Assembly: GCA_038253825.1 (NCBI GenBank)
Contig: JBBSGT010000004.1
Coordinates: forward strand, 1-60,393
Reading direction: 5' to 3'
Length of the DNA: 60,393 nucleotides
Source of the DNA: Candidatus Levyibacteriota bacterium
GTDB lineage: Bacteria; Patescibacteriota; Microgenomatia; Levybacterales; UBA12049
Below, in pieces: positions 1-60,393 of this stretch; position 1 is the stretch's first letter; the number at the start of each line of letters is the position of its first letter. The translations under genes and the position numbers were made by a program. Under the pieces are notes generated by a model that was not told where the DNA came from, ran no database searches, and worked only from the letters and a program-made list of their open reading frames with translations.

Positions 1-63
1 GATGAAATTGGTTCAATGCTTGGTTACTGTGCAAAAACTAATGGACTTTGCCAGGTGGTATAA
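1..63 (+). CDS. 3' end of an unidentified CDS entering from upstream (..DEIGSMLGYCAKTNGLCQVV*)
   Basis: Frame 1 is open from the window edge to TAA at 61-63. Too short to identify. Confidence 0.3.
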   Translation, partial: DEIGSMLGYCAKTNGLCQVV

Positions 64-150
64 TTATGCAACCCAAATATTACCTCTCTCAGAAAGAAAT
101 TTATCAATTCCTTCGGTTTTCAATGACTCTATTATACGTGATATAATAGT

Positions 151-1014
151 GTGATGAAAATATTAAGTACTCCCGGTTGGGATGACTATGTACTTCTTGA
201 TTCTGGGGATGGATTGCGTTTGGAGCGATTTGGTGCATACAGAGTTGTTCGTCCTGATCCTCAGATTATTTGGAAGCCACGACTGTCTCCAGCTGAATGG
301 AAAAAAGCTGATGCAATTTTCGATAGCGAGAAGAAACAGTGGATTATCAAAAATCATGTTCCTGAAAAATGGCTGATGCATTATAAGGATTTATCATTCT
401 ATGCAAAACTTTCACCCTTCAAACACACCGGTGTTTTCCCGGAACAAATGCTGCAATGGGATTGGATTGTCCAAAAGCTTAAAACAGCAGAAAAACAAAA
501 CCCGAAAGTTTTAAATTTGTTCGGTTATACTGGTATTGCTAGTTTGGCCGCAGCAAAAGTAAATGCTTCTGTTACGCATATCGATGCTTCCCGTCCGACA
601 ATCGGTTGGGCAAGAGAAAATCAAATGGCTTCAAAATTAACAGACAAACCGATCAGATGGATCCTTGATGATGCAATGAAATTTGTGCAACGCGAAGTGA
701 AACGTGGTGTTGTTTATGATGGCATCATCATGGACCCGCCGATTTATGGCCATGGTCCAGGTGGGGAAAAATGGGATTTCAATGAATCATTTCCCAAACT
801 TCTCTCACTCTGCAGGTCTATTCTATCAAAACAACCGTTATTTATTTTAGTTAATGCGTATGCAATCTCCGCATCTTGCCTGATGTTGGAAAATGTATTA
901 AATGACTATGTCTCTGATTTGGGAGGTACTATTGAAGTGGGAGAACTAGCATTGGAAGAGCAGTCTGCAAAGCGTCTACTTTCGACAGGTATTTTTGCGC
1001 GCTGGTCAAAGTAA
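151..1014 (+). CDS. class I SAM-dependent methyltransferase (RlmI/RlmK-like, Methyltrans_SAM family)
   Basis: 287-aa ORF. Motif I-like NLFGYTGIASLAAA, HIDAS, and post-motif DPPIYG typical of RlmI-type rRNA methyltransferases. Start may be ATG at 154. Confidence 0.75.
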   Translation: MMKILSTPGWDDYVLLDSGDGLRLERFGAYRVVRPDPQIIWKPRLSPAEWKKADAIFDSEKKQWIIKNHVPEKWLMHYKDLSFYAKLSPFKHTGVFPEQMLQWDWIVQKLKTAEKQNPKVLNLFGYTGIASLAAAKVNASVTHIDASRPTIGWARENQMASKLTDKPIRWILDDAMKFVQREVKRGVVYDGIIMDPPIYGHGPGGEKWDFNESFPKLLSLCRSILSKQPLFILVNAYAISASCLMLENVLNDYVSDLGGTIEVGELALEEQSAKRLLSTGIFARWSK

Positions 1015-1040
1015 ATTGTGAAAAATGGGTTTCTTTACAC

Positions 1041-1466
1041 TTATTTATAATATGGTCTGATTTGAAATAAGAGATAAAAGCATATAATCGCCCCAATAAG
1101 AGCTAGGAGGATTGAAGATTGATAAACCGCAACTATTTCCAAGAGTAGATTGATTACCTCACTCCAAAATAATAACTTCCATCCACGTATTTTTCTTTCT
1201 TTTAATCCGGGGATTGCAAATAAAAGAAGAAGTGAAGCTGCTAAAGAAAAGAATGTAATAAAAAAATCTTGACCATATCCATAGAGTCTCGTCCCTCCGA
1301 AATCATCAAGAGAACTGAGGATACCCATAAGACCAAAAGCAATCGCGATAAAGGGCATGATTTTTATGATAAATAATCGCACAGCTTTTGGTAGTGGCGG
1401 AAACTTAGCAAACCAAATTCCTAAAGTTTCAAAAAAACCATTTACGGATGTTCTTGATTTATTCAT
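1041..1466 (-). CDS. hypothetical integral membrane protein (4 predicted TM helices)
   Basis: 141-aa ORF with four hydrophobic stretches and no recognisable motif. Confidence 0.55.
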   Translation of the reverse strand: MNKSRTSVNGFFETLGIWFAKFPPLPKAVRLFIIKIMPFIAIAFGLMGILSSLDDFGGTRLYGYGQDFFITFFSLAASLLLLFAIPGLKERKIRGWKLLFWSEVINLLLEIVAVYQSSILLALIGAIICFYLLFQIRPYYK

Positions 1467-1604
1467 GTATTGTTCTTACGCACTTACAATTTTTGGAAAG
1501 CGAAAATTAAATATAAGTTAGAATAATACCACATTCTTACAATATTTGCATGACAATTTTTTTTAGTTTAATATTTTTCTTAATAAATTATGTTATCCTA
1601 AAAA

Positions 1605-2243
1605 GTGATGAGCAAACCAAGAATATACAAATTATTATTTACGGCAACTTTTGTTCTGATAAGTTATGCAATAATAAATATTGCAGACAAGCCTTCACAA
1701 CACATAGAAAAAGAAACACTAGGTCAACAAGTCACACAAATTATTTCAGTTACAGTTATTCCGACTAACGTCCCTTCAATCGCTGTATCTTCTCCAAGTA
1801 CATTCCCTATGACTCCTCCAGGTGTTCAAGCAAAAGTAAACAGAGTAATTGATGGTGATACTATTGAAGTAATTTTGAGTGGACAAAAGAAAAAAGTTCG
1901 TCTTATAGGGATAAATACACCCGAGACTGTTGATCCTCGAAAACCTGTACAATGCTTCGGAAAGGAGGCGTCTGCGTATGCTAAACAACTTCTTTCAAAT
2001 AAAACTGTCTATTTAGAATCTGATCCGACTCAGGGCGATTTTGATAAATACCATCGATCACTTCGGTATGTTTGGTTGGATGCAAAAGCAAATGCGAATG
2101 AAATAATAATTGCAGAGGGTTATGCTTACGAATATACCTACAATATCCCTTACAAATATCAATCTGAGTTTAGGAATGCTCAGAAAGAAGCTGAGGATAC
2201 AGGAAGAGGTTTATGGTCGCCCAACTCGTGTGGAGGGAAATAA
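1605..2243 (+). CDS. membrane-anchored thermonuclease (staphylococcal nuclease/SNase family)
   Basis: N-terminal TM helix. SNase core VIDGDTIEV..KVRLIGINTPE..CFGKEA...LRYVWLD..AEGYAYEY. Start is GTG 1605 or ATG 1608. Confidence 0.85.
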   Translation: MMSKPRIYKLLFTATFVLISYAIINIADKPSQHIEKETLGQQVTQIISVTVIPTNVPSIAVSSPSTFPMTPPGVQAKVNRVIDGDTIEVILSGQKKKVRLIGINTPETVDPRKPVQCFGKEASAYAKQLLSNKTVYLESDPTQGDFDKYHRSLRYVWLDAKANANEIIIAEGYAYEYTYNIPYKYQSEFRNAQKEAEDTGRGLWSPNSCGGK

Positions 2244-2312
2244 TGAAAATATTTACAACATCTCAAAACTTTCATCACGGAATATAAAACTTGTCAAGGA
2301 TTTCTGATCGAG

Positions 2313-2350
2313 AGATTCTGGAGAAGTCGTTGCTCCCCGGAATGACGAAG
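2313..2350 (-). repeat. copy A of a conserved post-stop hairpin element (minus-strand reading GTCATTCCGGGGAG..CGACTTCTCCAGAAT)
   Basis: Arms ATTCTGGAG / CTCC(CC)GGAAT lie 26 nt after the dedA stop. Related copies at 21633-21662 and 57271-57318. Confidence 0.5.
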
Positions 2351-2372
2351 GAGAGGAATTTTACAATAGATT

Positions 2373-3008
2373 CTAGTTTTTTTTTGATTTAGATTTATGT
2401 CGGAGATACTCAATAATAGCTGGGAGTAAGGAAATAAAGACGATGGCGAGTACTGCATATTCGAAATTATTCTTGACTAATTTTGTTCCTCCAAAGAAGT
2501 AACCGGCAAAGGTAATACTCGTCACCCACAAAAATCCACCGACAAGATTGTAAATCATGAAGGTTTTGTATTTCATACTACCCATACCAGCAACAAATGG
2601 AGCAAAACTGCGGATAATGGGTATAAAGCGCGTAATAATAATAGTTTTACCTCCGTATCTCTCAAAAAATTCATGTGTTCTCTCAATATTTGCATGATTG
2701 AACCATCGCGAATTCTTATGAGTAAACACTTTATGACCGAATCTATTGCCAAGCCAATAATTTACCATATTACCCAAAATTGCTGCAGCAAGTAATGTAA
2801 CGTAAGCAATCCAAATATTCAGATGGCCTCCTCCTGCCAATGCACCGATAACGAACAGTAAGGAATCACCGGGTAAAAATGGTGTAACGACAAATCCTGT
2901 CTCAGCAAAAATAATGAAAAAGAAAATGCCATAAATAGATGGTCCAAACGATGCAATAAAGGGTTGGATAAATTTATCTAAATGAACTATGTGTTGGATG
3001 AGTTCCAT
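2373..3008 (-). CDS. dedA: DedA family (SNARE-associated) membrane protein
   Basis: 211 aa with VTPFLPGDSLLFVIGALA and the RFIPIIRSFAPFVAG signature of DedA proteins. Confidence 0.85.
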   Translation of the reverse strand: MELIQHIVHLDKFIQPFIASFGPSIYGIFFFIIFAETGFVVTPFLPGDSLLFVIGALAGGGHLNIWIAYVTLLAAAILGNMVNYWLGNRFGHKVFTHKNSRWFNHANIERTHEFFERYGGKTIIITRFIPIIRSFAPFVAGMGSMKYKTFMIYNLVGGFLWVTSITFAGYFFGGTKLVKNNFEYAVLAIVFISLLPAIIEYLRHKSKSKKN

Positions 3009-3047
3009 TTCCCTATTATAAAGGTTTTTGTATAAAAAAGAAAATCT

Positions 3048-3077
3048 TTTACATTCTCAATACACCTCAAGTATAAT
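3048..3077 (+). promoter_or_regulatory. sigma70-like promoter candidate for the 3145 gene (TTTACA-18 nt-TATAAT)
   Basis: TTTACA at 3048-3053 and TATAAT at 3072-3077, about 70 nt upstream of the ATG. Confidence 0.4.
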
Positions 3078-3144
3078 AAAGGTGTACGTATCACTATGAT
3101 TCTCTCAATCCAGATTATATGCCGATGATTTAATACAGTAAATT

Positions 3145-4785
3145 ATGAATAATCTCATTAAAAACATTAGATTTTATGTATTGGCATTCAGTGGTATTTT
3201 TTCATTGATTATTTATCTATGGGTAACCCTAACGAACCCTTCTCAGCTCACTCAAATTATTGAGCTGGAAGAAACCTATGGTTTGTTATCAATAGTATTG
3301 CTCTATATTACGCTGCTTGCCGGGCCTTTGTGTTACCGATTTAAATGGCTTCCCTTTAAAAGTCAGTATCTAAAATCTCGGCGCGCCCTAGGGGTTGCTA
3401 CTTTTTATTTTGCGTTTCTCCATACATTACTTTCATTTTTTGGACAGTTAGGCGGATTTTCAGGACTTGGTTTTCTTAATCAAAACTACATCTTTGCAAT
3501 TCTTTTTGGCTTTATTGCTCTTATCATATTCTTTTTTCTGACAATTACATCGCTGGATATTGCCGTTGAAAAAATGTCATTTCCGAAATGGAAACTTTTG
3601 CATCGGTTTATTTATTTAGGAGGGATATTGGTACTCGTGCATATCGTTTTACTAGGATCCCATTATTTAGATCTGTCTGAAAGTGTTCCTTTGATAACAT
3701 TTGTCGGATTAGTTTTTCTTCTAATTTTAGAAGAACCCAGATTGTATAACTATATTCGCAAAAAGATTCCCGTGTCTCCAATACCTGAAATTTTGCGAAG
3801 TTTCATTATTGCCACGTTTTCTATCGGAGTTGTTCTATTTATTTATAGTGAGGTCGTTACACCTTTGGTTTCACCAAACACTCCAGGAATATCTTTCGAT
3901 GTGCATGCAGGCCATCGAACTTTAGCACAACAGGCGTTGGATCAATCACAACAACAATCCCTTTCGAGTAGTGGCTCTGTTAATACTACTACCTATAATC
4001 TTCCCTCAAATGCAAACATCCCAGAATTAAATGGGGATCGTACCAAACGCTATACAGTGAGCATGAGTACTGATCCGGTTGCTCCCCAACCCAATCAGCC
4101 CGTAACAATCCATATGCAAGTCTACGATGCGGGTTCGGGTAATAAAGTCACATACTTCAAATTATTGTATACACAGTTCATGCACTTAATTGTTGTAAAC
4201 AGTGACCTTACGTATTTCAATCATACCCAACTGAGACAAGACGGACAAGAATTTGTTATGACAACACAATTTCCCAAAGACGATCTTTATCATCTTTATA
4301 TCCAGTTTCAACCACTTGGTGGGATAGAACAGCAAATGGCTTTTACTCTTCCTGTTGGTAGTGTTCCAATCAGTCCGACTTTGTCAAAAGCGACTCCAGA
4401 TAGTAATAAAATAAAAACAGTCGGCCCGTACAATATTGCAATTGATAACCATGGTTCATTACAAGCTTCTGCTCTGTCTCAAGGTTCTCAGAAAATCTCT
4501 ATTACTATTAGGGATGCCAAAACAAATAAGCCGCTAAAGAACCTAAAACCGTATCTTGGCGCATTTGGTCATCTGACACTCATTAACGAAAAGACGTTTG
4601 ATTTTGTGCATGTTCATCCATATGATATAAATCCGCCACTTCCCGATGCAAATGGTGGGCCAACTGTTGATTTTCTTCCGAGAGGAATTTATGGACCTTT
4701 TAAACCAGGTATTTATCGAGGGTTCGTCGAATTAAATCCTGATAATGCATTATTTACTTCGGACTTCACGGTAAAAATGCGATGA
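3145..4785 (+). CDS. membrane protein: ferric-reductase-like (MsrQ/YedZ-type, heme-b) TM domain fused to two extracytoplasmic beta-sandwich-like domains with His motifs
   Basis: 546 aa. N-terminal 6-TM region with conserved His residues (FAFLHTLL, LLHRFIY, LVHIVL). C-terminal tandem domains carry MHLIVVNSDLTYFNH and FGHLTLINEKTFDFVHVHPY. Confidence 0.55.
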   Translation: MNNLIKNIRFYVLAFSGIFSLIIYLWVTLTNPSQLTQIIELEETYGLLSIVLLYITLLAGPLCYRFKWLPFKSQYLKSRRALGVATFYFAFLHTLLSFFGQLGGFSGLGFLNQNYIFAILFGFIALIIFFFLTITSLDIAVEKMSFPKWKLLHRFIYLGGILVLVHIVLLGSHYLDLSESVPLITFVGLVFLLILEEPRLYNYIRKKIPVSPIPEILRSFIIATFSIGVVLFIYSEVVTPLVSPNTPGISFDVHAGHRTLAQQALDQSQQQSLSSSGSVNTTTYNLPSNANIPELNGDRTKRYTVSMSTDPVAPQPNQPVTIHMQVYDAGSGNKVTYFKLLYTQFMHLIVVNSDLTYFNHTQLRQDGQEFVMTTQFPKDDLYHLYIQFQPLGGIEQQMAFTLPVGSVPISPTLSKATPDSNKIKTVGPYNIAIDNHGSLQASALSQGSQKISITIRDAKTNKPLKNLKPYLGAFGHLTLINEKTFDFVHVHPYDINPPLPDANGGPTVDFLPRGIYGPFKPGIYRGFVELNPDNALFTSDFTVKMR

Positions 4786-4798
4786 GGTATAATAGGAT

Positions 4799-5389
4799 AT
4801 GAAAAAAATTATTGTCGTTACTTTTTTTCTTTTTAGTTCACTATTTATTCCTCAGCAAGTTTTTGCTCATTTCCTCGCAACTGATAAAAGTATAGGAGCC
4901 GTTCTCTATGTCGATCCCAATGACGAACCAATAGCCGGTTCCCAAGCTTCTTTTTTCTTTGAATTTAAAGATAAAGAAAATAAATTTGATCCGCAAAATT
5001 GTGATTGTACTTTTTTAATTAAAGAAAATGGTAATAAAATTTATTCTCAACCATTATTCCAAAATAGTGATAAAGCTAGTTTGAGTAACGCTCATGTCGT
5101 CTATACATTTCCACAAAAAGATATTTATCAAGTACAAGTAATTGGTAAACCGAATCCACCTAATGAATTTGCGCCTTTTACGTTATCATGGGACTTTCGC
5201 ATTGATCAAGAAGCAAACCCCAAATCAAATCAGTCAAATTCGAATTTTAATACAAATTTTTTGCGATACTTACTTATTTTTGGTGTTGCTACAGTTATTA
5301 TAGTTGCTTTTTTTATCAAAAATTTAATGAGCAATAAAAAAGAAGAACAGCTAAAAAAAGGAGGTGGAGCAAAAGATGAAAAAAAATAA
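4799..5389 (+). CDS. secreted, C-terminally membrane-anchored protein with CxC motif (paralogue of 51441-52064)
   Basis: Signal peptide ..QQVFA|HF, FKDKENKFDPQNCDCTFLI, GKPNPPNEFAPFTLSWDF, C-terminal TM helix and a K-rich tail. It lies 13 nt after the upstream gene. Confidence 0.6.
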   Translation: MKKIIVVTFFLFSSLFIPQQVFAHFLATDKSIGAVLYVDPNDEPIAGSQASFFFEFKDKENKFDPQNCDCTFLIKENGNKIYSQPLFQNSDKASLSNAHVVYTFPQKDIYQVQVIGKPNPPNEFAPFTLSWDFRIDQEANPKSNQSNSNFNTNFLRYLLIFGVATVIIVAFFIKNLMSNKKEEQLKKGGGAKDEKK

Positions 5390-5434
5390 TATACCCTGTA
5401 TACCTTATTGTTCGCTTTTTATATAATAGATTCT

Positions 5435-6349
5435 ATGGATATTTTTTCAGCCATTCTTATTGTCCTCGGATTAATACTTTTCGAAACAGTCAGTAGTCTC
5501 GATAATGCAGTTATTAATGCGCAAGTTCTTTCTACTATGTCACAACGTGGAAGACGTTGGTTTATGGTGTACGGTTTTTTTGTAGCTGTTTTTTTGATAC
5601 GAGGTTTATTGCCATTTCTAATTGTTTGGGCTGCTAATCCTTCACTGGGACCGCTCGGAGCCTTTACGGCGGCATTTAGTTCGGATCCACGTATTCACGA
5701 ATCAATAGAATCATCAACGCCTATTTTATTACTTGGAGGTGGTACATTTCTTATTTTACTTTTTTTTCACTGGCTTTTTCTTGAACCCAAGGCTTTCGGA
5801 ATAAGAGGTGAACGATTTATTCAGTCAAAAGGCATGTGGTTTTATGCTGTCGCTTCTGTGATTTTGTTAGTACTTTTGTGGTTTTCTTTTCAAATACGTC
5901 CCGCAATGGCAGTTGGTACTTTTGTCGGTGCTCTATCTTTTTTTATTACGAATGGTTTTAAAGAAAATGCTGAAAAAGCAGAAAAAGGTTTGCTTTCAAA
6001 ACATGCCAGGTCAGATATAAATAAAATTATTTATTTGGAGGCGATTGATGCTACATTTTCTATAGATGGTGTGCTTGGTGCATTTGCTTTTACTTTATCA
6101 ATTCCGCTGATCATCCTTGGTAATGGTATAGGTGCATTTATTGTTCGAAGTTTGACTGTTCGCAGTATCGATAGTTTAAAGAAATACAAATTCCTTAAAA
6201 ACGGCGCTATGTACTCAGTCTTTTTCCTTGGTTGTGTTATGCTAACTGATAGTTTTGGTTTCTCAATTCCTGGATGGGTTCCTCCTATTATTACTTTTCT
6301 GGTAATACTTTATTTTTTTTATAAATCAAAATCTGCTGTGAGTAAATAA
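5435..6349 (+). CDS. DUF475/TerC-like integral membrane protein
   Basis: Multi-TM protein with N-terminal ETVSSLDNAVINAQVL motif, characteristic of the DUF475/TerC-type families. The ORF track starts at TTG 5408; ATG 5435 is more likely. Confidence 0.55.
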   Translation: MDIFSAILIVLGLILFETVSSLDNAVINAQVLSTMSQRGRRWFMVYGFFVAVFLIRGLLPFLIVWAANPSLGPLGAFTAAFSSDPRIHESIESSTPILLLGGGTFLILLFFHWLFLEPKAFGIRGERFIQSKGMWFYAVASVILLVLLWFSFQIRPAMAVGTFVGALSFFITNGFKENAEKAEKGLLSKHARSDINKIIYLEAIDATFSIDGVLGAFAFTLSIPLIILGNGIGAFIVRSLTVRSIDSLKKYKFLKNGAMYSVFFLGCVMLTDSFGFSIPGWVPPIITFLVILYFFYKSKSAVSK

Positions 6350-6425
6350 CAATTGTGAGCAATTGTTGTCAAAATGTAGCAACATCTTTACACAATTCTC
6401 ATATTTGTATCTTACAATTAGAACT

Positions 6426-6809
6426 ATGTTACATCCGACTTCTTCTAAAAATAAACCTATTATTGTTGTTGCTGATGATGATCCCGCAATTCTGGAGGCG
6501 ATGAGAATGGTACTGGAGCTTTACAATTTTAAAGTTGAAACGATTGCAGATGGAGTAGTAGTTCCCAAATTAAGAAAGTTACGCCCCCAGCTTCTTTTTC
6601 TTGATATTCGCATGTCGGGTGCTGATGGTAGAACAATTTGTAAAAAACTAAAAACAGAGGCGGATACAAAACATATTCCTGTGGTTATGATTTCAGCAAA
6701 TACTAACTTGCGGCACTGTATGGAGGAAGCCGGTGCAAATGATTATCTTGCAAAGCCTTTTGATATGAATGACCTCCTTACGAAAGTAGAAAAATACCTT
6801 CCTAATTAG
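6426..6809 (+). CDS. stand-alone response regulator receiver (CheY-like) protein
   Basis: IIVVADDD, phospho-acceptor context LLFLDIRMSGADG, VVMISA, and KPF near the C-terminus. No output domain. Confidence 0.85.
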   Translation: MLHPTSSKNKPIIVVADDDPAILEAMRMVLELYNFKVETIADGVVVPKLRKLRPQLLFLDIRMSGADGRTICKKLKTEADTKHIPVVMISANTNLRHCMEEAGANDYLAKPFDMNDLLTKVEKYLPN

Positions 6810-9800
6810 TTATTTTACCTCGACCTTCACTATTGTTGAAAATAATATAATAAACAACCGGAATAAGGAAAAGCATAATAGAACCCGAGAACATAAGCCC
6901 TGCAATAATTGCTCCCCCCAAGCCCTGCCAGAGTGCGTTGGATAAGGTAATCGGAATCAGCCCCAAAATAGCTGCAAAAGACGTTAAGGCAATTGGTTCA
7001 AGCCGGCTTTCTGAAGCATCGATAATCGCGGTTTTATATTCCAGACCAGCGTGTAAATTCTGATTTATCTTATCAACAATAAGAATAGAATTTTTAACAA
7101 CAATTCCAAAAAGTGCCAGTATTCCAATAAGCGCCGGGAATGACAAAGGTGTTTGTGTTACTGCAAAAACGATAAATACTCCAGAAACAGAAAGCGGAAT
7201 AACGAGCATAACGATAAGTGCTTTTCTAAAAGAATGGAACTGTAAAACCATAGTAATGATGATTAACATAAATGACAGCACCATGGCTTGCAAAATAGAG
7301 GTGACTGATTCCTGGTTTTGTTGATTGGCACCACCTGTTGACCAAGAATAACCGTCGGGCAAATTAAGTGTGTCCGCATATTTTTCCAGATTAGCGTTTG
7401 CCTGGGATACAGAATAACCTTTGGTGACACCTGCACTTACCGAGATTGTTCGTTTACCGCCTTCACGAGTTATTAATGTTGGATTTGGTTTAATTGTTAG
7501 ATTTCCCAGTGATAAGAGTGGCACGGAATCGGTTGTGGTTGGAACCATGATAGAGCCGAGGCCTTCAATAGTTTGTGGATTCGTATCCGTTCGTAAAACA
7601 ATATCCTGGTTTTGTGTGTTGCCTTGTTCCAATTTTACTTTACTATCAAGGGTCGAACCACTGGCATAGGTTCTTAACCACTGTCCTACTTGATCTTGTG
7701 TGACTCCTGCGTCGATCATTTTTTGATAATCAGGAACAAAGACAATTTTACTGGTACCAGATTTGATTGACTTATCGACATTAGTGACACCTGGTTGTTT
7801 TTGCAAAAAGCTTTCCAGTTTGTTTGCATACCCATCAAGAGCAGCCAAATCCGTTCCGAATAACTTCATTTGGACATCTGAACCTGCAGGTGGACCGCCA
7901 CTTGCTTCGATTACAGAAATCTTTCCTGGTTGATAACTCGCATAATGATCTCTGACTTCTTGCGCGATATCTAGTGAAGATATTTTTTGTTTACTTGTCT
8001 CAGGAAGCACGACTGTAATCGTCGCAATATTACTTCCTCCCCTACCAGGCCCATTTCCTGTCTCAGCTCCGGAACCAACACTAAGTTGTGCAAATTGTAC
8101 TTCTGGGAATTTTCGGACATCATTAAGAATTCGTATTGCTTCTTTTTGTGTTTGGTCACTATTTGTTCCTGCGGGAAGTTCTAGTTGAATTTGAAATGAT
8201 TCCTGCGCACTTGCCGGAAAGAATTCATTTCTAACAAAACCGAGCGGCAATAATAAATAAGAACATACAGAAAAAATAATAACCATCCAAAGTAGCTTGC
8301 GCCTATTTGTTTGTCGTGAGAGGATAGCATTTATGACATAGCGATATTTTTCGCTGATGATATCAAAACTTATAATTCCCTGATCGAAATATTGTCGTAT
8401 GTTAATTTTACTCACTTGTGTTCTTCTTTTTCTTGAAGGTCTAAACCAATTCATAAAACGTTCTTTCAATCGAACAAACAAAACATTTCTTACTTGAAAG
8501 TAAATGAAAATATTAAGTGCAAAAAGAATAATTGCCGGAATAATATATATTCCTTTTGGCGCAATGGCGAAAAAGATCCCTATAATAATAAGGAGAAGAA
8601 TCGCTCTAAGTAAAACAATGACACGATACGGAATATTTGGTTTTAAGATAATAATAACGAGTGGCAACGTAATAAACATCGCAACTGCAAATGATGCAAG
8701 GAGTGATGATGACACCACAATTGGGATTGGTTTAATAAATTCACCTATTATGCCCGTCGCTAACAGAAGTGGTATAAAAGCCCAGACAGTCGTCAGCGTG
8801 CTCGTAAAAACAGCCGCCTTAAAATCACGCCAGACAAGCAGACCTGCCTCCATTGGTGTAAATTTTCCGCTACGGTAATAGGCAGATAATGCAGAAATAA
8901 TAACAATCGTATCATCAACCAGCAATCCCAGCGAGAGAAGTAAAGAAAAAAAGGCAATAAAACTCAAATCAATTCCTGTTGCATGCATCACAATAAACGT
9001 GATAAGAAAAGTCATCGGGATAGCAGATGCAGCCACAATTGCTTGTCTTGTTCCAAGAAAGAGTAGAATAACAAGAAATACCAAACTAAACGTTATGATA
9101 AGGTCACGGACAAGATCATTGAATTGGGTATCAACCATTGCTCCGCTATCTGTGACATTGGTAATTTTAAATTGTCCTGGATATTTCGCAAGATATTTTT
9201 GCACTGCATCATGTGCATCTTTATCTGCCGTATTAATATTGACTGAACTCTTTTTAAATATACTAAAGGTGATCGCTTGTGTTGTTGTCGTGTGAGGATC
9301 TGCAACATACGAATCTGATACTCCAGGTTGTTGACGAATAGCTATATCTGCAATGTTGGATAAAAGAACGCTTGTTCCGTTATTGAGACTAATTCTCAGA
9401 TTACGTAAATCTTCGACCGTAGTAATAGCTGGGTCAATGGTTAGAGAAAAAGATGATTGATTGGTATTAATATTTCCTGCTGGTTGCGAATTGATTGCTG
9501 AGGTTACTGTTTGAGAAAGTACTTGAGGGTTTATTCCATACGTCGCTATTGCGTTAGGTTTAATAGTCACTTGAATTTCTTGATTATCAACACCTTCTGC
9601 GGTGATGGTATTGAGCGATGTAACGTCTTTTAGTGTATCTCGAAGTCCCCGTCCAAACCGTATGAGTGACGCAGGATCTTTACCTGTTGCGGTAAAAATC
9701 CACACAGGTGTATTTTGAAAATCAAGTTTTTCTACATGTGGTGTGGTTGCATCTTTTGGCAAATTGCTGACACTTTGCACTGCGTTTTGAACATCCGTTG

Positions 9801-10167
9801 TTGCCTTATCGACATTGGCACCGGAAAGAAATTGCAAGGTAACAGTGGATTGGGAATTTTGTGATGTCGATGTCATAGTATCGATATCTTTAACATTACT
9901 TACTGCCTGCTCGATAGGAATAGTTACTAATGACTCCATGTCATCAGGTCCTGATCCTGGTAGTGTCGTCGAAACAGTAACGATAGCAATATTTATTTTT
10001 GGATTTAAAACCCGAGGAAGGGCCATGAAACTAGCAATACCGAAGGCAAGCGATAATAGGACAAGCAGAATAACAAGACGAGGATTATGTAAATATCTCG
10101 AAATCAGTGAGTCTTTGAGTTTGGGCTCAAACTTGAGTTGTTTTAAGTAGGATGTAAATACTGCCAT
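6802..10167 (-). CDS. RND family efflux transporter permease (AcrB/AcrD/AcrF-like)
   Basis: 1121 aa with 12-TM pseudo-duplicated architecture, two large extracytoplasmic loops, and AcrB-like segments (GLLVDDTIVI, ALFGIVVKNSILIVD). Confidence 0.9.
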   Translation of the reverse strand: MAVFTSYLKQLKFEPKLKDSLISRYLHNPRLVILLVLLSLAFGIASFMALPRVLNPKINIAIVTVSTTLPGSGPDDMESLVTIPIEQAVSNVKDIDTMTSTSQNSQSTVTLQFLSGANVDKATTDVQNAVQSVSNLPKDATTPHVEKLDFQNTPVWIFTATGKDPASLIRFGRGLRDTLKDVTSLNTITAEGVDNQEIQVTIKPNAIATYGINPQVLSQTVTSAINSQPAGNINTNQSSFSLTIDPAITTVEDLRNLRISLNNGTSVLLSNIADIAIRQQPGVSDSYVADPHTTTTQAITFSIFKKSSVNINTADKDAHDAVQKYLAKYPGQFKITNVTDSGAMVDTQFNDLVRDLIITFSLVFLVILLFLGTRQAIVAASAIPMTFLITFIVMHATGIDLSFIAFFSLLLSLGLLVDDTIVIISALSAYYRSGKFTPMEAGLLVWRDFKAAVFTSTLTTVWAFIPLLLATGIIGEFIKPIPIVVSSSLLASFAVAMFITLPLVIIILKPNIPYRVIVLLRAILLLIIIGIFFAIAPKGIYIIPAIILFALNIFIYFQVRNVLFVRLKERFMNWFRPSRKRRTQVSKINIRQYFDQGIISFDIISEKYRYVINAILSRQTNRRKLLWMVIIFSVCSYLLLPLGFVRNEFFPASAQESFQIQLELPAGTNSDQTQKEAIRILNDVRKFPEVQFAQLSVGSGAETGNGPGRGGSNIATITVVLPETSKQKISSLDIAQEVRDHYASYQPGKISVIEASGGPPAGSDVQMKLFGTDLAALDGYANKLESFLQKQPGVTNVDKSIKSGTSKIVFVPDYQKMIDAGVTQDQVGQWLRTYASGSTLDSKVKLEQGNTQNQDIVLRTDTNPQTIEGLGSIMVPTTTDSVPLLSLGNLTIKPNPTLITREGGKRTISVSAGVTKGYSVSQANANLEKYADTLNLPDGYSWSTGGANQQNQESVTSILQAMVLSFMLIIITMVLQFHSFRKALIVMLVIPLSVSGVFIVFAVTQTPLSFPALIGILALFGIVVKNSILIVDKINQNLHAGLEYKTAIIDASESRLEPIALTSFAAILGLIPITLSNALWQGLGGAIIAGLMFSGSIMLFLIPVVYYIIFNNSEGRGKITN

Positions 10168-10182
10168 ACATGTTTGTGTTTC

Positions 10183-11601
10183 TTACTGTGCTTTTACGCT
10201 GTCGCCTTCAACGACATTTCTGTCCAAAATAACTTGGTCACCTGAATGTAATCCATTTGATACTTCGATAAAGTTTCCGAAAACATTCCCCAATGTTACT
10301 TTCTGTGAGATCGCTTTATTATTTTTATCAAGCAATAAATAATTTGCGTCTTGGGTTTGATATACTGCATCAATCGGTAAAAATGGAACAGTAGAACCCG
10401 TATTTACAGAACCGATAGGTATATCGACGTTAAGGTATTGTCCGTCGGTCACTAATTTTGCGTTGTCTGTCGGAATCGTGTAGAAAATTGAGTAGAGCAA
10501 ACCGTCGGTTGCGTCTGCGGAAACAAAATACGGCTTAAGATGAATATCGCTATGCGCCAAATGTATATCACTGTTCTCAAGTTTGGAAATATTTTGGGCA
10601 ATTTGCTGTGGAACATCGACAACTGCGATTGTCTGTGGATCATCCGCATCATCAGATGCTGTAATTGTAGCCAATTCTGTTCCTGGAGAAACTTGTTGTC
10701 CAATTCGTACAAAGACTCGTTGCACTGTTCCGCTTACCGGTGTCGCTGGTAGCATCGTATCCGCACTGACCTGTGCAAGCGCTGCTTGTAATCCTGAAAC
10801 TTCTTTATTTAACTCCAAAGCTTTATCTTGAATATCAAGTTGTTCATTTGTCAGATTTTGTTGTGCTTCTGCAAGTCTTCCCGCAGGTTTGCTACTGTCA
10901 GTTTGGGATTGTAAACTTCTTAAGGAAGCAGCAAGTTGGTTCTGTGCTCCTTGGAGAGAATTAATTTGTCCTTGTTCGGCGATGACGGCTGCCGGTGATG
11001 CAGTAGCACTATTTCTGTCATTTGTAAGTTGTTGATTTAACGAGTTAAGAATAGTCGCATTACTGCTGATAAGTGAGGAAGTGTCATTGGCTGAGGAGCT
11101 CGCGATTGCTTGTTGATCGGTAAAATTATCATGCGTGATATTGGCGATATCTTTTTGTTTTTGGATCGCATCTTTTTGTTTGCCAAAGGTATCAACGACA
11201 TTTTGGTATTGATTCTGAGCGATACTTGCTTGAATACCTAAGGCATTCCCTCCCTGGTAATTTGTTGAAAGCGTCATAAGCTCTCGCCCTTTTAGTACTT
11301 GAGATCCTTCGGTAACAGTAATACCCTGCACAATTCCACTCGTTTGGGCGATAATTTTGACCACGCCGGCTTTCTCAATTTTCGCTTGAAAGGTTGCTTT
11401 GGGTGATGCGCCAATGCTATAGAGTTTCACTGATTTTGTCGGAACGACTGCTTGTTTCTGTGATTTTGGTTGATTCAAAGCATGACCAATAATAATGACG
11501 AGAAAAAGTAAACCCAGTGTGATAAAGAAACTGCTCAGTGGTCTTCTTTTAATAAAGGTAGTTATTTTTAAGTAGTTCTTTTTAAAGTTGCGGTTCTTCA
11601 T
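10183..11601 (-). CDS. efflux RND transporter periplasmic adaptor subunit (membrane fusion protein, HlyD family)
   Basis: N-terminal TM anchor, lipoyl-like hairpins (GIVQGITVTEGSQVLKG.., VSGTVQRVFVRIGQQVSPGTELATI) and a long Q/S-rich coiled coil. It lies 15 nt upstream of the RND gene. Confidence 0.85.
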   Translation of the reverse strand: MKNRNFKKNYLKITTFIKRRPLSSFFITLGLLFLVIIIGHALNQPKSQKQAVVPTKSVKLYSIGASPKATFQAKIEKAGVVKIIAQTSGIVQGITVTEGSQVLKGRELMTLSTNYQGGNALGIQASIAQNQYQNVVDTFGKQKDAIQKQKDIANITHDNFTDQQAIASSSANDTSSLISSNATILNSLNQQLTNDRNSATASPAAVIAEQGQINSLQGAQNQLAASLRSLQSQTDSSKPAGRLAEAQQNLTNEQLDIQDKALELNKEVSGLQAALAQVSADTMLPATPVSGTVQRVFVRIGQQVSPGTELATITASDDADDPQTIAVVDVPQQIAQNISKLENSDIHLAHSDIHLKPYFVSADATDGLLYSIFYTIPTDNAKLVTDGQYLNVDIPIGSVNTGSTVPFLPIDAVYQTQDANYLLLDKNNKAISQKVTLGNVFGNFIEVSNGLHSGDQVILDRNVVEGDSVKAQ

Positions 11602-11636
11602 TGAATTTTCTTGACTTAGGCAGAAAATCTTTCTCT

Positions 11637-11665
11637 ATTATATAATTTCTCTTAACGTACGTCTA
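11637..11665 (-). promoter_or_regulatory. promoter candidate for the adaptor-RND operon (TAGACG-17 nt-TATAAT on the minus strand)
   Basis: -10 at 11637-11642 and -35 at 11660-11665, minus-strand reading. An ACGTACGT palindrome overlaps the -35. Confidence 0.35.
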
Positions 11666-11707
11666 GCATGTATATTATAAATTTTGAACCAGAGGTCTGA
11701 TTTATTA

Positions 11708-13381
11708 TTATGATTTTTTGTAAGAACTATTACTTGTTTCCATTGCAAATTCTTCTCCAACTTCTTCACCTAAAGGCTTCTGTGATTTTCTCAAAGGAAT
11801 TTCTTTTAAGAAGAACGCTGCAAAGAATGCTATAGCCATGAGTCCCGAACCAATGATAAATACCTCACTAATTGATGAAGCCATAATGCCTTTTATTTTA
11901 CTCAGAAAATCCGCAAAGTTTTGCAGCGCTTGGGCTTGGGCCATTTGTGGCAAGTGATGGAGTTGCATCTGAATTTGTGATTGTACATCTTTGGACAGAA
12001 AACTTTGCGCTGTATTTGCGTCAAATTTATCTAATGAAAATGAATGATTGGATTTATTCATCTGCTGCAGGAAAGGATCATCCGATATCTTCTTAGCCCC
12101 GTTGGTTAAGCCATGATTTAAAACACTTCCCATGACTGCTGTCCCTACCGTTCCTCCAATGCTGCGAAACAGTTGCGTTCCTGCCGTAACAACTCCCAGC
12201 TGTGTTTGCGGGAATGCATTTTGTACAGCGATATTAAAGATTGGCATAGTAATTCCCAGACCAATGCCAAGGAAAATTATTCTTGTCATCAAACCCAGTG
12301 AAGTCGTATGCGTACCAATAGTGGAAAGAAACATCATAGCTCCGGTAATCAATATTGTTCCAATAATTGCCAGTATTTTATATCTCCCAGTTCGAGAAAC
12401 AATCTGTCCAGAAATAGCACTTGCCGCAATCATACCTACCATAAGCGGTGTTAGAATAAAACCAGAATTAGTTGCTGAAACTCCCAACACGCCTTGAGCA
12501 AATAATGGAATGTAAAGAATTGCCCCAAACATACCCATTGCTGTTAAGAACGTGATGAGGACTGAGACCCTAAAGATTTTATTATGGAAAAGACTGAGTG
12601 GAATAATCGGTTCTTTCGCGCGATTTTCTACGAATCCAAATCCAAGCAATCCAATTATGGCAATAAGAAAGAGGCCGATAATTTGTCCTGAAAGCCAAGG
12701 ATACTGATTTCCACCCCATACTAATCCGAGTAGGAATGGAACTAATCCTACAATGAGCAATAATGCTCCGGTATAATCAATATGTCTTTCTCCTTCAATA
12801 TGCGATTTGATTTTTGGCATAAGGAAGTAAATAAAAGCTATTGCTATCAGACCAATAGGAATATTAATATAAAATGTCCAGCGCCACGATACGCTATCTG
12901 TTAAATAGCCACCAAGCAGTGGCCCGATAACTGAAGCAAGTCCGAAAACTCCACCGATTGCTCCTTGCCACTTTCCCCGTTCTGCTGGAGGGAAAAGATC
13001 ACCGATAATCGCAAAAGCATTGGTCATAATTGTACCGGCTCCAATACCTTGGAATGCACGGAAAATAATAAGCTGTCCCATGGTATGTGCTTGTCCTGAG
13101 AGTGCCGAACCGATAAGAAAAACGATAATCCCACCCAAAAAGAAAAGTTTACGCCCAAAAATATCAGATAATTTCCCTGCCAGTGGAACGGTGACAGTTG
13201 AGGCGAGCATGTATGCGGTGAATACCCAGCTTAAATGTTCGAGACCATTGAGTTCTTTCACAATTTTTGGCATTGCCGTACCAACAATTGTTTGGTCTAA
13301 CGCAGCCAAAAACATGGCAAGCATTGTGCCTATCATGACTATTATTTTCTGTTTTTGTGTTATTTCAGTTAGTGTTTTCAT
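11708..13381 (-). CDS. MFS transporter, DHA2 (EmrB/QacA, 14-TMS) drug:H+ antiporter family
   Basis: 557 aa. [33 protein letters not shown] motifs of DHA2 exporters. Confidence 0.9.
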
Positions 13382-13815
13382 ATGTTTTGTTGGTCCGCTA
13401 AACTCTTGAGTATTTTTTCTTGAATTCGTATAAGCTCACCCACATCATGGGAATCTATTTTCGCCAGTAATTTTTTCATTCGATTTCTTTTTGCTTCTCT
13501 CATATGGACTAATTTTTGTTTCCCTTCCTGTGTTAAAACATGATGAATTACGCGACGATCAGTTGTATCCCCTATGCGAGAAATGAATCCTGATTTATGC
13601 ATTCTTTCAAGTAACTGGGTTGTGGATGATAAAGAAGCATTCAAATGTTTTGCCACTTCGCCTAGTTTTGCTTGTGGTGTTTTCTCCAAAAAAGATAATG
13701 TATGAAATTGCAAAACCGTAGCAGCACGCTCTTCGAATGTTATATTCGTTTGATGTGTTACAAATTTTGAAATTTGCATTGACAATGAAATGAGTTTATC
13801 TATTTTTGTTTCCAT
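13378..13815 (-). CDS. MarR family transcriptional regulator
   Basis: 145 aa. w[30 protein letters not shown]. Its stop overlaps the MFS start by 4 nt (ATGA). Confidence 0.9.
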
Positions 13816-13910
13816 AACTTATAGTTTATTCTATAAATAGTTTATATTATAAAGTATAAATTGTCAAGATCATCTTCAGAGCGATAGAATATATATGATG
13901 GAAAAGTCGA

Positions 13911-16157
13911 CTATCCTAATTCGAGCATGGTCTTGAGGAGTTCAGCAGACCAACGATAGATATTGTAGCTTTTAAGAATATCTCTCATTCTTCTCATACG
14001 TTTTGTCTGTTCTGATTTTCTCATGGTCAGTGCCGTATGAATAGCTTCAGCAGTTTGTTCTCCATTGTAAGGATTGATAATTAACGCATCACGTAATTCT
14101 CTTGATGCACCAGCAAATTGACTTAAAATAAGCACACCTTTTTCATCATCTCGTGCAGCAACGAATTCTTTTGCTACGAGATTCATACCGTCATGTAATG
14201 ATGTCACCAAACAAATATTTGCGGCTCGATATAACGGATAAATATCGTCGTGACTATGATGCTTTTGTAAAAAGAGGATTGGTCTCCAATCATTCTTTTT
14301 AAATTTGTTATTAATACGATTTACTTCTGATTCAACTTTTTTTGCAAAGTTTTTATAATCTGTAATATCCGTTCGGCTCGGAGCCGAAATTTGAATAAAA
14401 GTAAATTTGGTAATATATGCAGGATATTTCGTCAGAAAAATTTCAAGAGCATGTAATCGTTCAACGATACCTTTTGTGTAATCCAATCGATCAACACCAA
14501 TACCGATGTATTCTGTTTTTACTCCTAGTTTTTTTAATGCATCACTACTTTGTTCTTCCTGTATTTTTAGTTGTCCACTTGATCGGTTTGTAAAAGCAAT
14601 ACTGATTGGAAAAGGTTTCACTGTTGTATTATGACTATTTTTGGTGACGGTAAATTGATCAAGGTCAATTAATGCTTCCAATTCGCGCCCGACAGTGCTA
14701 ATGAAATTATTGCAATGCAATTGTGTGTGAAAACCGATAATATCTGCACCCAACATACCATCAAGTAATTCCTTTTTCCAGGGACAAATACTAAACGCTT
14801 CAGCGTTAGGCCAAGGGATATGCCAGAACATACCGATTGTTGCATCAGGACGTTTTTCCTTAACCATTTTGGGCAAAAGCGCAAAATGGAAATCCTGAAC
14901 AATGATTATCGGATTTTGTTCATTTTTAATTTCTTTCAGAACTATCTTGGCAAATTTTTCGTTTACTTTAACGTATTCTTTCCAGTCTTCTCTTCTGAAA
15001 ATAGGCCTGGTATGAGCTATGTGACAAAGCGGCCAAATACCTTCGTTGGAAAAACCATCGTAAAAACCTTTGATCTCTTCATCGGTAAGCCAAACACGTT
15101 TTAGTGTATAAAGTGGATCTCCTGGTGGAACACCAATTGAGTCATTTTCATCCACCACAAGTTTGTCCGCATTCCCACTTCCTTGAGCAATCCACATACC
15201 TCCTGTTGCTTGCATAATCGGCTCAATAGCGGTGACCATACCACTTGCCGGAAAATGGTAATCAATAGTATTTCCTTCTTTGGTATGGACATATGGTTCA
15301 CGATTTGAAACAACATAAATCTTGCGATCTTTTAAAATATCAGTAACGAATGCTTTCAAACGTTCGGTTGTCCATGGTGAATCAAATTTCTTTAGACGCA
15401 ATTTTGCTTCTTCGCTCGCGGCAATTCTGGCATCAATCAGACTCTGTTGCATATTTCCCACTTCTTTAATAAGTGGCCCTAAAAAGGGATTGTTAAAAAC
15501 TTTGCCGAGTTTCGTTTTGCCTTTTCCATTACTCTGTCCGGAATATCTTAACGATTCGACAAGATTTCGTAATGGCACAAAAATAACCCATCGAAGAATA
15601 AGCAGAATGCCAATTGACAGTAAAAATGCCTGGATAAATAATTTCGAAAGGTCACTCATCCATATATCTGTTAACTGCGTGTCAATATATCCAGCATTTT
15701 GTACAATGATAAGTGCTCCGACGACGCTTTTTTTATCATGAAGCGGCGATGCATAAATATAAAAATTCTTATCATTTTCTGTCGCAAAATCTCCATTATC
15801 TTTATCAGCATCCATAGCATCAGTAATTATTTGATTTGTATCTTTTGTTTGTGTCATTCCTTTTGGAAGCGTCGAAGATGAGGCTACTTGTTTTCCTGAA
15901 CTATTAACAATTGCAATACCTGCGAGACGTTGGTTGTCGGAAAATCTTTCTACCACATTTTGTAAATAAACGTTTGATTTATTAATAAAATTAGGTTCCA
16001 CAGATTCTTTCAGACTGTCATCAACAAGATAAGAACGGTATTGAATATCTGCGGTAAGTCTCTTTGATTCCGAATCGACATGAGTCCACGTAAAGTAAAC
16101 AGCGATTAAACTTATAATGACAAAGACAACACCGACAACGGCGAGAAGTTGTTTCAT
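13911..16157 (-). CDS. otsA: trehalose-6-phosphate synthase (GT20, OtsA-like) fused to an N-terminal TM-sensor-TM-HAMP-like module
   Basis: GT20 motifs SNREPY, GGMWIAQGSG, YDGFSNEGIWPLCH, VQDFHFALLP, FWHIPWPN, GVDRLDYTKGI, LHDGMNLVAKEF, SQFAGA. The N-terminal ~270 aa contain two TM helices flanking a ~150-aa extracytoplasmic region. The ORF track starts at GTG 16175. Confidence 0.85.
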   Translation of the reverse strand: MKQLLAVVGVVFVIISLIAVYFTWTHVDSESKRLTADIQYRSYLVDDSLKESVEPNFINKSNVYLQNVVERFSDNQRLAGIAIVNSSGKQVASSSTLPKGMTQTKDTNQIITDAMDADKDNGDFATENDKNFYIYASPLHDKKSVVGALIIVQNAGYIDTQLTDIWMSDLSKLFIQAFLLSIGILLILRWVIFVPLRNLVESLRYSGQSNGKGKTKLGKVFNNPFLGPLIKEVGNMQQSLIDARIAASEEAKLRLKKFDSPWTTERLKAFVTDILKDRKIYVVSNREPYVHTKEGNTIDYHFPASGMVTAIEPIMQATGGMWIAQGSGNADKLVVDENDSIGVPPGDPLYTLKRVWLTDEEIKGFYDGFSNEGIWPLCHIAHTRPIFRREDWKEYVKVNEKFAKIVLKEIKNEQNPIIIVQDFHFALLPKMVKEKRPDATIGMFWHIPWPNAEAFSICPWKKELLDGMLGADIIGFHTQLHCNNFISTVGRELEALIDLDQFTVTKNSHNTTVKPFPISIAFTNRSSGQLKIQEEQSSDALKKLGVKTEYIGIGVDRLDYTKGIVERLHALEIFLTKYPAYITKFTFIQISAPSRTDITDYKNFAKKVESEVNRINNKFKKNDWRPILFLQKHHSHDDIYPLYRAANICLVTSLHDGMNLVAKEFVAARDDEKGVLILSQFAGASRELRDALIINPYNGEQTAEAIHTALTMRKSEQTKRMRRMRDILKSYNIYRWSAELLKTMLELG

Positions 16158-16239
16158 GATTGTATAGTATAACACATTTTTCAGGCTAAATCACATTCTT
16201 GGCTGGCTTATGAGTTGTCTTCTGAGGTATGTGGGGAGT

Positions 16240-16992
16240 TTATTTTTTTAATTTGCCACTATGTTTCCACAGGTTATCATAAAACATCCTCATAACTTCA
16301 GTAAATTCACGACTCTCTACTAAAAAACCGAATCCTTCTTTTTTTGATGAATAAAATGCGGTTTTATCATCATAGATAATCAAAGAAAGAGAAAAAGTCT
16401 GACTGGGTGAGATATATGCAACTTCGGTAAGTTCACGCCCATATGTTGTCCGTGTTTGTTCTTCATATTCGCTTTCTTTATCAGCGGGTCGTAATGATCT
16501 AATTTTAATCTTTCTCTTCAAACGCTTTGAAATGACCCTTTTTACAAAACTTTCCCCAAGCATTTTATTCATATCCTGCGGTGACCATAAAACCCATGCT
16601 TCTTTTTTCTTTGCTTTTGCAAATCCACTGTATAGTTCTTGCATTGCTATTTTCCCTTGATAAAACGTAATATGTGATTGGAAACTCTGCTCACGGTCTA
16701 AATTTAGAAGTTGCGGCATTACTGACTTAGTCAAATCAAACCGTTGTTTTGCTATCTCTAGTAAATTTTTGGGAGATGAGGCACTGATTAATCGACGTTT
16801 GTTATTGAATTGATAGTGAATTAGTCCCTTTTTTTCTAGACTTTTAATGACATCATACACATTTGGTCGCTTCAGTTCAGTCTTCATTGCAATGTCCGTT
16901 GGTGATAAGGGGCCTGTTTTTAATAATTGTAAATACATAACTGACTCACATTTTGTTAATCCAATAGCTTCTATTTCTTGTGCAATATCCAT
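16240..16992 (-). CDS. TrmB family (sugar-responsive) transcriptional regulator
   Basis: N-terminal TrmB-type wHTH: LGLTKCESVMYLQLLKTGPLSPTDIAMKTELKRPNVYDVIKSLEKKGLI. Has a C-terminal effector-like domain. Confidence 0.8.
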   Translation of the reverse strand: MDIAQEIEAIGLTKCESVMYLQLLKTGPLSPTDIAMKTELKRPNVYDVIKSLEKKGLIHYQFNNKRRLISASSPKNLLEIAKQRFDLTKSVMPQLLNLDREQSFQSHITFYQGKIAMQELYSGFAKAKKKEAWVLWSPQDMNKMLGESFVKRVISKRLKRKIKIRSLRPADKESEYEEQTRTTYGRELTEVAYISPSQTFSLSLIIYDDKTAFYSSKKEGFGFLVESREFTEVMRMFYDNLWKHSGKLKK

Positions 16993-17118
16993 ATGTGTAT
17001 TATTTAATAGTACGATAATGCATCGTATACTGAAGCCTAGGACTTGTCAAGTGTCCAATATGTATGATAAATTTGACTATTTTATGAAAAATTCCTCTAC
17101 AATTTACTGTATTCTGAA

Positions 17119-17895
17119 ATGAGAACAAAATCAAAGGTAGAAAGTACAGAGAAAGTAATTCCTGAAGGTTTACGACCAACATCTAAATTATCTTTACGGG
17201 AAATCATCATTTTTTTGCGGCATCTTACGCAAAAAGAACAATGGTCTCTTATTAGGCAGGAACTCGAAAAAGCAGTAGATATTATAAGTCTGGGAAAAGC
17301 TGTGATGTTTTTTTTGGTGGATGAGACAGCTGCAGGTGGTTCTCATACAGTAAAAGCTTTTTATAACCCACGAGCAAAAAAAGTACTCTTGGAAATCCCT
17401 AAGGAACCCTTGCAAAAAGGAGGACGCTTTCCAACAGTGCTTCATGCCTTGGAAATTATTGTCGGTGCAATTGATTTAGCAAACAAAAGAAGAAAACGTG
17501 ATCAGAAAATACCATATCCTGAGATTTCATTTGTCAAAGTTTTGAAAAAATCTATGAAGAAATCTGATGTTAGTGTCATTCCTTTAACAGTAGCAGAAAC
17601 CAAAAAAGCGAATATTATTGCTTTTCATCCGCAAGCTCGTCATATTGATCCAGAAACATTAGCCAGAGCATACTATCACATCATCCAGACAGACAATACT
17701 TTACCAAGGGATTTAATAAGACATACAATGCTTGTCCAGACTTTATCTGGGAACAGACCGCGGGATAAACATAGCATTACGGTTACTGTTTTACCCAAAG
17801 ATGCAACACAAGTCTATAAACTCATACATCCCGGAAGAATTACGCGATGGTTTAATCCAAATGCGGTCACAAATATAGTTATGAGAAGAGCATAA
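17119..17895 (+). CDS. hypothetical protein (no recognisable domain)
   Basis: 258-aa ORF divergent from trmB. Its stop abuts the start of the next ORF. Confidence 0.5.
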   Translation: MRTKSKVESTEKVIPEGLRPTSKLSLREIIIFLRHLTQKEQWSLIRQELEKAVDIISLGKAVMFFLVDETAAGGSHTVKAFYNPRAKKVLLEIPKEPLQKGGRFPTVLHALEIIVGAIDLANKRRKRDQKIPYPEISFVKVLKKSMKKSDVSVIPLTVAETKKANIIAFHPQARHIDPETLARAYYHIIQTDNTLPRDLIRHTMLVQTLSGNRPRDKHSITVTVLPKDATQVYKLIHPGRITRWFNPNAVTNIVMRRA

Positions 17896-17901
17896 TTGTC
17901 T

Positions 17902-18678
17902 ATGCAGAAAAACGAATACATACAGAAAAGAACAAAAGAAATAGTTATTCTTTTTAAGAAATTTGCCAAAGGTGGATGGGTAAATCCTGATAATGCATCT
18001 GGTAATCCATTATGGACGAGAATAAAAGCCAGTATCAGACGAGAAGAACAAATTCAAACGATTATGTTTTGGGGAGCTTCAGATAAAAAAACTCTCACTT
18101 CTGCAGATGAACAATTCCTTAAGATACTCTTTGCCTTACATGAAAAAGCGGCATTACTTCATGGGCAAGGTTGTCAGCTGACTATCATGAAAGCAGATTT
18201 GCATATTGCCCAAAATGGTCATGGAACTATTTCTCAGAATCATGTACAGCTAAACGATGCTCCTAGAAAATATTTAGAAAAGATTACGCAACTTTTTGAA
18301 GAAAAAGTTGCGATCTATAAAAAGAAAAAAGTTCCTATAACAATTCGCATCCATGCGTTAAGTGACTTATATAATGAATATGGCCTTCCATTTCTCATAG
18401 AAGATATTGGTAAGAAGGATCGGGTAATTTCCAGCCGTTACGTGGACTTTCTTTTAGCCAATGCTCGAAAACATAATAGATCAGGTATAGCTTCTGAAGA
18501 TGCGGCAATTTTATATGTTGCAAGGAGAAGAAGAGAACAGTTTCTTTTAAAAAAGATTGCACCTAAAGCTATCCTAATTGCTTCAGGAGTAAGAACAGGA
18601 GCACGTGATGTGATTTTACCAAAAGGTATGCCCGGAATATTTTTAAAAGTACCAGCACCTTGGTTTATCCAAAACTAA
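17902..18678 (+). CDS. hypothetical protein (possible very remote Dit1/PvcA-like core, unverified)
   Basis: 258-260 aa; TTG 17896 or ATG 17902. The segment IMFWGASDKK..ADEQFLKIL..GCQLTIMKADLH weakly recalls FPFKSPN..PDxxE..GAxLTIvSDG of isonitrile-synthase-type proteins. Confidence 0.45.
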   Translation: MQKNEYIQKRTKEIVILFKKFAKGGWVNPDNASGNPLWTRIKASIRREEQIQTIMFWGASDKKTLTSADEQFLKILFALHEKAALLHGQGCQLTIMKADLHIAQNGHGTISQNHVQLNDAPRKYLEKITQLFEEKVAIYKKKKVPITIRIHALSDLYNEYGLPFLIEDIGKKDRVISSRYVDFLLANARKHNRSGIASEDAAILYVARRRREQFLLKKIAPKAILIASGVRTGARDVILPKGMPGIFLKVPAPWFIQN

Positions 18679-18697
18679 CAGTATTATTTTTTTATAC

Positions 18698-18769
18698 GGC
18701 GCGGTGGCGAAGTGGTAACGCAGGGGTTTGCAAATCCTCCATGCATAGGTTCAATTCCTGTCCGCGCCT
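18698..18769 (+). tRNA. tRNA-Cys (anticodon GCA)
   Basis: Cloverleaf: acceptor GGCGCGG/CCGCGCC, anticodon loop TTGCAAA, T-arm ATAGG-TTCAATT-CCTGT, discriminator U73 (a Cys identity element). No encoded CCA. Confidence 0.9.
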
Positions 18770-18842
18770 CATTATAAAGGTTTGCTATCAGAAAAATTCT
18801 TATCACTTGTTTTCATCGAATGATATAATATCTTCGCTGTCT

Positions 18843-19496
18843 ATGGAAAATATTATCATCGTTCGATCTATAAAACGTAAATCTGTTGGAATCCAAATTT
18901 TGGCTAACGGAACAATTAAAGTTACTATCCCCTATTTTTTCCTAAAAGGACAAGTGCCTAGAATTCTAAAAGAAAAAGAAGATTGGATAAGATCAACGCA
19001 ACAAAAATTATTACTACGCAAACAACAAATTGTTGATAAGAATGAATATTTGTATTTAGGTAAATCGTACCAAGTTGCATTTCGTTCAGGACAAAAGGAG
19101 CTAATTGAAATTGGTGATAAACTTTATTTTGGCAATCCAAATAAAGCAAATATCAAAACCTATCTGACGAGTTGGTACAAACAGCAAGCAAGAAAAATTA
19201 TTGTAGAACGCGTCTATCATTATGCAAAAATAGCCGGACTCTCTTTTACATCTATAAATCTTACCAGTGCGGAAACTCGTTGGGGCTCATGCAGCAATAA
19301 CAAAACGCTTAACTTTAATTGGAAATTGATCATGGCACCGATGCCAGTTATTGATTATGTCGTCGCTCATGAACTGGCCCATTTGACACAAATGAATCAT
19401 TCAAGGGATTTTTGGGAGACAGTGAGAAAAATGTATCCGCTCTATCGTGAATATCGGACATGGTTAAAACGCAACGGTCATGCGTTGGTGGTTTAA
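18843..19496 (+). CDS. YgjP-like (DUF45, M48-related) zinc metallohydrolase
   Basis: WGSCS..NFNWKLIMAP..IDYVVAHELAHLTQMNHSRDFW signature. The longer ORF from 18660 overlaps the tRNA, so ATG 18843 was chosen. Confidence 0.8.
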   Translation: MENIIIVRSIKRKSVGIQILANGTIKVTIPYFFLKGQVPRILKEKEDWIRSTQQKLLLRKQQIVDKNEYLYLGKSYQVAFRSGQKELIEIGDKLYFGNPNKANIKTYLTSWYKQQARKIIVERVYHYAKIAGLSFTSINLTSAETRWGSCSNNKTLNFNWKLIMAPMPVIDYVVAHELAHLTQMNHSRDFWETVRKMYPLYREYRTWLKRNGHALVV

Positions 19497-19497
19497 T

Positions 19498-20727
19498 TTA
19501 TAGCAATTTTTTTCTAGTAAAATAATCAATGATTTGGCCTGCAAGTTCCCGTTTTGTAGTTAAAGGAAATTTTTTCTTTTCACCATTTTTGAGAAAAATA
19601 AACACCTCATTAGTATCCACTTCAAAACCATGATTTTTTTTACTCATATCATTTGCGAGAATAGCATCCAAATTGAATTGTTTTATTTTTTTAGAGGCAA
19701 TTATAGAGAATTCTTTCTCGTGTACATCCCATTCAGCTTTAAACGCAATCAATTTGAGAGATGGATTAGCCCTTTTTATTACAGTTAATGTCTTTTCCCT
19801 GGGAACCAAGTCAAGCGATAGTTTATGAGAACTGCTTAATTTTCCTTTTTGTTGAGAAGCAAGAGAATAATCGGAAATAGCTGCTGCATGGAAGCATATA
19901 TCATAATGAGGGCAATATGTTCTGATCAATGCTTCTAATTCGTCTGCAGTTTCAAAAGTATGTTGTATTATAGGAAACCGTGGAGACACTGCATGTTTTG
20001 CTTGTAAAAGAAGGACATCTGCCCCACGTTGATAACAGGCTTCAGCCAAAGCAGCACCCATTTTCCCCGAACTTCGATTGGTAATAAAACGAATATCATC
20101 AATTGGCTCAATTGTTCCGCCTGCTGTAATAATAATCCTTTTCCCTTTTAATTCCTCTGTTTTACGCATTTGATCGTGAATTTCCTCTGTTATTTTTTTT
20201 AGATCAGCCAACCTGCCTTTTCCTTCATAGCCACAGGCAAGCGCCCCAGAATCAGGGTCGATAACATAATAGCCTTGGCGTTTTATCTTGGTAAGATTCT
20301 CTTGAACGATAGGATTTGTCCACATGTTTACATTCATTGATGGGCAGAAGAGCACAGGTGCTTTTGTTGCAAGAATCGATGTCGTAAGAAAATCATCCGC
20401 AATACCGTGTGCGATTTTTGCGATGATATTTGCTGTGGCTGGAAGAATAACAAAAAGAGCCGCTGCATCAGCTACTTGGATATGATCGACCTGGCGCTTC
20501 GCAAGAACAGTTTTATAATCAAAATTTTCTTCAAAAAGATCAGAATACACATCATTACCGGAAACCTTCTTAAATTCTTTTGGATCGATCATTTGTGTAG
20601 CACTTTTGGTCATGATAACGATAGTCGCATACCCATCTTTTCGTAGGTTTTTAATGAGTTCTAGTGCTTTAAAAGCAGCAATCCCTCCCGTAATGCAAAG
20701 AATTATTGTTTTTGTATCTGAGTTCAT
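19498..20727 (-). CDS. coaBC: bifunctional phosphopantothenoylcysteine decarboxylase / phosphopantothenate-cysteine ligase
   Basis: N-terminal flavoprotein ILCITGGIAAFKA..PATANIIAKIAHGIADD..PSMN. C-terminal ligase ITAGGTIEPIDDIRFITNRSSGKMG. Start taken at MNSDTK. Confidence 0.9.
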   Translation of the reverse strand: MNSDTKTIILCITGGIAAFKALELIKNLRKDGYATIVIMTKSATQMIDPKEFKKVSGNDVYSDLFEENFDYKTVLAKRQVDHIQVADAAALFVILPATANIIAKIAHGIADDFLTTSILATKAPVLFCPSMNVNMWTNPIVQENLTKIKRQGYYVIDPDSGALACGYEGKGRLADLKKITEEIHDQMRKTEELKGKRIIITAGGTIEPIDDIRFITNRSSGKMGAALAEACYQRGADVLLLQAKHAVSPRFPIIQHTFETADELEALIRTYCPHYDICFHAAAISDYSLASQQKGKLSSSHKLSLDLVPREKTLTVIKRANPSLKLIAFKAEWDVHEKEFSIIASKKIKQFNLDAILANDMSKKNHGFEVDTNEVFIFLKNGEKKKFPLTTKRELAGQIIDYFTRKKLL

Positions 20728-20729
20728 GG

Positions 20730-21503
20730 TTAAAATTTCCCTCTCGTTACGTTTGGTAATACTTTTACTCGATTTCCGCATCTCTGCAGAGTAAGAGAGA
20801 GAAGAACATTATCTACTGGCAACGAGTCATCATTATGAAATTTTACCACACCTCCCTGATCGCTTGTTAGACTAAGAGTATTAAGAACCGATTGGTGAAT
20901 AGCATCAGGAGGAAGATACGGAAGGGTGTTTGCGCAGTGAACAAATGAAGAGTTGCAAGCAGTATTTTCAATATCAGGTGAGAGAGGATTACCAATGTCG
21001 ACGCCAAAGAGTGTTGTAATTTTACGATCCTCAAAAAGTCCATCCATTTGTCTCATTGCTTCAGGTACTGAAATAAACTCTCTATCAAGGTTCGCATAAT
21101 CCATAATACGTAACGCAGTAGATTGACGTAATGGATCTTGGAGATCTAATAAAATAATCGAACCTTGCATACCCAAAGTTCTTGCAATTTCAAAGGCAGA
21201 TATGCCAATGCTGGAACCAATATCTACAAGAGTTCCATCTTTGTTAACATAAGGTTCTATTTCGCTCCAAGGTTCTTCAGCAAATCTGTTAAAACCTGTC
21301 CATTCAGAGCTCATTTGTTCTTTCATCATACTGACATAATCATCACGTATGTTATTTGCATAGATAAACCATAGTCCCTCAGAACCATTCACGTTATACG
21401 CTTCAGTCGATAAAGGATTCCCAAATATATCAGCTATTGATCTAACTGATTTTGTCAGTATTGCTGCATCAGATGCATTAGCCAAGGCAATAAAAAATAG
21501 CAT
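20730..21503 (-). CDS. putative class I SAM-dependent methyltransferase (FkbM-like motif I), function unknown
   Basis: 257 aa. GTLVDIGSSIGISAFEIA..IILLDLQDP resembles FkbM-type motif I. Its stop lies 2 nt before the coaBC start. Confidence 0.4.
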   Translation of the reverse strand: MLFFIALANASDAAILTKSVRSIADIFGNPLSTEAYNVNGSEGLWFIYANNIRDDYVSMMKEQMSSEWTGFNRFAEEPWSEIEPYVNKDGTLVDIGSSIGISAFEIARTLGMQGSIILLDLQDPLRQSTALRIMDYANLDREFISVPEAMRQMDGLFEDRKITTLFGVDIGNPLSPDIENTACNSSFVHCANTLPYLPPDAIHQSVLNTLSLTSDQGGVVKFHNDDSLPVDNVLLSLTLQRCGNRVKVLPNVTRGKF

Positions 21504-21632
21504 ACTTCATGCAGAAAGTATAGAAGGTTATCCAGCTCATATATCTAGGTAAAACTACATAAAAGTCAGTAAGCGGAAGTAGTTTCAAGTATTGCTCCCT
21601 CAATAAAAACTTTAGTTTAAGGGCACTACCCA

Positions 21633-21662
21633 CATTGTGGAGTCGCCCCTCCAGAATGACAC
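21633..21662 (-). repeat. copy C of the conserved post-stop hairpin element (GTCATTCTGGAG-GGGCGA-CTCCACAATG)
   Basis: 10-bp stem with one mismatch, starting 11 nt after the M32 carboxypeptidase stop. Confidence 0.5.
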
Positions 21663-21671
21663 TTTATCAGT

Positions 21672-23186
21672 CTATTTCAAGTCATAGATTTCTGAATATT
21701 TTTTGTTGAGGTATTTTAAGAAATAGGTATAGTCCAACTCTTCACCAGTTGCTTTCAGTAGTAATTCTTTCGGGAAGTACAAACTTCCGTGTGTGTGGAT
21801 GTGTTCATCCAACCAACCTTTTATAGGCTTTAATTTTCCTTGTTCCAAAAGTCCATCAAAATCAACAGTTTTTTTCATCGCATGTAAAAATTGTGCGCCA
21901 TATAGATTGCCCATGGCGTATGAAGGGAAATAACCAATTGCTCCATACGTCCAGTGCACATCTTGTAAGACTCCGTCTCTATCTGTCTCTGGTGTGATGC
22001 CCAGCAAAGTTTTTGATTTTTCTTTCCATGCAACTGCGGCATCTTTTGCTTTCAATGTGCCGTTAATAAGTTCATTTTCTATTTCAAATCTCAGAATAAT
22101 ATGTAACGAATAACTTACCTCATCAGCAGTGATGCGGACCAAACTTGGTTTCACATGATTAAATGATGCAATAATTGTTTCTTCATTAACTGTCCCAAGT
22201 TGATCGTTATAAAGTGTTTGAAAGAGTGGCGTAATACTTGCAAGAAAGTGAGGATTTTTTCCAACCATATTTTCCCAAAATCGTGAAAGCGATTCATGGA
22301 TTCCTAGCGAAACCCCACCTTCAAGAGGTGTCTGTATATAGTGAGGATCGATCTGTTGTTCATATATTCCATGACCTGCTTCATGCATCGTTGAGGTAAA
22401 TGATTCTCGGAAATCCCGGACATTATAATTTGTCGTCAATCGAATATCACTGGGCCCAAGACTAGTTGTAAAAGGATGCGGTGAAACATCAAGTCTTCCT
22501 GAAGCAAAATCAAAACCCATTTTATGGGTGACATAATTGAGTATCTTCTTCTGATCGGCAATCGGATAATGCAAGTTTTTATTTATAAAGGCAGTTTTGT
22601 CTAAATAGTTTTTACTTGTGCTGATTCGTTTCATGAGTTTAACCAACTCTTTTTTAAGCCCATCAAACATTTTCTGACATTCAGCTGCTGTTAATTCTGG
22701 TTCATATTGATCAAGTAGTGCGTCGTAAGGATTTGTTTTGTATTTCAGATAGTGGGCAATTTCCTGGTTGAGTTCTATTATCTGCGTGAGGTATGGAAGA
22801 AATTTTTTGAAATCATTTTCTTCGCGTGCTTGTTTCCATACAGGGAATGCTTCAGATGTTATCTGCTCTTTTTTAATAATAGTTTTCTTTGGGACGTTGT
22901 AATAAAACTTTGTCGCATATCCAATATTTCGAACAATTCCTTGTTCTTCTTTACTAAGATCTTTTTCTGTTTGCGCTTTTTCAATTATATTTCGAAAATC
23001 TTTATCAAGCCATTTCTCGGTAATTGTTTTTGCCAGATAGCCGAGTTGCTCTGATCTGTTTTGCGAGCCTTTTGATGGTAAATTCACATTGAGGTCCCAA
23101 TTGAGTACACTACTAATATGATTAAGCAAAGAAATTTCTTGGTATTTTTTGAGGAGTTCTTGTATGGTGGGATTACTGACGGTCAT
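21672..23186 (-). CDS. carboxypeptidase Taq-like metallopeptidase (family M32)
   Basis: 504 aa. HEAGHGIYEQ zinc site, HESLSRFWEN, IRITADEVSYSLHIILRFEIE, GYFPSYAMGN. Confidence 0.9.
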   Translation of the reverse strand: MTVSNPTIQELLKKYQEISLLNHISSVLNWDLNVNLPSKGSQNRSEQLGYLAKTITEKWLDKDFRNIIEKAQTEKDLSKEEQGIVRNIGYATKFYYNVPKKTIIKKEQITSEAFPVWKQAREENDFKKFLPYLTQIIELNQEIAHYLKYKTNPYDALLDQYEPELTAAECQKMFDGLKKELVKLMKRISTSKNYLDKTAFINKNLHYPIADQKKILNYVTHKMGFDFASGRLDVSPHPFTTSLGPSDIRLTTNYNVRDFRESFTSTMHEAGHGIYEQQIDPHYIQTPLEGGVSLGIHESLSRFWENMVGKNPHFLASITPLFQTLYNDQLGTVNEETIIASFNHVKPSLVRITADEVSYSLHIILRFEIENELINGTLKAKDAAVAWKEKSKTLLGITPETDRDGVLQDVHWTYGAIGYFPSYAMGNLYGAQFLHAMKKTVDFDGLLEQGKLKPIKGWLDEHIHTHGSLYFPKELLLKATGEELDYTYFLKYLNKKYSEIYDLK

Positions 23187-23283
23187 TAAAGAGATTATAT
23201 ACTCTGGTTACTGTATTTTGCAATCTAACGTACTTAATTTTTGTAAGAATAATTATCTTATGTCTGTTATACTTCATTTTGCA

Positions 23284-23658
23284 ATGGAAATTTTATATAC
23301 AGTAAGTGGTAAGGTCAGAAAAGGAAAAAGCCAGGGTAAGGCTTTGGGTTTTCCAACAGCCAATATTGCTTTGAACAAAGAAATACCAGAAGGTATCTAT
23401 GCATCTACTCTAGTCGTAAATGGCAAAATATATAATGCAGTCTCTTTTGTTGGTTCGGCAAAGACTTTTAAACGCAATGATGTAAATGTTGAAACATATA
23501 TTATGGATTTTGAAGGAGATTTGTATGGAAGATGGATTAGCGTAAAGCTGCACAAATTTCTGCGAGGTAATGAGACATTTAGTTCGACCGATACACTCAT
23601 TGAACAAATGAACGAAGATATACTCGATGCGGAAGATTTTTTTAACGAAGAAAATTAG
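23284..23658 (+). CDS. monofunctional riboflavin kinase (RibF C-terminal-domain type)
   Basis: GKVRKGKSQGKALGFPTANI..GIYAS..VETYIMDFEGDLYG..FLRGNETFSS...LIEQMNEDI. Alternative start ATG 23260. The upstream part of the track ORF overlaps the M32 gene. Confidence 0.8.
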   Translation: MEILYTVSGKVRKGKSQGKALGFPTANIALNKEIPEGIYASTLVVNGKIYNAVSFVGSAKTFKRNDVNVETYIMDFEGDLYGRWISVKLHKFLRGNETFSSTDTLIEQMNEDILDAEDFFNEEN

Positions 23659-23990
23659 CGTAATTGTTTCAGACGATAAAGTTCTTGATCTGAAAGACCG
23701 AAATGATGTCCAATTTCATGAAGAACTGTTTTTCGTATATTATTCTCCGCCTCTTCTCTTGTCCCAGAGATTTGCAATAAGGGTAGTCTATAAATAGTTA
23801 TTTTATCAGGAAGTGTAGAATAACTGTTCCGAGCAGTTTTGGGAACACCGTGGTAAAGTCCAAGAAGTGAAGGGTTTGGTGGTTCATCTTCTACGGTAAT
23901 TTCAACATTTTCTAATTGCTCTTTAAAATTTGGAGGTAAGGCATTAATTGTTTTGCGAATTATTGCCTCAAATTCTTGTTCATTCATCAT
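23655..23990 (-). CDS. small zincin-like metallopeptidase family protein (DUF1025/Zincin_1-like)
   Basis: 111 aa with a C-terminal HEIGHHFG motif. Confidence 0.65.
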   Translation of the reverse strand: MMNEQEFEAIIRKTINALPPNFKEQLENVEITVEDEPPNPSLLGLYHGVPKTARNSYSTLPDKITIYRLPLLQISGTREEAENNIRKTVLHEIGHHFGLSDQELYRLKQLR

Positions 23991-24378
23991 GATCTTCTTT
24001 TTTCTTCTCTTCCGCTTTATTGTTGTTTCTGTTTAATCCGCCAAGATGTGCAGAAATTGGATCCTGACTCTGGGTATGCGCTGCAAGAATAGTAATAAAA
24101 CTCAACAACGTACCGACTCCTATAAAAATATAAATAATTGTAAATATTTTGCCAAGATCTGTCTTAGGTGCCAAATCCCCCAATCCAACCGTTGTAAGCG
24201 TGGTGACTGAAAAGTAAAAAGCATCAAGATATGACCAATGTTCTATTTGATTATAGAAAATTGTACCACTAAGAAGCAAAAAAAGAACAAAAATTCCCAG
24301 TGAACGAAATTGAGGATCTTTAAAACCCTTTCGCAAGCCTCGAAAAAGTCTCAGAAGTGTGAGAAAAAAACTAATCAT
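23980..24378 (-). CDS. two-TM potassium channel family protein
   Basis: 132 aa: TM1, pore helix, selectivity filter TTVGLGD, TM2. Confidence 0.8.
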   Translation of the reverse strand: MISFFLTLLRLFRGLRKGFKDPQFRSLGIFVLFLLLSGTIFYNQIEHWSYLDAFYFSVTTLTTVGLGDLAPKTDLGKIFTIIYIFIGVGTLLSFITILAAHTQSQDPISAHLGGLNRNNNKAEEKKKEDHDE

Positions 24379-25707
24379 TTATCGTTTATCCATCTCCATT
24401 TCAAATTCGTCAAAACGCTCCAATGCTCGCCAGATAGGGAGAATACCAAAAAGATATCGCAACAAAACTAATTGCTGGAGTATCCAGCCAGAAAAACCTG
24501 CTAACTGAATATCATGGACAAGTTCAGCAACCGCAAAATAACCTTTCAATGGTACGACATATCCCCAATGGCGAAACTTATAGGGTTCAAGCGTCTCTTG
24601 CAATAAAAGCCGTGCGACGTTCTTCCCGGCAGTTTGCCCTTGCTCTTCTGCAACTTGTGCAACATTGGGTGCGGTTCGTTGCGTTGTTTCATCAATGACA
24701 TACCCAGCACTATCTCCTGCCGCAAAAATGTTCTCAAACCCTTGGATCTGTAAATATTCATTGACAAGAAGCGCACCTCGTTTGGTAACTGGCAAATTAT
24801 TATTACGAGCTAATTCATTGGGAGTAACTCCTCCAGTCCAAATAAAAATTTCATACGGATAGGATTTTCCATTATCTGTTAAGATTTTATCTTTTGTAAC
24901 TTGAGAAATATGCCCGCCAAAAGCAAAGTGGACGTTTGGTTCATCCAGTCTTTTTTCTGCAATATTTGAAACTTTTGGATCAAGTTCTTTGAGTAATTTA
25001 TCGCTCCCTTGAATAATTGTCATTTCGAGACAATTTTTATCAAGTTTATGCTGAACTGCAATTCGGTCTTTGTAGGTTAATAATTCGGCCGCAAGTTCGG
25101 TGCCGGCAAATCCTCCCCCACCAATAACGACTTGCACTTTTTTGTTACATTTGCCGTCTTTGCAACAAAGATTTTTGATTTTATCTTTAATTGTTAAAGC
25201 ATCCTGAAGGCTTTTAAAACCGGTTGCGTATTCTTTCAATCCAGGAATACCCATGTAAGCTGGCTGACTTCCCGTAGTAAGTATTAAATAGTCATATGCA
25301 ATTTTTTCTTTATCCTTTAATGTAAGCATTTGGAATGCAGTATCAATCTTCTCAACGATATTATGGATAATATGTACTCCCGTCGGAAAGATTTTTTTCA
25401 AGGGAATTGCCACGTTCTTTTTTGTTTCTTCAGAGGTAGCCACTTCGTAGAGCGAAGGTGTAAAAAGATGATAGTTATGTTTATTAATAAGTGTGATTTT
25501 GATCGGAAGTCCCCGTAATGACCTTTTGAGATGTATCGCGGCAGCAACACCGGCAAATCCTCCACCAACAATAACGACATGTTTGCGTTTTCCATTCTCA
25601 GATAAAACAGGAGTTTGTTTTCTGAATAAAAAATAGCAAGTGAAGATAATAATGAGATAAAATATGATATCTCCAGGAGAAAATATCATGGGCAGCAAAT
25701 CATCCAT
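24379..25707 (-). CDS. ndh: type II NADH:quinone oxidoreductase (NDH-2)
   Basis: Two dinucleotide-binding motifs (VVIVGGGFAGV, VVIGGGGFAGTE), AAGD, and an N-terminal TM helix. Confidence 0.85.
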   Translation of the reverse strand: MDDLLPMIFSPGDIIFYLIIIFTCYFLFRKQTPVLSENGKRKHVVIVGGGFAGVAAAIHLKRSLRGLPIKITLINKHNYHLFTPSLYEVATSEETKKNVAIPLKKIFPTGVHIIHNIVEKIDTAFQMLTLKDKEKIAYDYLILTTGSQPAYMGIPGLKEYATGFKSLQDALTIKDKIKNLCCKDGKCNKKVQVVIGGGGFAGTELAAELLTYKDRIAVQHKLDKNCLEMTIIQGSDKLLKELDPKVSNIAEKRLDEPNVHFAFGGHISQVTKDKILTDNGKSYPYEIFIWTGGVTPNELARNNNLPVTKRGALLVNEYLQIQGFENIFAAGDSAGYVIDETTQRTAPNVAQVAEEQGQTAGKNVARLLLQETLEPYKFRHWGYVVPLKGYFAVAELVHDIQLAGFSGWILQQLVLLRYLFGILPIWRALERFDEFEMEMDKR

Positions 25708-25745
25708 AACTAAAGTATAGACTATGCTACGAAGAAGTGAAAGTG

Positions 25746-26972
25746 TTATTCAGGAGGTTGCCAACCGCCATATCGAATTTTCGTACTAAACGCTCCTAGC
25801 CAGTAATCGGTCCAATCAATAACGCCATTTTTATCAAAATCCCATGATGGGTCATATTGTTTTTGTCGGTCATTGAGCTGATCGTAGACTGTATACCAGC
25901 TGAGTGGAGGATCGACCATACCAACTTTAGTTGTACAGTCAAAGGTAGCGGTGTAGGCTGGTCCAACGAGTTTATTGGTTGCAGTATCACTATAATAGTT
26001 AGCAATTCGGTAGTATAAGGTCTTCCCACAATTGCTGAGACTATATACGCCAGTATTTGAGGGCGTACTCGCAAACCCGACATATTTCATTGTTATATTC
26101 CTGTATGCGGTATAGCTGCTATTTGCAGGACCTTCTGGGCCATATTGGCTCGGAATACCAAATGATTTATTCGTCTGCGTCCAGTCTCCACTAAAATCAG
26201 AGTTTAACGATAGATGAAGATCCCAGCCTCCGGGCGGTGGCGAGAAACCAGGATAGTCAAAGAAGTATACTGCATAGGTTTTTAAGAATTTGGACTGGAC
26301 ATTTGCATATCCTGGGACAATCTGCGGAAAAGCTGGGGTAGGAGTAGCAGTCGGTAGTGGTGTTGGCGTTGGAGTTGCTGTTGTGTTTGGTATTGGTGTA
26401 TTCGTAGGAAATGGCGTCATGGTGGGAGTTGGTGTGGCTCCGATAACACAATCATTGATGTTCATAATCGGTCTACAAACATAACAATCAGGTGACGTGC
26501 CATTTGCAACTGGACAGGTCGGGTTGTTATTACCAAATTTATCATATTTTGTCTCTGCATCTTCATTTTCTTTTTTTGATTTCGGATTGTAGCAAAGAAC
26601 TGCAGAGCTCCCGCATTTTGATGCATAAATATCTTTGAGTTGTTGTGACTGTGATTCGCTTTGTTCCAGTTTCCCACCTTGTACTAACTCGTGAACGCAG
26701 TCTGACATACTTGCGAGTGTTCCTCCGGCAGCTAATTCGGAAGCACAAAATGCATTTTTGTTCCAGGGTAAGGCATTTGCAGAGGTAAAGTAATCCACGT
26801 TTGCCTTTATGAAATCATCGCTTGCTGTCTTATCGCTGACATCTTCGGATTGATGTAGTTGCTCTGCAGGATTGATAGCGATAAGAGTAATGCTGAGAAG
26901 TATTGCCAATACTCCAATCACGACAAGAAGCTCAATGAGCGTGAAGCCAAGGATAGAAGTTTTCTTGTTCAT
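25746..26972 (-). CDS. prepilin-type N-terminal cleavage/methylation domain protein (large type IV pilin-like protein)
   Basis: Leader MNKKTSILG|FTLIELLVVIGVLAIL, PT-rich linker, ~200-aa C-terminal domain ending with the EF-hand/dockerin-like loop DFDKNGVIDWTD. Confidence 0.85.
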   Translation of the reverse strand: MNKKTSILGFTLIELLVVIGVLAILLSITLIAINPAEQLHQSEDVSDKTASDDFIKANVDYFTSANALPWNKNAFCASELAAGGTLASMSDCVHELVQGGKLEQSESQSQQLKDIYASKCGSSAVLCYNPKSKKENEDAETKYDKFGNNNPTCPVANGTSPDCYVCRPIMNINDCVIGATPTPTMTPFPTNTPIPNTTATPTPTPLPTATPTPAFPQIVPGYANVQSKFLKTYAVYFFDYPGFSPPPGGWDLHLSLNSDFSGDWTQTNKSFGIPSQYGPEGPANSSYTAYRNITMKYVGFASTPSNTGVYSLSNCGKTLYYRIANYYSDTATNKLVGPAYTATFDCTTKVGMVDPPLSWYTVYDQLNDRQKQYDPSWDFDKNGVIDWTDYWLGAFSTKIRYGGWQPPE

Positions 26973-27088
26973 GTTTATCAGAGTAAAACTCTACAGTATA
27001 CTTTTACGATACTCAATGGAAACGAGGTTGTCAAACACATCATTGACAAGAAAAGTAAAACCTAGAATACTGATAAGAGACTTTTACT

Positions 27089-27554
27089 ATGCGAAATCGA
27101 TTATTGCTGACGTTGTCATTTTTTTGTCTAACAGCAACGAGTTTTTTTGTTCCCACAGTGATGGCAGCGGATGGGCAGCTCTCGGGTAAAGTGATTGATA
27201 GTTCTGGGGCACCAGTAACCGGTTCAAAACTCCTTGTTACCAATACTGCGACTCAAAAAAAAAGTGGGCAACTTTCCGACAGATATAAATGGGAACTACA
27301 GACTTCAAATACCACAAGGAGCATATGATATTACCATTATTCCTCCTGCAGGAAGCGGTCTCTCACAAAGTACTTTGTCACATGTGAATGTTTCCGGCAA
27401 TTTAGTAAAAGACGTTTCTTTACGGGCAACTTCAAAATTACCTGCACAAGGAAAAAGTGCAAATAACTTAGTTTCCACTATTATTATCGGAGAGATTATC
27501 ACTGTTATCCTCATAGTTTTAGGATATATACTGTGGCGACGGAAACATCGTTAA
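27089..27554 (+). pseudogene. frameshifted gene for a secreted, membrane-anchored CarboxypepD_reg-like domain protein
   Basis: ORFs 27089-27328 and 27234-27554 join into one protein (signal peptide, GKVIDSSGAPVTGSKLLVTNTATQKKVGNFPTDINGNYRLQIPQGAYDITI, C-terminal TM) if the A9 run at 27255-27263 loses one A. Confidence 0.7.
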
Positions 27555-27588
27555 GTTTCTCCACGCTTGCACCGTATGATGAAAGAAA

Positions 27589-27597
27589 TGCTATACT
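27589..27597 (+). promoter_or_regulatory. extended -10 promoter candidate (TGcTATACT) for the cyo operon
   Basis: TG at 27589-27590 and TATACT at 27592-27597, 17 nt upstream of the cyoA ATG. Confidence 0.35.
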
Positions 27598-27614
27598 GAG
27601 TAGGTAGCCGCATC

Positions 27615-28496
27615 ATGAAAAACCGATATAAATTTCTCATACTTTTCCTCATTCTTCTTGATCTTGCCTTGATTGAAAGAATAATGATTGGTACGAGTTT
27701 GGTTCCTATCTTGAATCCACAAGGTATCGTTGCATTGCAGGAACGCAATCTCATTTTTGTAGCAGTATCTTTAATGCTTATTGTCGTTATTCCTGTATTT
27801 GCCCTCGCGTTTTATGTGGGCTGGAAATATCATGCAAACAATACAAAAGCAACCTATATTCCAGATTGGGATCGTAATGATAAACTACAATTTTTCATAT
27901 GGGGTTTCCCTACTTTAATTATTTGTATTCTTGCCGGGATGGTATGGGTCTACGCGCATAAATTAGATCCACATAAAGCACTTGCATCTTCAACAAAACC
28001 GATTACTATCCAAGTTGTTGCGCTTCGGTGGAAGTGGTTATTTATTTATCCTGAGCAAAAGATTGCTACGGTAAATTATGTGGTATTTCCTGAAAAGACA
28101 CCGATTGATTTTGAACTGACTGCGTACGATACTCCGATGAATTCATTTTGGATTCCGCAACTGGGTGGTCAGATCTACGCCATGTCTGGAATGGCAACCC
28201 AAACGCATTTGATGGCAGATGGTATAGGCGAATATCGTGGTTCAAACGCTGAGATCAGCGGCGCAGGGTTTGCAGACATGACGTTTACTGCAAAATCAGT
28301 TTCGCAAAATGATTTTAATTCATGGGTCAGTTCAGTAAAACAGTCGCCCCTCACACTCGATCAAACAGTCGTTGGTAGACTTTCAAAGCCGAGTAAGGAT
28401 ATGCCTCCTACGTCCTACTCGTCGACACAAGACAATCTCTATACTACAATAGTAATAAAATACATGGCTCACCCCACACAAAATATGAAGATGTAA
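27615..28496 (+). CDS. cyoA: cytochrome o (bo3-type) ubiquinol oxidase subunit II
   Basis: Collinear with E. coli CyoA (KPITIQVVALRWKWLFIYPEQKIATVN, MNSFWIPQLGGQIYAMSGM). No CuA Cys/His ligands, as expected for a quinol oxidase. Confidence 0.9.
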   Translation: MKNRYKFLILFLILLDLALIERIMIGTSLVPILNPQGIVALQERNLIFVAVSLMLIVVIPVFALAFYVGWKYHANNTKATYIPDWDRNDKLQFFIWGFPTLIICILAGMVWVYAHKLDPHKALASSTKPITIQVVALRWKWLFIYPEQKIATVNYVVFPEKTPIDFELTAYDTPMNSFWIPQLGGQIYAMSGMATQTHLMADGIGEYRGSNAEISGAGFADMTFTAKSVSQNDFNSWVSSVKQSPLTLDQTVVGRLSKPSKDMPPTSYSSTQDNLYTTIVIKYMAHPTQNMKM

Positions 28497-28497
28497 T

Positions 28498-30495
28498 ATG
28501 CAGCAATTTATTTTCGGAAAACTTACATTAAATGACTTACCACATGAGTGGTTTACTTTGGGTGGAACGGGTGCATTTATTTCATTGGCAATATTATTTG
28601 TCGCGTTCTTTACGTATTTCAAACGCTGGAAATGGCTTTGGAATGAATGGCTGACAACAACAGATCCCAAAAAAATAGGGATTATGTATATTATTGTCGC
28701 ATTTCTTATGTTCCTTCGTGGTGGACTTGATGCCTTGATGATTTGGACACAGCAAGTGCTTGGTGCTGGTAATTCACCAGGGTTTTTAGGAGCCCAACAT
28801 GGTTATCTGAGTGCAGAACATTTTCAGCAAATTTTCACCGCCCACGGGGATATCATGGTTTTCTTTGTGACCATGGGTTTTCTTTTCGGACTTATCAATC
28901 TTATCGTGCCACTACAAATTGGCGCGCGGGATCTTGCCTTTCCATTCTTAAATTCATTAGGTTTTTGGCTTTACTTGGCAGGAGTCGTCATGATCAATAT
29001 GTTCTTTGTTCTTGGGGGCGAATTTGCTGCAACAGGTTGGCTTTCTGTTGCGCCGCTTTCTGAGCTCCAGTTTAATTCTGGAGTAGGAGTGGATTATTGG
29101 ATATGGAGTTTGCAAGTCTCAGGAATTGGAACATTAATTGGTGGTATCAATTTTGTAGTGACTATTTTAAAACTCCGTGCACCTGGGATGACACTCATGC
29201 GGATGCCGATGTTCACATGGGCTTCTTTAATGGGTATGCTACTCGTCGTTACAATCTTTCCCATACTGGCTATGACGATCGTACTTCTCAATCTCGATCG
29301 TTTTATGGGAATGCATTTCTTTACTTTGGATAACGGTGGGAGTCCTATGATGTATTGGAATCTAATTTGGATGTGGGGACATCCTGAAGTGTATGTTCTG
29401 ATAATTCCCGTGTTTGGTATTTATTCAGAGATAGTTTCTACTTTTGCGCAAAAAAGAATCTTTGGATATACATCTTTAGTAGCTGCGGTGGGGGCTATTA
29501 CGCTTCTCTCATTTTCTGTTTGGCTTCATCATTTTTTTACAATGGGTGCCGGTTCAGACGTCAATGCGACTTTTGGTATTGCGACTGAATTTATTGCTAT
29601 ACCAACCGGTGTACAAATTATTAATTGGCTCTTTACGTTGTTCAGAGGGAGAATTATTTTCAAAACGCCTATCTATTGGTTCTATGGGTTCGTAAGTTTG
29701 TTTACTTTTGGTGGTATGGCTGGCGTTTTGATGGGACTTCCTCCAATTGATTTCCAGGTCCATAATAGTTTGTTTTTAGTTGCGCACTTTCATACTATGA
29801 TTGTGAGCGGTGCCCTTTTTGGTATTTTTGCCGGCTTTACGTATTGGTTTCCCAAAATTGCCGGCTTTACATTAAATGAACGTATCGGCAAATATGCTTT
29901 CTGGACGTGGTTCATTGGCTTTTTGGTATCATTTACTCCTCTTTTTATTTTAGGATTTATGGGAGCTACTCGTCGTATCGAGCATTATGATGCTTCCACA
30001 GGCTGGCAGTATCTTTTTATGGTATCGCTTGTCGGGGTGTTGATTATTGCCTGCGCAGTTGGTCTTCAGATACTACAATTGATTGTGAGTATATGGCAAC
30101 GAAAACAAAATCTTGATCTTAGCGGAGATCCATGGAATGGCAGAAGCCTTGAATGGGCGACATCCTCACCACCCCCTTTCTATAATTTTGCGGTGATTCC
30201 ACAGGTCACTAGTCGGGATGCTTTTTGGGAAATGAAAAAAAGTGGGAAAAATAAAGCGCCTATAAAATATGAAGATCTTGAATTACCCAAGAATACACCA
30301 ATGGGAATTTACCTTTCGGCGTTTATTTTTCTTTTTGGACTTGCCATGGTATGGCATGCGACATTATTTATAATCATTGGTTTAATCGGCACGATAAGTT
30401 GTATCATTATTCGTACGTTCGATGACAATAGTGAATATACATTGACAGCAGCAGAAGTGGAAAAGATAGAGAAAAGAATGAGAAAGAGAGAATGA
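28498..30495 (+). CDS. cyoB: cytochrome o ubiquinol oxidase subunit I (heme-copper oxidase)
   Basis: 665 aa. WMWGHPEVYVLIIP, WLHHFFTMG, HNSLFLVAHFH motifs. Starts 1 nt after cyoA. Confidence 0.95.
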   Translation: MQQFIFGKLTLNDLPHEWFTLGGTGAFISLAILFVAFFTYFKRWKWLWNEWLTTTDPKKIGIMYIIVAFLMFLRGGLDALMIWTQQVLGAGNSPGFLGAQHGYLSAEHFQQIFTAHGDIMVFFVTMGFLFGLINLIVPLQIGARDLAFPFLNSLGFWLYLAGVVMINMFFVLGGEFAATGWLSVAPLSELQFNSGVGVDYWIWSLQVSGIGTLIGGINFVVTILKLRAPGMTLMRMPMFTWASLMGMLLVVTIFPILAMTIVLLNLDRFMGMHFFTLDNGGSPMMYWNLIWMWGHPEVYVLIIPVFGIYSEIVSTFAQKRIFGYTSLVAAVGAITLLSFSVWLHHFFTMGAGSDVNATFGIATEFIAIPTGVQIINWLFTLFRGRIIFKTPIYWFYGFVSLFTFGGMAGVLMGLPPIDFQVHNSLFLVAHFHTMIVSGALFGIFAGFTYWFPKIAGFTLNERIGKYAFWTWFIGFLVSFTPLFILGFMGATRRIEHYDASTGWQYLFMVSLVGVLIIACAVGLQILQLIVSIWQRKQNLDLSGDPWNGRSLEWATSSPPPFYNFAVIPQVTSRDAFWEMKKSGKNKAPIKYEDLELPKNTPMGIYLSAFIFLFGLAMVWHATLFIIIGLIGTISCIIIRTFDDNSEYTLTAAEVEKIEKRMRKRE

Positions 30496-30525
30496 AGAAT
30501 TAATGTTTATATTAAATCTATAATT

Positions 30526-31134
30526 ATGTCATTAGCAAAAACTATACCAAATCAAGACGTGGCTCATCACCAGGCGTTAGCAACAGACAAAACTGTTTTC
30601 GGTTTTTGGGTCTATCTTATGACCGATTTATTGATGTTTGGTGTTCTGTTTGCCACTTACTCTGTTCTCCATGGAAATATCTTTAATGGTCCTTCAGGAC
30701 ATGAAATTTTCAGTTTACCGTTCGCGCTTTTAGAAACAATGATTTTGCTTACCAGTAGTTTTACATGTGGACTTGCTATGCTTGCGGTGCGCAAAAACGC
30801 CAAGAACCAAGTGCTACTCTGGCTAGGGATAACGTTCTTGTTAGGTTTAGCATTTTTAGGGCTAGAATTTAGTGAATTCAGTAAACTTATTTCAGAAGGT
30901 AATAGTTGGCAACGCAGCGCCTTTCTCTCATCTTTCTTTACGCTTGTCGGTACACACGGTTTGCATATTACATCAGGATTATTGTGGATGTTAATTTGTA
31001 TGATAAAGGTTAAGTCTCAAGGACTTAATGTAAATATTGCCAGAAAACTGACGCTTTTCAGTTTGTTTTGGCATTTCTTGGATATCGTATGGATTTTTAT
31101 TTTTACTATTGTCTATTTAATGGGCGCGATATAG
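30526..31134 (+). CDS. cyoC: cytochrome o ubiquinol oxidase subunit III
   Basis: FGFWVYLMTDLLMFGVLFATY and WHFLDIVWIFIFTIVY match CyoC. Confidence 0.9.
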   Translation: MSLAKTIPNQDVAHHQALATDKTVFGFWVYLMTDLLMFGVLFATYSVLHGNIFNGPSGHEIFSLPFALLETMILLTSSFTCGLAMLAVRKNAKNQVLLWLGITFLLGLAFLGLEFSEFSKLISEGNSWQRSAFLSSFFTLVGTHGLHITSGLLWMLICMIKVKSQGLNVNIARKLTLFSLFWHFLDIVWIFIFTIVYLMGAI

Positions 31135-31149
31135 GAGTGAAAAGTTTTT

Positions 31150-31524
31150 ATGAATAAGAAAGAAGAAATACAAATTAAGCAAATCGAACACCCTGGTACA
31201 TTAAAATCATATGTGACAGGATTTGTTTTATCAATTGTATTAACCATTATCCCCTATCTTATAGTAATCAACCATATTGTCAGTGGTGCCTTTATTGTGG
31301 CAGTCGTTATTTGTTTTGCATTTGCACAACTTGCAGTTCAGTTGCTGTTTTTCCTACATATGCGAGAGGAAGCAAAACCAAGACTTAATTTACTTATTTT
31401 TATTTCGTTTGCAAGTATTATACTTATTGTCGTTGTTGCATCAATTTGGATTATGCAACATTTGAATTACAATATGAATCTTATTCAGCTAAATAATGAG
31501 ATGAAATATGGTGAAGGCTTCTAA
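31150..31524 (+). CDS. cyoD: cytochrome o ubiquinol oxidase subunit IV
   Basis: 124 aa. LKSYVTGFVLSIVLTIIPY and QLLFFLHM match CyoD. Confidence 0.85.
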   Translation: MNKKEEIQIKQIEHPGTLKSYVTGFVLSIVLTIIPYLIVINHIVSGAFIVAVVICFAFAQLAVQLLFFLHMREEAKPRLNLLIFISFASIILIVVVASIWIMQHLNYNMNLIQLNNEMKYGEGF

Positions 31525-31542
31525 TATTATTTTTACTTAAAA

Positions 31543-32397
31543 TTGATTAAAGCATATTATACCCTTACAAAACCCGGAATTATTTACGGAAATGCCTTAA
31601 CTGCTGCCGGCGGTTTTTTTCTTGCGGCTCATGGGATTATCAATATTAGTTTGTTCTTTGCAATGCTTTTTGGATTGTCGTGCATTATCGCTTCTGCTTG
31701 TGTTTTTAATAATATTCTGGACCGAAATATTGATGCAAAAATGAAACGTACCAAGTTTCGTCCTCTTGTCCAGAAAGTAATTACTGTCAAACAAGCATTT
31801 ATTTTTGCAAGTTTCTTAAGTATTATTGGTACATTGATTTTAAGTTTGTACACAAATTCGTTGACGCTCTCTTTTGCTTTGTTGGGTTTATTTTTTTATG
31901 TTGTTGTCTATGGCATCGCAAAGCGATATACCGTTCATAGTACGATTATCGGATGTATCTCTGGCGCCTTACCCCCTGTTGTGGGTTATTGCAGTGTGAC
32001 GAATCAATTTGACCTAGTAGCATTTTTCCTTTTTACGATTCTTATTTTTTGGCAAATGCCTCATTTCTATGCAATTGGGATGTTCCGTTTGGAAGAATAT
32101 AAAACAGCAGGTTTGCCAATTTGGCCTTCTGTTAAAGGGGCAGAAAATACAAAGCAAAAAATTATTGTATATGTTGTGGGATTTTTAACAACTATTAGTT
32201 TGCTTACTGCATTTCATTTCATTGGCTATATTTATCTGTTTGTCATGGTTACGATTAGTTTATTATGGTTATTAAAAGGTATACGTGGTTTTGGTTTACA
32301 ACAGGATATTGCATGGGCAAAGTCTATGTTTCTTTTTTCGCTTGTCGTTATTACTGTTTTTTCAGTGATGATTTCTGTTGGGCCTGTTCTTCCTTAG
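31543..32397 (+). CDS. cyoE: protoheme IX farnesyltransferase (heme O synthase)
   Basis: TKPGIIYGNALTAAGGFFLA, NNILDRNIDAKMKRT, UbiA-type polyprenyltransferase. TTG start. Confidence 0.9.
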   Translation: MIKAYYTLTKPGIIYGNALTAAGGFFLAAHGIINISLFFAMLFGLSCIIASACVFNNILDRNIDAKMKRTKFRPLVQKVITVKQAFIFASFLSIIGTLILSLYTNSLTLSFALLGLFFYVVVYGIAKRYTVHSTIIGCISGALPPVVGYCSVTNQFDLVAFFLFTILIFWQMPHFYAIGMFRLEEYKTAGLPIWPSVKGAENTKQKIIVYVVGFLTTISLLTAFHFIGYIYLFVMVTISLLWLLKGIRGFGLQQDIAWAKSMFLFSLVVITVFSVMISVGPVLP

Positions 32398-32398
32398 T

Positions 32399-33466
32399 AT
32401 GAATGAGAATGAATTGCGAGCTTTACGGATTGCCAATCAACAACTTAGCACATCCCACTTTGAAACTCCCGAAGAACTCGTTTCTTGGTTTGGTGCAGTC
32501 CAAGCGCAGGATTATTATGGTTCGTTATGGGGAATTGGATTGCGTTTAAGAAACACCACGCAAGCAGCTGTTGAGAAGTCTCTCACTGAAAGGAAAATAG
32601 TTAGAAGTTGGCCGATGCGTGGTACACTCCATTTTACAGCAGCAGAAGATCTCAAATGGCTATTAAAACTTCTTGCACAACGTGTCACAAATCAAAATGC
32701 TTTTCGCTATCGACAATTAGAACTAGACGAAGAAATATTTAACAAGAGTAGGAAAAATATTGAAACGGCACTGGCAGGAAATAAACAATTGTCCAGACCG
32801 GAAATCTATAAGCTTCTTAATGATGCAAATATTGTGACGTATGATCAGCGTGGCATTCATATTTTGGGAAAACTTGCTCGAGAATGTGTGATTTGCTTTG
32901 GAGTAAAGCATGGAAAACAGCAAACATTTGTCTTATTTGATGAATGGATATCCTCTTCAAAAGAATTAACCAAAGTAGAATCGCTTGCCGAGTTAGCCAA
33001 ACGCTATTTTCAAAGTCACGGTCCAGCGACATTGCAAGATTTTGTTTGGTGGACAGGATTGACTATGGCAGATGCAAAAATAGGTCTCGAAACAATTAAA
33101 ACACAATTCGAATCCGCAGATTTCAATGGGCATACTTATTGGTTTCCTCGCCCAAAGAATATTTTAAAAATACCATCTGAAGTATTGCTTCTGCCTTCAT
33201 ATGATGAATATACAGTTGCGTATAAAGATCGAAGCGCAGTTCTCGATCCTCAACATGCTAAAAATAACGATACCGGAAATGGCATCTTTCATCCGCCAAT
33301 TGTCATAGATGGGCAAGTTGTTGGACTTTGGAAAAGAGCTATCAATAAAAAAGGAGTTCACATTGAGAAAATATTATTTCGTGAGTTATCCTCTCAAGAG
33401 TCGCAGTTGTTTGACGTTAGTGCTCAAGGATATGCAAACTTCATCAAATCAATTTATCTTCAATAA
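32399..33466 (+). CDS. winged-helix DUF1006 protein, AlkZ/YcaQ-family DNA glycosylase-like
   Basis: FGAVQAQDYYGSLWGIGLR (QxQ motif), RSWPMRGTLHF, YVLPILvG-like C-terminal IVIDGQVVGLWK. ATG lies 2 nt after the cyoE stop. Confidence 0.75.
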   Translation: MNENELRALRIANQQLSTSHFETPEELVSWFGAVQAQDYYGSLWGIGLRLRNTTQAAVEKSLTERKIVRSWPMRGTLHFTAAEDLKWLLKLLAQRVTNQNAFRYRQLELDEEIFNKSRKNIETALAGNKQLSRPEIYKLLNDANIVTYDQRGIHILGKLARECVICFGVKHGKQQTFVLFDEWISSSKELTKVESLAELAKRYFQSHGPATLQDFVWWTGLTMADAKIGLETIKTQFESADFNGHTYWFPRPKNILKIPSEVLLLPSYDEYTVAYKDRSAVLDPQHAKNNDTGNGIFHPPIVIDGQVVGLWKRAINKKGVHIEKILFRELSSQESQLFDVSAQGYANFIKSIYLQ

Positions 33467-33520
33467 AACAATCTCTAAGTAAAGATTGTATTGCATCCAT
33501 GCAATTGTAATAATGATACT

Positions 33521-35659
33521 ATGCAGCGTTTGACTCACCGGCAATATGCTCGACATAAAAAACATGCTTTTACTAATATAATGCTTGTCATGTTGCTTTT
33601 TGTTGGTATTGTTATCCCTGTAAACTTTCTTCAATCACAAATTCATGATCTTCGTTCGCGCGCTTCCAGCCCGATGGCTGATATAACAGGAAAAGTTAGT
33701 ATTGTTTCTGATTTACCCTCAAAGTATTATCTCATAACATCAGATAACAAGATTATTCAGCTAAATATTATTGACTCGACGCTTACGCGTAACCTTTTCC
33801 CGGGTGAGCAAATTATAGTTCACGGCCGACTGCATAATAAGAGTGTTGATGTCGCAACTTTGAAAACTCTCACTTCTCATGGAACAAAAACACAAATGCT
33901 ATCCAATGGAATAGGCCAAAATATGGTGCCAAAATTAAGTAAAACGGCAGTAATCTTATTTAATTTTGCCAATAATCCTCTTCAGATATATCCAAAAACT
34001 GACATAGAAAAGGCATTTACGAGTAACCCGGATTCTATCAAGAATTATTATTTGGGAGTTTCTTATGGAAAGGCTGTCATGCAAGGGAAAAATAATCCTG
34101 ATATTGACGTCTTTGATTGGATCACTCTTCCAACCAACCTTCCTACAATTCCACAAGGTGGTCTTGTCTGTTCTTTAGATCAACTGAAGACGTGGTCCGA
34201 TAGCGCACGGCAAATACTGCAAAGTTCAGGAAAAAATCTCGATGGTTATGATAAATATGCATATATTTTCCCATTGCCACATGGCTGTAATAATTTCGGC
34301 GGAATAACTTCTCTTGACAGTATCACCACGAGTAGTTGGTTTCCTTTAGATAATACCTTGAATTTCCCTATTTCTTCGTGGAGATATCTTTTCTTGCATG
34401 AATTTGGTCATACCTTTGGGATGGATCATGCACATCAATATGATTGTCATGACGAGAACAATAAGAAAGTGCCAATAAGTAATAGGTGTGACAGTAGCAG
34501 CCCGGAAGCATATGAACCTTTGGGAATAGGTGTTGGTGAACCAAACGCGTATCATAAAGAAAAGGTCGGCTGGTTATCAGCCCCAAATATTACAACTATT
34601 GATAAAAGTGGAACCTACTCGCTCTCACCAATCGAAGGAAAAACCGATCAGGTACAAGCGTTAAAGATTCCTGCAGGTACAAAGGATGCAGAAGGAATTC
34701 AACAATATTATTATGTGGAGTTTCGTCAACAACTAGGCTTTGATAAGGCGAGTAATTTTTTCATACTTAACAATACACCACTCAGTTCAAATCTTTTTAA
34801 TGGTGTTACTGTCCATCTTGCTCCGATTGGCTGCGCTTCAGAAATGGTCGGTTGCGATTCGGCGTTAGTAACTATGGATCCCAATACCAAAACCGGTCAA
34901 AATGCAGCATTGGAAACAGGAAATGTATTTACCGATGCAGCTCACAAAATTTCTTTAAGAACTGAGTCGATTTCAAATACGAAAGCAACTGTGACCATAC
35001 AGTTGGGTGAAATCTTATTACCTACCCCAACCGTAACGAGTGCTTTCTATTCCCCAACCAATGGTGTGCCGGACTCCAATCTTACGTCTCTTTCTTTTAC
35101 AATCTTACTTCATGGAATAGGAACTGCGGGTGATATCCTTAATCCTTCTGTTGCCAGTTTTAGTAATAAATCGCCTCTCACCCAACAACGTGATATGCAA
35201 GTAACACTTTATGACGGAGCAAAGAAACAACTTTTAGCAAAAACAATCCAGATAAAATATGATAGTACAATAGGAGCTTTTGCAGGAAAACTTGCTACAG
35301 ATTCTTCATTACAAAATAGCACATATTCCATTAAACTTCAGGTGCCTGGTTTTATTCCAAATAGTACCCACTTTACAGTATCAGGACAATCTATAACCGT
35401 TGCTCCAATAACTCTTACAACAGGAGATATAAATAATGATGCAGCACTCAATGTTATTGACTATAATGCACTTCTTGATTGTGGTTACGGTGCTATTAGT
35501 CCGCTACCGATGTCTGATCCAAAATCGCTGAGTAACAGTTCACCTTGTCGTTCACATACACCAACAGGTTTGGTGGACATAAATGATGACGGAGTTCTTA
35601 ATAGCAGTGATTATAATCTTTTTTTGCGAGAGATGACCGGAGTTTCGACGAAAAATTAA
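33521..35659 (+). CDS. membrane-anchored/secreted metzincin-like zinc metalloprotease with C-terminal dockerin-like repeats
   Basis: N-terminal TM, HEFGHTFGMDHA (HExxHxxGxxH), and C-terminal GDINNDAALNVIDYNALL and VDINDDGVLNSSDYNLFL Ca-binding repeats. Confidence 0.7.
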   Translation: MQRLTHRQYARHKKHAFTNIMLVMLLFVGIVIPVNFLQSQIHDLRSRASSPMADITGKVSIVSDLPSKYYLITSDNKIIQLNIIDSTLTRNLFPGEQIIVHGRLHNKSVDVATLKTLTSHGTKTQMLSNGIGQNMVPKLSKTAVILFNFANNPLQIYPKTDIEKAFTSNPDSIKNYYLGVSYGKAVMQGKNNPDIDVFDWITLPTNLPTIPQGGLVCSLDQLKTWSDSARQILQSSGKNLDGYDKYAYIFPLPHGCNNFGGITSLDSITTSSWFPLDNTLNFPISSWRYLFLHEFGHTFGMDHAHQYDCHDENNKKVPISNRCDSSSPEAYEPLGIGVGEPNAYHKEKVGWLSAPNITTIDKSGTYSLSPIEGKTDQVQALKIPAGTKDAEGIQQYYYVEFRQQLGFDKASNFFILNNTPLSSNLFNGVTVHLAPIGCASEMVGCDSALVTMDPNTKTGQNAALETGNVFTDAAHKISLRTESISNTKATVTIQLGEILLPTPTVTSAFYSPTNGVPDSNLTSLSFTILLHGIGTAGDILNPSVASFSNKSPLTQQRDMQVTLYDGAKKQLLAKTIQIKYDSTIGAFAGKLATDSSLQNSTYSIKLQVPGFIPNSTHFTVSGQSITVAPITLTTGDINNDAALNVIDYNALLDCGYGAISPLPMSDPKSLSNSSPCRSHTPTGLVDINDDGVLNSSDYNLFLREMTGVSTKN

Positions 35660-36387
35660 ATACTGGATAAATTAAAAAGCCGTCCAATACCATAGGTAAC
35701 AATCATTGCAATAGCCCCTCCAATTACCACTCGTACGACTGCTCTACCAACCGATGCTTTGCCAATTTTGGCACTTGTCGTACCGGTAATAATCAAGGCA
35801 AGGATGACCGCGATAAATGTGACAGGAATCTTTAAGTGTTGTGGTGTCAGTATCACGGCAATCAAAGGAATAAGTGCACCAACAGTAAACGAAACAGCTG
35901 AAGCAAAAGCTGCGTGCCAAGGATTTATTAAATCATCCGGATTAATACCTAGCTCGGCATCGATATGTGCTGCGTATGCGTCTTTTTTTGAAAGCTCTTT
36001 GGCAACTCTCATGGCAGTTTCGTGCGAAAGACCTTTCGATTCATAAATACAGGCAAGTTCTTCGAGTTCTCCTTTGGGATTATTCTCTATCTCATACTTT
36101 TCTTTTTTCAGTAATGCACGTTCTGTATCTCTCGAACTGCTTACTGAGACATACTCCCCAGCTGCCATAGAAATTGCACCCGCAATAAGTCCGGCCATAC
36201 CAGCAGTAAGAATAATTTGTGCATTATTCGTAGCTCCCGCTACTCCTGCAACAATTCCAGCGACAGAGACAATGCCGTCGTTTGCTCCCAGTACAGATGC
36301 ACGTAACCAATTGAGTTTTGCGGCCGTTGAGGAAATATGCGGATTTGAATTCTCTTTCTGCTCTTTATGATGTTCTTGGTGTTCCAT
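35656..36387 (-). CDS. VIT1/CCC1 family iron/manganese transporter
   Basis: LNWLRASVLGANDGIVSVAGIVAGVAGA plus a C-terminal TM bundle. Confidence 0.85.
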   Translation of the reverse strand: MEHQEHHKEQKENSNPHISSTAAKLNWLRASVLGANDGIVSVAGIVAGVAGATNNAQIILTAGMAGLIAGAISMAAGEYVSVSSSRDTERALLKKEKYEIENNPKGELEELACIYESKGLSHETAMRVAKELSKKDAYAAHIDAELGINPDDLINPWHAAFASAVSFTVGALIPLIAVILTPQHLKIPVTFIAVILALIITGTTSAKIGKASVGRAVVRVVIGGAIAMIVTYGIGRLFNLSSI

Positions 36388-36447
36388 AAGTATATTATAG
36401 CAAAGAGAGACTTGTTTATTCTGCAAAACAATTCTATGATAATAAAC

Positions 36448-37113
36448 ATGAGCGATGTGAGAATTGATCCGTCATGGAAGACAGCATTGGAAAATGAGTT
36501 TAATGCATCTTATTGGAAGGATCTTACAACGTACGTCCGCGAAGAATATAAAACAAAAACTATCTATCCTCCGGCCACAAATATTTTTCGTGCCTTTGAT
36601 CTCTGTCCCTTTGATAAAGTAAAAGTCGTGATTGTTGGTCAGGATCCCTATCATGGAGTCCGTCAAGCAAATGGTTTATCTTTTTCCGTCAATGACGGTA
36701 TCCCACTTCCTCCGTCATTGCAAAATATTTATAAAGAAATTTCCAATGATTTAGGCATACAGCCTTCACAGTCAGGAGAATTGACACGGTGGGCCAAACA
36801 AGGAGTCCTCATGCTCAACAGTGTGTTAACTGTTTTAGCGTCACATCCGGCATCTCATGCTGGTAAAGGATGGGAACAATTTACTGACGCAGTAATTCAT
36901 ACGCTCAATAAAAATCATAAACATATCGTATACATGCTATGGGGAAAATATGCACAAAATAAAGGAACAGTTATTGATCGAGAAAAGAATTTAGTGTTAA
37001 TTTCCGGACATCCATCACCCTTTTCTGCCACACTTTTTTACAACAAACACCACTTTAGCCAATGCAATGATTATCTCAAAAGAAACGGAATGACACCTAT
37101 AGATTGGCATTAA
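36448..37113 (+). CDS. ung: uracil-DNA glycosylase (family 1)
   Basis: VVIVGQDPYHG..QANGLSFSV, GVLMLNSVLTV, GHPSPFSA. Confidence 0.9.
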   Translation: MSDVRIDPSWKTALENEFNASYWKDLTTYVREEYKTKTIYPPATNIFRAFDLCPFDKVKVVIVGQDPYHGVRQANGLSFSVNDGIPLPPSLQNIYKEISNDLGIQPSQSGELTRWAKQGVLMLNSVLTVLASHPASHAGKGWEQFTDAVIHTLNKNHKHIVYMLWGKYAQNKGTVIDREKNLVLISGHPSPFSATLFYNKHHFSQCNDYLKRNGMTPIDWH

Positions 37114-37840
37114 TTTTAGGTTTAGTAGTGGCTTTTCGTAATGCATTTAATTCTTTTTTTGTTAGTTCTCTATATTTCCATACTTTGATATCAAGATTTA
37201 TCGGTCCGAATTTTATCCGTTTCAGTTCAAGTAGTTTTACTCCAACTGTTTCGCACATTCTTCGAATTTGTCTATTCCTTCCTTCATGAATCGTCATTTC
37301 TAGCAAAGAATTCATATTATTCTCTTTGACAATTTTCACCTCTGCCGGGTAGGTTATGCCATCCTCCAACAAGACACCGTTGCGCAATGCACGTAATTGT
37401 TCTTTTGTTGCTCTCCCCTCAATTGTTAAAGCATAGACTTTATCAACGTGATATTTTGGATGCGTAAGGAGATTTGTTAGTGCACCATCATTGGTTAGTA
37501 GTAGCAATCCTGTTGTATCTTTATCCAATCTTCCCACTGGATAAAGCCGATGCCTAGTAGTAATTAATGAAAGTACATTTTTTCTTCCGAATTCATCTGC
37601 TGTTGTTGAAATGATACCTTTGGGTTTGTTAATTAAATAATAGACAAGTTCTGGTGCTTTAATTTTATTTCCATTAAACTTAACATCATCCTTGTATGGA
37701 TTAATCCGTGTTCCAGGTTCTTTGATACGTTCACCATTAACGGTTAGTGTGTGTGTGTGTAGTAATTGTTTTACATCTCTTCGAGAGCAAATTCCCAGAT
37801 TTGCCAAATATTTATTTATTCGAATTGTTGTTTCTTCCAT
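37097..37840 (-). CDS. rRNA pseudouridine synthase (RsuA/RluB family) with S4 domain
   Basis: S4 motif INKYLANLGICSRRD and catalytic GRLDKDTTGLLLLTNDG. Confidence 0.85.
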   Translation of the reverse strand: MEETTIRINKYLANLGICSRRDVKQLLHTHTLTVNGERIKEPGTRINPYKDDVKFNGNKIKAPELVYYLINKPKGIISTTADEFGRKNVLSLITTRHRLYPVGRLDKDTTGLLLLTNDGALTNLLTHPKYHVDKVYALTIEGRATKEQLRALRNGVLLEDGITYPAEVKIVKENNMNSLLEMTIHEGRNRQIRRMCETVGVKLLELKRIKFGPINLDIKVWKYRELTKKELNALRKATTKPKINANL

Positions 37841-37892
37841 AGATACATTATAGCAACTTGCAAAAGAAGAGATAATTTACTATGCTGGAAAT

Positions 37893-38240
37893 ATGGGAAA
37901 GAAAATATTACTTACGTTTGTTGGTATTGGAGCATCATTTGGAGGTATTGTTTTATTTTATTTATTTCTCATAAGTCTTAATGATCATGGGAATATTCTT
38001 CTTCTTTTAGGTATTCTTCTTTTATTTGGACTGGCAGTATATTTATTCATTTATGTTACGAAAGAGAAATCAAATAATGAAGTTATGAGCATATATTCAA
38101 TTACGAAAGAAGCTGCTGAAAAAAATTTTGCTGCCAAAACCAAGCTTGTTAACGAATATGAAAAGATAGATGATTCGAGAAATAAATTGAAAATGTTAGA
38201 AGCTGCCGGAGCTTCTGCTTCGGATGCTACCAATAAATAG
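37893..38240 (+). CDS. hypothetical membrane protein (2 TM helices plus charged C-terminal tail)
   Basis: 115-aa ORF, hydrophobic N-terminal half. Confidence 0.45.
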   Translation: MGKKILLTFVGIGASFGGIVLFYLFLISLNDHGNILLLLGILLLFGLAVYLFIYVTKEKSNNEVMSIYSITKEAAEKNFAAKTKLVNEYEKIDDSRNKLKMLEAAGASASDATNK

Positions 38241-38249
38241 AGAAGAAAA

Positions 38250-38690
38250 TTATTTTTTTGTAACTGATTGATCGCTTAATAATATCGTAAGCAAATCGGA
38301 AAGTTGTTTATTTTGCTTTTCAGATAATCGGTCTAAATTTACCGGTTGAAAGTTACTTATCTCAGCAGAAATTTTGATACAAAGCTGCGTCCCCTTAATA
38401 GTTAATTTAATCATTTTTTCTCTTCGATCCTCCGGGTTTTCTGCTCGAACAATGTATTTATTAAGCAATAATCGATCGACAATACCTGTAACATTTGAAG
38501 CGTCACAATGCAGCATGGAAGAAAGAGAATTCATCGGGATAGAATTAGTACTATCGAGAAGACATAATGTATATAGTTGCATAACAGATAGCTTGTATTT
38601 TTCTGCAACCCTCATGAGGTCATGCTTTGCAGCTATCGCGACTTGCAATAATTTCCATGCAAGCTCATCCTTTATATATGTATCGTTCAT
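38250..38690 (-). CDS. MarR family transcriptional regulator
   Basis: 146 aa. wHTH VTGIVDRLLLNKYIVRAENPEDRR. Divergent from the MFS gene. Confidence 0.85.
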   Translation of the reverse strand: MNDTYIKDELAWKLLQVAIAAKHDLMRVAEKYKLSVMQLYTLCLLDSTNSIPMNSLSSMLHCDASNVTGIVDRLLLNKYIVRAENPEDRREKMIKLTIKGTQLCIKISAEISNFQPVNLDRLSEKQNKQLSDLLTILLSDQSVTKK

Positions 38691-38778
38691 AATGTTATTA
38701 TAATTTAATTATATAGTAAATTCAATAGTTGACAATATAAATTATTTAAATATAAAATGGTTTAGTTATTAAACAAAT

Positions 38779-40170
38779 ATGAATAAAAAATGGAAAATCT
38801 TTACTTTCGTTGCAATAGCTCAGTTTATGGTTGTTCTTGACTCCTCTATCACAAATGTTGCTTTGCCGGAGATAAAACAATCACTGCATTTTTCTACAAA
38901 TACATTACAATGGGTTATCACCGCATATGCCTTGACGTTCGGGGGCTTTTTGCTTTTTGGCGGAAGAGCTGCGGATTTATTTGGTAGAAGAAAGACCCTA
39001 CTTCTTGGGATGAGTGGATTTACCTTAATTTCTCTTTTCATAGGTTTATCTCAATCTTCTTTTATGATTATTGCTTTACGCGCTTTACAAGGATTATCAG
39101 CGGCATTTATGTCTCCTTCTGCTCTATCAATTGTCCTTACAACATTTCCAGAAGGAAATGAACGCAATCGAGCATTGGGATTTTGGACAACTATAGCGAC
39201 AGGTGGTGCGGCTGTCGGACTTCTACTCGGGGGAACTTTGACGCAATATTTAGGTTGGCGTTGGAATTTTTTCATTAACGTGCCTATTGGAATTTTTGTT
39301 ATTACTATGTTATCGCGGATACTCCCGCAGCATGAGCAAGAAGAAGTTAATCCTAGTCAATTAGATTTACCGGGTGCAGCGCTTGTGACTGCAAGTATTA
39401 TTTCTTTGGTCTATGTCGTGAGTGAAGGCGCGATCTGGGGTTGGCTAAGTCTTCAAACAATAGGACTATTTATCCTTTCTCTCGTTTTACTTGTTGGCTT
39501 TATTATTCGAGAATCTCTTACAAAAAATCCACTTATACCGTTATCAATTTTCAAGTCTCGAAATGTAACCGGAGCAAATCTTATGATGGCGCCTATCTTT
39601 GCGGGAATGTTTGGAAATTTTTTCATGATATCTCTTTATATACAAACGGTTATGCATTTTGATCCAGTTTTAACTGGACTTAGTTTCCTGCCTTTTCCTA
39701 TCATACTCGGAATTACTTCAACACAAGTTGCAAAACTGGTTTCAAAGTACGGATATAAACGATTTTTACTTATTGGACCAATTATTGTTGCCTTAGCAAT
39801 GGCCTGGTTTACAAGATTACCTGTACAGGGGAATTACTTCCTCGATGTGTTACCGGGTTTGTTGCTGATGCCTTTTGGATTGGGTATGACATTTACACCG
39901 ATTGTATTAGCGGCAACTTCCGGGGTTCCCGGCAATAGAGCTGGTTTGGCATCTGGACTTATCAATACCTCACAACAAATGGGTGGCGCACTCGGACTCT
40001 CGATACTTTCAAGTGTAGCAGCGACAGTCACGGCAAATAATTCTTCCCTTGGTAAGTTAACTGCAACGGTAATTGGTTACCAACATGCGTTTTCTGTTGC
40101 TGTGATACTCATTATTTTTGCAACTGTTTTGGGAACAATTTTGATCGTAGAAAAAAAGCGTCCATCCTAA
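38779..40170 (+). CDS. MFS transporter, DHA2 (EmrB/QacA) family
   Basis: 463 aa. LDSSITNVALP, GGRAADLFGRRK, WRWNFFINVPIG. Confidence 0.9.
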   Translation: MNKKWKIFTFVAIAQFMVVLDSSITNVALPEIKQSLHFSTNTLQWVITAYALTFGGFLLFGGRAADLFGRRKTLLLGMSGFTLISLFIGLSQSSFMIIALRALQGLSAAFMSPSALSIVLTTFPEGNERNRALGFWTTIATGGAAVGLLLGGTLTQYLGWRWNFFINVPIGIFVITMLSRILPQHEQEEVNPSQLDLPGAALVTASIISLVYVVSEGAIWGWLSLQTIGLFILSLVLLVGFIIRESLTKNPLIPLSIFKSRNVTGANLMMAPIFAGMFGNFFMISLYIQTVMHFDPVLTGLSFLPFPIILGITSTQVAKLVSKYGYKRFLLIGPIIVALAMAWFTRLPVQGNYFLDVLPGLLLMPFGLGMTFTPIVLAATSGVPGNRAGLASGLINTSQQMGGALGLSILSSVAATVTANNSSLGKLTATVIGYQHAFSVAVILIIFATVLGTILIVEKKRPS

Positions 40171-40234
40171 ACTTCTTTTAGAACATTTGCTTTTTTTATT
40201 AAAATATAAGTATACTAAATATAGTTATTATGCT

Positions 40235-40984
40235 ATGTTATCAGTATTTATTATAGCTTTCCGAGAGTTTTTTGAAGCTTTTTTACTGGTTGGTGTCTTG
40301 CTCAGTATATCGCGTAAGTTTCATCTCCAAAAAACAGGCAGTATTCTTGCGGGCTCAGTTGTCGGACTTCTGGTTGTTTTTGTTATTGCTACTATTGTAT
40401 TTAGTCTGGATTCCAATCTAGCAAAATATATCCCCAAAGACTCTGCTGATCTTATTGAAGGGTGGTTATTTACCCTCTCAGGTATTTTCATTGCCTATGC
40501 AGTATTTAGTCTCCATAAAATATTATCTTTTCATGAAAAAGAAAATATAAAAAAAGTAAAAAAAAATGTAGATCAGTATAAGGCTTCATATTGGCTTATG
40601 CCGGTTACCGCATTTCTTTTTGTTTTTAAAGAAGGATGCGAAGGCGTCTTATTCAATGTATCAAATGGATTATTTTATACATTTACACATGACTTAATCG
40701 GGTTTGGACTTGCTTTTGTTGCTGCTCTCATCTGCGGGTTTATTTTACAAAAGTTTCTTATGCATTTTTCAATAAAGCGCGTTTTTAAGATAACCGAAGT
40801 ATTCATTATCTTTGTTGGGGTAGATGCAATTTCGGAAGGTTTAGAAAAATTAGCTACTTTTTATTTCAATTTCAGTATTGAGCCTTATGCTATGGTCATT
40901 GCTCTTTTCTACATTATTATCATTTATCAATTTTTTATAAAAGAACCAAAAATATCTGAGAACACAACGCTTAAAAAAAAATAG
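40235..40984 (+). CDS. FTR1/EfeU-like iron permease family protein (divergent)
   Basis: 7-TM protein with REFFEA (RExxE) in TM1 and KEGCEG in TM4. Confidence 0.6.
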   Translation: MLSVFIIAFREFFEAFLLVGVLLSISRKFHLQKTGSILAGSVVGLLVVFVIATIVFSLDSNLAKYIPKDSADLIEGWLFTLSGIFIAYAVFSLHKILSFHEKENIKKVKKNVDQYKASYWLMPVTAFLFVFKEGCEGVLFNVSNGLFYTFTHDLIGFGLAFVAALICGFILQKFLMHFSIKRVFKITEVFIIFVGVDAISEGLEKLATFYFNFSIEPYAMVIALFYIIIIYQFFIKEPKISENTTLKKK

Positions 40985-41005
40985 GTTCGACACACTAAAA
41001 AAAGA

Positions 41006-41968
41006 TTATTGCAATAATTTTTCTAAAGTAGCGCTAAAACTTTTAATACTTTTTTCGTCGAAGAGTGTACATGTCAATACTTTCTTTCCCATTTTTTTGA
41101 AAACAGTTATATCTTCTTTTAAAGTTTTCTCATCGATGAGATCTATTTTCGTCAGCAAAATAATCTCAGGTTTTTCGAGTAGTGATCTATTATATTTTTC
41201 AAATTCATTACGGACTATCTCATACTTTTTTTTGAGTTCTCCCCCATCAACTTCGATACAATGAATGATTATTTTTGTCTTTTCGATATGGCGTAAAAAT
41301 GTGGAGCCCAATCCTTTTCCGTCTGCTGCACCTTCAATAAGTCCAGGAATATCTGCTATCGGATGTTTGCCCAACATACCGATATTTGGTGAGAGTGTAG
41401 TAAAAGGATAATCTCCAATTTTTGGTGTAGCATTGGTAAGCATAGCGAGTAAACTACTTTTCCCTGCGTTAGGTAATCCGATAAGTCCGATTTCTGCAAT
41501 CAATCTCAGTTCAAGTAATACTATTTTTTCTTCACCCTTTGTACCATATTCTGCATACATCGGTGTTTGGTTTGTTGCTGATTTAAATTCATTATTTCCT
41601 CTGCCACCTTTCCCCCCTTTTGCTATCAGCAGGGGTGTCTCGCTATTTGTTATTTCATATATTTTATTTGTTACGGTATCGGTAATCTTTGTCCCATGTG
41701 GGACAAGAATTGTCATGTCAACTGCGTTTTTTCCAAATAATTTTTGCCGTCCTCCAGCTACTCCATCCATTGCAGCAATTTTCTTTTTATAGCGAAATTC
41801 GCGAAGATCATTAATATTGTTTGAGCCTTGAAAGTACATGTTGCCTCCATTTCCCCCATTCCCCCCATCCGGTCCTCCTTTGAAAGTTAGACCATTATGG
41901 AGAAGTGATGCTGAACCATTCCCCCCATCACCCGCTTTTATTGTAAGTGTTACATTATCAACTAGCAT
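41006..41968 (-). CDS. obg: GTPase Obg/CgtA
   Basis: Gly-rich Obg fold (KAGDGGNGSAS, GGPDGGNGGNGG), G1 GLPNAGKSSLL, and DIPGLIEGA. Confidence 0.9.
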   Translation of the reverse strand: MLVDNVTLTIKAGDGGNGSASLLHNGLTFKGGPDGGNGGNGGNMYFQGSNNINDLREFRYKKKIAAMDGVAGGRQKLFGKNAVDMTILVPHGTKITDTVTNKIYEITNSETPLLIAKGGKGGRGNNEFKSATNQTPMYAEYGTKGEEKIVLLELRLIAEIGLIGLPNAGKSSLLAMLTNATPKIGDYPFTTLSPNIGMLGKHPIADIPGLIEGAADGKGLGSTFLRHIEKTKIIIHCIEVDGGELKKKYEIVRNEFEKYNRSLLEKPEIILLTKIDLIDEKTLKEDITVFKKMGKKVLTCTLFDEKSIKSFSATLEKLLQ

Positions 41969-42104
41969 ACTGACTATTGTATCATGAGATCATGTTTTAT
42001 TAACTTTCTATGCTTTTTTGCAGATCCAACTATGTCCGCTTACTCCTTTATTACGCGATTCAACCAGTTATACTAACTACATTTGCAATAATATACAAAG
42101 TAGT

Positions 42105-42209
42105 ATGTTTTTATTCTTTGCATCTCCATTAGGAATCGGTCTATCAGTACTCTTAAGTATTATTGGAACAGTAATACTACTTGCCTTCACAGGATTTCTC
42201 TCCCACTAG
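42105..42209 (+). CDS. possible small hydrophobic peptide (34 aa), doubtful
   Basis: MFLFFASPLGIGLSVLLSIIGTVILLAFTGFLSH, located in a 346-nt gap. No clear SD. Confidence 0.2.
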   Translation: MFLFFASPLGIGLSVLLSIIGTVILLAFTGFLSH

Positions 42210-42314
42210 ATACAGTTCATTAAAGCATGCAACAGAACAATGGAATTATCTATAGAATCTTAAGCGTACTCCTTATTGACATGTATTTCATTAAATCAAA
42301 ATTTCCATAATTTA

Positions 42315-44108
42315 TTAATCGCTAACGAAGCCATCTTTTTGTCGCTTCCAAAGATCTGCATAGATACCATTTTTCTTTATCAAATCTTCATGTTTGCCAT
42401 ATTCTACAATTTTGCCAAGATCTAAAACGATAATTTTATCCAGATGTCTCAGTGTAGAAAGACGATGAGCGATGACAATCGATGTCCTATCTTGCATAAG
42501 TCTATACATTGCTTTTTGAATAGCTTGTTCGCTGACACTGTCAAGGGCACTTGTTGCTTCGTCGAGAATGAGCAAAGGAGCATTTTGCAGCACGGCTCGT
42601 GCTATGGCAATACGTTGACGTTGTCCGCCCGACAATTTAACACCACGTTCACCGATAATCGTATCAAGCTGCTGTGGTAGTTTCTGAACAAAATCAGTTG
42701 CTTGAGCTTGTTTAAGTGCCAGAAGTATGGCGTCATCGTCAGCCTCTGGCCGGGCATAGAGAATATTATCTCGGACACTTCGGTTAAATAAATTGGTATC
42801 CTGCGGTACATAGGAACTAAAACTGCGGATGAATGCCGGGCCGTGATCAAATGTGCTTTTGCCATTTAGCAAAATTGTTCCGCTCGTAGGTTCGTATAAC
42901 CCTAACAGTAACCCAACCAGGGTTGATTTACCTGCCCCACTATGTCCCACTACGCCTATTTTTTCGCCATATTTGATTTTTAAATTAATACCATCAAGCA
43001 CCGCTATCCTTTTTTGCTCGGGATAGACAAAGCTGAGGTCATTTAATTCCAATGTGACCGGTTCTGTTTGTTGGATAGAACTTTTACTACCTGCAACATA
43101 CCGTTCATCTTCAGTTTGTAATCCCTCTAATGCATTTTGTATCGTGCCAAAGTTACGATAATAACTATCAAACGCCCAAGCTAATTCCCATAAACTACTA
43201 CTAGCATCAGTAAAGTAAGCAAGGAAAAGCACAATCCCGCCAATAGGTATAATACTGTGACTGTACAGTAAAAGGACAAGTAAGAGCGCAATGACACTTA
43301 CCACCGCTGCACTCTGCCCTTTTACAGCATTCGTGATGAAATTTTGCCACCATGAATCGCGCCATCGCGCAATAATACGGGTTTGCGCCTGAGCGAGCAA
43401 CTGATGCTCAACATGTCGTGCTCCGAATACTCGTACGCTCACGTGGTTGCTAATTGAATCAACCACTAATCCAGATGCCTTACTCGTTTCATCGCTTTGT
43501 AATGCTACCAATTCACCAAATCGCTTACCACGTTTTACATTATAAGCAAAAAGTGCTATGAGCCATATTATAAATACGATAGCCACAGACCAATGTATGG
43601 TAAATAGAAATCCCGCTGCAATTATCAAAGCCAATACTCTACCCCATACATTCCAAATAGTTGTATCCACCAATTCGTTAGTTGTCTCGACAGTTTGGTT
43701 AATCCAATGAGCGATACGTCCACTACTAGAATCGACGAAATATGAGTAGGGCTTTTTATGAATTGCTGTAAAAAGATTGATACGAACGCTTTCAATCATT
43801 TGTGGTTTGAATGTTCGCATAAGCAGTTCACCAAGCCGCCAAAAAATTTCATCAAGGAAGCGCAACACAGCGTAGGCAATTACAAGCTGCCATACATAAT
43901 CATCAAGATTATGGGTTTTACTCAAATCATCAATAATCTTGGATATCATTAATGGCGAAGCAGTCGAAGCTAATGTACCTAAAAAAGTTATGAAGAAGAA
44001 CAACACAGTTTTATTTTTATATGGGTTAACCATACGTTTGACCAATTGCTGTGGAGATGAGGGAATACTAAATTCGTCGGATTTATCCTTGCGCGTTTCG
44101 TCTTGCAT
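42315..44108 (-). CDS. ABC transporter ATP-binding/permease fusion (MsbA/exporter type)
   Basis: 6-TM ABC_membrane domain. Walker A GHSGAGKST, signature LSGGQRQR, Walker B LLILDEATSALD. Start uncertain (ATG 44108 versus TTG 44135). Confidence 0.9.
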   Translation of the reverse strand: MQDETRKDKSDEFSIPSSPQQLVKRMVNPYKNKTVLFFFITFLGTLASTASPLMISKIIDDLSKTHNLDDYVWQLVIAYAVLRFLDEIFWRLGELLMRTFKPQMIESVRINLFTAIHKKPYSYFVDSSSGRIAHWINQTVETTNELVDTTIWNVWGRVLALIIAAGFLFTIHWSVAIVFIIWLIALFAYNVKRGKRFGELVALQSDETSKASGLVVDSISNHVSVRVFGARHVEHQLLAQAQTRIIARWRDSWWQNFITNAVKGQSAAVVSVIALLLVLLLYSHSIIPIGGIVLFLAYFTDASSSLWELAWAFDSYYRNFGTIQNALEGLQTEDERYVAGSKSSIQQTEPVTLELNDLSFVYPEQKRIAVLDGINLKIKYGEKIGVVGHSGAGKSTLVGLLLGLYEPTSGTILLNGKSTFDHGPAFIRSFSSYVPQDTNLFNRSVRDNILYARPEADDDAILLALKQAQATDFVQKLPQQLDTIIGERGVKLSGGQRQRIAIARAVLQNAPLLILDEATSALDSVSEQAIQKAMYRLMQDRTSIVIAHRLSTLRHLDKIIVLDLGKIVEYGKHEDLIKKNGIYADLWKRQKDGFVSD

Positions 44109-44265
44109 CACCTCATGATAACAAAGCGGAGGCAAAAAAGGTAGGAGATCGCTAATTCATATGTGGCTGTCGATCCTTGATCTTAGTGCCCCGAGGGGTA
44201 CAAGCTTGTCTTTTTATCGGAATTAATGTATTACGCACTCGTATAACTGAGATATAATAAGTTAT

Positions 44266-44522
44266 ATGAAGACAAGACCAATTACAATAAAAGATTATTC
44301 TCAATTGGTTGGGTTTTTGAAAGATAACTATTTACTTACGTCATTGGATGAATATGAACTTGTAAAACTTTTCCATCACTAGTTAAAGAAGCTGTGAAGA
44401 GAATTCAAGACGAAGGCGCACTAGATATTCGATTTAATACATCAGAAGATTTAATTCCTTTTTACGAAAAATGTGGATTTAAAAGGGATAGTCGGCCTTC
44501 AATGATAATTAAGAAATTTTAA
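44266..44522 (+). pseudogene. GNAT acetyltransferase remnant (internal deletion plus frameshift)
   Basis: N-terminal MKTRPITIKDYSQLVGFLKD..FHH* stops at 44380. A different frame continues ..VKEAVKRIQDEGALDIRFNTSEDLIPFYEKCGFKRD. The acetyl-CoA-binding core is missing. Confidence 0.55.
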
Positions 44523-44598
44523 TTTCTGGCGGATATAAAGAGTATTTCAACATACTGTCTAAGTAAAAAAAAGAAGTTCTCTCTTCCCAATTATGCGT

Positions 44599-44646
44599 AA
44601 TACAGGTGAAAGGATTGAGTACCTCTTCACCTGTATTATATTTTTG
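44599..44646 (+). terminator. strong hairpin followed by a T-run (intrinsic terminator-like)
   Basis: 12-bp perfect stem AATACAGGTGAA / TTCACCTGTATT (44599-44610 / 44626-44637), followed by ATATTTTTG. Confidence 0.55.
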
Positions 44647-44674
44647 TTCTTAAATTAAGAACTTATGCTATTTA

Positions 44675-45538
44675 TTAGTGACGAAACATATTCATGCCTC
44701 CGCCGTTAAAAATAGACATTCTACTCATCCCGTCTCCTGAGTTAAGCAATGTAGCGCCTCCTGTATTAAAACTGGAATGATTGTTACCAGTATTTACATT
44801 AGAATGCACATCGTTATTTACTCTGGTATCATTATCCTGAGAAACACGAGTTGTATTGGATGACTCAACATTCACGTTATTTCGTGAATTGGCTCCGTTA
44901 CCACTAATGCCCACCGAAGTTTCACCAGAACCTCCTTGTCCATTACCTAACATTGGAATAAGATGTCCACAAGCAACTGGTAAGGTTGCGTCGTATCCAG
45001 CTTGAGGGTTACTTAAATCCTGATTTGCGTTCACAGTCATACCGTGGATAACGATTTCACGATTTCCAAGTGGCATTACATCCATTGTCGGATCACTGCT
45101 ATTGACCGTGAAGGTTTGATGATACATCTCTGTACCATTTACTCCTGTTGTCTGAAATGGTGTTAATGGCTGTAAGATTGGTCCATAGGTCGTTAATCCT
45201 TCCGCAAGACTAATTGTTGCATCATTATCGGTATTTTGTGCCATTGTTGGGCACGATCCATTACTGCCATCAGTCATCCCATGAATATGTTGCACGTGTG
45301 CTTGATTTGCTTCAAGTCCCCATACATGCATGTTTACTGTGTATTGATCACCCGTTTGGTGTATCGTTGCAAAACCTGACACTCCAGAATTATTTAACGG
45401 AGAGAGATTTACTCTATACGTTTCATTCATATTCTGGTTTGATTGATTGCCTTGGGCATATGATGTTCCAACAGATGTAACTGCCAGTAAAGCAACTGAT
45501 GCAAGAGTAACGCTGAATTTTTTAAGATTAGTATTCAT
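44675..45538 (-). CDS. secreted CHRD-domain-like protein with N/S/G-rich C-terminal tail
   Basis: Signal peptide ..SYA|QG, LSPLNNSGVSG.A..., AHVQHIHG..GSNGSCP pattern, and a strong SD AAGGAGGTGA. Confidence 0.55.
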   Translation of the reverse strand: MNTNLKKFSVTLASVALLAVTSVGTSYAQGNQSNQNMNETYRVNLSPLNNSGVSGFATIHQTGDQYTVNMHVWGLEANQAHVQHIHGMTDGSNGSCPTMAQNTDNDATISLAEGLTTYGPILQPLTPFQTTGVNGTEMYHQTFTVNSSDPTMDVMPLGNREIVIHGMTVNANQDLSNPQAGYDATLPVACGHLIPMLGNGQGGSGETSVGISGNGANSRNNVNVESSNTTRVSQDNDTRVNNDVHSNVNTGNNHSSFNTGGATLLNSGDGMSRMSIFNGGGMNMFRH

Positions 45539-45726
45539 ATTTTCACCTCCTTTCTTAATTAACTATAACTATTTTTATTTTAATAGTTTAATTAATTAAG
45601 TTAATTATAAACTTGGTTAATTAGATGGAGATGAAAATGGAGTAAGAATAGGGAAAGAAGAGAAAAATATGGAGTATAATCAAAAATTAGGAAAACGAGG
45701 AACGGTTAACCGTGAGAAACATCACG

Positions 45727-46068
45727 TTATTTTTTGTGTCCGTATTGAATGACTTTGATTTTTTCTTCTGTAATCAATGCGCTGCCGCTTACCTTCCAGG
45801 TGTCATATGCTGCCTTAAATTCCTCGATCTTTTCTTGTGTATCAACAATTTCAATAATAATCGGTTCATCTGTTGAGAGTTCCAATATATTTGCTGTATG
45901 AACCTTACTTGCTTTTCCAAAGCCTGCAATACCACGAAGTACTGTTACTCCCGCATAATGATTCCTGGCTAAATATTGTACGATGTATTCATAGAGAGTT
46001 TGCCCATCACACTTGTCTTTTTCTCCAATGAACATGCGTAATAATACTGCTTGTGTTTCTTCTTTCAT
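45727..46068 (-). CDS. DUF190 domain protein (crcB-associated)
   Basis: 113 aa. LRMFIGEKDK..GQTLYEYIV..GVTVLRGIAGFG, typical of DUF190. Lies 4 nt after crcB. Confidence 0.8.
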   Translation of the reverse strand: MKEETQAVLLRMFIGEKDKCDGQTLYEYIVQYLARNHYAGVTVLRGIAGFGKASKVHTANILELSTDEPIIIEIVDTQEKIEEFKAAYDTWKVSGSALITEEKIKVIQYGHKK

Positions 46069-46072
46069 ATAG

Positions 46073-46453
46073 TTATTTAATTATTATTATTATAGCAAGT
46101 TGTTTGCTCAAGTAAATGGCAAAAAGACATAAGGAAACGTTAAGTACTAGATTTAGTCCAAAGTGCATATAATCTGATAATTCAGCTAATCGAAATGATT
46201 CAAATGCAAAGGTAGACATCGTTGTATAGGCACCGATAAACCCAACTGTAATCATGTTACGTACATCAGGATCAATGTTTCTTCCATAGAGCACTGCATA
46301 GCTAATAAATCCAAGGATAAAACTCCCAGTTACATTCACAAAGAGTGTCCCAAGGGGAAATGAAGGTAATAAACTACCTACATATCGCGAGATTAAAAAT
46401 CTGCTGACTGAGCCGAAGAATCCACCAATACCGATTAATAATATTTGATTCAT
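46073..46453 (-). CDS. crcB: fluoride channel CrcB/FluC
   Basis: 126 aa, 4 TM. GGFFGSVSRF, PLGTLFVNVTGSF, GFIGAYTTMSTF. Confidence 0.9.
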   Translation of the reverse strand: MNQILLIGIGGFFGSVSRFLISRYVGSLLPSFPLGTLFVNVTGSFILGFISYAVLYGRNIDPDVRNMITVGFIGAYTTMSTFAFESFRLAELSDYMHFGLNLVLNVSLCLFAIYLSKQLAIIIIIK

Positions 46454-46488
46454 AATTATGAAAATTATATGAACTTCACCTTTTTTTC

Positions 46489-47235
46489 TTATTTATCTAA
46501 TTCTTCCAGTTCTTTAAGTAATCTTTTTCGTTTTTCCTGTATTTTTGTATCATTATGGTATCTATGGTATGAAGGTGAGACTTTTACCGTACTTGTTCTT
46601 ATTTCTATAAAAAACAATCCCAAAAACCCCATTCCAAAACCAAATAAAAGTCCACCAATGACATCTGTAGTCCAATGCTCTCCCAAACTGATACGACTAA
46701 CACAAACGAAAATAACAAAAAGAGCTGTTAGAGAGAGTAATACGAATTTAACAGGGAGAGAAAACTTTTTTGAAAGGCAAATTGTATAGGCAAATAGTAT
46801 AGCAACAAAAATTGTTCTAAAACTATGCCCGGAGGGATAGGAAGAGCCTGCCTGCACATAAGTTTTATCAAAACTCATCGGAGCAACATCCAGATGTTTA
46901 TAAAACATAAATGGCGGCGGCGGATGGTGAATAAATACTTTTCCGAAAAGCTCTACCGCATGCGATGCAAAGAACAATAAAAGTATAAAAATACCACTTA
47001 TTTTTTTTCTAAAAACAAGCAGCACAATGAGGAGCACTGCCATACTTTCGATACTCGCTAGAAAACTAAACACAGGGTAGACTTTATCAAATCGTAGTCC
47101 TGTATGATCCTGCAATTTGACGGTTGTATTAAAATCAAATGTATCTAATCCATGTTTTCTGACGATAACTGAAAAAAGAAAGAAGAGTGCTAAAGAGATA
47201 ATGCTGAGTGAGATAAATATTGTTTTCTTATTCAT
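46489..47235 (-). CDS. PAP2 superfamily phosphatase (membrane lipid-phosphate/undecaprenyl-PP phosphatase-like)
   Basis: SYPSGHSFRT and SRISLGEHWTTDVIGG acid-phosphatase motifs. Multi-TM. Confidence 0.85.
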   Translation of the reverse strand: MNKKTIFISLSIISLALFFLFSVIVRKHGLDTFDFNTTVKLQDHTGLRFDKVYPVFSFLASIESMAVLLIVLLVFRKKISGIFILLLFFASHAVELFGKVFIHHPPPPFMFYKHLDVAPMSFDKTYVQAGSSYPSGHSFRTIFVAILFAYTICLSKKFSLPVKFVLLSLTALFVIFVCVSRISLGEHWTTDVIGGLLFGFGMGFLGLFFIEIRTSTVKVSPSYHRYHNDTKIQEKRKRLLKELEELDK

Positions 47236-47242
47236 AAAGAAA

Positions 47243-48445
47243 TTATACTGCTAACGCTTTTGGATGATAAAATCTGGTAAATACGACGAGTAACAACGCT
47301 GCTACCGCTGCAATTATAGCACCAAAGAAGAAAGGAGCGGCAGGATTTACTGTATCCCACAAAAAACCGGCAATGATACTCGCAGGAAGTGTTACAAGAC
47401 CGATAACAGCATTGTAAACACCATATGCTCTCCCTCTAAATTCAGTTGGGATGATATCAGCAACAAATGCTTTGGCTACTCCTTCGGTTGTTGCATAATA
47501 AATGCCATAAAAGGCAAAAAGTAACCAAATCTGATACCCCTTATTCGCAATTGCAAAGCCAAAATAGGCAAAAGCATAAGCTATCCATCCAATGAGAATA
47601 ACTTTTTCGCGACCAATCTTGTCTGATAAACTTCCAAGCGGAATGGACGCAGAAGCATAAATAAAATTAAAGAGAGCATATACTAAGGGGATAGCAAGGA
47701 TACTGACACCAACATTTTGTGCTCGAAGTATAAGGAAAGTATCAGATGAATTCCCAATTGAGAACAACACGACAATTCCCAAAAATATATAAAACTTTTT
47801 TGGTAGTGCAAACGAAAGAGCTTTTGCAGGATCTTTTTTGGCGTAAGGCACTTCTTTTACGAAAAAGACAATAATTGCGAGAGTAAACAGCAGTGGAATC
47901 GCGGCAATAAAGAAAATATAATGATACTTCAAATTGTTATCTTTGAGGAGAAGTAAAAGAGCAAAAAGAATGAGTGGTCCTACAACTGAGCCTAGTGTAT
48001 CAAGTGCTCTAACTATTCCAAAACCTTTTCCTCGACTTTCTTTTTGCGTAGATTCTGCAATGAGTGCGTCCTTTGGTGAATCTTTAATTCCTTTTCCTAT
48101 ACCATCAAGAAAGCGTAGAAAAAGTACAAACCCTGCGGAAGTTGTTAGTGCTAAGAGTGGTCTTCCAACAAGGGAAAGAAAATATCCTGCAAAGACAATT
48201 GCTTTATTCGTCCGAAACCTATCAGAAAGAAAGCCTGAAACAATTTTGAAAATACTTGCGCTGCTGGTAACAAGTCCTTCCGTTAATCCAATAAATGATT
48301 TATCTAAATGGAGAACATTGGCTAAGTAAATCGGAAGAATTGGAATAATAATATCCTGACTAATGCCCCCAAAAAAGCTTAGTAAGCCAATGAAAAAGGT
48401 ATTGTTAAAATATCTGCTTCTTTTCGTTCTATTCAGTTTTGTCAT
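47243..48445 (-). CDS. MFS transporter (12 TMS), substrate unknown
   Basis: 400 aa. GFLSDRFRTNK (motif A-like), 12 hydrophobic segments. First gene after the fluoride riboswitch. Confidence 0.85.
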   Translation of the reverse strand: MTKLNRTKRSRYFNNTFFIGLLSFFGGISQDIIIPILPIYLANVLHLDKSFIGLTEGLVTSSASIFKIVSGFLSDRFRTNKAIVFAGYFLSLVGRPLLALTTSAGFVLFLRFLDGIGKGIKDSPKDALIAESTQKESRGKGFGIVRALDTLGSVVGPLILFALLLLLKDNNLKYHYIFFIAAIPLLFTLAIIVFFVKEVPYAKKDPAKALSFALPKKFYIFLGIVVLFSIGNSSDTFLILRAQNVGVSILAIPLVYALFNFIYASASIPLGSLSDKIGREKVILIGWIAYAFAYFGFAIANKGYQIWLLFAFYGIYYATTEGVAKAFVADIIPTEFRGRAYGVYNAVIGLVTLPASIIAGFLWDTVNPAAPFFFGAIIAAVAALLLVVFTRFYHPKALAV

Positions 48446-48535
48446 AAAAAAAGACCTCTACTTTTACTTAGGAAGTAGAAGTCATTAGTCTTAGCAAAAC
48501 TAAGACGATTAAAAGCGGACATCATCACTTGGTTC
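48446..48535 (-). promoter_or_regulatory. fluoride riboswitch (crcB RNA motif) with terminator expression platform
   Basis: Minus strand: AAGUG-AUGAUGUC-CGCUU (P1), UUAAUC, GUCUUAG-UUUUG-CUAAGAC (P3), UAAUGACUUCUAC tail. The tail is the 5' arm of the 11-bp terminator GACUUCUACUU/AAGUAGAGGUC plus U7 (48446-48483), which abuts the ATG and contains the GAGG SD. Confidence 0.8.
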
Positions 48536-48536
48536 T

Positions 48537-48565
48537 ATTCTCTACTTATTTACATACCTTGTCAA
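48537..48565 (-). promoter_or_regulatory. promoter of the riboswitch-controlled operon (TTGACA-17 nt-GAGAAT)
   Basis: -35 at 48560-48565 and -10 at 48537-48542, minus-strand reading. The predicted transcription start falls at the first aptamer helix. Confidence 0.5.
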
Positions 48566-48684
48566 GATAAAGCCTTTGGTTAGAAATCTGTGTGGAATAG
48601 AAACGAAAGAAATATCACCATAGCTTCGGGATTCGCATTTTGAGGGGCTGAATCACGAAGGTATGATTGCAATGCTGCACGTGT

Positions 48685-48758
48685 TGGCTACCGAGCCTGG
48701 ATTCGAACCAGAATAAACAGCTCCAAAGGCTGTTGTCCTACCGTTAGACGACTCGGTA
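48685..48758 (-). tRNA. tRNA-Gln (anticodon UUG), CCA encoded
   Basis: Acceptor TACCGAG/CTCGGTA (U1-A72), anticodon loop CTTTGGA, T-arm TCTGG-TTCGAAT-CCAGG, G73, CCA. Confidence 0.9.
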
Positions 48759-49020
48759 ATTTCAATTCTGTGATCACTACATTTCTAGAAAAACGAGTGA
48801 CATGCTCTATTTTACTAAAAATACCTCCAAAATGCTAATAACAGTTCATCTTATGTGCTAAAAAGCCTGTTCTAACTGAATATTTAAAGAAGACATACTA
48901 TACACCTAAAATAGAATCAAGTTTTTTTATAATTATTTTAATTCTTTTTTTACCGGACTTTTATATTTTGATAAACAGGAATAAATTCTTCATCTAGTAC
49001 TATTTTTCTTAAATTCCCTC

Positions 49021-49049
49021 TTGCAACGAGATATATTATGGGTTATAAT
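49021..49049 (+). promoter_or_regulatory. promoter candidate for the tyrosinase gene (TTGCAA-17 nt-TATAAT)
   Basis: TTGCAA at 49021-49026 and TATAAT at 49044-49049, 25 nt upstream of ATG 49075. Confidence 0.45.
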
Positions 49050-49074
49050 CCATTCAATTGGCAGAAATAAAACT

Positions 49075-51420
49075 ATGAAGGTGGTACGTATAATTTTAGC
49101 GTTAATTATTGTTGTCTTTTCTGTGATTGCACAGTTACAATTTGCCAACGCGCAAACAGCAACTCGTCTCGGAGGAATGAATTTAGATGGTTACTGCGGT
49201 AGTCTTAATGCCGGGGGAGCTTCTCTCAATGGTACTTCTTGGCAATGTGATAGTGGTGCTGCAATCAATATGAGTGCTGCTTGCCAATGGCAATATGCTA
49301 CATCAAGTGCAACTGCAGTCCAAGAAACAGCAAATAATCCTTATTCATGGGCATGTTATTCAGGTAGTCCCGCACAACCAACATCAACTCCGACACCTAC
49401 GACAGGCTCCGGACCTACGGCAACTCCGACGCCAACTCGGGCTGTGACACCAACTCCTACGTCAACTCAAACAGGAAGCACAATCGCTATTTTTAGTGAT
49501 GCTTTGGCAACCAATTGGACTGATGCTTCATATAATGCAACCAATACAATAGTTTCCTCTCCTGTTGCCAGCGGATCAGCAGCTATTGCAACTCAAGTTA
49601 ATGCAAATGGTGGCTTTGATGTACAAGCTCTTACGGCAATCCCAACCGGAACAAATATGACAGTCCATTTTATGTTGCGCACTACTCAAGCAAACCAACG
49701 TTATGAAATTTATGCTGACTCAACCTATGGTCAACCATTGCGAGCTCCTGTCTCTTTAGCAAATTATGGTGGTCAACCAATTGCTACTGGATGGACAACC
49801 TATGATATACCTCTTTCGGATTTGGGCGCAAATAATGTAAATCTTAAAGATATTGTTTTCCATGACGCAACAGGAACAAATCAACCCATTCTTTATATTG
49901 ATGAATTGCAGTTGAGAACGCCTAATGCAACTACTACCCCAACAAATGGAGCTACAGCAACACCGACACCAACTGTTCGGCCCACCGCTACGCCAACGCC
50001 GACAACTGTACCTACAGCAACCCCAACTCCTATAGCTTCAGGAAGCAGTGTGATTGTCTATGGTGATGCCTTGGCAAGTGGTTGGAGTGACGCTTCATAC
50101 AATGCTACAGATACGAGTGTTACGACACCTGTATTTAGCGGCACAAATGCAATTTCATCACTAATTAATGCAAACGGTGGTTTTGATTTGCAATCTGTAA
50201 GTGGTCAAATTACCACAAGTACGACTTCTCTTCATTTTGCACTACGTGCTACACAAGCAAATCAGCAATATGAAGTTTATGCAGATACACAGTATGGTCA
50301 ACCATTGCGCGCACCGGTCTCACTTGCAAATTATGGTGGGCAACCGACTGCTACTGGATGGACATCCTATGACATACCACTTTCAGCATTAGGTGCAACA
50401 GGTGTTATGCTTAAAGATATTGCTATTCACGACTCAACAGGAACCAATCAGCCTGTTCTTTATGTTGACGATGTAGAACTCCGTTCAGCCAGTGGCTCAA
50501 CCACACCGACACCAATTCCTACAACAGGCGCTACCCCAACAGTAACCCCGACACCCACCACGAGTACATCAGGTGTTATCGTCCGCCAAAGTATTTATGC
50601 TTTAACTCCAACTCAGTTAACTCGTCTTGCGAATGCACTTAATACTATGCGTTCAAATGGTACTTATCAAGACTTTATGAATCGCCACCAAGCAGCAATG
50701 TCTACACTAACTCCTACCAATGAAACAGGAACCCAGAGAAATGTAGCTCATCGTGGCCCGGCTTTCCTCCCATGGCATCGAGCATTCTTATGGGAATTTG
50801 AACAAGACTTGCGTAAGATAGATCCAACAGTGACATTGCCATATTGGCCTTTTGAACAAGACGCAAGTTCAGCAAGTGCAGGTCAATTACCAAAAGTCTT
50901 TACTGCAGCATATTTCGGTGGCGACGGTAATCGTTCAAGCAATAATTTGGTGACCGATGGTCCATTTACTTCATGGAATATCACACGAGAAATCGGTCGT
51001 GATCCTCAAGGAATGCCAACCTTATCAACACAAGCTGATATCAATGCCATGTTGCAGCTCACAACCTATGACGGCGCACCTTATGATGAACAATCAAGTG
51101 GATTCCGGAATGCTATCGAAGGCTGGGTTGGAAATGAAGGAGAATGGAGTGGCCACAATCGCGTTCACGCGTACATCGGGGGAGATATGGCTGGAAACAC
51201 CAACCAAAATATCGTGAATGATCCTATCTTCTTCCTCCTTCATGCAGACGTTGATCGTCTTTGGTGGCAATGGCAGCAACAGCATGGTCAGAACACATAC
51301 GCTCCGACAAGTGGCGGTCCGATAGGACACAACCTCAATGACGTAATGCAAGATCTTCCTGAAGGATTCACTCCAGCACAAACCATGAGCACCCAATCGA
51401 TGGGATATACCTATCAATAA
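49075..51420 (+). CDS. secreted multidomain tyrosinase (type-3 copper polyphenol oxidase) with Cys-rich N-domain and two CBM-like modules
   Basis: Signal peptide ..FANA|QT. CuA VAHRGPAFLPWHRAFLWEFEQDL. CuB HNRVHAYIGGDM..NDPIFFLLHADVDRLWWQWQ, nearly collinear with Streptomyces MelC2. Two ~150-aa repeats separated by PT linkers. Confidence 0.85.
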   Translation: MKVVRIILALIIVVFSVIAQLQFANAQTATRLGGMNLDGYCGSLNAGGASLNGTSWQCDSGAAINMSAACQWQYATSSATAVQETANNPYSWACYSGSPAQPTSTPTPTTGSGPTATPTPTRAVTPTPTSTQTGSTIAIFSDALATNWTDASYNATNTIVSSPVASGSAAIATQVNANGGFDVQALTAIPTGTNMTVHFMLRTTQANQRYEIYADSTYGQPLRAPVSLANYGGQPIATGWTTYDIPLSDLGANNVNLKDIVFHDATGTNQPILYIDELQLRTPNATTTPTNGATATPTPTVRPTATPTPTTVPTATPTPIASGSSVIVYGDALASGWSDASYNATDTSVTTPVFSGTNAISSLINANGGFDLQSVSGQITTSTTSLHFALRATQANQQYEVYADTQYGQPLRAPVSLANYGGQPTATGWTSYDIPLSALGATGVMLKDIAIHDSTGTNQPVLYVDDVELRSASGSTTPTPIPTTGATPTVTPTPTTSTSGVIVRQSIYALTPTQLTRLANALNTMRSNGTYQDFMNRHQAAMSTLTPTNETGTQRNVAHRGPAFLPWHRAFLWEFEQDLRKIDPTVTLPYWPFEQDASSASAGQLPKVFTAAYFGGDGNRSSNNLVTDGPFTSWNITREIGRDPQGMPTLSTQADINAMLQLTTYDGAPYDEQSSGFRNAIEGWVGNEGEWSGHNRVHAYIGGDMAGNTNQNIVNDPIFFLLHADVDRLWWQWQQQHGQNTYAPTSGGPIGHNLNDVMQDLPEGFTPAQTMSTQSMGYTYQ

Positions 51421-51440
51421 AAATAGTGTATACTTTTTTT

Positions 51441-52064
51441 ATGAGGTATTCAGTCTACTTCTCAATTTTACTTGCAGCATTTAGCTTTTTCCTTTTCCCC
51501 TCAGTAACCCATGCGGATTTCGATGCGTCCGATAATTCTATTAGTGCGATTATTCACATAACAGCGGTTGATGGAGGTTCCATGGGATCGATGAATATGG
51601 CACCAATAAATAACCCGACAGCAAATTCGCCACTCCAAATGGAACTCTCATTTAAAGATACCCAAAATAAATTTCAACTTAAAAATTGTACCTGTATGCT
51701 AACTATTACTCAGCCGAAAAGGCTCCCCTACACGCAACAAGTAACAGTTAAAAATTTTAGGGCCCCCACTAACAATACAGAAATAGTTTATAACTTCCCT
51801 TCTCCTGCTACATACACAATGACATTGACAGGTAAGCCAAACGATAGTAGCTTTGCACCATTTACATTAAAATGGCAAATTCCAGTTGGCGGTAAATTTG
51901 TCTCCACACCAAAAGCCAAACATCCCCGTCAATCAAACATAGGTTGGTATATAGGCATTGTAATTGCTTTGATTTTAGGCTTGGCTTATTGGCAGTTTTA
52001 TTATAAAGCACACAAAAAACAGAGAACAACTCCTCCTTCCAATCCGACACCTCCGACAGTCTAA
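51441..52064 (+). CDS. secreted, C-terminally membrane-anchored CxC-motif protein (paralogue of 4799-5389)
   Basis: Signal peptide, FKDTQNKFQLKNCTCMLTI, GKPNDSSFAPFTLKWQI, TM helix and basic tail. Lies 20 nt after the tyrosinase stop. Confidence 0.6.
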   Translation: MRYSVYFSILLAAFSFFLFPSVTHADFDASDNSISAIIHITAVDGGSMGSMNMAPINNPTANSPLQMELSFKDTQNKFQLKNCTCMLTITQPKRLPYTQQVTVKNFRAPTNNTEIVYNFPSPATYTMTLTGKPNDSSFAPFTLKWQIPVGGKFVSTPKAKHPRQSNIGWYIGIVIALILGLAYWQFYYKAHKKQRTTPPSNPTPPTV

Positions 52065-52105
52065 TTCTTATTGACAACAACTTTTGTGAATGAAATACTT
52101 TATGT

Positions 52106-52441
52106 ATGACAACGAACTATTCGCGAGGATCAATGCTTATTCCTGTCATTCTTATTGTGGTGATTTGTCTCGGAATGCTTGGATTTATTTTTTTCAAGTC
52201 ATCAGTGCATAAAATGCCAGTAAATAATGTCCCAGCCTTCACACCAACGCAAGCCGCGACATCAGTCCAGTCCCAGCCCACCAAAGACTTCGCCCCAAAT
52301 TTACCCATGAGCCAAAAATCAACTATTACTATCCGACTCTCAGACAGTTCTACGATGAAATACATCGTACCCAAAACCCAAGTAGACACTTATATCAAAA
52401 ATCTTCCCAAGGGGTACACTGTTCTTTCCACTACAAAATAA
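52106..52441 (+). CDS. hypothetical membrane-anchored protein
   Basis: 111 aa with one N-terminal TM helix. No motif. Confidence 0.4.
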   Translation: MTTNYSRGSMLIPVILIVVICLGMLGFIFFKSSVHKMPVNNVPAFTPTQAATSVQSQPTKDFAPNLPMSQKSTITIRLSDSSTMKYIVPKTQVDTYIKNLPKGYTVLSTTK

Positions 52442-52475
52442 GCTCAAACAGTTTTACTAGTCACTTATGGATAAT

Positions 52476-52700
52476 TTAATATGAGTTTAAATTGTGGTAT
52501 TTTCGTAAAATGACCTCTACAACAAAACTTTTCTCAATCTTATTATTTCGATTTATCATTCTTTGTCTGCTTTTGCCGTCAAGATTTTTCTGCATAAAAT
52601 CATTAAAATCCCCTTCCTCATCAATCGCTTGATGAGAAGAAGACTGCTTCCGTAGTTTTCCTGCATCAACAGGATCTTCAATAATTTTAAACGTAATCAT
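52476..52700 (-). CDS. hypothetical small protein (doubtful)
   Basis: 74-aa ORF with no SD and no motif. Confidence 0.2.
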   Translation of the reverse strand: MITFKIIEDPVDAGKLRKQSSSHQAIDEEGDFNDFMQKNLDGKSRQRMINRNNKIEKSFVVEVILRKYHNLNSY

Positions 52701-52788
52701 AAATCTTTAATGAAGCTATTATATTCCCTTTTTAGCTTCCAATAAACACTTGGCCCATAACATGTTGTCGAAACTTGTAAACTACTTA

Positions 52789-52817
52789 TTGATTTTTTTG
52801 GAAACCGGTTATATAAT
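52789..52817 (+). promoter_or_regulatory. promoter candidate (TTGATT-17 nt-TATAAT) for the ATP-grasp-like gene
   Basis: TTGATT at 52789-52794 and TATAAT at 52812-52817, 24 nt upstream of the ATG. Confidence 0.45.
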
Positions 52818-52841
52818 ATTTTTTTATAATACTGTTGCATT

Positions 52842-54173
52842 ATGTTAGGGTCTCACGCCACACACATAAGTCAACATGATCGAGAAGAGCATGCCAATCA
52901 GCTCTCTCTCAGTCTTGTTGAATTTAATAAATTGCTTGATTCTGCGAATCGTGCCTATGAAGTAATCAAAGAATTAGGTCCATTTTATGGTCGAGAAGAA
53001 ATCGAAGAACCTACTTTCCGAGTTACTGCAAAACCCGTATTACTTCCAAAAGGCTCAGAGAAACTATTAATACAGTTCGGTAACGATCTGGTCCACTTAG
53101 CACGAGCCTTAAAAGAACTCCCTGCTTCACAGAAAAAATTATTAGGAGAAAATATAGACTTTAGTATTCCTGGAACGTGGCGAATTGATGCTATTCTTTT
53201 GGAAAAAGGACACATAAAAGTAAATGAAGTTGAAGGTGTAGATAGTGCAAATGCTCTTATGATAGCAGAACAGCAGGCATACCATCTACAATCATTGAGA
53301 GAATCAACTGCTGCAAAACTTATTCCGACATTAAAAGCAATGTGCGTTCCGCAAAATAAAGATTATTATAAAATAGCGCTTCTTCGAAATATTACTCCTT
53401 TTAGTCCCCACACTGTTAATGCAACTCGTTTTATTAAATTTCTTGACATTCTTTCTAAAGGAACGCTTGAGGTTGAAATGCTTGATTCAACTGCAATTCG
53501 TGATGGGTCTCTTACCCCTAACTGGAAAAAATATGCAGGTGTAATTAATGAGCAAGATTTTTCGGTAGGTGAGTTATTAAAATTAGGTCTTATAAAGACT
53601 CAAATCCTTTCTTCAGGAAATTATAATGCTATTGGCAATAAAGGGGTGTTTGCCTTACTATTTGATGAAACCTTAGAATCATTTTGGATAACGAAGCTAG
53701 GAAAGGTGCGTCTTGAAAGATTAAAAAAGATTCTTCTTCCTTCTTCTTTTATAACCTCTATAAGTGAACTTGAAAAAGCAAGAAATGAAGGTAAAGTTGT
53801 GAAAGTTAGCTGGGCAGGTTCAGAGACTGCATTAATCAACCGATCTCGCGGTGTCGCAATGCCTAATGATTTAGACGAACATGGTACTAACGAGCGATGG
53901 GAATTGCTTAAAACGTTATTACAACAGGGGGTTAAAATTATTGCGCAAGATTTTGTCATGCCAAGTAAAATCCGAGCATTATTACGTAAAAAGGGTACAA
54001 ATCTTGAACCTGTAGAATGGTACAATAGAATCTGCGTAAAATATGTTGCAGAAGGCGATCCAAACGCATATGCTGTACCAAGTGTCGTATTGACTGCAAC
54101 AGAAGTAACGTTAGGTCCAGATATTATTCCTGCAGGAAGAAAATGCGCTTTTACAGCGGGAAGGTTGCGATAG
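52842..54173 (+). CDS. hypothetical protein, ATP-grasp-like (pre-ATP-grasp / glutathionylspermidine-synthetase-like pattern)
   Basis: 443 aa. GTWRIDAILLEKGHIKVNEVEGVDSANALMIAEQQ resembles the RfDf..dG..KllEyNaDtP segment. AIGNKGVFALLF resembles llsNKallplL. Also KVVKVSWAGSE and IIAQDFV. Confidence 0.35.
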   Translation: MLGSHATHISQHDREEHANQLSLSLVEFNKLLDSANRAYEVIKELGPFYGREEIEEPTFRVTAKPVLLPKGSEKLLIQFGNDLVHLARALKELPASQKKLLGENIDFSIPGTWRIDAILLEKGHIKVNEVEGVDSANALMIAEQQAYHLQSLRESTAAKLIPTLKAMCVPQNKDYYKIALLRNITPFSPHTVNATRFIKFLDILSKGTLEVEMLDSTAIRDGSLTPNWKKYAGVINEQDFSVGELLKLGLIKTQILSSGNYNAIGNKGVFALLFDETLESFWITKLGKVRLERLKKILLPSSFITSISELEKARNEGKVVKVSWAGSETALINRSRGVAMPNDLDEHGTNERWELLKTLLQQGVKIIAQDFVMPSKIRALLRKKGTNLEPVEWYNRICVKYVAEGDPNAYAVPSVVLTATEVTLGPDIIPAGRKCAFTAGRLR

Positions 54174-54177
54174 GTAT

Positions 54178-54948
54178 TTATAATCTTAGTGTCTTCTCGA
54201 GTTCATAATCACCAAGTTTTATTCTCAAAATATCAAGGGTAATCGCTCCGCACCCAAGTTTTTTACCAAGTTCATCAGCAATAGTTCGCACATATGTTCC
54301 GCTTGAACATTGCAAAGTAAATGTGGCTAGAGGAAATGTTTCATTCCTGTTTTCTAAAAAAAATCTCTTCCACCGTTCTAATATCTCCGCTTGACGAAAA
54401 TCTCCTTTTACAAGAGAAATATTTGTCGTTATTTTTTTTTCTAGTTCTCCCCTTTCTATAGAACTAAATGAAATATTCACAAATTTAGTTATCGTCACTT
54501 GATGTGTTGGAATTTCAATTTCATTAAGTCTGTTATTTCTTGCCCACCAAAAAAGAGGTTTTCCTTTGGCCCCTTTGGAAGAGAAGTGTGGAAAGGGCTG
54601 TATATGAGCTCCTATTTTATTATTTACAAAAATACTTACAATATTATTTACGTTAGTAGGTAATGCTTTTACTCTTATTCCTTTCAGTAGACCTAATATA
54701 TCATGCGTATCTGTCTGGACACCAAAGAGAACTGTAAATGTATACGCTTTTGGAAAAGATAAATAATTTGCGCGGTTTTTTGTTTCCTCCCCGATCATAA
54801 GCAGCATAACCCCATGCGCCATAGGATCAAGACGACCTGCATATCCAATCTTTTCGTGACGATATTCAGGTTTTGCTTCTCGTAATTGCTCAATAAGTTG
54901 TAATGGTGTTATACCGATAGGTTTATAAAGAGAAAGTAACGCTTTCAT
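54178..54948 (-). CDS. truB: tRNA pseudouridine(55) synthase
   Basis: KIGYAGRLDPMAHGVMLLMIGEETK catalytic Asp motif, and SSGTYVRTIA. Confidence 0.9.
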   Translation of the reverse strand: MKALLSLYKPIGITPLQLIEQLREAKPEYRHEKIGYAGRLDPMAHGVMLLMIGEETKNRANYLSFPKAYTFTVLFGVQTDTHDILGLLKGIRVKALPTNVNNIVSIFVNNKIGAHIQPFPHFSSKGAKGKPLFWWARNNRLNEIEIPTHQVTITKFVNISFSSIERGELEKKITTNISLVKGDFRQAEILERWKRFFLENRNETFPLATFTLQCSSGTYVRTIADELGKKLGCGAITLDILRIKLGDYELEKTLRL

Positions 54949-54977
54949 AGTTAAAATTTGGGTGCAGGTATGTAGGG

Positions 54978-55850
54978 TTATGCCCGACGAGTAATGAATG
55001 CATATAATTTTCTCATCAGAGACTGCCGCTTCTGGTAGGCTTCAATTCGCTTTTGAATTTCCGGTATCATTTCATCAGTCGCTTTTTCACCCGATTTAAT
55101 TATCTCTGATGCTTTTTTGTTGTCGAATATATAATTCCAGCCAAGAAATCCGATATTAAAGCTATTTTTGGGTGAAATAATGACATCCGCGGCTGCAGCC
55201 GAATGTAACGCCAGATTATGCTGCAAGATATTTATCGCATGTCTTGGTGTTTTGGAAATCGATGGTATGACTGTCAGAATATTTTCTGTATAGACCTCGT
55301 CTAGATTGACCGCGATAGTGATATCAGCGCCTAGTGTCTTTGCTATATCAACAGGAATAGGATCAGAAAGTCCACCATCTGCCAGAAGTCTCTTGGTATA
55401 AACGATTGGTTGATAAAATGTTGGAACGGAAATACTTGCTCGGACCGCTTTGATGAGATTACCAGAGGTGAAAATTATCGATTCAGCAGTGTTAAAATCA
55501 GTAGCTACAGCAGCAAATGGAATTTTAAGATCCTGAAACTGGGTTACTTCAATCATATCGCTAATAAACTTCTCAGTTTTTAAGCCCCTTACAAGTCCTC
55601 CTTTTATCGTAAAATCCAGAAGTTCCATCAAGCTTTTTCTGCTAAATGTCATCACCATCTCTTCTAATTTTTTGCTGTCTCGGTGACGCGCGTAGTGTGC
55701 TCCAAAGAAAGATCCGATACTTGAACCCGCAATGATGTCTATGGGAATACCATGTTTTTCAAATGATTTTAAAACGCCGATATGTGCCAATCCCTTGGCT
55801 CCTCCACTACCGAGTGCCAAACCTATTTTTGGATATTTTTTATTTGCCAT
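54978..55850 (-). CDS. patatin-like phospholipase family protein
   Basis: Oxyanion GLALGSGGAKGLAHIGV, nucleophile GSSIGS (GxSxG), and catalytic DGG. Confidence 0.85.
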   Translation of the reverse strand: MANKKYPKIGLALGSGGAKGLAHIGVLKSFEKHGIPIDIIAGSSIGSFFGAHYARHRDSKKLEEMVMTFSRKSLMELLDFTIKGGLVRGLKTEKFISDMIEVTQFQDLKIPFAAVATDFNTAESIIFTSGNLIKAVRASISVPTFYQPIVYTKRLLADGGLSDPIPVDIAKTLGADITIAVNLDEVYTENILTVIPSISKTPRHAINILQHNLALHSAAAADVIISPKNSFNIGFLGWNYIFDNKKASEIIKSGEKATDEMIPEIQKRIEAYQKRQSLMRKLYAFITRRA

Positions 55851-55924
55851 AGTATTATTGTAGCATTTCGTATATACTAGCTAAGTAATCCCTTATATAA
55901 AAATCTGCTCATTTCTACAGCAAA

Positions 55925-55953
55925 TTGACTATAGGATAATAATCTGTTATACT
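55925..55953 (+). promoter_or_regulatory. promoter candidate (TTGACT-17 nt-TATACT) for the DEAD-box helicase gene
   Basis: TTGACT at 55925-55930 and TATACT at 55948-55953. Confidence 0.45.
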
Positions 55954-56000
55954 TACAGTTAGGAAATAAATTTAGGCAAAAATAGTTAGCCTCATTTAGT

Positions 56001-57215
56001 ATGTACCAATCAAATAGACCAAGAAGAAATAATAGCCCAAGAAACGGATTTCGTTCTCGTAATGAAGGAAGTTTTAATGGACGTCCTGTGCGCAGCAAGC
56101 GTCCTGTTAAGAAACTGGATGAAGCACTCTTTATAAACAATGCTGTACTTCCTCAAGTACAAGAAAAAGTGAATAAATCTACAATTACCTTTCAAGATTT
56201 TGCATTGGATGAAAAGATGCAAAGAAATATCATAGAACATGGTTATAAGCAGCCAACTCCTATTCAAGAGAAAACTATTCCAGAAATTATTTTACGAAAA
56301 GACGTTATCGGAATTGCCAATACTGGTACCGGGAAAACTGCTGCTTTTCTTATCCCTTTAATAAATAAGGCGTACCTCGACCGAAATGAACGAACTATTA
56401 TTGTCACACCAACAAGAGAGCTCGCAATGCAGATTGCAGATGAATTGACAATCTTCAGTAAAGGCATGGATTTAGATAAAGTTTTATGTATTGGTGGTTC
56501 AGATATGAATCGACAAATTAAACGATTGCAACATAATCCCCATTTTGTAATCGGCACACCTGGTAGATTAAAGGATTTAATTGATAAAAGAAAACTAAAT
56601 CTGTCTTTATTTAGAAATGTTGTTCTAGATGAGGTTGATAAAATGGTTGATATTGGATTTATCAATGATATCAAGCTCTTTATTTCTCTCTTACCGCAAA
56701 AAAGGCAGTCACTTTTCTTCTCTGCTACAGTTACTGACAAAGTAAAAGGTATACTCGATCACTTTGTGCAGAACCCTGTTACGGTCTCTATAAAACGTCA
56801 AGAAACCTCAGAACACATTAAACAAGATATCGTCCGCATCGGAAAAGGCAGCAACAAAATTGATGTTTTGCATGATTTACTAACTGCAAAGGATGTGGAA
56901 AAAGTTCTTATTTTCGGACGAACCAAATGGGGTATAGAAAAACTGATGCGTTCTCTGGAAGAACGTGGATTTAAAACAGTAGCTATTCACGGAAATAAAA
57001 CGCAAGGACAACGCTCACGAGCGCTTGATCAATTTAAAAAAGATCAAATAAAAATTATGCTGGCAACAGATGTGGCATCACGAGGACTTGATATAGAAAA
57101 TGTTACCCATGTTATTAATTTTGATGCACCTGAAACATATGACGATTATGTTCACCGCATTGGAAGAACCGGAAGAGCTGGAAAATCAGGTACCGCATTA
57201 ACGTTTGTAGAATAA
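56001..57215 (+). CDS. DEAD-box ATP-dependent RNA helicase with R/N-rich N-terminal extension
   Basis: Q-motif TPIQ, ANTGTGKTAAF, PTRELA, motif II as DEVD, SAT, ARGLD, HRIGRTGRAG. Confidence 0.9.
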   Translation: MYQSNRPRRNNSPRNGFRSRNEGSFNGRPVRSKRPVKKLDEALFINNAVLPQVQEKVNKSTITFQDFALDEKMQRNIIEHGYKQPTPIQEKTIPEIILRKDVIGIANTGTGKTAAFLIPLINKAYLDRNERTIIVTPTRELAMQIADELTIFSKGMDLDKVLCIGGSDMNRQIKRLQHNPHFVIGTPGRLKDLIDKRKLNLSLFRNVVLDEVDKMVDIGFINDIKLFISLLPQKRQSLFFSATVTDKVKGILDHFVQNPVTVSIKRQETSEHIKQDIVRIGKGSNKIDVLHDLLTAKDVEKVLIFGRTKWGIEKLMRSLEERGFKTVAIHGNKTQGQRSRALDQFKKDQIKIMLATDVASRGLDIENVTHVINFDAPETYDDYVHRIGRTGRAGKSGTALTFVE

Positions 57216-57270
57216 GCTTATTTAATCGTCATCCTACTAAGCCGTAGCCGCATCCAAGATCGATTTGAAC

Positions 57271-57318
57271 GGATTCTGGAAAAGTCGTAAAGCCTCTGAG
57301 GAGGGCCAGAATGACAGA
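57271..57318 (-). repeat. copy B of the conserved post-stop hairpin element (GTCATTCTGG...CGACTTTTCCAGAAT)
   Basis: Perfect 7-bp outer stem ATTCTGG/CCAGAAT, starting 9 nt after the fic stop. The 5' half is 17/18 identical to copy A. Confidence 0.5.
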
Positions 57319-57324
57319 ATTTCC

Positions 57325-58371
57325 TTACTTTTCTTTCGTCCTCAATTTATAGTAACTCATTTTCGTTGTTCCGTATTTTTTCAAAAGTCTCTTCTTAACC
57401 AAAGAAGCTAACAATGAATGAGCTTGTTGTCTTGTCACTTCGAATGCTTTCTCAATATCCGGCGTTTTAATCGCTTTTTTATCAATCACGATTTGTAAAA
57501 CTTCTTCTTCCCGTGGTGTCACCAGTACTCGCTTTTCCCCTTCAACACGGTCAAGATGATGTCGTTTGAGTTCGTTAATGCGAGCAGTTGCTCCTTGTAG
57601 TGAACTTGCAATTCCTTCGAGGAAATATTCGATCCACTGAGTTTCATCACCTTTATCAGCGCTATGGAGACAATCAGAATACAATAAACGATCAATATCA
57701 TAATAATCATCAATAATGAAGTACTTCGAAACTTCATAGTGCTCCATCAATAAATAATACGTTGTGACAATACGCGCCAAACGTCCGTTTCCGTCAAAGA
57801 ATGGATGAATATAAGCAAATTGGTGATGGAGAATCGCAGCTTTTAATATCGGATGTAGTTCGCTTTCTTTATTCAGCCAATCAAAAAGTTCACCCAAGGC
57901 AGCTTTAATTGCTTTTGCATTATGGAAGGGTGGATTATGCTTGACGACAATTTCTACTTTTGTTTTATGCCCGACGAAAACAGGTCCGTCGCGCACTTTA
58001 CCAAAGTCCTTTAATTCAATTCCTTCCATAAGAATTTTATGAAGTTTTTCAATCAATTCAACTGATAATGGTGTCCTTTCCCGAACCATATTAGGGATGG
58101 TTGTAAGAATAGTAAAGTAATTTTTTACTTCTTTTTCAGATTTGGTCGAAGGCACATGATCGCCCAGAACAACATTGGTAACATCCTGCGGCGAGAGTGG
58201 ATTGCCTTCGATACTGGTTGAGTAGTGGGTTGCAAGAATTTGATTTTCCTGCATAAGTTGCAACGAAAGTGAAGGAATTAATTTCTCTGCCTGTATTTTT
58301 CCATAATATCGCTCGATGCTTGAAAGGATATTAAGAATACGGAAATTTAGGGTAAATTTTGGCTCAAACAT
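57325..58371 (-). CDS. Fic family protein (AMPylase-type motif) with N-terminal inhibitory motif and C-terminal wHTH
   Basis: HPFFDGNGRLAR matches HxFx(D/E)GNGRxxR. STSIEG matches (S/T)xxxE(G/N). Has a C-terminal HTH-like tail. The track ORF starts at TTG 58386. Confidence 0.9.
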   Translation of the reverse strand: MFEPKFTLNFRILNILSSIERYYGKIQAEKLIPSLSLQLMQENQILATHYSTSIEGNPLSPQDVTNVVLGDHVPSTKSEKEVKNYFTILTTIPNMVRERTPLSVELIEKLHKILMEGIELKDFGKVRDGPVFVGHKTKVEIVVKHNPPFHNAKAIKAALGELFDWLNKESELHPILKAAILHHQFAYIHPFFDGNGRLARIVTTYYLLMEHYEVSKYFIIDDYYDIDRLLYSDCLHSADKGDETQWIEYFLEGIASSLQGATARINELKRHHLDRVEGEKRVLVTPREEEVLQIVIDKKAIKTPDIEKAFEVTRQQAHSLLASLVKKRLLKKYGTTKMSYYKLRTKEK

Positions 58372-58437
58372 GCGTCTATTGTACAATATCTACTTATAAT
58401 TGTCAATGTATTCGTAAATATTATCGTCAATTATAAT

Positions 58438-58980
58438 TTAATGAAATCTTTCTTGAAATGTCAAATTATTTTTATCTCGTTCAGATAAAATTGGTTCAGT
58501 ATCAAATTTCCAGCTAATACCCAATGTTGGGTCGTCCCATGCGATACCATATTCTTTATCAGGAGTCCACTCTTGATCCGTTAAATAGGTATAATCTGCG
58601 TCATCACTGAGAACCAGATATGCGTTGCCACAACCAGCAGGTACAAAAATACTGGTTCTGTCCTCTTCTCCAATAATAAATGACTCATGCTTTCCAAAAG
58701 TGGGTGAATCTTTACGAAGATCGACAATTACCGATTGTACAATACCTCTTGGGACATAAATGAGTTTGTTCCAAGGCGCACTATGAATGCCACGAAGTGT
58801 ATTTTTTGTGGACCTGGCATGGTTAGCTTGCACAACAACAAATGGTGTTCCAATTTCTTTTTCAATAGCGCTTGTCCTTACTGATTCCCGGAAAAAACCA
58901 CGATCATCAATTATTGTAGGACGTTTGATTTGTAAGACATTTTGCAATGAAGATGGTGTAATAAAATTTGTGTCGTTCAT
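58438..58980 (-). CDS. rfbC: dTDP-4-dehydrorhamnose 3,5-epimerase
   Basis: DDRGFFRE, LRGIHSAPWNKLIYVPRGIVQSVIVDLR, FVPAGCGNAYLVLSD. Confidence 0.85.
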   Translation of the reverse strand: MNDTNFITPSSLQNVLQIKRPTIIDDRGFFRESVRTSAIEKEIGTPFVVVQANHARSTKNTLRGIHSAPWNKLIYVPRGIVQSVIVDLRKDSPTFGKHESFIIGEEDRTSIFVPAGCGNAYLVLSDDADYTYLTDQEWTPDKEYGIAWDDPTLGISWKFDTEPILSERDKNNLTFQERFH

Positions 58981-59312
58981 TATTTTTCTTTAGGTTGCGT
59001 CTTTCTTCTTTCAATTTTTCGTAGTGTATACATAATTCTCTGATCCAAATTGATGTCTTTTACTCTCGCGAATCGAATGATTGCAACTAAAATATCTCCA
59101 AGTTCTTGTTGATAAGTTTCATCTTGTTGTGCGGAAAGATTGGTTGGTTTTCTGCCGTGTTTTGCGAGATAAGCTCGCGCCATCTCCCCAAGTTCTTCGA
59201 CAAGACTGAGAATTAAAATTGACCCAAATTCATCGTCGCCTTTTTTATCGGCGTCAATTGCATCAAGTTTTTTAAAATATTTTCCAAAGGGTGAAATTTG
59301 TCTCCGTGCCAT
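58980..59312 (-). CDS. MazG-like nucleotide pyrophosphohydrolase domain protein
   Basis: 110 aa. LVEELGEMARAY and ELGDILVAIIRFA EExxE/D-type helices. Its stop overlaps the rfbC start by 1 nt. Confidence 0.65.
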   Translation of the reverse strand: MARRQISPFGKYFKKLDAIDADKKGDDEFGSILILSLVEELGEMARAYLAKHGRKPTNLSAQQDETYQQELGDILVAIIRFARVKDINLDQRIMYTLRKIERRKTQPKEK

Positions 59313-59385
59313 AGATAACTTTAACTTTACTCTCTCAGTAATTCTCTGTCAATTGCTAGTATTTCTCAGCCGTTTAATTTATAAT

Positions 59386-60225
59386 ATGAAAACAGACAAA
59401 TTCATGAAAACTTCAGTTAGCCTGTTCTTAAGCGATATTTTACCCCAAAAAAGAAAACTTTACCACCAAATCGTCAAAAACAATATTCTTGATAAAGCTA
59501 CTGTTGATGATGATCTCAGGCGTTTAAAAGAAGCTGGTTTGGATGGTATAGAAATATGCTTGCCTCAGTATTCTCGTACGACAGAAGAAGATATTGAGCA
59601 AGTTATGGCACTTTCAAAAAAAAATAAGCTTCCTATTTTTAGCGTTCACCAATCATTGCGCTTCTTTTCCATCACAAAATTGCCTGAAATAAGCGAATTG
59701 ATGGCTATTGCCAGTCGCATGTCAGCTTCCCTAGTCGTCTTACATATGAATACCGCACAAAAGCAGATTTTCGATAAGCATTATATCGACACGCTACACA
59801 GTCTGGAAAACAAATATGGTATTACTGTTACTTTTGAGAATATGGAAAAGTATATTGCATCCCTTCGTAAAAAGTATATTTGGGAAGCAGAAACATTTGC
59901 TAACGTTATCGAAGATAATGGCCTCCATATTACACTGGATGTGGTTCATCTAGCACATTCTGGTGGGGATATCTTAACATTTTATGAACAGCATAAAAAC
60001 CTGATTAAAAACATTCATTTGAGTGATTATCGGTATAATATGTTTAATAGTAATCTTAGACCACTACGCTTTAAACATATGCCGCTTGGGGAAGGCGAAT
60101 TGCCTATTCAAACCTTTCTAAAATTGTTAAAAAAAGAGCATTATAAAGGTCTGCTTACCATGGAAATTCATACGGATCTGAAAGGGATCTGCGAGAGCAT
60201 TGCTATTATTAATCAAGCGAAATAA
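59386..60225 (+). CDS. sugar phosphate isomerase/epimerase (xylose-isomerase-like TIM barrel, AP_endonuc_2 family)
   Basis: GLDGIEI, LVVLHM, VTFENM, LDVVHLAHSG, IHLSD, GEGELP, LTMEI pattern. Confidence 0.7.
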   Translation: MKTDKFMKTSVSLFLSDILPQKRKLYHQIVKNNILDKATVDDDLRRLKEAGLDGIEICLPQYSRTTEEDIEQVMALSKKNKLPIFSVHQSLRFFSITKLPEISELMAIASRMSASLVVLHMNTAQKQIFDKHYIDTLHSLENKYGITVTFENMEKYIASLRKKYIWEAETFANVIEDNGLHITLDVVHLAHSGGDILTFYEQHKNLIKNIHLSDYRYNMFNSNLRPLRFKHMPLGEGELPIQTFLKLLKKEHYKGLLTMEIHTDLKGICESIAIINQAK

Positions 60226-60327
60226 ATTTACCCTTGTCCTACAACTAGTCAGGTATATACCTCTCGTAAAATAGATATCGGTAAAATTTGACAATTTCAC
60301 AAAAAAGCCTCAAAATAATTCTCCACT

Positions 60328-60393
60328 ATGAAAACATTCTCTTTATTGCCCGAAGAGCGAAAAGATCTCATTGGACTGGGGAAACAGATAAAA
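60328..60393 (+). CDS. 5' end of an unidentified CDS (MKTFSLLPEERKDLIGLGKQIK..) running out of the window
   Basis: ATG at 60328, open to the window end. Confidence 0.3.
   Translation, partial: MKTFSLLPEERKDLIGLGKQIK

Follow-up and report, generated by a model that had tools for sequence, protein, structure and literature searches.

The usual picture of candidate-phyla-radiation (CPR) bacteria is one of symbionts that live by fermentation and have a minimal metabolism, and Patescibacteria are often episymbionts. An earlier note on a contig of a Candidatus Levyibacteriota bacterium had recognised in it a gene for a secreted, multidomain tyrosinase of the Streptomyces type, and had considered such an enzyme unexpected in an organism with so reduced-looking a gene content. 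The stretch of DNA analysed here, 60,393 nucleotides in all and referred to below as the window, is too short a basis for a judgement on gene content. It also has a bo3-type oxidase operon, which makes a copper enzyme dependent on O2 less surprising here than had been suggested. No paper connecting a tyrosinase with Patescibacteria or the CPR was found in the literature. Two questions are raised by this locus: whether the protein is indeed a tyrosinase aimed at some polymer surface and, since it carries a Sec signal, how its binuclear copper site is filled outside the cell.

The tyrosinase gene occupies positions 49075..51420 of the forward strand in the list of open reading frames and encodes 781 aa followed by a stop codon, the product being identical to P0001. 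A longer reading of the same frame, 49021..51420 (+), begins at a TTG, and the 781-aa product begins at the ATG at 49075. This ATG is likely to be the translation start, because every homologue begins at the corresponding position (MK[VA][VI]R...) and a promoter-like element, TTGCAA-17-TATAAT, lies inside the longer reading (49021..49049, +, 26 nt 5' of the ATG). This element was found in a consensus scan, with 10/12 matches, and is a putative promoter by consensus match alone. Given this start, the gene limits proposed in the earlier note, 49075-51420, are right. The homologues align over their full length with 56-84% identity, and the one that is 84% identical is syntenic and belongs to another assembly named 'Candidatus Levyibacteriota bacterium', in support of a Patescibacteria lineage as the host.

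The last 280 aa of the protein (aa 501-781; 50575..51417, +) are, as far as sequence can tell, a type-3 copper tyrosinase core that is complete and has no C-terminal lid, an assignment based on Pfam, on PDB alignments and on invariance within the clade. The PF00264 profile, whose use had been proposed as a check, matches aa 530-736 with an E value of 5.9e-37 and 128.5 bits, far over the 22.6-bit gathering cutoff, and is covered from position 3 to 214 of its 214 positions; tyrosinases of the PDB match aa 503-780 with E values of about 1e-50. Both copper-site motifs quoted in the earlier note are present verbatim in the protein, and the ligands are H538, H559 and H568 for CuA and H694, H698 and H723 for CuB. 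Loss of a ligand was looked for in the alignment and none was found, all six histidines (6/6) pairing with a histidine of the B. megaterium-type enzyme 8hpi, and they are invariant in nine members of the clade. Moreover, E682 and N695, at the water-activating positions, match the Glu and Asn of the B. megaterium enzyme in the alignment and do not vary within the clade. An Asn at the position following HisB1 is listed among the activity-controller residues and is linked to monophenolase activity (PMC10526336). The combination of this core with the N-terminal architecture described below is far beyond chance.

These residues also bear on the possibility that the catalytic domain instead oxidises a small-molecule metabolite, either as a catechol oxidase or, like GriF, NspF and BagH, as an o-aminophenol oxidase/hydroxylase. 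A partial match to the NCBIfam BagH_FevF model and the presence of the o-aminophenol oxidase 9t62 among the PDB matches speak for this assignment. However, membership of the BagH/FevF family was rejected, since the protein reaches 93 bits against the 630 required and its best stretch is the CuA half only; true tyrosinases match much better (E 1e-50 versus 3e-28), the protein has both the conserved Glu and the Asn that follows HisB1, and biosynthetic genes were not found nearby. We therefore regard this assignment as very improbable and continue to treat the domain as a tyrosinase.

The attribution to the Streptomyces MelC2 type, with which the copper sites had been described as almost collinear, proved imprecise. 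The NCBIfam MelC2 equivalog model, NF047834, gives 192.4 bits against a 450-bit cutoff, so that membership was rejected; the alignment with the Streptomyces tyrosinase ends at aa 760, MelC2 being without the 20 C-terminal residues of the window protein, whereas that with the B. megaterium type continues to the last residue. In a neighbour-joining (NJ) tree, the window tyrosinase sits in a clade of its own, apart from both the Streptomyces and the B. megaterium types. What is shared with the MelC1/MelC2 pair (PDB 1WX2) is the type-3 copper core itself (E 1e-46) and the concept of an operon of two genes, one for the enzyme and one for a protein that would load its copper. The window has no MelC1 homologue: no MelC1 Pfam match was found among the neighbouring genes, there is no open reading frame between the tRNA-Gln and the tyrosinase gene, and the enzyme carries its own signal peptide. 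MelC1 is encoded upstream of its enzyme, whereas the candidate helper gene of the window lies downstream.

The alignment is more complete with the Bacillus megaterium tyrosinase TyrBm (PDB 3NM8 and 4P6R; related 8HPI), which shares the core end to end with 41% identity, aa 503-780 aligning with residues 6-285 of the 289 of the B. megaterium-type enzyme. Both have the six histidines, the conserved Glu and the Asn that follows HisB1, and both are without lid domain and caddie gene. The B. megaterium enzyme takes up copper without a helper, and is listed as 'no caddie' (PMC10526336). The solved chains of this type, of 287-303 residues, have no counterpart of the first 500 aa of the window protein, which adds a signal peptide, a 4-Cys module, two modules resembling carbohydrate-binding modules (CBMs) and a linked partner gene, and which belongs to a separate clade. 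The tyrosinase of Verrucomicrobium spinosum is also exported and needs no caddie (PMC10526336); unlike the window protein it carries a Tat signal as well as an inhibitory lid at its C-terminus, and it is far more distant (8bbq, E 1e-5).

Most members of the clade of the window tyrosinase are found in small Patescibacteria-like genomes, and some are labelled 'Gammaproteobacteria' or 'Limnocylindrales'. These labels, together with a GC content of 0.43 at 50-52 kb against 0.37 overall and with the syntenic locus L087, which has no tyrosinase, could suggest that the gene is foreign, through recent horizontal transfer, mis-assembly or mis-binning, and that its apparent presence in a reduced genome is artefactual. 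We find this hardly credible. The gene is embedded in a contig of 60 kb, an independent Levyibacteriota assembly shows the same order of genes, and the clade records labelled 'Gammaproteobacteria' have just 1.3-1.6 Mb. Recent horizontal transfer was rejected as the source of the rise in GC, since GC3 (0.23-0.35) is no higher than that of the genes around it; the rise comes from Pro, Thr, Ala and Gly codons. We thus take the gene as belonging to the genome in which it was found.

At its N-terminus the protein has a Sec-type signal peptide of its own, as had been proposed (aa 1-26; 49152 being its last position, 49075..49152, +). Read directly from the sequence, it consists of the n-region MKVVR, a hydrophobic core and an AXA site, with cleavage after ANA, that is, between MKVVRIILALIIVVFSVIAQLQFANA and QT. 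It contains no twin arginine, and no RR motif was found in any signal peptide of the tyrosinase clade. In Streptomyces, MelC2 leaves the cell by Tat hitch-hiking on its caddie, whereas the window enzyme has its own Sec signal.

The signal peptide is followed by a 4-Cys module of about 74 aa (49153..49365, +), a small alpha/beta domain that contains every cysteine of the protein (Cys41, 58, 70 and 94, all within aa 27-100). The four residues are invariant across 18 copies of the module, which is modelled by AF2 with a pLDDT of 82-94 and an element order b-a-b-b-a-b-b. This module has no Pfam match, and a profile of the 18 copies searched against PDB sequences found nothing at E values up to 10; it also appears one to three times per protein in SGNH esterases and in PQQ-dehydrogenase-like proteins. 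Three Pro/Thr-rich linkers, recognised by their composition, separate the modules: linker 1 at about aa 98-133 (49366..49473, +; model pLDDT <50, GC 0.57), linker 2 at about aa 283-322 (49921..50040, +) and linker 3 at about aa 472-500 (50488..50574, +). Between them lie two jelly-roll modules, module 1 at aa 134-282 (49474..49920, +) and module 2, identified by its likeness to the first, at aa 323-471 (50041..50487, +). Each has 149 aa, and the two are 63% identical in amino acids (94/149) and 69% in nucleotides.

The N-terminal half is thus built as the earlier note had described it, with a 4-Cys domain, three linkers and two CBM-like beta-sandwiches. The jelly-roll module is modelled with a pLDDT of 94-98, and its best Foldseek match is the CBM8 of Dictyostelium discoideum, 7t7y (E 1e-8, TM 0.82, rmsd 2.9 A), on which the predicted fold superposes over 155 columns. 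The likeness is one of fold: identity to CBM8 is only 20% and the modules of the window have no Pfam match. CBM11, 30, 4, 29 and 22 follow CBM8 among the matches, and with these beta-jelly-roll CBMs the modules share the Pro/Thr linkers and the pairing with carbohydrate-active catalytic domains. In other proteins the module is found with SGNH (PF13472), CE4 (PF01522), GH5 (PF00150) and GH18 domains, and also alongside PF14099, PF12891 and PQQ-GDH (PF07995).

Another reading of the same modules takes them, together with the 4-Cys module, as adhesins for a protein or lipid on the surface of a host or partner cell, the oxidase then acting in episymbiosis by quinone toxicity, cross-linking or a melanin-like coat. 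The frequent episymbiotic habit of Patescibacteria would agree with this, as would the Foldseek matches to the cleaved-adhesin domains of gingipain Kgp (E 3e-5 to 7e-5), the existence of S8-protease-module-tyrosinase fusions (P0012, P0013) and a weak match of the tyrosinase protein to the NCBIfam model 'choice-of-anchor J'. Nevertheless, the best 25 structural matches are all CBMs, and the modules mostly stand beside the carbohydrate-active SGNH, CE4, GH5 and GH18 domains, so we judge adhesion of this kind unlikely and prefer binding to polysaccharide. To our knowledge, no natural fusion of a CBM with a tyrosinase is known, and a search of the literature found none described from bacteria.

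Only 20 nt past the stop codon of the tyrosinase begins a second gene (51441..52064, +), with no terminator found between the two. Its product, referred to here as the partner, has 207 aa and comprises a signal peptide, an eight-stranded beta-sandwich with a CxC motif (C83, C85), a Met-rich loop of sequence SMGSMNM and, at its C-terminus, a transmembrane helix. A gene of the same family comes immediately after the tyrosinase gene in seven sequence-verified loci (the window, L003, L001, L005, L006, L088 and L092), at a distance of 3-20 nt, the other flanking genes being different. The enzyme core, the modules and the signal peptide of the earlier description stand; the implication that the enzyme lacks any helper is not supported, a recurrent gene with copper-binding-like features being found immediately behind it. 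At the same time, no partner was found beside six tyrosinases of the clade (L004, L009, L010, L011, the P0013 locus and L093, the last close to the end of its contig), and in the syntenic locus L087 the partner is present alone; it is therefore not obligatory. A 224-aa open reading frame upstream in L004 was considered as an alternative partner and rejected as unrelated. The tyrosinase of L009, a second one and without a partner, has an N-terminal Met-rich stretch of its own, CEGQMNMDGMSMPQPSC.

The partner looks like an extracytoplasmic copper-binding protein. The best Foldseek matches of its AF2 model are the copper-binding proteins CrdA, PmoD and FetP/P19/FtrA/HftA, at E values of about 2e-4 and TM 0.57-0.72, with generic Ig-like folds (an OST subunit and RhoGDI) nearly equal. 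Specifically, 9ll2 and 9ll4, of CopC/CrdA-like fold, are matched with E 2-4e-4 and a target-normalised TM of 0.69-0.72, the query model having a pLDDT of only 74, and 6cpd (PmoD) with E 3e-4 and TM 0.57. The CxC is invariant in 157/157 members of the partner family, and could be structural or form a disulfide; the Met-rich loop is present in 3/10 close members, the copy of the window included, and may correspond to that of CopC/CrdA. PmoD consists of a signal peptide, a beta domain in which two Cys are conserved, and a TM helix at the C-terminus (PMC6189053), a topology that the partner, with its two invariant Cys, reproduces. The motif of PmoD/AmoD is nevertheless Cx7MxHxnC, as opposed to CxC, and no sequence homology was detected between them.

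The same holds more generally, no link at the level of sequence being found to CopC, PmoD or YcnI. A Pfam/NCBIfam scan of 47 members of the family gave no family assignment, with only PKD domains in a few longer members, and the family profile searched against PDB sequences returned noise alone (E >1). As for PF07987 (YcnI/DUF1775), there is no Pfam match, and hhalign against a DUF1775 protein aligned signal peptides only. In the wider family, the mature N-terminal residue is His in 87% of members and a further His shows 94% conservation, an arrangement reminiscent of a histidine brace (PMC10952591); an N-terminal His is also a possible point of likeness to CopC and YcnI. The window partner lacks the N-terminal His, and its closest relatives have no conserved second His.

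For the genes themselves, there is a precedent in Marinomonas mediterranea, where the membrane protein gene ppoB2 follows the tyrosinase gene ppoB1. PpoB2, the product of this second operon gene, is required specifically for copper transfer to the tyrosinase and is a COG5486-type transmembrane metal-binding protein (PMC2855505). In contrast, the partner of the window is a beta-sandwich with a single anchor and a CxC, and has no Pfam family match. By its linkage to the tyrosinase and its copper-protein features, the partner probably supplies the enzyme with copper outside the cell.

A rather unlikely alternative is that the tyrosinase has been read correctly and the partner has no part in copper delivery, being a membrane dock for the enzyme at the cell surface, a regulator or inhibitor, or just a frequent neighbour, while environmental copper is taken up by the enzyme unaided. 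The loci in which only one of the two genes is found fit this well, as do the missing His residues of the window copy, the weakness of the fold matches and the 'no caddie' entry of bmTyr cited above. Against it, the adjacency is repeated in seven loci with unrelated flanks, and the invariant CxC, the Met-rich loop, the matches to copper-protein folds and the position of paralogues beside Ferric_reduct and YcnI genes all point to copper.

The reading that we favour, and consider reasonably probable, is that of an apo-tyrosinase exported by Sec, tethered to polysaccharide and loaded with copper extracellularly via the downstream CxC protein. The enzyme, an extracellular monophenol/o-diphenol oxidase, would cross the membrane unfolded through Sec, and because of this its copper would have to be inserted outside the cell. 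Once the signal peptide has been cleaved, the enzyme may be kept on a polysaccharide matrix by its 4-Cys module and its pair of CBM8-like modules, which flexible Pro/Thr linkers connect. Candidates for this matrix are the wall material of plants, algae or fungi and the envelope of a host or of the cell itself. The membrane-anchored CxC beta-sandwich protein (51441-52064), presumably co-transcribed, would capture copper at the surface and deliver it to the enzyme. Since the core has neither lid nor caddie, constitutive activity is to be expected once two coppers are held, and O2 would then be used to convert the phenols or catechols within reach into o-quinones. The roles suggested in the earlier note, on host wall phenolics, in melanin or in Tyr cross-links, are speculative. 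Sec export, carbohydrate binding, copper hand-over and the nature of the substrate are what we infer from the domains, conserved ligands, folds and gene linkage observed.

More tentatively, it is possible that the two genes form a previously undescribed extracellular copper-loading system, in which the chaperone would give a general extracytoplasmic copper-handling family its first member with a functional context, and the enzyme would be the first natural CBM-targeted bacterial tyrosinase. If so, phenolics would be oxidised inside a polysaccharide matrix by a naturally CBM-targeted enzyme. That a copper oxidase which is conserved, secreted, dependent on O2 and directed to a polymer surface occurs in CPR bacteria suggests that they modify their surroundings or hosts chemically, with quinone production, cross-linking, melanin-like coats or aid in lignocellulose breakdown as possible effects. 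A naturally CBM-fused, lid-less tyrosinase could also serve in immobilised biocatalysis.

As to how copper reaches its site in the exported enzyme, the linked CxC protein offers a testable candidate answer, and also an entry to more than 1000 unannotated clusters adjoining ferric-reductase-like and YcnI genes, the family comprising at least 1395 clusters at 50% identity. A paralogue of the partner in the window adjoins the gene of a Ferric_reduct membrane protein, and that of L090 adjoins both Ferric_reduct and YcnI/DUF1775. A scan of metagenomes with the partner alignment recovered just two loci, both of them of the His-type paralogue.

The tyrosinase gene was read from the in-frame ATG at 49075 (+), giving a protein of 781 aa, and not from the beginning of the long reading frame in the six-frame ORF list (49021..51420, +), since the equivalent Met is the start in every homologue compared with it, a database entry (P0001) is identical to the 781-aa protein, and a promoter-like site (TTGCAA-17-TATAAT, 49021-49049) falls within the longer reading. 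Thus, the coordinates assigned in the earlier note (49075-51420) were right. The protein consists of a signal peptide lacking a twin arginine (aa 1-26, MKVVRIILALIIVVFSVIAQLQFANA, followed by QT), a four-Cys module (aa 27-97) whose Cys 41, 58, 70, and 94 are the only ones in the protein, two repeated modules that are mutually 63% identical (aa 134-282 and 323-471), three Pro/Thr linkers (aa 98-133, 283-322, and 472-500), and the catalytic core (aa 501-781). The tyrosinase start is preceded, at a distance of 316 nt, by a tRNA-Gln(TTG) gene on the opposite strand (48685-48758, -).

Judged by its sequence, the core is a complete type-3 copper tyrosinase, as had been claimed from the DNA alone. 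Residues 530-736 match nearly the entire Pfam profile PF00264 (E 5.9e-37), and the best single-domain matches among solved structures are of the B. megaterium type (8hpi, 4hd7, 3nm8, and 4p6r; aa 503-780, E about 1e-50 to 1e-52), followed by the Streptomyces castaneoglobisporus enzyme (1wx2, E 1e-46), whose alignment ends at aa 760. In the 8hpi alignment (41% identity over 267 columns), His lies opposite all six of H538, H559, H568, H694, H698, and H723. These six residues are invariant across nine aligned clade members, and so are E682 and N695, the latter being the residue after HisB1, a position described as an activity controller (PMC10526336). Because the core runs to the end of the protein, there is no C-terminal lid, and a thioether bridge is impossible as the core contains no Cys.

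The further description of the enzyme as Streptomyces-type is not borne out, and it is not a MelC2. The protein scores 192 bits against the NCBIfam MelC2 equivalog, whose cutoff is 450 (BagH/FevF: 93 bits, cutoff 630), and in a neighbour-joining tree it forms its own clade with a Levyibacteriota homologue, small-genome sequences, and metagenomic homologues. This clade stands apart from the Bacillus-containing group and also from a group with one Streptomyces, Protofrankia, Nitrospiraceae, Nitrosovibrio, and two Saccharimonadales sequences. The closest named homologue, 'tyrosinase family protein [Candidatus Levyibacteriota bacterium]', is 84% identical and has the same architecture; its contig and the window share the downstream order partner, 111-aa ORF, TruB, patatin, and DEAD helicase, with two extra genes inserted in the former. 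Levyibacteriota belong to the Microgenomates group, within Patescibacteria. The gene looks native to this genome, since its GC3 (0.23-0.35) equals that of the neighbouring genes, and the rise in GC to 0.43-0.57 is due only to Pro/Thr/Ala/Gly codons.

In a scan of GTDB species-representative genomes, just five loci encoded relatives that are 55-63% identical: two in CAZDOJ01 (1.32-Mb assembly) and one in OZ246394 (1.61 Mb), both labelled 'uncultured Gammaproteobacteria', and one each in a 'Patescibacteria group' MAG and a 'Limnocylindrales' MAG. Beyond these, identity is at most 45% (Acidobacteriota, Streptomyces, Nitrosopumilaceae, and Bacillus). The closest relatives occur in the records of L007 and L008 (CAZDOJ010000001.1 and OZ246394.1) and of L010 (DATLDE010000004.1, 'Candidatus Limnocylindrales'). 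Small genomes, shared modules, and partner genes suggest that these three records come from Patescibacteria-like organisms, or that they are mislabelled or mis-binned. The same 1.32-Mb genome as L007 carries a second, minimal tyrosinase of 344 aa (L009, 3803-4837), in which a short PT linker joins a signal peptide and a Met-/Cys-rich N-terminal stretch (CEGQMNMDGMSMPQPSC) to the core; it has neither modules nor a partner gene.

The N-terminal region was modelled with AlphaFold2 (aa 27-285, 40-row alignment; mean pLDDT 86). The Cys module is predicted as a small b-a-b-b-a-b-b domain (pLDDT 82-94) and is joined by a linker of pLDDT below 50 to the repeated module (pLDDT 94-98). The best Foldseek/PDB match is a Dictyostelium family 8 CBM (7t7y, E 1e-8, TM 0.82, rmsd 2.9 A), followed by CBM11, CBM30, CBM4, CBM29, and CBM22, the best 25 matches all being CBMs. 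An HMM of this jelly-roll module detects it in 34 of 45 retrieved proteins, some of which carry an SGNH esterase, CE4 deacetylase, GH5, PF14099, PF12891, or PQQ-type dehydrogenase domain in their precomputed Pfam annotation. Predicted structure and domain co-occurrence therefore bear out the description of these modules as CBM-like beta-sandwiches. The 74-aa Cys module, with four invariant Cys and one to three copies per protein, is found in tyrosinases, SGNH esterases, and PQQ-dehydrogenase-like proteins; on these distributions, both modules can be considered units that move between the proteins of a common secretome. Within the clade, the architectures are Cys-CBM-CBM-Tyr, Cys-CBM-Tyr, CBMx3-Tyr, Cysx3-CBM-Tyr, Cysx2-Tyr, S8 protease-CBM-Tyr, and the minimal 344-aa form. 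Two metagenomic proteins of about 1200 aa (P0012 and P0013) combine a subtilisin S8 protease, in P0013 with a Fervidolysin-like propeptide, one CBM-like module, and the clade core in a single polypeptide.

The catalytic family is already known, and the nearest homologue is named tyrosinase by NCBI. The module-fused architecture is new, as neither a natural CBM-fused tyrosinase nor a Patescibacteria tyrosinase was found in the literature searched. The distinct clade is also new, as is the linked partner, which belongs to a large, undescribed family that probably binds copper.

This partner, of 207 aa (51441-52064, +), is separated from the tyrosinase stop by 20 nt that contain no terminator-like site, in an operon-like arrangement. 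Homologues follow the tyrosinase at a distance of 3-20 nt in L003 (Levyibacteriota), L001/L007 (CAZDOJ01), L005/L008 (OZ246394), L006, L088, and L092, and the remaining neighbours are not the same across these loci. Partner P0053 and tyrosinase P0003, each on a 5293-nt contig, are probably on the same one, and the equivalent slot after tyrosinase P0005 holds a 190-aa unannotated ORF. The linkage is strong and not obligatory, since no partner follows six clade tyrosinases (L004, L009, L010, L011, L093, whose contig stops shortly after the gene, and the P0013 locus), and L087, syntenic with the window, keeps the partner and lacks the tyrosinase; this last arrangement would fit a tyrosinase that was either gained or lost at this site. 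The partner is followed by an ORF of 111 aa (52106-52441, +), which has a TM segment at its N-terminus and matches no Pfam family. Its position is kept in L003 (3545-3880) and in L087 (5609-5944), in the latter despite the missing tyrosinase. An MntP-type manganese efflux gene constitutes a recurrent metal-related neighbourhood in two clade loci: in L004 (8906-10000) it takes the partner's place directly after the tyrosinase and is followed by a Cu/Zn superoxide dismutase, and in L088 (2057-2305) it follows the partner.

The partner is predicted, with a mean pLDDT of 74, to carry a signal peptide, a beta-sandwich of eight strands (aa 26-150), and, towards its C-terminus, a TM helix (aa 167-195). 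Its C83 and C85 (CxC) are invariant in its relatives, and a low-confidence loop carries a Met-rich insertion in the window copy and two relatives (SMGSMNM, AMANMNM, and PMMRSMKM). The best Foldseek matches of this model are H. pylori CrdA with or without Ag(I) (E 2-4e-4, TM 0.69-0.72), the PmoD soluble domain (E 3e-4), and then the copper-binding FetP/P19/FtrA/HftA/Tp34 group (about 1e-3), with generic Ig-like folds (OST subunit, RhoGDI) just slightly below. CrdA belongs to the CopC family and carries a Met-rich Cu(I) loop (PMC9182242). PmoD is described as a periplasmic cupredoxin domain, in which two Cys are strictly conserved, between a signal peptide and a C-terminal TM helix (PMC6189053), a topology common to the partner. 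A PDB-sequence profile search and hhalign against DUF1775 revealed no homology to CopC, PmoD, or YcnI at the sequence level.

In an exhaustive HMMER search, the partner family comprises at least 1395 representatives at E ≤1e-3 (999 at ≤1e-10), and no Pfam or NCBIfam family matched 47 sampled members. All 157 members retrieved contain the CxC; His is the first mature residue past the A-x-A site in 87% of them, and a second His (LH[IV]DP) is 94% conserved, together with several Asp. Such a pattern recalls the histidine brace found in CopC and YcnI (PMC10952591, PMC8424229). The N-terminal His is missing from the window partner and most tyrosinase-linked members and is present in that of L092. 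A His-type paralogue with a mature N-terminal His and an NCDC motif is also encoded in the window (4799-5389, +), immediately downstream of a 546-aa Ferric_reduct membrane protein (3145-4785, +). The same pair occurs in metagenomic locus L090, followed by a DUF1775/YcnI copper-binding gene. The region 3145-6349 (+) may be a cupric or ferric reductase/copper-handling cluster. A TerC/DUF475 gene (5408-6349, +) comes next after the paralogue.

Taking this into account, it can be proposed that the tyrosinase would be exported unfolded through Sec, as no RR motif occurs in the signal peptide of any clade member, whereas the V. spinosum tyrosinase is Tat-exported (PMC10526336). Its modules would tether it to polysaccharide, the anchored partner would supply the two coppers outside the cell, a role to which we attach roughly even confidence, and the loaded enzyme would then oxidise phenols and catechols to quinones. 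A precedent is Marinomonas PpoB2, the product of a second operon gene whose task is specifically to pass copper to a tyrosinase. PpoB2 itself differs in kind from the partner, being a transmembrane metal-binding protein of the COG5486 type (PMC2855505).

The window also encodes a bo3-type heme-copper quinol oxidase in a four-gene operon (27615-32397, +): COX2 with a COX_ARM motif (27615-28496), COX1 (28498-30495), COX3 (30526-31134), and a UbiA-family heme O synthase (31543-32397). The organism thus meets O2 and must already metallate an extracytoplasmic copper site. To our knowledge, O2-reducing respiratory complexes are uncommon across this radiation. On the opposite strand, a fluoride riboswitch (RF01734, 48469-48538, -, 38.5 bits) precedes an apparent operon, the whole region spanning 45727-48538 (-), that encodes an MFS transporter (47243-48445), a PAP2 phosphatase (46489-47235), a CrcB fluoride channel (46073-46453), and a DUF190 protein (45727-46068), the first two being, as far as we know, less usual in fluoride regulons.
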